From Vitrella brassicaformis CCMP3155 (Eukaryota > Protista > Chromerida): 37,613 bases of DNA. The stretch spans positions 1 through 37,613 of the forward strand of contig CDMY01000641.1 of assembly GCA_001179505.1 (NCBI GenBank), in the 5' to 3' direction. Positions within the stretch are counted from its first letter, which is position 1, and each line of letters opens with the position of its first letter. Shown here piece by piece: positions 1-37,613 of the stretch. Below the pieces are notes generated by a model. The model had not been told where the DNA came from, did no database searches, and saw only the letters and a list, made by a program, of their open reading frames with translations. The translations under genes and the position numbers were made by a program.

Positions 1-52
1 GTGCATGCATTCTGCATGTGCCTGTTGCCTGTTTGGTGTGTGCTGTGGACAG

Positions 53-713
53 AGAAGATGCCTGGTTGCGCCGGAAGGTAGCGCCGGGCTTAGGGACAGG
101 TGTCTCGTCAAACCCTTAACCAACCAACCAACCCCTCCCCCCCTTTCACAACGTTCACGAATTTCGAGGACGAATTTCAGGAAACCGGTAGCGCCATCGT
201 GTCATTCACTCGGATGACGCTCCCTCATCGTTCGTCTTCTGCCCTTGTACAAGTCCTGCAGGTACGCTCGTTCATGCATGAAGACACGATGGCTATTGTT
301 TGGACGGACTGGTGTCTGTGTGTCTGTGTTTGTGTGTGCACACAGGCTTCCTGAGTTTGTACGATGCGGCGCAGTCACGGCATATACAATCCAATCCACC
401 ACAACACCCTCACATTCATTGGCTGACCTGCCCGTGTGTGTGGGTGCGTTCATGTGCAGACAGGATGGGGCGACCATCGGCCGACGACTCGGGAGAGAAC
501 GGCGAGCGGATGGAGGCCGACACCGGTGCGGACGGGGACAGGGAGAGGGAAGGGGCTGGCAACGCACATGTGCGCGCGTCCGTCGTGGGGGACGGTCATG
601 GTGACGGTGATGGAGGCGTCATGGGGCGGGTGGGCAGGGGCGAGAGCGAGGATCACAGGGGTGGAAGGAGGAGGGGACTTGGACACCTGTCGAGCCGCCC
701 CATGCAGACCTAA
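53..713 (+). CDS. 3' part of an unknown multi-exon gene entering from the left edge
   Basis: AG/GT-bounded candidate exons near 53-99, 181-260 (ETGSAIVSFTRMTLPHRSSSALVQVLQ|gtacgc) and a Gly/Asp/Glu-rich last exon ending TAA at 713. No family recognised. Confidence 0.35.
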
Positions 714-1098
714 CGAGGTATGTATGTGACGGGCACATGCACACACACCGCAGCCACAAAACCCACTCAATCACTCAGTCAATCGCCCCAATCCATCACT
801 CCTTCCCGATGGTGTTTGTGATGGTGTGTGTGAGTGCAGGTTGATTGTTACTTTGCGATTGGTGGGGCGACAGTCAGTACAGCGAGTGGAAGGTTGTGGG
901 CAGCTGCTGCTTCCGCCTCATGTACATGTGTGTGTGTTGTGCGAGATGTGTGTGTAAAGCGGTTAATAGACATAAAGCAAGGCATCCAAATGGACACATG
1001 TGCGTCTTTGTTCATTCATTCACGTGGTGAGAGTCACTGAAATGTAACTGCCACCCCTGAGCAGGACCGATAGAAGCTCATCCAAACGGCCTTGAAGT

Positions 1099-1398
1099 NN
1101 NNNNNNNNNNNNNNNNNNNNNNNNNNNNNNNNNNNNNNNNNNNNNNNNNNNNNNNNNNNNNNNNNNNNNNNNNNNNNNNNNNNNNNNNNNNNNNNNNNNN
1201 NNNNNNNNNNNNNNNNNNNNNNNNNNNNNNNNNNNNNNNNNNNNNNNNNNNNNNNNNNNNNNNNNNNNNNNNNNNNNNNNNNNNNNNNNNNNNNNNNNNN
1301 NNNNNNNNNNNNNNNNNNNNNNNNNNNNNNNNNNNNNNNNNNNNNNNNNNNNNNNNNNNNNNNNNNNNNNNNNNNNNNNNNNNNNNNNNNNNNNNNNN
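1099..1398. other. Assembly gap (300 N) followed by a poly-C run
   Basis: Direct reading of the sequence. Confidence 0.99.
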
Positions 1399-1512
1399 CC
1401 CCCCCCCCCCCCCCCCCTTCTCTTCATCACCGTACCCCCACACAAACGCGCCCGCCCCACCCCCCGAGGCAACAGCAATCATGGACAGTATCGTTAGCAC
1501 GACACCGGGAAC

Positions 1513-2003
1513 CTCCACGGTGAAGGCGAGGCTGAGGGTAAGGAGCAACAGAAGGCCGCATGGCACGGCGCACGCCAGTCCCCATGGACGCCAGGGCTTT
1601 GCCTGACAATGGTCAAGAAAACAGCGTCGCACACTACATCCTCTCCTCTTCTCTTGTCTGTGCGCTGCGGTACCATTGCATGGTACCGCTCGATCTTGAG
1701 GTTGTATTCCGTCAGCGCCGACACAGCCGTCTTCACGTATCGGGTGAATCTCGTCTGGTCTTGCTGGAGTTGGAAGTAGAGCTCGCCGCCTGAGGCGGGT
1801 GAGCGCTGTATGAGCGCTCTCATCGCTCTGAGGGTTGGGAGAGAGAGCTGAGAGCCAAACAGCGTGGAGGCGGGGTTCGTCCTCTTCGCTACGGTTGACA
1901 CCTCACCGGCCAGTCGCAACCTCTCCCCTCTTCCGCACATCCTTGCACGCTGAGGCTTTCCTTGCGAGCTTGAAATCGCAAGAATCGCCTCTTCCCCCGC
2001 CAT
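1513..2003 (-). CDS. Hypothetical membrane protein; 3' end probably runs into the gap
   Basis: ATG 2003; exon 2003-1674 (110 codons, MAGEEAILAISS...NLKIERYHAM|gtaccg); phase-0 acceptor at 1602 gives AKPWRPWGLACAVPCGLLLLLTLSLAFTVE, a hydrophobic segment. Confidence 0.45.
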
Positions 2004-2140
2004 GCTTGGTGAGCCGCAGACCTTCCTCACTGAGCCTTCTCCATCCTTTTCTCTGCCTGATCTGCGCAGAATGGCGAGATCTTGCTTGTGGATGCGGTCA
2101 CTCGGTTGAGCCTTGTCTTCTCACGACGCGGACTGTGGAG

Positions 2141-2769
2141 ATGACCACAGGCGGCAGCACGTCCGAGCCTCGACAACAGAAGAACATATGGCGACGAATG
2201 GTGACAAAGAGCACGAATCAACAGCGCTCTTCATTCTCCCTCTGTCTGTGTGTCCATTGTGTGCCCTGCATTTCACTGCAGATGCGTAGCAAGCCATCGC
2301 ATCTCATCCGCGAGGAGCTCCATCTTGACGCTGATGAGCCACCCTCTCACCAACTGCCCGTCAGCGCGCCACTCCCACCAGAATCACCGGTCGAGCTGCG
2401 CAAGTGCATCACCTTTGCCGACCTCGTGCTCTTCGGCATCGGGGCCACTGTCGGTACCTCGACAGCCACAAACACGACAAGAAGAGGAAGACGATCATAG
2501 CAGATGCGGGCGTCGGTCTGATTGCCCGCTTGCTGCAGGTGCGGGAATCTTTGTGGTGACTGGCGAGGGCGGCCGCATGGCTGGGCCGGGCCTCGTCTTG
2601 TCGTTTGTGACGGCCTGCGGCGGCTGCCTGCTGTCGGCGCTCGCCTACGCCGAGTTCGCCAGCGACATTCCCAGCGCGGGATCGGCCTACACGTTCGTCT
2701 ACAGCAGCCTCGGGGAGCTGTTTGCCTTCCTCAACGGTCTCTTTCTCGTCATGGAGTACGGCCTCTCTG
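2141..2769 (+). pseudogene. APC-superfamily cationic amino-acid permease (CAT-like), N-terminal part only
   Basis: Exons 2141-2200, 2282-2453, 2539-2769 join in frame: LRKCITFADLVLFGIGATVG|AGIFVVTG...AGPGLVLSF...LSALAYAEFASDIPSAGSAYTFVYSSLGELFAFLNG...EYG, the typical CAT N-terminal motifs. No further permease exons found. Confidence 0.75.
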
Positions 2770-3579
2770 GTAGAGATGAACACACTCATTGATTGGGGCG
2801 AGAAGAATCAATCGTGGAGGGAGTGCATGTGCAGCACAGCTGTGTGTGTGGGCTTTTTCGTCCATATATTATGTATGTGACGTGAGGGCGATATGGATGC
2901 ATGAACGACAAGCGACACTTTTATTATCCCAATCTCTCCATTCCCTCACACACACACACACACACACACACACCAAAAGACTCCATTGTCACCACCCCAC
3001 ACACATACACACAGCCGTCACGCGTCATGCCCACGCATCAAACTCATGTTTCCATCTTGATGTCCGTCCATTCCCCACCAGCCCACCCACTCGAGACACA
3101 CGCACACACACACACACACACACACGACGCAAAAACTCAGCCACTCTCCCTCCCTCATGGCATCCCGGCACACACACGAACACACACAGAGTCAAAAATC
3201 TCTCATCCCTCAGCCTATCCAATCAACCGCCAGGCAGCGACATACACATCAAGAAAGAAGGACAAGGAAGGAGGGGCACGTGCGATGGATGGTGCGCTCG
3301 GCCGAGACGAAAAATGGAGGGACCATGTGCCGTATGTCATGTCAGCACATGGAAGGAGCGCTCAGGACAGAAAGGTCGAGACGCGCCCATTCGTTCTCTC
3401 ATCGCACACATACCAACCAGACACCAACGAAGCGTTAGGCTAGTCACTGAACGTGAACCATTGCAAGAAGCACACCCACCCGGGACACGCACCCACACAA
3501 CTAACTGCAAAATCGATACATGCATAGGATAAAAACACCCCCAGGCCTGCCCCAACGATCCCTCCCGTCACTCCCTCCC

Positions 3580-5340
3580 TCACCCTGCCGCAGCAGTGGC
3601 TCTCTCACCGTCGCCGCCCCCAATCGACCCGTGACGAATTCGCATCATCCTGTCCACCGTCACAGCCACCTCCCCGTCATCCCCACCCCCATGGCCACCG
3701 CCCTCATGGCCATGCAGGGCCAGCGATGACTCCTGCTGGCCGCCCTCACCAAACTGGAAATCGACCGCAAAACCCTCCTGCAGCCTCTCCTCCTTCCTGC
3801 CGGGCTCCTCTGCCGCTTGCTCTCGTCCTCTGCCCAGGAGTGCGTCCTTCTGCTCATCACTGAGGATCCGCAATGTCCCTGGCTCGCTCATCTCCTCGTC
3901 AGCCAGCGTCAGCGGCCCTATCGCAACCCTCTCGAGGGCCCTGACGTCCACACCGATGCCCTCAAACAGAATCCGCACTATGTAGCCCGCCCGGTCGCTG
4001 TCGAACCCATTCACCCGCACCAAGGGTGAGGATCGCGAGCAGTGGGATGGGTGGGCGAAGCGGCCAAGCCGTGCTGAGGCGACTTCGTGGTTGGGGATGA
4101 GGGAGTCGCGACCGCCTGTGTCGCCCTGCCACGCCTGTGAGACGGGCCACGGCTCTGCTGGAGGGGAGGGGGAGGGGGAGGTGGAGGTAGGGGCGGGGTC
4201 GTCCTGTTGCGTCTCGTCAGACGGCCACCACACCTCTGCTGCCGTCTTGACCGGCGGCCTGCATACACACAGCCGCACAGCACAGAGAGACAGAGAGAGA
4301 GAGCATCACCAGACTGACCAACGATTTAGCTTCCTTCTTGTTCGTTCACCTCACCTGGTGGGTTGGTCCGCCCATAAGAGCTTCACGCCATCCTTGAGTC
4401 GCTTCGCCTGTGCGTAGGTCATGGGCTGCTTCGGTGTCACCCGCCACCAGAAGGGCACCGAGCAGGGAGGGGAGGACGGCAGTGAGGGCGTTGCTGTGTG
4501 GCCATCAGTCGGTCCAAAGTCCGCCGCCCGCACGTGTTCGTCGAGGTGTCGCCGCTTGAAGTCGCGCACAAACGGGTTGTGCGCTGGGCTGGCGGGTGCC
4601 TCGGGCGAGGGGCCCTCCAGCACCGACTGCAGCTTCTTGTCATTGCTGATGGATGGATGTGCACACACATCAATCACAACATCAGCAGAGGAGAGGTGAT
4701 CGATCCAATGCGTGTGTGTGTGTGTGTGTGTCTGTGTACGCCTCACTCACCTGAGCAGCATCAGCCCCGAGGCGGCTGGTCCGAGTCTGCACACGGGGTG
4801 GACGTGGAGGAAGGGCGAGGGGAGGAGGTCGCGGATGGAGGGCCGCCGCATGAAGTCGACGTTGTGGCAGACGTAGCCCTGGGGCTTGTGCAGGATGAAA
4901 GTCACGTTCCGCAGCATGTCGAGAGGGTACCCCTGCAGGCTGATGGCGTCCTACATCAACCACACCACACCACACCGCGGTCAGCATACAGACAGTCAGG
5001 TCTACAACACATATGAAGATGTGTCTGTCTGGGATCTCCTCACCTTCTCGTCGTCTATCCATTTGTTCTGGTACACAATGCTGCAGCGCAAAAGCACACG
5101 AAGTGCCACACAGCGAGATTGATGCGTCATGTCACTCTCTAGACGGCACCCACCCAGTGAGTGCCTACTTGCGATTGACGGCGACTTTGCCCTTGTGCAG
5201 GAGGTAAGTGGCTTCCTCTCTGCCGCAGACGCCAGACTTGACCAGGACAGTCTCCAGCAGCCGAGCTGTGCGGAGGATGGACGTCAGGTGCATGGGCAGC
5301 CGGAAGGGAGCCTTGTCGGTGGGGAAACGGTGAAGTCGGG
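3580..5340 (-). CDS. S4-domain RsuA/RluB/E/F-family pseudouridine synthase-like protein, catalytic Asp replaced
   Basis: S4-like exon 5340-5169 (LLETVLVKSGVCGREEATYLLHKGKVAVN); exon 4950-4751 (FILHKPQGYVC...HPVCRLGPAASGLMLLS|ND); exon 4645-4355 (AKRLKDGVKL); last exon from 4258 (IVRILFEGIGVDVRALERVAIGPLTL). True start and stop uncertain. Confidence 0.8.
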
Positions 5341-5536
5341 CTGCGGATAACTCACAGCTATGTTCTATTCACTCGCACAAGGTTTTGTAGAGTTCAGGGT
5401 TAGGCTCGCATTGGTGAGGAGGGAAACAGGCGAAGGTTGTGTGAGCCAAGAGCAACAGTGGCGTACCTCTACACACAACCTGAACCCTGAACCGGGGTCG
5501 TAGCGGCCGTGCTGTTCGGTGCGGCTTTTTTGCGGG

Positions 5537-6756
5537 ATGGCGGGTCAGGACGAATATGACCACCTATACAAGAGTAAGCGACGCAGGAAGGCAGAGAGGG
5601 CGCACCACACACTGCAGGCCAGATCCCCTTCATCTTATCACTCAGACAACACATGTCTGCGCACTGATGGTATTCCCTCTCTGTGTGTGTGCTGTGTGTG
5701 GTGTGTTTGCCACTGCATAGTCATATTGGTAGGCGATGCGACTGTAGGCAAGACGCATCTGTTGTCGCGGTACATCAAGGGCACACTGCCCAAGGCGCCC
5801 ACAGCCACCATAGGGGTCGAGTTCGCCACCAGGACAGTCCCGCTGGCCGTCGGGGGGACGGTCAAGGCCCAGATATGGGACACTGGTCAGTGAGTGGGGT
5901 CAGTGACACAGACAGACAGACAGACAGACAGGCGCACCCGGCGACCCTTTCCGTGTGCCTGTGGTTGTTGTCCATGGCAATGCGTTCATTGGTGTGTCTG
6001 TTCATCTGTTTCTCTGTTCCTCTGTTCGTTCAGCTGGTCAGGAGCGTTATCGTGCGATAACGAGTGCGCACTACCGCCGTGCGGTGGGTGCGCTGCTGGT
6101 GTATGACGTGACCAAGGCGCAGACCTTCCAGAACTGCACCAAGTGGCTCGAGGACCTGCGCAACAACGCCGAGCCAGACATTGTCGTCATGGTGGTCGGC
6201 AACAAGGTCGACCTCGTCGAGAAGGACCCATCGCTCAGGCAAGTTCCATTCGAACAGGCGCAGGCGTGGGCGCAATCCAAAAGTAAGCACACTGACGCGA
6301 GAAGGTCGAGAAGGGACGGCATGCTGAGCGTGTGTGTGTGTGTGTGTTAGGTTTAATGTTTTACGAGAGTTCTGCTGTGACGTCGTTCAACGTCAAACAC
6401 ATTTTCGAGGACCTCCTGCAGGGTCAGTGAGGCGGCGAGGGCAGGGCATATCGATACGAGGACCGATCTGGTTTAACTTCTGTGTGTTGTGTTGTGAATC
6501 GTCCGACCAGAGATCTACACTCAGAGGACCAAGGTCAAGTCTGACCGGTATAACGACAACTCAACACAAGGTACCGAAGGTACGACACACACACAGACAG
6601 ACTGACAGACTGACAGACAGGCAGATCGTCGGAGCCGCACTTTTCGATGGTTCCATCTTTCCTCTCTGGTGCCTGCCTGCCTCCGTCCGTGTGTGTGCAG
6701 GTGGCATGCAGCTCCGGCACAACCCCCCGCAACGGCAAGCCGGCTGTTGCACATAA
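5537..6756 (+). CDS. RAB11B: Rab11B small GTPase (alveolate-type)
   Basis: Six exons 5537-5573, 5721-5885, 6034-6282, 6351-6422, 6511-6579, 6701-6756 join in frame: GDATVGKT P-loop, [42 protein letters not shown]-terminal GCCT prenylation motif. Confidence 0.95.
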
Positions 6757-7194
6757 TTCGCACCTGTAATTCGGGCACTGCAGCCGATACGATACACACA
6801 TGTAAGTATATATGTCAGAGGGAGGGCACCTCTCACAGCACATTGCCGCACGACGACACATACCTATCGATACGAATCGTTGTTTCGTTTCTGATCCTTG
6901 TTTTGTCTGTCAGGCTGTCGCGCGTGCAGGGCGATTTTGTGAGCACGATCTTCGCTCCCTCTCTGGCTCTCCTGCCTTCCCCTCTCCCACCGCTGCCTGC
7001 CTGCCTGCCTGTCTGTCTGTCTGCCTCTGGTCCATCCATCCATCTCTATCTAGCGCTGCTATGCTCTCTTGGCTGGCTGATGTACAGAACCGACGAATGG
7101 GCGCGGATATGGGCGGGCGGGGGCTGGCTGCATCGGCATGCACATGGATCCATTCATTGAGCTGAGGGCGGGGTGGGGCGGGGCGGGGGGGGGG

Positions 7195-7494
7195 NNNNNN
7201 NNNNNNNNNNNNNNNNNNNNNNNNNNNNNNNNNNNNNNNNNNNNNNNNNNNNNNNNNNNNNNNNNNNNNNNNNNNNNNNNNNNNNNNNNNNNNNNNNNNN
7301 NNNNNNNNNNNNNNNNNNNNNNNNNNNNNNNNNNNNNNNNNNNNNNNNNNNNNNNNNNNNNNNNNNNNNNNNNNNNNNNNNNNNNNNNNNNNNNNNNNNN
7401 NNNNNNNNNNNNNNNNNNNNNNNNNNNNNNNNNNNNNNNNNNNNNNNNNNNNNNNNNNNNNNNNNNNNNNNNNNNNNNNNNNNNNNNNNNNNNN
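7195..7494. other. Assembly gap (300 N) flanked by G-rich runs
   Basis: Direct reading of the sequence. Confidence 0.99.
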
Positions 7495-7998
7495 GGGGTG
7501 GGATGGGATGGGGCTGCAGCATACATACATACGATCGACAGTTGGGTTGGGGCGTACACTTACTTGCGTACATTTTGCATACTCCTATCTATCTATTACA
7601 TCTGCAGGCCGCACCTCTGGCTGGCAGGGTGCGTGCGACATTGGTGCATTGGTTCATTCAGTGGTTCATTTCCTGCTTACCAGTGGTTGCTTGCTGTAGT
7701 TAGATTGATGGTCCATCCATACTGATATGATGAATGCTGCTGCTGCGCGTAGACGTGGCCTGTCCATGAGAGCAGAGCATGGGATGTGATGTGTGCCTGT
7801 CTGTCTTGTGTGCGTGGCTGCGTTTTGTTCCTTCCGTGTGATCCATCCGATCGACTCAGTGAATGAGATGAATGATGAACCCATGTGTGTCGCCTGCCTA
7901 CAGCGATGAGGCACTGACACTCTGACTGACGATCCCTTGATTGATGAGATATATGATTAATCGTCATTTCCATGACTCGTTTGCCGTCACTCTAAGTA

Positions 7999-8127
7999 AC
8001 ATGTGGATGCCTCAGCTGCCAGTGGAAGACACCTTCGTCCATAACAGAGCATCTCAGTGCAATTGTACTGAGACGCTCTGTGATGAACAAACGTGCCTTC
8101 ATCCGACCGTGATGACCATCCACAGGT
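7999..8127. repeat. Imperfect palindrome (fold-back), about 130 bp
   Basis: Arms 8022-8062 and 8063-8103 match at 32/41 positions around a central AATT; outer 11-nt arms 7999-8009 and 8117-8127 match 10/11. Confidence 0.85.
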
Positions 8128-8306
8128 ACTGCCAACAAATCTCTCCCGTATATATATGGATAGCGACACAATTGCGGGCAACTGACTATAGCCACTAGAA
8201 AACCCTTCCCACAAACCCACAAATAATAGATAGCAGCACACAGAACCCACACAGCCCATCGCTCTCTCTCATTGATCCATCCATTCATCCATTCGCGTGT
8301 CATCAA

Positions 8307-11300
8307 TCATCGCCGATGCACCACGGCGCTAATGCACATGGGCACGTAACCCCCCCGCCCCACCCACACCCGCACCTGCTCCTCAACAAGGTCCTCCACA
8401 CCGCGGAACACCCCACCGAGGGAGTCACTCAGCCGATGCAGCACAGAGTGGGGGTGGTGCTTCGGGTAGTTGAATGCATGAGGGCCGCCTGATCCGATCC
8501 ATCCAAACACACACACACACATACACACACATACAAATGGGTGGGGCTTTTGTGCTTGTCATGGGATTGGTTGCTCCGTGTGTGCGTGTGTGTGGTCTAC
8601 CGTACCCAGTTTGTGTATCTTTGTGTGGGCCAGGCCGCTGATGTTGAGGACCAGCGAAACGACAATGACGGTCGTCATGAGGGCGAACAGCAGCACCGGG
8701 CCGTACGCCGAGTCGAAACGCGACTGAGGCAGATACCTGCAAACACACAGACAATGAGACAGAAAAATGCAGCGCGCTCTCTCCCTCTGTGTGTGTGTGT
8801 GTGTGTGTGTGTGTCCCACACCACCCCACTGACTCACTCTTTGATGGCGTGGCATCTGGCTAGAAACACCCCATAGGCATACAGCACCATCACCATCGAC
8901 ATCGATGCGAACATGAACCCTACACAATCAAACACAACACACCCAGCACTTCACTCACTGCTGTGTCCTCCTCTCCTTCCCCCTTTCTCCTCAGTCACCC
9001 GATAGCGGCGCTGCCCATCCCTGCTCGGGCAAGTTGAAGAGCACAACAGCCAACGCCCCCAGGAATAGCGACTTGTAGACGTAGTGCAGGAACGTCCTCT
9101 CCGCCGCGAAGAAGGCCTTGGGCTCCACCCTCTTGGGCCGAGGGCCTTGAACAGGCCCGCCCCACTCGACCGGCCCCCCCACCCCGCCCACACGCACAGC
9201 CAAAGCAGGGTCCATCCATCCCTCCAGCTGCTGGGGCAGCGGCGGCAGCCTCCCCGGCCCCAAGCCCGCCTGCCTCTGTCGCGCCAATGCGATCCTCTCC
9301 TGTGTGCTGATGGCGGCTGGGTCCACCCCTGGGCCCCACCCCTGTGATATGTGCAAGGGGGAGAGGCGGATGCCCGAGTGGGGCGGGTAGAGGTTGTGCA
9401 GGTCGGCACGCAGCATCCGCACGGACGAGGTGGCCGCAGCGGCTGATGCTCTGCGGTCGGGAGGGGCGAGGATGACGGCGCCTCTGGCCTCGAGAGGGGG
9501 GGCGTCCTCCTCCCCTTCACGCACGATGGGGGCGTAGCCACGCCGACGGCGGGAGGATGAGCCTTCCTCAGACGGACGCCGGAAGACCCACCCGGTGAGG
9601 CGGCGCAGGAAGGTGAGCGGGCCAGCTGAGAGAAAGAGAAAGGGCAAATGAGGTTATGGGGGTCAGGGGCCAGGGGTGTGTGTCAAGGATGCACTGACTG
9701 ACCAGATTGGGCTCTCAGTTCCTCTGGTGTGCCGTCGTGTGGAGGGGACGGCAGAGCGTCTTCACTCACGTCTGCACACATGGACAAAGAAATGGTCGTT
9801 GGGCCATCATCCTCTGTGTGTGCGTGTGTGTGCGCACACCCACCCGTTCTGAGGATCCTGTTGATGCGTCCTGTCCGCGAGACAGGCGAGGGCGATGAGG
9901 CGTCCCGGGGGCCAAGCGTAATGCCAAAACCTGCAGGCATCGAATCATCAGCCAAAGGGCAGGAAAGGGACGCACACTCAAGGCGTGCAAGGCGTCATTC
10001 GGTGCCTGCCTGCAACGTATCCCTTGCTCTCGAAGTCCTCAAACCAGTGGGGCAGCTCGGGCACCAGGTTGCTGCACACCACACCGGCACAGACGGATGG
10101 ATGCCAGATCTCTGCCCGTCGGGTCTGTCTGTCTGTCCGTTGTGAATGCCGACCGATGCAGGAAGGCTATGCCGTGCTGGTACTTGGAGAACTTGTACAC
10201 GTCAATCGCAGCCGACGCACTAAACGAACCAACCAACAATGCTTCCCCCACCCCAGACCAGACCACCCCGCCGCCCCCTTATCCCTCCGCCCGTCTGATC
10301 TGGCTGACGTACGTGAGCAGGTGTTTGACCCATTCGGGCTCGCTGGCCTGGAGCTTGACCTCCAGCACGGCGTAGGGGAACTTGACCACCTCCTCCTTGC
10401 ACAGCACGTCGGTCCTGAGCCTGCACCAGCCGTCGCGCGTCTGCCCCTCGGGCAGGAGCTCGTTGACCATGCAGAGGTTCTCGTCAAGGGAGATCCGCAC
10501 CTCGTTGCTCGCTGACAGCTGGTAGGCTGACCGGTAGTAGGATGTGCGCAGCTGCATGCATGTGACACAGACAGACATGGACACACAAGTGGTTGGATGG
10601 ATGGATGGATGGATGGGTGGGTGGGTGTCGCCTGGGGCCTTGTGTTGTGTGTGTGCACCGACCACAGGTTGCAGCTGCAGCTGTGTGATGGATGTCTGGA
10701 CTTCCCTGCCCAGCTGCAACATCCGGTTGTACTTGCCGCTGGACATGGGCACCTGCGCACACCACACCAGCCGGCACGAGTATGCCTGTGTCCTGTGTGT
10801 GTGCCCACGTATCTTTCTTTCGCGTACCCCGTCCTCCTTGGCCTTCTCTTGAACCAGATCATCAATCGTCACCTCACCCTGACACAATCAGGGAGGGCAC
10901 ACAGGTCGATGCATCCCAATGGACGGGCTGTGTGGGGAGGGGGGGTTGGGGGGGGTTGGGGGGGGTTGAGGGGGGTTGGCTGTGCTTCTGACTGACCCGC
11001 ATGAATGCGAGGACCCGTTGCTGCGGCACGGCGAACCTCTCCTTGGTGGACGACTCGCCCGTCCAGCCCTCGTGGTGCGTCTTGCTGGTGGACACACACA
11101 CACACTCCTCATCTTAATGAACGACATCGGATGGGCTGCTACGTCTGTCTGTAGGTGAATGTCAGCTTACCGTTCGACGAATATTTCCTTGTCCGGCTGT
11201 GCGTCGTTGAATCCATACCACCGGAAGCGAATCAGTTCGGCCCCCTCCAGACGCATAATGCGATTCGTGTAGCACGTCGCAGCTGAATGCACAAGCCACC

Positions 11301-12034
11301 CAGACAAGCATGAGCGAGGGGAATGACCCTTCCCCAGATCTCTGTCTGCGCACGTGAACGTACATGTGTTGTCGAAGTAGACAGAAGAGACGAGTTGTTT
11401 GTCCTGCAGCTCCAGCGGCTTGTCGAGTGACTCCATGCGGGACGAGTCGCGGTCACTGCCCACACCAGTGCCGCCCGACAGCACGCCCAGTGGGTCTTGG
11501 AACACCTTCTCCTCCTGCTCCTTTGGGGAGGCCCCGAAGACCAGGTAGGGCAGGTGCTTCACTATCAACGTCTTGGCCGCAATCAGCTGCATTGCATACC
11601 GAACACCCCACCAAACGGACACATCAATCACATGTGCCAGTCAGTCAGTGCTGCTCACCCGCTCGCTCACCTTGTCGTATCTGAGCCAATACTTGGTCGT
11701 CTTGCGCTCGAACGTGTCGGGCGGCTTCCACGCCTCACTCTCGTCCAAATCCTATCACACAGACACACACACACACACACACAGAAGGTCCAAATGTGAG
11801 TGCCTTCGGAGCGTGTGTGCGTCCGCGCCTTTCCGCACCTTTGCAACGGTCCGGAATTTGTTCCACGTGATAGAGAGTGCGAGCACCAGGCGGTCGATGT
11901 TGGTGCTGCAGAACGACTCGCTCTTGATGGACGCCATGTACCACTGGAAGCCCGTCGTGCGGAAGGCACGGTCGAAGATGGTGCACAGCTGCATGATGGC
12001 CTTGTAGTTGACGCGCACATACGTGTCTGCCGTA

Positions 12035-12071
<37 letters not shown>

Positions 12072-12641
12072 CGGCATGGCTGTGTGTGTGTGTGAGACGG
12101 GTGTGGTGCATACCTAGTTGGGCGATAGCGTCTGCCTGCTCGTCGATGTCGGCCTCGACCATGGCGAGGACGGCCTGCTGGTCTTTGAGGTGCTGCTGGT
12201 CGCGCAGCGTGTAGCGAGTGATGTACTGCAGATTGCGAAAGATCTCCTCCTCGTTGACCATCGAAAACTGAACACACAACACAACACATCCATCCACAGT
12301 CACACTGCCAGCCATCCATCCACTGCCATTCTGGTGTGCTGTACTTGGTTGATCTTTGCCAGCTCGTTCTTGAGAATCCGTTGGAAGGTGAGCTCTGGCC
12401 TGTCACCGGTCATGCGCAGCTCCTGCAAGGCATCGTACCGGACGTGCATGAGTTGCTGCTCGTCCTCATCGGGCGGGAAGAGCTCATCCACAAGGTGGTC
12501 CGTCCCCTCGGTGGGGAGTGGGCGGACTGATCTGGGGTCGGAGAGGTAGGCCTGCTTGATGAACTCCTTGATGTCGGCGTAGGCCACGTAGTACTGACGG
12601 AATTTGGGATGCGCCTGCCCCAAGATGGAGCCGAACACCAT
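8307..12641 (-). CDS. VTC4: SPX-VTC-DUF202 vacuolar transporter chaperone / polyphosphate polymerase (Vtc4-like)
   Basis: SPX start MVFGSILGQAHPKFRQYYVAYADIKEFIK; VTC motifs FERKTTKYW, SSVYFDN, RFRWYG, IFVERKTHHE, YRSAYQ, VRISLDENL, FPYAVLEVKLQ, KFSKYQHG; membrane part RVEPKAFFAAERTFL...RFDSAYGP. Last exon boundary (8307) uncertain; Vtc2 versus Vtc4 orthology not tested. Confidence 0.88.
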
Positions 12642-12769
12642 GATTGTCGATGGATGAGTAGATGAACCGTCAGCGGAGCTTCACACAGCCTGCCGTGGAG
12701 ATCTTCGCCATTTTCGCTCATTAGCTCGCACCTCGAGAATTCTCGACGAGAGCTCGACGGATTCGGTTC

Positions 12770-15700
12770 ATGCTTTCCTTTTTTTTGCCCATGACAGATC
12801 CCCGCGCTATTCTGCTCTCCCCTTCCTCGCAGAATGCTGCTGGGTCACGTCGCATTAATCCCTTCCCGCATCCAGACCCAACTCGGATGAAATTGCCGCA
12901 GGAGGACCTACTCTGCACATTCAACAACGTCCAGTCGTACCATCGGCCTCAGGACGTCCAGTTCTTCAGCCGTCCAGCCATCCCGTCATCCGCTGCCACG
13001 CCACAATCGTCTTTCGGCAACAGTGGTCAAGACGTCAACCATCCCATCGACGTCGAACTCAGAACTAGGCGGTGGAGAGAGGGGAACGGGCCAGTGGGTG
13101 CGGGTCATACTGTGGTGCGTTGCGATGGTTTGTATGCAGATCCCACTGTGTGGAAGCGCTGCTACCGTTCCGGGTGCTGCGGCTTTTGCATGTGGGCCGT
13201 GGCCATCATGTTCTGCTGGGCGTCATCTCTCCAACGCCCGTGTGCCTGGCGACGTTGGTGGGCGTTGCGAGTTGGTCGCATTCCTCAAGGTCCATGGCCG
13301 GCGTGTTTGTGTGGTCGCCCCCTCTCTCTCTCCCTTGCCAGGTGTCACAGGGGGGAGCCGTGGCCACTGCAAGGTAGACAGACAGACAGACTGACAGACG
13401 GACGGGGGACGGCACTCTCTCTGTCAATTAACATTTTCTGCTGCAGGTCCACCGTCATGGACAACCCAACGCTCCAGAAGTTCCGCACCGCGAAGTGCAT
13501 GAACCACCAGTCGGGCGGATGTACCTATTCCTCGTAGGCACACACTCCCCAGACACATGACTGACATGAGTTCCTATGTGTGTGATGGATGGATGCCTCA
13601 GCTGCCAGTGGAAGGCACGGAGGAGCCAAAGCCATCTTCGGCCTCTCCAGTCTTCACACACGAACCCGACTCGCGGTACAACACACACAGACAGACAGAC
13701 ACACACACACAGAGAGAGAGAAAGAGAGAGAGAACTGCGCGGAGTGCACACCCGCCAAGGTACCAGAGGGATTGATTGTGTCGATTGTTTCATCAGCAGC
13801 TCAGCTCTTCAAGGGGCGGCGCCTCTTCCGCCTTCGCAGGTGAGTGTCACTGAGTGACTGAGTGACTGAGTGAGTGAGTGAGTGAGGCAGCGGACGGGCA
13901 GCCAGAGAACCAAACGATGGGTCAAGGTGCATGGCTGGCGTGTGGTTTGTGTGGTTTCCCTCTCTCTATCTCCCTTGCCAGATCGCCGCACCGGGCGGCG
14001 CCATGATGTCGGGCCGCAGGTAAACAGACAGACAGACAGACTGACGGACTGACGGAGGAGGGCACTCATCGATGGCACTGTGCCCCTCTCTCTCTGTCAA
14101 TTAACATTTTCTGCTGCAGCTTCACCGTGATGGACGACGACTCGCTAAACAAGTTCCGCACCGCGAGGTGCATGCACCTGCGGTCGCCGGGCGGATGTCC
14201 CTTCTACTTTGAGGGCAAGTGCAAGTTTTCACACGACACAGACGTGCGCCGACGGCCCCTCCTCCATCTGGATCTACATCGCCCCGTCATGAAGTACTGC
14301 AACTATCCGTGTCCCGAGGTCGAGCAGCATCGCCCATGCAGCGAGGGCAGTCGCTGCCCGTTCGCCCACACACAGGGTGAGTGAGCCATGGGTGCAGCCA
14401 CTTGGTTGACAGACACACGGAGGGTGGAGGGGGGGAATGTGTGGGAGGGGGGGCAAAGGGGGGGAGGTGTGTCGCGTACACCAGTGGGTGGATTGTGTGT
14501 GTGTGTGTGTGTGTTTGTGTGTGTGTGGTATGTCAGCGGAGATTGACTACCATCCATGTTCTTACAAGACCAAGCCCTGTTCCGCCGGAGTTCGCTGCAC
14601 CACGCCGTACTGTCCATTCTACCACACCATGGCCGACCAGAGTGAGATCAATCAGCATTCATTCATTCATTGTCTGTCTGTCTGTCGCTCATGCCATCCG
14701 TCCGTCCATATATGCTGCAGGGCTGAGCCGGCCCTGCAAGCTGGTGCCGACCTCCCCGAACATCTGGTTCCCGTCCGGCGGAGCCTTGGCTGCATCATGC
14801 TGGACAACACGGTGCGCGCCGCACCAGGTGCGGCGGCCACGGCCATCCCCCCTCCCCCCCCGGGAGACCCGCCCTCCCTCGACCAAACCGCACCCAACTC
14901 TGTGCCATCCGGCGCGGCAAACGCCGATACCGCCGCCGCCGACCGCGAGTGGGCGAGGTTCATACCCACAGGGGCCCGGCTGTCGCCCATTTCGCCCGCC
15001 GCAGCCACGCTCACACCGCCGTCCACCACTGACGTGGGTGGGGCGCGGCTCGAGCAGCAGCAGCAGCAGCAGCAGAGGGCCGAACAAGGTCCGGCAGAAT
15101 TCATCCATCCATCCATCCATGTGTTGGTTGCCATGGCTGGCTCTCTTTGTGTGTGTATGTCCGATAAGGCGATTCTTCGTCGTCTTCGGGGTCGGCCGAG
15201 CACTTCGAGACGACTGATGACACAGTGGGTAACTCACTGACTGACTGACTCACCCACCACTCAACGCATTCGTTTGTTTCGATGTGGATGTCTGTCTCTC
15301 TCTCTGTGGCTCCTTCCATCCAGGACTTCTTCGAGTGTGAAGACGCGCTGGTGGGGACTCTTCGGGCTCTCAAGGGTACGTAGGTGGACCGAACGGACAC
15401 GGGGGAGGGAGGTGCCTGCCAGGGATGGAGCGGCGAGCGACTGCCTGCCTGCCTGACTGTGTGCGTGTGTATGGTTTGTTGTGCGCAGTGCTTTTGCAGA
15501 AGTGCCACACCTTGGCGAACGAGGCCAGCTGGTCGGGACCCTAAACACAGACAGACACGATCAGACAGACGTCGTCATGTGTGTGCTGGCTGATGCGTGT
15601 AGTGTCATGTGTGTGACCTCCGTTCGTGCAGTCTCGCGGCGAGCAGCAGTCTGCCCGGCCGTCGACAATTCACCGAGGAGATCAACGCCGTCACAGGTAC

Positions 15701-15975
15701 GTGTTTGTGTAACCGATACAGCAACCAACTCACACACACACACACACACGTTGCTGCATGGGTCTCTCTCTCTCTCTCTCGTGAGTGCAGCATCACTATC
15801 ATGTGCTCAGAAGGGCCTGGCCGCCGCGGCGGACAGCGTCGGAGCCGCCCGGCAGCACCGCCGGGGCCTGGGCGGTCAAGTCGGGCGTTGCAGCTGTCGC
15901 TGTTGTCTTGGGTATTCCGTGGTGCTGGTGATCATTCTGGTGCTGGTGGGGTTCGGCATGTACCTATGGGCCTGA
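12770..15975 (+). CDS. Unkempt-like tandem CCCH zinc-finger protein with poly-Q linker and predicted C-terminal tail anchor
   Basis: Exons 14120-14376 and 14537-14641 give KFRTARC...C...CKFSH...RRRP...YCNYPC...C...CPFAHTQAEIDYHPCSYKTKPC...C...CPFYH, resembling Unkempt ZnF1-3. A truncated first copy lies at 13447-13533. Later exons give a Pro/Ala linker, EQQQQQQQ and CSCRCCLGYSVVLVIILVLVGFGMYLWA*. The splice phase at 14641/14721 is unresolved. Confidence 0.7.
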
Positions 15976-16213
15976 TAGATGGACGAGCGGGATGCCGAGC
16001 GGGGAGGCGGGCGGCTGGGCAAGCCACTGCGGCCGTATTACATGTAAGGCCGCAGTGGCTGAGCCGACGGACAGTCAGTGCAAGCGATAGAGGGAGGGAG
16101 GGAGGGAGGGGCCGGAGGTAAACAGACAGACAGACTGACGGACTGACGGAGGAGGGCACTCATCGATGGCACTGTGCCCCTCTCTCTCTGTCAATTAACA
16201 TTTTCTGCTGCAG

Positions 16214-16950
16214 CTTCACCGTGATGGAGGACGCAACGCTCCAGCAGTTCCGCACCGAGTGGTGCATGCATCTGCGGTCGCCGGGCGGATGCCCCTTTCA
16301 AGGCAAGTGCAAGTTTGCCCACGCCGCCGACGCGCTGCGACGACGGCCCCTCCTCCATCTGGATCTACATCGCCCCGTCATGAAGTACTGCCCAGTGCCG
16401 TGTCCCGAGCTCGACGAGGAGCGCCGCTCTTGCAAGCGTGGAGAGAGCTGCCCATTTGCGCACACGCAAGGTGAGTGGGCCATCGGTGCAGCCACTTGGT
16501 TGACAGACACACGGAGGGTGGAGGGGGGAGTGTGTGGAAGGGGGGGCAAAGGGGGGGAGGTGTGTCGCGTACACCAGTGGGTGGAGTGTGTGTGTGTGTG
16601 TTTGTGTGTGTGTTTGTGTGTGTGTGGTATGTCAGCGGAGGTTTTGTATCACCCTTTTGTGTACAAGACCAAGCCCTGTTCCGCCGGAGTTCGATGCACC
16701 ACGTCTCACTGTCCATTCTTCCACAGCATGGCCGACAAGAGTGAGATCAATCAGCATTCATTCATTCATTGTCTGTCTGTCTGTCGCTCATGCCATCCGT
16801 CCGTCCATATCTGCTGCAGGGTCCGGGCGTGAGGGCAGGCTGTCAGAAGCCAGACTTCCCCTCCGAATTGGTCTCCGTCCTGCGGAGCCTTGACGGCGTC
16901 ATCCTGGACAGTACGGTGCGGGCCGCGCCAGATGCGACGGCCGCCCCTCC

Positions 16951-16986
<36 letters not shown>

Positions 16987-17107
16987 TGTGCCATCCGGCC
17001 GGTCAGCACCCACCCTCATAGCCACCCTCCGCGAACGCGGCCAACATCCACACCGGCACATTCCAGCTGCAGGGAGTCCACGAGAGGGCCGGAGGGGGCG
17101 TGCATGA
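16214..17107 (+). CDS. Second full Unkempt-like CCCH module (separate paralogue or further exon block)
   Basis: Exons 16214-16470 and 16636-16740 are paralogous to 14120-14641 (QFRTEWCMHLRSPGGCPF...YHPFVYKTKPC); downstream LDSTVRAAP matches LDNTVRAAP; 33-C run at 16952-16984. First ATG at 16224. Confidence 0.65.
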
Positions 17108-17415
17108 GGGTGAGGGGGAGGTGGGCGCTGTCGTGGGCGCGCCCCGCATACCCACAAACAGGTGCGTGTGTGCCATACATACATACCCACATACCCCACC
17201 TACCAGGCTGTGTGCGTGTGGCTTGCTTGTGTGTCAATCAATCGATCGATCAATCAGCTGTTCGGAGGGGAGAGTTGCGGCCAAGGGTTCCTCGTCAACC
17301 ATGGACACAGTCGGGTGAGCACACACACACACACACAACACATGCGTCCGTGTGTTGTGTATGTGTGTCTCCTTCTCTGTTTCTTCCCCTATCTGCTCTG
17401 CCCTATTTACCTCAG

Positions 17416-17582
17416 TCGTGAAGAACGATATCAAGGCCGAGAACGTCACTCGAGACCCCCAGGGGCAGCTGAGGCTGATCGACTTGGGCTTGGCCAAGGC
17501 ACAGGGCCTCCCCGACGACCCAAGTGATCATGAGATGGTGAGCCGAGGCAACGGAAAAGGGATAAACACGCGCCTCCATCCA

Positions 17583-17622
<40 letters not shown>

Positions 17623-17925
17623 TGTGTGTCTTCAGCCACGCGGCCGACAGAGTTGCGACTGAAGATGCGCCTTTACGGAACGAAGAGGAATGTGTAGGCC
17701 TTTAGCCAGATGGCCTTCCAGCTCCGGAGCGGCTTCTTCCCCTTCGTCAAGTGGGCGAATGCCAACGGCATCCACACCAACGGCACCGACACGGGTGCGC
17801 TGTGGGGCATGGGGGAAGCTGCGTGGAAGACGGATTTCAATCGTTGCCTGCATCTTATATTCGTCTTGTCTTCTGCCCCCTTGACGCATGAGCGAGTATG
17901 TTTGCAAGCGATTTCTCGCCATTGA
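17416..17925 (+). pseudogene. Protein kinase relic (subdomains VIb-VII plus a possible IX-like piece)
   Basis: Exon 17416-17537 reads VVKNDIKAENVTRDPQGQLRLIDLGLAK (HRDxKxxN and DFG equivalents); LRSGFFPF follows at about 17720. No N-lobe or APE motif seen. Confidence 0.6.
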
Positions 17926-18057
17926 CTTGATTCACATCAAACCGTCGGTCAATGATCGAGTCAGTCGACACAGACACGAACTCGTACAAGCACAGACAAA
18001 AAGGGCACACACACACTCATTCACATGCAGCCTTCCTGTCAGCCACTCAGTCAGTCC

Positions 18058-19175
18058 TCATCTGGGCCCCACAGCCTGTCCACCTGAGCATCCATCCATC
18101 CATCCAAAGCAGTCCTGCCTACACATCCGTGTGTGTGTCCATGTGTGGCTTGTGTGCCTTGCTAGCTGGCTGACCAGGTAATCTGCCACTTGGTCGATGT
18201 TCCTTGCGATGGCTGACATCTGGTCGCCGTCATAGCCCATCCCCGTGTAGAAGTCCATCCAGTAACCCTGGATGCGCCTGCACACCCCCAGCACACACGC
18301 ACCACACAACGAGAGAAGAAGAAGCAGATGGATGCATGGATGCATCGTCCATGGTTATGCCATCGCCTCACCGACCTGTCGCCAATGGCTGCGCGTGCTG
18401 ACTGCATTTTCCCCCTCAGATTAGACCCATACAGCCCCATCAGTCCCAATGTCTTGAGAATCTTGGCCGTCCGCCTCGCCACCATCAAAGCGCTCGCACC
18501 CTCACCCGGGCCAGACCTCTCACGCGCCACCGCACTCGCAGACGACATAATCAAATCTGACGACATACAATCACAAACACATCAGGGAAGCATGTCGGCC
18601 TGGGTTCACTCACTTTTGATGAGTATCTCTGATGTGTGTGGGTCGCCCTCGACGAGTGCACGCGCCAGTGGCTGCGGCACGTCGTCCCAGTCGGGTGTCC
18701 TCAGGTTGGCGTCGGAGAGGTACGACGCCAGGAAGCCGCGCGTGCCGCCGTGTGTTGAGAGGCATTCCACAAGGGCTTCCTCGATAGAGGGGTCGGAGGG
18801 GTTGGCCTCGAGCCTCGCACACAGAGCTGGAGCTGACGAAAGAGCCGCCTGCAGCCATAGCATGGCAAGCACCCATCCATCCATCCATCCATCCATCCAT
18901 CACACGAACACACACAAATGGATGCAACGCACTTACACAAACAGCCATTCATATTTTGGCTTGCTGACCTTAAAGTCGTCTTCTCGCGTTGATCTCTGCG
19001 TGCCGTCGTTCTCGGCAAGCGACAGCTGGGTGTAGGACAGCGGCCTCCTGGAAGCAGGAGCATTGTGCGGCGCAAGAGATGGCGTTGAGGGGATGAATGA
19101 GAGGGTCAGCAGAGGGGAGGAGGAGAGGCACAGGAGAGCAGCGAGCGTCCAGCTGCAGGGGAGAGCTGATGGCAT
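18058..19175 (-). CDS. Probable plastid-targeted conserved hypothetical protein
   Basis: ATG 19175: signal-like MPSALPCSWTLAALLCLSSSPLLTLS followed by Phe and a Ser/Pro/Arg-rich transit-like stretch (FIPSTPSLAPHNAPASRRPLS); spliced mature part GGTRGFLASYLSD...EILIK|NLIMSSASA...RRTAKIL...DFYTGMGYDGDQMSAI. 3' end uncertain. Confidence 0.6.
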
Positions 19176-19560
19176 GGTTGACAGTGCTGTTGAAAAGAGA
19201 GTAATGGATCTGGGGAAGATGCGGCAATTCCAGGCCAATGATGAGCTCCCGAGGAGCTCCAGCAGCGGTTTCAGGGAGCACCCTAGGCGGCCTGGCGGCC
19301 AAGTCCCCTGTCGGTCTGTCCAACATGAAAACACGCACCCTAACATGCAACCCGGACACGCAACACGCAGCACGCAGAGGGGAGATGCAGCAAGCTCAAA
19401 TGCGAGCTTGTACTCGGAGATCGCCTCCACCGTTTCCTCCCGTTCTCCGAGCGCTTCAGGCGTTCCTGCTGACTATCACGCCGGTGGTCCAGAGGTGCGT
19501 CGAAAGAGAAGTCTTTCACATCTTTCCCAGGTGCATGCACTCTTTTTGCCTTCCGTGCAG

Positions 19561-20840
19561 ATGTCTGACTCTCTGCCGGTCACGGCGCCTCGTCTGACGG
19601 GCATTGCCAGCCAGCCCAGCCCGTCGGCGATGACATCGTCGGTTTCACCATTGAGGCCATCAAAGAGAGCGGCACGCTTCGGCTCATCAGCAAACACGAC
19701 TTCCCAGCTGCCGCCTTCTTCCAGCGATGGATTGATGAGAGGCACCCGGCGGCTCTCCGCGCATTCATCGTCTTCGACGTGCGCTGCGAGACCAACATCC
19801 TGTTCGTGGCGATGTGCCTCGTTAGGGATGGCGGCAGGTGGGACGACTGGCCTGACTATCTGAGCGTGCTGTCTGGTGCGCGTGAGGTGACTCTGCCGAT
19901 CCGTATCACCGATGCCGACGTGGAGCTGCTGCGCGACTCAATGCCCCACCTTGTCCGGCGGCTTAAGATGAGTGACCGAGACAATCGCGACAGCGCTCAG
20001 CACTAGTGGCTGCAGCCGCGCTTTGGCCCCAACGTCCGGCGCATCATCATCCCTCAGGATGAACAGCGGCAGGCGACGAGGCCACGCAACGGCATCGGAC
20101 GGCCGCCGCGATTCGTGACGGAGGGAACATTGTTCTTTGTCTACAACAACAAGTACGGCCGCGACATTCTGCTTCGCGATTTTACCTGCCGTCAGTCGAT
20201 CCGCGTGGGACTCCGATTCTCATTCCGCAGCCCCCCTTCGCCCCCGCTCAACGGTGTCTATCTGAGTGTAATGCGGTTCCTCGCCAACCAGGCGCGACCC
20301 CTCACACCCACTTACGCTGCGCAGCTTGAAAGGCCACCAGCTTTGACCCAATACGGCGCCGCGGCGAGTGAGTCGATGCCGTTCGTCTTCGTGCTGCGTG
20401 AGGGCTTCGATGGTCCTCCCTGCGTCGTGTCCCTTCGCAAGGAGTTCCGAATATCCCCGCCCACTGGCGCCTCCAGCGCCCTCGATATGGTCATGACGAG
20501 CCTGATCAGCCCCCAGCAGTGGCAAGGCAGCCGTGTCGATACCCCCCGCGAGGTCGACAGAGACCACCTCCCCTTCGTCACACCGACCACGATGGTGGCC
20601 CATGCCGGGGCCGTGCCTGACGGTGTGGAGCGCATCGCCTCGCCAGATGGGGCCGGGGCGAGTGTGGCGGCCGTCTTGTCGTTCATCGGCGAGCAGCTCA
20701 ACACCAACGGCCGTCGGCTGGTGCATCGGGGCGTGACGGACCTGCTGACATTCGTCGATCAGCTGGGAGGGGGTTTTCCGGAGGACAACGTGACGGTGGA
20801 GAAGTGCTTTCTGCTGTACAGGCCGGAGGCGATCCAATGA
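19561..20840 (+). pseudogene. Intronless lineage-expanded family member, disrupted
   Basis: One frame is open from 19569 to TGA 20840 except for an in-frame TAG at 20004-20006 (...SAQH*WLQPRFG...). The ATG at 19561 is in another frame. Shares flanking motifs with the 23528 gene. Confidence 0.55.
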
Positions 20841-22430
20841 GGGGGCAGGGTGCGGTGGGGTGGGAGGGGCCTTGATGATCGGTTTTGTTGCCCGTTTGTT
20901 TCCCTGTTGCTGCTGGTCTGTGGCTGCTGATCGACTTGGCGTTTGGGTGGGCATCATGCTTGGATGGAATCATGAAATCAATGATGATGCTTTCATTGGG
21001 GAATGGTTGACACATAAATGGATCGATGCCTGTCAGCTCAAATGCGTATCCATCCCCCCCCATGCATTGACAGCAAAGAAGCCTTACAATGAATGCATCA
21101 TGAACGACAACACACTCACAGATACGAGCGGATTGCTCTCGTTGCTGCCAATGTTGCCGGCACGCACAGATGGACCACATACACGCCCTGCACACACGCA
21201 TGCATCATTTGAGCCATTTGTGGCGACTCAAACAAATCACGCCACACCACACCACACCACACAGACAGACGGAAGAAACCATTCACCGCCTCATTTGCAC
21301 GCTTCATTGCTCGTCAGGCAGGGAATGGCCACACGCGACGCACAGTGAGAGAGAGAAGAAGAAGGAAGAGAGAGACGCACTACAGAAGCTCATATCAAGA
21401 AAGGCAAACGGACGTCCTCACTTCAACACATCAATCCCTCCCCCTGTCGCCATCTACATTCGATCGTACACACTCTACACGGCTAACTAGGCCGCACAGT
21501 TTGTCAAAAGCACCGGCTTGTCGTTCCAAGTCACCGGCTGGTTGTTCAGCAACGCCGACCTGTCCTGCCCTCCATACGAAGAGGACGCCTTGGTGTCCGA
21601 TCCGCCATTAGTCGTGGTCTCCTGGTCGGTCGTGGCTGGCTGCTCCATCTCCACCACGGTGTCTGAGTTGGCCGCTGAGGGGGCGGCAGCCGTCGTGGTG
21701 CTGACGGCCAGCAGCTTGGTCTTGGGTGCGAGGGAGGCCACAGCCTCTATGAAGCGGATCGTCATGTTGTTGCTCTTGCCGGTATTGGCCGTGTACCTGC
21801 AGAAGCCGATGGAAAGGAACCTAGATACCAACCAAGTACACCGTGCATGGCCATGTGTACCTGCCACTGATGTGCGAGTGCTCGCGGTTATCGAAGCGGC
21901 CGGTGACGTCCACGTGAAGGTCGCCGGTGATGGCCTTCTCACCCCACGACAGCTCCAGGGTCGTCGTGTTGTAGAAGCCCTCCACCTTGAAGGCTCCGTC
22001 TTTGTCGATTCCCTCGCCGTTTACCGTGCCGTCGTACTCGAATGCGAGCATATATTTGGTCGTCCAGCTCTGGTCGTCCTCGATGTACCTGCCGACCCAC
22101 TGGCCAGACGGAGGGGGCGTGGCGGTCGATTTGGGCTTGATACGCTCCTTCCGGTTGTTGGCGGCGAGACTGTCTGCCGTGGACGATAGACACCCGACGA
22201 GGCAAGCGAAGAGGCAGACGAAGCCTAAAACGCCGCCGATGATGCCAGCAACCACGGCGCCAGACGCGCCGTCACCACCACCACCTCCTCCGCCGCCAAC
22301 AAACCCGCCTCCACCACCACCTCCACCGCCCCCTCCGCCGCCACCCTTCAATCTGCGGCCCTCAGCATCGACGAGAGCCGGGATGGCCGACAAGAGCACC
22401 GCAGCGGCCAGCACCGACACCGGAGGACGG

Positions 22431-22939
22431 ACAGAGAAAAGGGACTGATGCTTGCCCTAAACGCTGATGCTCCCTCTTACGGCAACCGCCCCACGCGATC
22501 CATCCTGGCGACGCACGAGCGCAGAAAGAAGAACAAGCAAGTGCGCGCCTGCGAGGACCTGTCCATGACCTTCACCCCTCTGGTCGTCACCGTCGATGGG
22601 GTGTGGGGGAGGGAGGCGGAGCACTTCTTCACCCGCTTGACTGAGCAGCTGTTGACGAGGCAGGGGTGGTCAGATAGGGGGCGAGGGCGGGTGCATGGGT
22701 GGCTGCGTGCTCGTTTGTCTGTTGCATTGGTGCGGGCTGCTAGCCTGTGTTTGAGGGGCGGGAGGCAGTCATGGCGTGGTGTTGGGGCGATGGACGGGGC
22801 TGGGGTGTTCTCATCGGATGAGTGAGCGTGCCCTTTGTGCATAGGCATATGTGGATAGATTCATGGAGGCGATTTGGGCAAGCGAGTGCATGGATGCCAT
22901 CTGTCAATTATCTCTTCCTGAAAAAAACAGAGAAAAGGG
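22431..22939. repeat. 13-bp target-site duplication ACAGAGAAAAGGG at 22431-22443 and 22927-22939
   Basis: Exact direct repeat flanking the insertion; removing the insert and one copy restores MAMLPLFSVRPPVSVL, matching the N-termini of paralogues B and C. Confidence 0.92.
22444..22926 (+). mobile_element. 5'-truncated non-LTR retrotransposon, restriction-like endonuclease (CRE/R2-type) 3' end
   Basis: ORF 22448-22825 (NADAPSY...HERRKKNKQ...FTPLVVTVDGVWGREAEHF...GWLRARLSVALVRAASLCLRG) matches the C-terminus of RLE retrotransposon proteins; about 95-nt 3' UTR, A-tail 22921-22926, 13-bp TSD. Confidence 0.88.
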
Positions 22940-23527
22940 GCAACATCGCCATTTCTCTCGACTTGACAAGTCCCTTTCGGCGATGACCTCGATGACTTTG
23001 CAGGACGTGGCAGCTACCCTGAGACGACAAGAGAGAGGAGCCTGGTCGACACGAGCAGCGAGGATAGAGAGAACAGAGAGAGAGCGAGTCGTTGATGAAG
23101 ATGGCAGATCCGGGCTGCTGGCCGCTGCCTCTGCTCAAAGGCGCCCGATTCATGCCTCTGCAGTAGGAAGAGCGAACTCGCACAGGGACTCGAGAGAGCG
23201 GTTTCACGGAATCGGCCCGAAGCGCAAGAGCGGTTTCCTGGGCTTAATCGAAGAACGAGAAGAAAAAGGAGCGAAGAAGGCGTTCCACATTGACTTTGAA
23301 GCGGCCGATGGTCACAGGTACGCCAAAAAGCGAAGTCTTTCGCATCTTCTCAATTGTGTGCTTCGCAGTGAATGCGAATGCCTGACCCCCTCCCTCCTCA
23401 CGGCTCCTTGTCCAACGACCAGCGCCAGCCGCCCCGTCGGCAATGCGATACTTGACTTCCTCATTGCAAAGCGCGAATCCCGTCTGCCCGTGACAGGACT
23501 TAGTGCCGTCCCACTTTGTGCTGCCAT

Positions 23528-25060
23528 ATGACGGGTTGGCTGTCTTTCCAGTGGTGGCGGGGGACGCCGCAGCCGTACTGCCGAGTCAACGATATCGAGA
23601 GCGGCCTTCTCGCATCTGCTCAAGTCAACGATGCCGATGAGCTGTCATCTTCTCTTCAATTGTCATCGGTTCTCGTCACGGGCAACGACGCTGCTGCCGT
23701 TACTGCTGCTGGTGGGGAAGAGCGGGTGCTTCCTCCTGACGTCTATGGGCGCGCTTCCCTCTCTTTCCTGAGTGTCGCCGAGCTGCTGAGAGCCCGAGCA
23801 GTCAGCAAAGCGTATGGAACGGAGCTGATAGATGCGGCTTTCATTATGCAGCGCATCGACTCGTACCTCGCCCAGCAGGACCTCACCGGCCTCATCGATG
23901 TCGAAAGACACCGCACAGACATCGACTACTTTTCCCGATGCGCCTATCTCATCGAACAGGCGAATCGGGCGAGTACTCTCATCAGAATGGCGAACAGCTG
24001 TCGACTCATTGACAATCAGCTGCCCCTGGTGCTGCCTGCTGAGTGTGTGCTGGCCGATCTGCCGGACAAGACGACCTTTCATCGGCTGCCCACGACCATG
24101 GCAGTGTATAAGACGGTTGGCCAGCTATTCGGCGGTGACAGTGAGCGTGGAGAGAATAACACTGCTGCCGTGGGCCTGCGGATAGAGGAGAGTGAGAGGC
24201 TGAGGGTTGAGACCTTCCCAGAGATGGACTCCCCACTTTGGATTCTTGGCCTCTATTGCCCGGTGGTGTGGACCTTCGTTTGGTGGATATGTGTGTGTAT
24301 GTGTATCCGAGTGTGCGACTCTGCATTTGGGGATTACATCAAGGCAATGGAAGACACCTGGTACTTGGACTGCCTTTTGGTCATCCTTCAGATGATCTTT
24401 GCGGCTGTCGCGACGCTGGGGCTCGTTGGGCCTTTCTTCTGCTTTATAGAGCTTTTGACGGCCAGATGGCGTGTCGTGCAGTGGTGCAGCATCGGCGGGC
24501 GGCGATTCCGGGCGGCTTTCAGAGACGAGTTACCAAATGCAGATGACCTCCGGATCCCCCCGCAGGCCAATCACATCACTGATGGGCAGTCATACAGGGC
24601 GACTTACTGGGACAGAGACCCGGCAGTCCTCTGCGGCGCCTCTACTCATCCGTCATTCACCACTTTCGCCCTCCACACCCTCATCATGGCTACCAAAAGA
24701 AGAGTGCTCCTCGACATGCGGCTGGAGCACCAGGCTTTTCAGCAGCTGACGCGTCATGGGATCACTGCCGATGAACACGACGTGATTCTCATCGAGTGGC
24801 GAGACGACCGCCCGTTGAGGGCCACTGCGAAGGACTGTGAACGAATCATGATCGTGCTACTCATGGAGGATGACAAGGTGGGTGGACCTGCCGTGGCATC
24901 TCTGAAGCTTCGTGGCAATCGGCGGCTGGTGCTCAAGACAAACGAGAGGGAGGTGATGGGTGGCTGGACGCTGGACGAACGGTTTCCCTTGACCATGTCT
25001 CGCATGCGGCAGCTGCTGAAACGATTCGAACTCGAGGATACCGTACTTGGCCCGACGTGA
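23528..25060 (+). CDS. Intronless lineage-expanded family protein with F-box-like N-terminal motif
   Basis: 510-codon ORF from ATG 23528; VLPPDVYGRASLSFLSVAELLRARAVSKAY resembles an F-box; contains a hydrophobic insert; C-terminus VASLKL...LKTNERE...ERFPLTMSRMRQLL. Confidence 0.7.
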   Translation: MTGWLSFQWWRGTPQPYCRVNDIESGLLASAQVNDADELSSSLQLSSVLVTGNDAAAVTAAGGEERVLPPDVYGRASLSFLSVAELLRARAVSKAYGTELIDAAFIMQRIDSYLAQQDLTGLIDVERHRTDIDYFSRCAYLIEQANRASTLIRMANSCRLIDNQLPLVLPAECVLADLPDKTTFHRLPTTMAVYKTVGQLFGGDSERGENNTAAVGLRIEESERLRVETFPEMDSPLWILGLYCPVVWTFVWWICVCMCIRVCDSAFGDYIKAMEDTWYLDCLLVILQMIFAAVATLGLVGPFFCFIELLTARWRVVQWCSIGGRRFRAAFRDELPNADDLRIPPQANHITDGQSYRATYWDRDPAVLCGASTHPSFTTFALHTLIMATKRRVLLDMRLEHQAFQQLTRHGITADEHDVILIEWRDDRPLRATAKDCERIMIVLLMEDDKVGGPAVASLKLRGNRRLVLKTNEREVMGGWTLDERFPLTMSRMRQLLKRFELEDTVLGPT

Positions 25061-25786
25061 ATCGAGTGTCTCCGTGTGCGTGTGCGCGTCAATAAGGAAG
25101 ACAGACAAGAGACACGGACGGAGGATTGCATGGAGTCGAAGCAATATATGGAGTGGAAGTCGATTGCATGGAGAATCACGACTTGATCGATAATGATATG
25201 GAGTCGAAGCAAGTGTTTCTTGGTCGGCATCCTTGCCCCCCCCGTGGCTCGGCCGACCAAGAAACACGAATGAATGCAATTCATTTCGGCCTTTGCGATG
25301 CTCGATGAGCTTTGTGGTACCACGTTCATTGAATGAATGATCCATACATAAACGCATGACTGTCACCTCAAATCTCTCTATCCCTCCCACACATGCACAA
25401 AATGACGGTGTTGACAACGTCGTTGACAGCAAAGAAGCCAAGCCTTACAATACACCACAAACAGCAACACGCATGCAGGCAGACGCGAGCGGATTGCTCG
25501 GATTGCCGCCACTGCACACGTAAGTACGGATGAACCTACCTACCTACCTACGCGCACTACATATTTTGAGCCCTTGTATCGACTCAAATCACACCAGGCC
25601 ACCACACACAAGGGCCAGCCTCCACTAAACAGTATACGCGTTCGCCAGGAGAAAAAAACACGCAGGACAACGCACACACCCACATAAGAGAGGGGGACAT
25701 GTTCACACACGCCCCTGCCTCTCCTGCCTTCCCTTCGGCCCTCCCTCCCTCCCTCTCTCTCTGTCCCTCTGGATCGATCCTACCAG

Positions 25787-26551
25787 TCAGCTACGCACCA
25801 ACAGCGGGGTTGTCCAAGTCACCGGCTGGCCGTTCAAAAGTGCCCCTTGTCCTGTCGTGATGGTGGTCATGACCGGCGGGCTGGTCCTGGGTGCGACGGA
25901 AGGCACGGCCTGCTGGAAGCGGATCGTCATGGTGTTCCTCTTGCCGGTATTGGCGATGTACCTGTCGCCAACCACAGAAGCCGGATGCCAATCAAGCACA
26001 CCGTGCACGCGGTATGTATTTGTGTACCTGCCCCTGATATGCGACTGCCAGCTCTCATCGAACCTTCCGGTGACGTCCACATGAAGGTTGCCATTGATGG
26101 CCTTCTCGCCCCACGACACTTCCCCGGTCGTCGCGTTGAAGAAGCCCTCCACCCTGAAGGCTCCGTCTGCGTCACTTCCCTCGCCGCTCAGAGTGCCGTC
26201 GTACTCGAACGTGAGCATATAGGTGGTGATAAAAGTCTGGTGGTTCTCGGTGTACGTTCCAATCCACTTGCCAGACTCAGGGGGCGTGGCTGTCGGTTCT
26301 GGCTTGATACGCTTCTGCCGGTTGTTGGCGAGCCAGATGGGCCTGTGCCACATCACATACTTGACGATGAGAATGATGGCGAACACCAAGATGGCACTGA
26401 TGAGGAAGCCGGTGTCGCTCCCAGTTGATATCACGTATATTCCTCCACCACCGCCGCCCCCTCCTCCCTTCCTAAGGCCGCCGTCCGCATCCACAAGGAG
26501 CATCGCAGTGGTAAGTAGCACCAGAGGACGGCCGGTCGAGAGGGGCAGCAT
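25787..26551 (-). CDS. Gly-rich single-pass membrane protein, copy B
   Basis: MLPLSTGRPLVLLTTAMLLVDADGGLRK-G9, TM segment, same conserved domain; 66-nt intron 25962-26027 is in frame and stop-free. Confidence 0.85.
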   Translation of the reverse strand: MLPLSTGRPLVLLTTAMLLVDADGGLRKGGGGGGGGGIYVISTGSDTGFLISAILVFAIILIVKYVMWHRPIWLANNRQKRIKPEPTATPPESGKWIGTYTENHQTFITTYMLTFEYDGTLSGEGSDADGAFRVEGFFNATTGEVSWGEKAINGNLHVDVTGRFDESWQSHIRGRYTNTYRVHGVLDWHPASVVGDRYIANTGKRNTMTIRFQQAVPSVAPRTSPPVMTTITTGQGALLNGQPVTWTTPLLVRS

Positions 26552-26899
26552 CGCCGGCTCTTCGGCTTGAGAGGTTCCTTGATGAGGTAGACAAGCTTGT
26601 TGGACGTGGCAGCCGCCCTGGGACAGCTGTCGGCGCGAGGGGAGAGAGAAAAGAGAGATCTCGGGGCGATAGATGCGATGATGAAGATGGCAGATCCATT
26701 ACTGGCGGCCACTCCTTGTCACAGTCTGGCTGGAATGCCTGCCAGGAGTTGCTTGGGGCCCTCGCGATCTTTGAGCCTGCGCGGCTGGGGTGCTCCTGAA
26801 ACCTCTGCTGCAGGAAAAAACGTGAAACCGCTCGCAGGAACACGTACTCAACGAAACCGCTGCAGGAAAAGGTACAGGATAAGCGCTCACGCACGTACA

Positions 26900-28694
26900 A
26901 TGCATGGGTTGACTGCGTTCATTCAAGCGCTGGCTCTGCTGCAGATCTTTGCTTTTGCGAGGGAGATCTTGGTCCGTCAGCCGCTAGGTAAGCCCACCTC
27001 AATGAATGGGACAATTCAAGCCAGCCGCCATGCAATCAAAGCGCTGCCGAAGGTGGAGCTGCACGCGCATCTCCACGGCAGCATCAAGCAGCAGACTCTG
27101 CAGCGGCTGCTGGCCGAGAGACGACCCTCCGACGACCGGCTGGCAGACGTGAGCTTCGACCTGTTCCACATCGACTCGATAAGGGACCTCGACAAGTGCT
27201 TTGTGTACTTTGAGTTGGTGTATTTGCTGGTGGAGGACGAGCAGACGGTGCAGCAGATCACTCAGGAGGTGCTGCGGGACTTCTATGAAGATGGCGTGAG
27301 ATACCTGGAGCTCAGGACGGTGGGTGCGTCACATGCATGCATGTGGCTCATCTGTCTGTGTTTTCTGTCTGTGTTTGGTGTGTGTGTGTGTGTGTGTGTG
27401 TGCAGACGCCTAAAGCGAATGAGCGGACTGGGCTGACGAAGGATTCGTACCTGCAGACACTCGAGCGGGCTATCGAGTGGGCGAAAGAGGCCCTGCCAGA
27501 CATGCAGGTGGGCAAAACGGGATATGGATCAGTGAAGCCATGCAGTGGCTGTAGCTCTGCGGGTGTGTGAGTGCAGGTGTATCTGCTGTTGTCTGTGAAT
27601 CGTGCCCGATTGACGAGTGCCGAAGATGCGAGGAAAGATGTGGATGAGCTGCTGGACCTGGCCATCAAACACCGGTCCCTTGTGGTCAGCTCAGCGCACT
27701 CAGACAGCAGGCAGGCAGGCAGGCAGGCAGAGATATGGTGAGTGGGTGTTGCTGCTGGGGACAGGTGGGTGTGGATATCTGTGGCAATCCCGCCAAAGGC
27801 GACCTCTCGTTGGTGCTGCCCCTCTTGCGCAGCCGGCTGTACGATGACGCGCGGTACCACCACCTCAAGCTCACCGTACACACGGCAGAGGTGCACACAC
27901 ACACACACACACACAGGCAGGCACGCGCCCAGACGCATTCTCCGCGTTCAGATGGCCAACACCGATACGGAGAATGCGGCCATTCTGGAGCTCAACCCGC
28001 AGAGGCTCGGCCATGTGTGCTTCCTGGTGCGTGCAGGGGTAGACGCAGTAGTGTAGCCGCGGCGACACATCCCACTGTCGCCGCCACATGTGTTGCCTTG
28101 TTGTCTGTATGGATGCAGAGTGATGCGCACAGCGAGTTGGTGGCCCGCGAGGGGAGGGCGATTGAACTGTGTCCCACGTCCAACAAAGTCGCCATGGACC
28201 TGACGTATGAGGGCGGACACATACGGAGAGCGACAGAAAGAATGGGATGCATGTGGTCGTCATGGGTGTGTGTGTGTGTGTATGTGTGTCAGGACGATGG
28301 AAGACCACCACTTCGGGTACTATTACAAGGAGAGGAGGCACCCCGCCATCAGCATATGCACCGACGACACTGGCCTGTTCTCCACCACCCTCACAGACGA
28401 GCTCCAACATCTCGCACAAGTGAGTGACCGACCGATCAAAACCACACACGACGCAATGTGTGCACTCATCTGTGGTGTCTCATTCAGGCATTCGATCTCA
28501 CTTTGGACGACATATGGTCCCTTCAGCAGAGCGCATTCAAGTCCTCCTTCGCCCCGCCCGAGGCGCGTCAGCGGCTGGGCGAGCGGTTCTTCTTTCGACC
28601 GCTGAGCGATGTGTGTGGTGGGTGTGGTGGGGAGAATAATGCCGGCGATGAGAGGGGGGTGGCGGAGGGGTGTGAGGGGGAGAGGGGCGGGTAG
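26900..28694 (+). CDS. ADAL: Adenosine deaminase-like protein / N6-methyl-AMP deaminase
   Basis: LPKVELHAHLHGSI, DGVRYLELRT|TP, GVDICGNP, TVHTAE, RLGH, IELCPTSN, SICTDDTGLFSTTLTDE across several GT-AG introns. Start is either ATG 26900 or ATG 27002 (same frame). Confidence 0.88.
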
Positions 28695-29083
28695 ACGGCC
28701 TCTCTTGGGCCTTAGTCGGTTGTGTGTGTGTGTGAGTGTGTGTGTGATTTGGGGCGTATGAATGGTGTATGGATCGATGGCCGATGAGCAGACGGCCAAG
28801 TATGTGTACGCGCGTTTGTGAAAGGAGTGCAGTGAGTGCATCATCAGACAGACACTGAATGAATCCATTCAGTCATTCAGTCAGCAATGGCGATGTCATG
28901 TGTTGATCCATCCATCCATCCAATCCAGCAGGCAATGGTAGATATGTACACACAAGCCAACACAACCTCCTAGTCACACACACATCCACATGGATGCATC
29001 TGAATTCGCAAGCTGGCCATCTAGCCATCTATCTGTCTATCTTTCCTATCCTCCATCGAATCTAAGTCGCCTCAGCGACTCAC

Positions 29084-32000
29084 TCAGTCGTCCTCTCCGT
29101 CATTGTTCTGAGACGACTCCGCCTCAGACTTCTTGCGCTTCTTGGCTTTGGCCTTGGCCCGCTGCCGCTTGGGGGCCGGCTCGGGGATGTCCCTCTCGGG
29201 CAGCGTCAGCGACGCCGGCGCGTAGAGGGCCCGGAGGTTGTCGAATGTCTGGCAACCGATGGCAGATCCAATCAGTGCACACAGAGAACACACAGAATGA
29301 GTCGCATTTCGTGTGGGGGGTGAGGGTGGAGGGTGTTGACCTTTTCTATGACTGGGGGTCTGAATCCCTTGGCGGCTTTCTGGTTGAGTCGCAGCATGTC
29401 GATGGCGAAGAGCTTCAGGTGTCTTGTGATGGTCTTGTTGTTGGGCGTGGCCATCAGGCCGTGGTACAGCGCCCAAGGGGTCGGCCACTTGCTCACCAAC
29501 ACCTCGACGGCCTTGACGCCACAGCCCGCCACCTGCACACAATAAGAGAGAACACTTTTCCTTTTGTCTAGCGCCCTTCTCTCTCTTTCCCTCGCTGTGT
29601 GTGTGGGGCGGCAGAGGGTACCTGGCCCAGATGCCGTCCAAACGTCTGTGTCGTGGTGAGGCCGACGTGCTTCTTGACCACCGCTTCCCACTCGGCAAAC
29701 TCCCACGTCGCGACACACGACGTGTGCCGCAAGGGGCTACGGATGGCACGCGACACGGCAGCCGTCACCCTCATGTGGAGCTTGGCCAACACCTCACAAC
29801 TGAAGCAAAGAGGGAGGGAACGAGATAATGTGGGTGCGAAGGAGGGAGAGGGAGGGGCATGGGGGCGTACGTGCGTCTGGAGTTGTGTGTGAGGATCACG
29901 TTGAGGCCGGTGATGAGTTGGGTGTGGGTGATGGCTGTCGATCGGGCGCTGTCGTCGTCGCCGTGGAAGCGGCGCTGGCCGATGTCCCACATGGTCTGCT
30001 GGAACTGCTCCTCTACCAGGTAGATCACCTAAAGACACACACACACACACACGCGTGCACAAGGTGTGTAGGTGAGTTGGTTTCCGTGTGTGTGTGTGTG
30101 TGTGTGTTTGCCTGCTTGATTCCCGGTGCACGAGACAGCCGATACTTCTGCTCGTGATACCTGACACACACAAAACACACCCGCGGCCATAATGCAGCCG
30201 ATCGGATGTGTGTTTCCATCCGCCCTTCCCTCCCTCCCTCCCTGACCCACCTGCCATCGACAATGCTCGAGTCCAAATCGCCCACCGTCTTCCTCTCCAC
30301 CGCCCACCCCGCCACCCACTCCCCATACCCACTCCCATCCTGACGCGCCCCCCGCACCACCCACACAAAGTCACCCAGGGCCAGCACCTTCGTCTCTGCC
30401 TTCACCCCCCGCCGCTGCAGTTCATCCAGCGAGAACTTGTGCCTGGTGGTCTCGCGAGTGTCGACGAGCAGCACCACGTCGAGCGGCGACCGGGGGTCGA
30501 TCGCCGCGCTGCCTGACGGGCGCATTGGCACGATGTCCCTCGTGACTGGGAGGGAGGGGGGCGGGGGAGGGAGGGGGGGTAGCGGATCTGCTGCAGCTAC
30601 TGCTCCTGATCCCGATGCTGGTGCTGCTGCTGCTGCTGCCGGACGGTCCTCCTCGCCCCCCATCATCATCATATCTAGGTCGTCATCGACATCGCCGGGA
30701 AAGGGTGGCACGGGTGGTAGATCCACCCCCACCCCCCCACCCTTGCCCTTGCCCTTCTTGTTCTTCTTCTGACGTGGCGGCGATGGCGCGTCCGACCGCT
30801 GAGACTGCGAGAGGAACGGCGCCCCGGCCGGTCCTGGTCGTGGTGGGTCGTCACACTGCGTGAGGCCAAGCAGCGGCAAATCGATGTTGGTGACGAGCGG
30901 TGCGGCGACGGCCTCGCCCTCTCGGGTGAGTGAGTATGCGGGGACAGGCTTGGGGGGTTTGCTGCCGGGCGGGGCGGGGGAGGGGAGACGGGGAGAGGAC
31001 ATCACTAGGCGCTTGTCTATCAGCTTCCTGAAGTTGGCCGGGGTGGGCTTGACCTCGAAACTAGGGAGAGCCTGATTGGAGAGACAGACAGACAGAGAGC
31101 AGCGCACAGCTCATGTGGTGGCTGTCGGGGCTTCCATCGAATCGGGCATGCACATGCCCCTCACTCACTCACTCACTCACTCACTCACTGACCTCTCTGA
31201 GCTCCTGTGCGGCGGTCTTCATCTCTTCTGCCGTCATTCGACCGCCGTCATGCTTGTGCCCATGGGCATACAGGCACACGAGCAGCGACCACACAATGGT
31301 GCCTTCCTTGGGCCGGAAGGACGCCGCCAGGCTATCGGCATCCGCCCCGCCGCCCTCCCCCTCATCGCCCATGCCGCCCGGCCCTCTGCCGTACATCTGG
31401 CTGAGCTCTGCCGCCTTCTTCTGCGCCCATTTCAGGACGTCCTTGCGGTGGGCCTCTATGTCGGCCTCAGTGGGGTCTCTGTAGGGGTTGGGCACCATGG
31501 CAGCCAGCTCATCGGGATCCCTGAGTGAGAAGGGCAGCGCAGCAGAGGCACAGAGGGAGGGTGGTGTTTGCGTGTGGGGGTGGTGGTTGTGCTGTATGGT
31601 GTGGTGTGGTGTGTGGCGCTTTTACGTGTCGAAGATCTCTGCTCGTTGTGCGCCGACGCCCCCGATCCAGCGCTTGGCGTAGGCGCCGCTTACCACGGGC
31701 AGCGGGAAGGAATACAGACTCTTGACCACCTGGGCATACACAACACAACACAACACATGCATCCACCGACATATGAGTGAGAGCCTCCCTCCCTCCCTCC
31801 CTGCCTGCCTGCCTGCCTGCCTGCCTGTTCCGTTCCCTCCCTACCTGTCCCAGCCCCTTGGCAGCGTTTTGTCGCCCTTCTCGGTTGGCCTTGTCCCCCT
31901 CCGTCTGGTGGTAGTTGATCAGCTGCCAGTTCTCGGGATGCCCGCCCTTGGGCACATCCTTTCTTCTCTGAGCACCAGCTGCTGCTGTCGCTGCTGCTGA

Positions 32001-32096
32001 TGTCGCCTGCATCCCGCAGTCAGCGTCCATCTTGTTGAGAAGGCTGCGGAGAGGCGGAATGTATGCGGCAAGCAAACGTGTGATGAATGCTTTCAT
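29084..32096 (-). CDS. MUS81: MUS81 crossover junction endonuclease (ERCC4 nuclease)
   Basis: N-terminal HhH-like KSLYSFPLPVVSGAYAKRWIGGVG; winged-helix-like FRPKEGTIVWSLL; nuclease VLLVDTRE, LALGDFVWV, VERKTVGDLDSSIVDGR|YHEQKYRL, IYLVEE; C-terminal HhH QVAGCGVKAVE. Confidence 0.92.
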
Positions 32097-32261
32097 CCAC
32101 CATGGGCCGCATCTCGTCTACGGGAAAGTCATTGTCAGGCCTCCCATGTCCTTTCGAGGGCTTTTTTTCTCACCCAACGATCCACCCACCCAAAGCGTTT
32201 CACGCGGAATTCTGAAATCCCTTCTCGAGAGAACCCCCCTTCCGTCGTGCAGGTGGCCACG

Positions 32262-33953
32262 ATGCTGTCTGCCCTGGAGCAGAAGCACTCGGAGGTACGA
32301 AACATTGACCTTTTGATTCATTGGAAGGAGGCCTGCCTTCCTTCCCTCTCGCTCTTGCTTGCCCTGTGGTGGTCCTTGCAGATCAGCTGCCTGATGTACC
32401 GCTTGTCCGCACTGGACGCGTCAGATCTCTCATCGCACGTATGTCTGTCTGGACATCTGCCTGCACGATAAGGACGGGTTCACACGCTCTGCCGCTGTCC
32501 GATTGTGTGATTCATGAATGCAGGATTGTTCGCTCCACATGATAGCTGCGTTGGCTCAGTACGCCAAGTTGAAGGCCTCGCTCAAGGCCCTCGTCAAGTC
32601 GGCCACCTTCCCTCAGCCACGCACTGATGCATCGGTCAGTGAGCATACAAACCGATACAATTCCGAGCGAATGCGCTGTTTCTGTCTGTTATGGTCAGGC
32701 CAAGCTAGGTGACCTGTCGGCCGACGCTATGGCTCGTCTGCAGACATCGACAGACCTGCAGTCTGTCGGCCGCCTCAAGACGACTGCACCACTCAACTAT
32801 CACCTCAAGATGGCCCTGCGTCGCCGGCTGACCGTCGCCGTCCACAAGGCGGGTCTGACGGGCGTGTTGCGGTTTGCGCCTCAGCTGGGCGGCGGCGGTG
32901 TGATGAAGGCGCTGTGGCTGATGGAGGAGGGGGGCAGCTGGGGAGAGGTGGGCAATGGACTGCGGGTGGCGCGTCAGTGTGGCTACTGCCAACTGCCCGT
33001 CACCGTCGACGCTGTAGACCTGCAGAAGCACGACACCAAGACGGTAGGGGGAGAACAGGGTGCATCCATCGTCGTGTGTTCCTGCGTGTCAGGCCTATTT
33101 GTCGATGCCCCGTGTGACAGCCCAGTGGATGGTCGTCAGTCGGCACGTGGACTTCCGTCGTGCCAATGGCCAGCAGGACGGCACCTTCGAGCTCTTCCGT
33201 GACAACGCCACCAACGAGATCCGCGCCATTCGCAACCAGCCCGACTTCGCCATCACTCGCAACCCGCCCCTGCCCACCACTGCCGTGCATCCCCTGCAGC
33301 AGCACCCCTTCCAGCAGCATATCAAGCCAGACGACCCACCCGTCCAGTCGGCCATCTGGTTCGACGAACTGGACGAGGCGGACGGGGCGGATGATGAGCT
33401 CCTTCATTGTGTACGTGATCATCCACCATTACTATAAGAGCGGTGTCCAGGTCCACACCATGCGTATGGACATCGCTCGGTAGGTTCTCTCCGGGGGCAC
33501 ATATCGGACGTAGAGTGGATCGCTGTCTGTCTGTGTGTGCATGTGTAGTGGCGTGAGGGGCGGCTATCTGGACGGCCTGCTGACGCGGTCGCCCCACACA
33601 CCGCTGGAGGGATGTGCAGCCGTCACAACGGGGGAAGAGGTCGATGGACATGTGTGTCAGTTTCATCTGCTGACGGCATTCGACGACCCCTTCGTAGCGT
33701 CAGTCGAATTCAGAGTCAGACCTGACGACCGTCAGAACGGTGAGTGAGAGCCGCGAGTGCAGACAGACAGGCAGACAGTCTCAGTGTCTGTCCCTTCTCT
33801 CATGTGGCAGTGATTGTCTTCGTAGCGACGACTGAGCAGCCGGTGGGCAGTCCGAACGATCCGCTCCCCGCCAGACATCAGCGCACGGCAGCCCTGGCTC
33901 GGCGGTCGTTGGGCCCGGTCGCACCGGTCTTGCTCGACGGACAGGCGCCGTAG
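32262..33953 (+). pseudogene. Intron-containing member of the lineage-expanded family, apparent frameshift near 33380-33400
   Basis: Phase-compatible exons from ATG 32262 to TAG 33953; AQWMVVSRHVDF...GTFELFR...DDPPVQSAI lies in one frame and MSSFIVYVII...GGYLDGLLTRSPHTPLEGC...DDPFVASV...ATTEQPVG in the next; the C-terminus resembles the 23528 protein. Confidence 0.55.
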
Positions 33954-34637
33954 AGGACAGACACACAGATGACACAACACGGTGAGGGCAGCCAGGACGA
34001 TGCAAAAGAGGCCGCTGCACGCCCCTCATGTCTGTCTCTCTGTCGTGTGTGTGTGTGTGGTCTCTCGTCTGCCTGTGTCGCAGCTGGTGGTGGTCGTGGT
34101 GATGTGGTCGCATCAGTAGCTGGGTGTGTTCAGAGGGATGGCTTATCCATCCGGTGGGTTTGTCCATGCTTGTCTGTGAGTAGACTGGTCGGCAGGGCAG
34201 CTGGGGCGATCAATGACAAGGCGTGAAGATGTGAATCCACACACATGCACGTATGGCGACTGCACGCCCGAGTCACTCGTCAATCAACATGTACCCACAC
34301 ACACCAGGCCATGCAAGTAGCTGGCCACACACACACATACACACACACCTCTCACAGTGGACAGACGCCTCACGAAGAAATAGATCATCCGGATGTCTGC
34401 CGGCTCCCCTCAACATGCATATATCCCTCCCCTCCCCCCAACACACACATACAACACATGACAGACAGGACACCGTTGACGGCAAAGGAGCCAGCCCTTA
34501 CAACAGGAACAACACCACACAATGCACATCGCGCGTATTGCTTTGATTGGTCGTAATAAAACCGACAACCGACACACGCATCACTTGAGCCACTTATGTT
34601 GACTCAGTCATACCAGCCCACCACACAAACACGCACA

Positions 34638-34672
<35 letters not shown>

Positions 34673-34910
34673 TGACGTCCTCGAGATTACACCACACCAC
34701 AAAAGACAGAACCGCCACAACGGAGAAATGTACCCTTACAGACCGCCACACACAGCCACACACAGACAGTTTGGCACACATGCACCACGCACCCCTGCCA
34801 GCCAGACTATCAGCTGCACATTAATCCAAACATACATACCTACATTACGCCAACGAATTAGGCCGCCTCTTCTGCCAAAGCCACTCACTGGATCGGTGTT
34901 CAGCAACCGA

Positions 34911-35802
34911 TTAGGAAGACGCCGTGGTGTCCGATCCGCCACTAGTCGCTGCCTCCTGGTCGGTCGTCATCGGCTCCATCTGCACCACAGTCACTGCGGT
35001 GAGCGCTGAGGGTGCGATAGGCGTCGTCACGCTGACGGCGGTTGGCGGCTTGGTCTTGGGGGCGAGGGCGGCCACAGCCTTCTGGAAGCGGATCGTCATG
35101 GCGTCGCTCTTGCCGGTATTGGCCGTATAGCTGCAGAAGCCAATGGAGAAAAACCCGGATGCCAATCAAGTACACCGTGCAGTTCATCCCTTATGTGTGT
35201 GTGCGTGTGTACCAGCCGTCGATGGACTGCCAGCTGTCCTGGTCGAAGCGGCCGGTGACGTCCACGCGGAGGTACAGCTTGCCGGTGATGGCCTTCTCAC
35301 CCCACGACAGCTCCCCGGTCGTCGCATTGTAAAACCCCGCCACCCTGAAGTCTCCGTCTTTGTCGCTTCCCTTCCCCCTGACGCGGCCGTCGTACTCGAA
35401 TGTGAGCATGTATTTGGTCGTCCAGCTCTCGCCGTTCTCCTCGAAGGTGCCGACCCACTGGCCGGACTGAGGGGGCGTGGCGGTCGGTGTGGGATTGATG
35501 CGCTCCTCCCGGCTCTTGGCGAGACGATGATAGGGGACGCACCTCTTGGCATAATGGAAGATGAGATAGACCACGCCACTGACCGGGAGGCAGATCATGA
35601 AAACAATGAACCAAGTAGGATGTTCACCACCACCACCTCCTCCGCCAACAAACCCTCCTCCACCACCACCTCCACCTCCGCCACCGCCGCCTCCCTTCAA
35701 TCTGCGGCCCTCAGCGTCGACGAGAGTGGGGATGGAGAGCACCGCAGCGGCCAGAAGAAGCACCGACACCGAAGGACGGCGGCAAACGAAGACGGGCGCC
35801 AT
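34911..35802 (-). CDS. Gly-rich single-pass membrane protein, copy C
   Basis: MAPVFVCRRPSVSVLLLAAAVLSIPTLVDAEGRRLK-G14-FV-G7, TM segment, conserved domain, intron 35131-35212 at the same position as in copies A and B, TAA 34911. Confidence 0.85.
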
Positions 35803-36309
35803 TTCTTCAGCTTCAGAGAAATGCCTCTCAGAGATGAGGGACGCAGATTAGGAGCTTGTTGATATATTTGATGTGGCAGCAGCTCCGAGACAGCTGGGGC
35901 TTGTGAGACGAGAGGAGAGGAGCGCTGTCTGCCAAGAAAGAAGAGAGGATGGCGGAGAGAGAAAAGAAAAACCGGCAGATCCAGGCGACTGGCTGCTGCT
36001 GCTGCTTCTCACTTCTCTCTTACCACGTGGGGCTGCGTATCCCCCTCCGTATCGCCGCCATCCGGTCGCCATCTCTTAGCTCGCAGATCTTTCCCTTCCT
36101 TCGCACTCCCTCTGTGTGGCGATGTGATGGCTGCATATGCATGTGGATCCGATAGATCTGCCCATTTTCTTGTTTCAATTCGTCATTTCTCGTTCCTTGT
36201 CCTTAATTGTCGCAGGCACCTACCGGCGTCATCTGGGTGGAGCCGACGGACAGCAGGTGTTCGTCGCGAACCCATCCTTCTCATTCGACAGAACGGACAG
36301 GCAAGAAAT

Positions 36310-36351
36310 CACCAGCCGAGGCTGAGCTGACACCAGCCGAGGCTCAGCTGA
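36310..36351. repeat. Two 21-bp tandem units CACCAGCCGAGGCT(G/C)AGCTGA
   Basis: Direct reading; one mismatch between units. Confidence 0.9.
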
Positions 36352-37613
36352 TCATGTCTGGACGCTTGTGTGTCGTCTGCGTGATGCTGTGTCCACCCAT
36401 TCCAGCGGCGCACATGTGGAAGATCTGCGTGTGTTGTGCGGCGCTTCGTCTCTCTACGTGTGGTCAACTGCTGCTGGACGCGCAGGAGACGACAGGAGTG
36501 AGCAAGGCACAGCCGACGGCATCTCGAGGTGTGCACCAGTGTAATGTGTGTGTATGTATGTATGTGAATGGTCTGTCAGGGTTGTATGAGGGTTGATTTT
36601 GTGTGGTCCGTCCAAGAGACAGCTTGTACGCCATCGATCAAGACGGACGTATCGGGATGGCTGGGATGTGGGTGCAGCTGGGTGGGTGCTGTCTGGGTGA
36701 TAACGGAGAGGCCGAAGGAATGCTGTTTGGTGTGGCCTTCATGCCGTCCCGGTCAGGGCGACGACGAGCACCTCCCTCACAGACAGGGATCCATATACTG
36801 CAGCCATCTACCTACTTCCTCACTGACATACATACACGTCCATAAAGGCATGAGTGGGCGTACACCTGCCCTCCCTCCCTCTCTCCCCCCTCCTTTTACT
36901 GGCTCGCCAGAGTGCTAAGCTGTCCAGCTCCCGTACACGATTGTGTGAGGTGTTTGGCTGGGCCGTGCGTATCTTGGCCCGTTCCTTCGTCGGTTTGTTG
37001 AGTGCATGCCTCTCTGAGAGTCGTGAGTGTCTCTTCGATGACTGATTGCACTGACTGCATCCATGGATGGACCATCATGATGTCTCAACGTCTGTCCACG
37101 CAACACAATATGACTGACTGTGTGTTGATGATCTGTGCAAGCCAATGAGAATGCGCCCACCTGACACTCACAATCTGGCACATCCATCCATCCATCGGCC
37201 CCATTGCAGCGATATTCGCATGCCGATTGCGAGCTAATATCTGCAGATGTTTGTTTGTTAACGGGCACCTAGGCCCCGGCCCCTGAGGGCAGATGGTGTG
37301 TCCAATCAATGCGTCCGTACGTCTAACGTGGCCAGCGCTCAGATGAAAAATCGGCCACTGCTCGTTCTTGAAAAAGAAAGCAAGACACGTCGCCAGCCAA
37401 CAGCACAGAACATCCAGACAGGAACAGCCAGACAGCAGAGGAAAGTGGAAACTGTCATTAACCGTAACACTCGTCTGTGTGTCCTTGATACTCATACAAA
37501 TACAGTCCCATCAGCACGCAGACTCAAACAGGCTCAAGGGGAGGAGGGATCAATCCCCGCCCCATCAGCACACCCCAGTCCCGCAAACCCTCCCCTCCCT
37601 CCCCCACGCAGAC

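Follow-up and report, generated by a model that had tools for sequence, protein, structure and literature searches.

Pseudouridine synthases are textbook enzymes in which a second, non-catalytic role as RNA chaperones can outlast the chemistry. In the RsuA family of E. coli (RsuA, RluB, RluE and RluF; PDB 1KSK, 4LAB, 2OML and 3DH3), an S4 domain, motif I (HKPxG), motif II, a KxYxV region, motif III and a C-terminal L.R..IG..L strand follow one another in the same order as in the protein described here, the N-terminal S4 domain being missing from RluE alone. To our knowledge, the natural synthase relatives without the catalytic Asp so far described are of the RluA type, namely RPUSD3 and the plant HRLG proteins. 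Human RPUSD3 has RASG in place of HRLD, so that Gly occupies the site of the Asp; it is considered a pseudoenzyme, yet is still required for the pseudouridylation of mitochondrial rRNA and mRNA and for ribosome biogenesis (10.1101/2023.02.23.529727; PMC12710931). The HRLG variants, also carrying an Asp-to-Gly exchange, are conserved from algae to seed plants (PMC8910892). As for the RsuA family, an Asp mutant of Arabidopsis SVR1 rescues a mutant defective in chloroplast rRNA processing (PMC8910892). The Trypanosoma brucei protein mt-LAF3, an rRNA-binding scaffold in mitoribosome assembly, complements its null mutant as the D211A variant (10.1101/2023.02.23.529727).

The gene described here, located on the minus strand of a 37,613-nt stretch of DNA from the chromerid Vitrella brassicaformis (the window), is expressed and constrained and encodes an RsuA-type protein that naturally lacks the Asp. 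Like RPUSD3, its product is a natural synthase paralogue with Gly for the catalytic Asp, and the use of RPUSD3 as the precedent for an inactive paralogue, made in an earlier reading of the letters alone (the sequence-only reading), holds (10.1101/2023.02.23.529727; PMC12710931); RPUSD3 differs in being an animal, mitochondrial protein of the RluA family. The plant HRLG proteins share the Asp-to-Gly exchange but are RluA-type, whereas SVR1 shares the RsuA family but retains GRLD and a chloroplast transit peptide. Unlike the window protein, mt-LAF3 is RluA-type and mitochondrial, with the Asp kept but the Arg absent (HNLD). Compared with the E. coli enzymes, the window protein has the catalytic Asp replaced by Gly and the motif Gly by Cys, apparently has Trp for the Tyr of KxY, and retains only the first Arg of the motif III RR pair; two inserts, of some 45 and 60 residues, and a tail of some 85 are additional, and the gene is eukaryotic and contains introns.

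Gene structure and domain order

The gene (minus strand, 5293..3580) has five exons with about 443 codons in all, separated by introns that all run GT..AG. Its transcription was examined in the contigs (not the raw reads) of four public runs from three studies, X10, X11, X2 and X12, aligned to 3300-5600; rare variants and expression levels are not readable from such contigs, and the RNA nature of the X10 and X11 runs, which the run records do not state, is deduced from splicing. Record 9 of X11 joins 5397-5169, 5080-5043, 4949-4751 and 4645-4585, and record 3 of X10 joins 4839-4751, 4645-4354 and 4257-4203. Taken together, the contigs of the two runs have all four introns spliced out, showing that the gene is transcribed, and the splice sites predicted in the sequence-only reading proved exact.

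The 5' untranslated region covers at least 5294..5397 (X11 record 9 being continuous from 5169 to 5397) and contains large indels in L001, an environmental contig carrying the orthologous gene. Exon 1 (5169..5293) holds the start codon (ATG 5293-5291) and begins the S4 RNA-binding domain, which Pfam S4 and the RsuA-family profile recognize; the 88 letters of intron 1 (5081..5168) are omitted at the 5080/5169 joint in both X10 and X11. Exon 2 (5044..5080, 37 nt), forming the end of the S4 domain, is seen as the piece 5043-5080 in X11 record 9 and is identical in L001, and intron 2 (4951..5043, 93 nt) is removed at a 4949->5043 joint (cut +1) in both X10 and X11. Exon 3 (4751..4950) encodes motif I (HKPQGYVC) and a degenerate motif II (CRLG), and is followed by intron 3 (4646..4750, 105 nt), which contains an (AC)n run and across which X10 record 3 and X11 record 9 pass gapless from 4645 to 4751. 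Exon 4 (4355..4645), with SNDKKL (for TNDGxL), an insert of about 45 residues and then PFWWRVT...LKDGVKL, is assigned by weak, colinear BLASTP and profile matches, and intron 4 (4259..4354, 96 nt) is removed at a 4257->4354 joint (cut +1) in X10. Exon 5 (3580..4258), placed by its profile match, encodes in order a low-complexity insert (about 60 residues), motif III, the C-terminal strand (DRAGYIVRILFEGIGVDVRALERVAIGPLTL...PGTLRILSDEQKDALLG) and the tail, whose roughly 85 residues end at TGA 3582-3580, a stop that is the same in L001. A further intron in the tail, where the RNA contigs are without coverage (3558-3700), was considered and rejected: no joint was reported, X11 reads on past 3749, the candidate donor, and the L001 frame is open to the same TGA. 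A tblastn search for a second copy within the 37,613-nt window found none.

Searches, profiles, trees and substitution counts were all made with the exons taken singly. The Pfam S4 model matches exon 1 alone with E 0.005, under the gathering score because the domain is divided among exons, and a profile built from E. coli RsuA, RluB, RluE and RluF (K-12 record) and searched with filters off matches it at profile positions 3-30 (E 0.0015), so that the S4 domain noticed in the sequence-only reading is weakly but correctly detected. Exon 3 matches PF00849 (PseudoU_synth_2; Pfam, E 4.8e-4) and, in NCBIfam, TIGR00093 (E 7.6e-5) and the RsuA equivalog (E 2.3e-4), with E 0.044 for the RluA-type TIGR00005 against 7.6e-5 for the RsuA-type model. 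RsuA, RluB and RluF are its best matches, RluA scoring far lower. Judged by these scores, the window protein is not of RluA-family descent; it would act like RPUSD3 and the HRLG proteins but is not their orthologue. The four-enzyme profile further matches exon 3 at positions 66-115 (E 2e-9), exon 4 at positions 138-159 (E 0.16, weak but colinear) and, in exon 5, the C-terminal part VRILFEGIGVDVRALERVAIGPLTL... at positions 190-229 (E 7e-5). The colinearity of these matches shows the RsuA domain order to be complete, interrupted by the two inserts and followed by the tail, and a joint profile of the dinoflagellate proteins described below and the window exons matches residues 6-233 of RsuA (1KSK) with E 5e-20.

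The two last exons match the family weakly, neither having a match in Pfam or NCBIfam. BLASTP aligned exon 4 to RsuA residues 122-154 (E 0.15) with PFWWRVT opposite EKTYLVT; in this weak alignment PFWWRVT...LKDGVKL corresponds to the KxYxV...GV.L region, and the active-site Tyr of KxY, a stacking residue, appears to be replaced by Trp and its Lys by Phe. A sequence search of the PDB (phmmer) with exon 4 returned nothing. BLASTP of exon 5 against RsuA likewise returned nothing, the similarity to RsuA surfacing only with the unfiltered family profile, whose match includes the C-terminal strand and VRIL. Exon 5 is also matched by BLASTP to the C-terminus of the dinoflagellate protein P0003 (E 1e-4), while the sole PDB match of its conserved part, a DARPin repeat, was judged a chance one. 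In motif III, EGRNRQVRRM corresponds to DRAGYIVRIL, the first Arg of RR being retained and the second being Ile. The C-terminal motif noticed in the sequence-only reading lies in the stretch that matches profile positions 190-229. A feature search of the ESM Atlas with exon 3 gave generic PF00849 fragments only.

Loss of the catalytic Asp and constraint on the gene

The translation of exon 3 (4950..4751) is DAISLQGYPLDMLRNVTFILHKPQGYVCHNVDFMRRPSIRDLLPSPFLHVHPVCRLGPAASGLMLL, ending in ...FILHKPQGYVCHNVDFMRRPSIRDLLPSPFLHVHPVCRLGPAASGLMLL, in which codon 57 is GGA at 4782-4780. In the phmmer search of the PDB, VCRLGPAASGLML was aligned to AGRLDIDTTGLVL of E. coli RsuA (1KSK, E 0.0095), which places this Gly on the catalytic Asp102 of RsuA (CRLG for GRLD), and the four-enzyme profile gives the same register for the exon (E 2e-9). 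When 29 homologues are aligned with the window protein, 14 columns are invariant or almost so, and the window protein deviates in just two of them, G54 (Cys) and D57 (Gly), both of which lie within the catalytic motif; K22, P23 and G25 of motif I are invariant. The Asp-to-Gly replacement noticed in the sequence-only reading is thus borne out by both alignments.

Could the Gly codon be a sequencing or assembly error, or be edited back in the RNA to an Asp codon? We give this virtually no weight, since nothing was found in its favour and GGA is read independently in L001 as well as in four runs, which stem from three studies and of which two are spliced and hence RNA-derived. The contigs of X10 and X11 (spliced), X2 (unspliced, under another organism label) and X12 (a marine sediment metagenome, from a variant lineage with SNPs elsewhere) span 4751-4839 with no alternative letter at 4780-4782, and L001 has the identical codons TGC AGA CTC GGA; in none of the five is GAY found at these positions. 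The GGA is not an assembly error, and error and editing are both refuted at the contig level.

The L001 contig also provides a measure of selection. A word search with exon 5 found a single open reading frame, P0001, 89% identical, lying on this 2811-bp ENA metagenome contig, which carries the whole orthologous gene with the start, the stop and every splice site retained. Codons of the window and L001 were counted exon by exon with split codons omitted, and departures from neutrality were assessed by a one-sided binomial test. All exons together have 27 synonymous and 32 non-synonymous substitutions (dS 0.086, dN 0.033, dN/dS 0.39, p 5e-4), the domain-like blocks 13 and 8 (dN/dS 0.20, p 4e-4), and the inserts and tail 14 and 24 (dN/dS 0.56, p 0.075); these estimates are those of one pair of close lineages with 59 substitutions. 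The four introns differ at 42 of 361 aligned positions and contain 29 gap columns, whereas the exons contain one in-frame 3-nt indel, in the tail, other indels being in introns and the untranslated region. A deletion of 37 nt lies in L001 immediately past the shared stop.

It is conceivable that the gene is a decaying paralogue or young pseudogene, still transcribed but functionless, as the degenerate catalytic motif, the two large low-complexity inserts, the fast-evolving tail (dN/dS 0.56) and the failure of any family model to reach its gathering score on a single exon might suggest. This is nevertheless quite improbable, given that the frame and every one of the eight splice sites are preserved in two lineages between which synonymous sites differ by about 9% and introns by about 12%, that dN/dS is 0.20 in the domain-like blocks (p 4e-4), that indels are confined to introns, the untranslated region and the tail, and that spliced transcripts are present. 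The gene is a constrained coding gene under purifying selection and not a pseudogene. Rather than relaxed selection without expression, we find spliced contigs together with dN/dS of 0.39 overall, and being both expressed and constrained, the Asp-less protein is a pseudo-enzyme, in agreement with the sequence-only reading.

Eukaryotic relatives and repeated loss of the Asp

An exhaustive search with exon 3 gave 53 matches, the best of 44 bits, without a self match, so that the public protein sets searched appear to be without the product of this gene. The nearest relatives, 35-44% identical in exon 3, are proteins of dinoflagellates and marine eukaryotes that combine S4 and synthase domains, and we know of no study of any of them; the remaining matches are RluB-type enzymes of bacteria such as Armatimonadota. 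The dinoflagellate relatives include Gymnodinium smaydae EP00928_P000965, Effrenium voratum CAJ1415380.1 and Polarella glacialis A0A813GB47 (annotated as "RNA-binding S4 domain-containing protein"), and other members are P0029 (on a contig of run ERR1719235), P0044, P0047, P0098 and P0099. These proteins share with the window protein the C-terminal signature (I/V)A(V/I)GPL(S/T)L...PG..R.L...E.DALL, and in several of them motif II is degenerate, but they mostly keep the Asp, and the window protein lacks their N-terminal DTS(P/A)Y... segment and their long extensions. P0044 lies on compact eukaryotic contigs next to EMG1, PPR and Tsr1 genes.

A tree was built from the exon-3 region, whose 81 columns limit its resolution, with support given as ultrafast bootstrap/SH-aLRT. 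It recovers a eukaryotic clade including the window protein (94/90), within which the window protein groups with P0029 (93/83), P0044, P0047, P0098 and P0099 form a group (100/98), and the dinoflagellates form another (96/91). Motif II reads CRLG in the window and L001, AALP in P0029, DIIN in P0098, DLLG in P0099, DIVD in P0044 and DRID in P0047, and GRLD, SRID, GRID, GRVD, GPID or GPVD in the dinoflagellates. The tree thus requires at least three losses of the Asp in the eukaryotic clade (to G, G, N and P), and the base-flipping Arg is also absent in several members. Such repeated loss of both residues is the pattern expected if the function selected in the clade is independent of catalysis, and the clade offers an evolutionary test of whether binding, and not modification, is the selected function.

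With these relatives at hand, we may consider whether the window protein is still an active synthase, using another acidic residue or one supplied by a partner protein. In favour of this, the protein retains motif I, the motif II Arg, the S4 domain and some of motif III, and most dinoflagellate relatives still have the Asp. However, all six synthase families depend on the Asp without exception (PMC8910892; PMC12710931), and exon 3 contains no Asp or Glu at all from H49 to L66. The motif Gly, and on the weak KxY alignment the Tyr and Lys as well, are changed along with the Asp, and at least three Asp losses in the clade fit a non-catalytic role. Residual synthase activity is accordingly highly improbable.

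The sequence-only reading had also called the pseudo-enzyme conserved. This is shown for lineages at the level of Vitrella and for P0029, possibly a sister; no orthologue was found from Chromera, colpodellids or apicomplexans. Two word searches with profiles gave mostly bacterial RluB enzymes and no Chromera or apicomplexan member among the matches listed, and JGI metagenome contigs scanned with exon 3 gave 597 pattern matches and zero confirmed relatives. Tentatively, as a possibility with the balance somewhat against it, we suggest that the window gene may belong to a so-far undescribed eukaryotic family derived from RsuA, distributed in dinoflagellates, chromerids and at least one marine eukaryote with a compact genome and mostly bearing the N-terminal DTS(P/A)Y segment, whose conserved function would lie in structural RNA binding rather than catalysis (its members being, for instance, ribosome constituents or assembly factors), and that, as part of the same joint proposal, the CRLG of Vitrella and the AALP of P0029 go back to one shared, old loss of the Asp. 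A structural RNA-binding job would explain the recurrent loss of the Asp, at least three times, and of the base-flipping Arg.

Predicted role and compartment

The reading that we favour, and regard as probable, is that the window gene encodes a maintained, non-catalytic, RNA-binding paralogue of the RsuA family serving as a chaperone or scaffold, probably for ribosomal RNA. The protein descends from a bacterial-type RsuA/RluB pseudouridine synthase with an N-terminal S4 domain and a synthase core. Pseudouridine synthesis would have been lost because the Asp that attacks the target uridine is Gly, and, going by the alignments, the most likely outcome is that pseudouridine formation has been lost and the protein binds RNA without modifying it. 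The parts predicted to grip RNA are kept, namely the S4 domain, motif I, the Arg of motif II, the C-terminal strand and part of motif III, while the catalytic residues are changed, which makes RNA binding without catalysis the most likely mechanism. By analogy with SVR1, for which such a role is shown, and with RPUSD3 and mt-LAF3, for which it is proposed, the protein may act as a chaperone or scaffold for structured RNA, most plausibly rRNA during subunit assembly; the chaperone or assembly function proposed in the sequence-only reading is one that we, too, infer from these analogues.

In practice, the finding warns against labelling the window protein an rRNA pseudouridine synthase. Its wider impact is modest, Asp-less RNA-binding synthase paralogues being an established kind of protein.

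The organellar setting proposed in the sequence-only reading found no support. An assembly factor of mitochondrial or plastid ribosomes would be in keeping with the best-studied analogues, which work in organelles, SVR1 in the chloroplast (PMC8910892) and both RPUSD3 (PMC12710931) and mt-LAF3 (10.1101/2023.02.23.529727) in the mitochondrion. It would also accord with the long N-terminal extensions of the dinoflagellate relatives, but these 100-190 additional residues are absent from the window protein. The S4 domain begins at about residue 10, only about 10 residues preceding it, and 27 codons ahead of the ATG at 5293 the frame is closed by a TGA, with no intervening ATG, inside the X11 transcript contig; together, the upstream stop and the position of the S4 domain leave no space for a transit or signal peptide, which is therefore impossible, barring import by internal signals. 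Among solved structures, no organellar ribosome component of an RsuA-derived family was found. We consider an organellar role unlikely, and on the predicted N-terminus it is not supported by the sequence. The sequence preceding the ATG is full of indels in L001.

N-terminal segment of the eukaryotic relatives and the setting of one of them

A conserved N-terminal segment is common to ten eukaryotic relatives of the synthase-like protein, in which it takes two forms: 'RRWDTSPYRxVHxLTWxxLNRARWP...W.P.W' in the dinoflagellate proteins (P0003, P0055, P0058, P0059, and P0060) and 'DTSAYMWHTIRxR..LRTETSA..W.P' in the marine-eukaryote proteins of the same clade (P0029, P0044, P0047, P0098, and P0099). 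No Pfam family was matched by this segment of the relatives, which might serve in binding to the ribosome or in import. One of these proteins, P0044, is encoded on a eukaryotic contig of metagenomic origin (L006, positions 1-8457; also L007) with very tightly packed genes: they are separated by spacers of ~30-45 bp, no intron was called, and the neighbors of the P0044 gene encode EMG1, a PPR/zinc-finger protein, a peroxiredoxin, and Tsr1.

Intron microsatellites, coverage, and assembly quality

Three microsatellites, (AC)n at 4703-4744, (CT)n at 4262-4303, and (GT)n at 4959-4976, lie inside introns of the synthase-like gene, and form the loose ends of many unrelated contigs from the public runs; the indels of L001, the environmental metagenome contig carrying the orthologous gene, also fall in these stretches. 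At 3558-3700, in part of the C-terminal tail, contig cover is absent in both spliced runs (X10 and X11) despite coverage on either side, and neither run shows a reported joint across this interval; the gap is more likely to reflect low coverage or an assembly break than an intron. Toward its end (~2690-2811), L001 carries a second copy of the same gene's intron 4/exon 5 junction, followed by nearby sequence in inverted orientation, which is probably an assembly chimera of L001. Elsewhere in the window, a run of N at ~7190-7510 marks an assembly gap, giving runs of X in all reading frames.

Divergently transcribed neighbor gene

An intron-bearing gene for a Rab11-like small GTPase occupies 5519-6350 on the plus strand and forms a divergently transcribed pair with the synthase-like gene. 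The two start codons are only ~250 bp apart, and the RNA contigs from the two genes come nearly into contact at 5397/5408.
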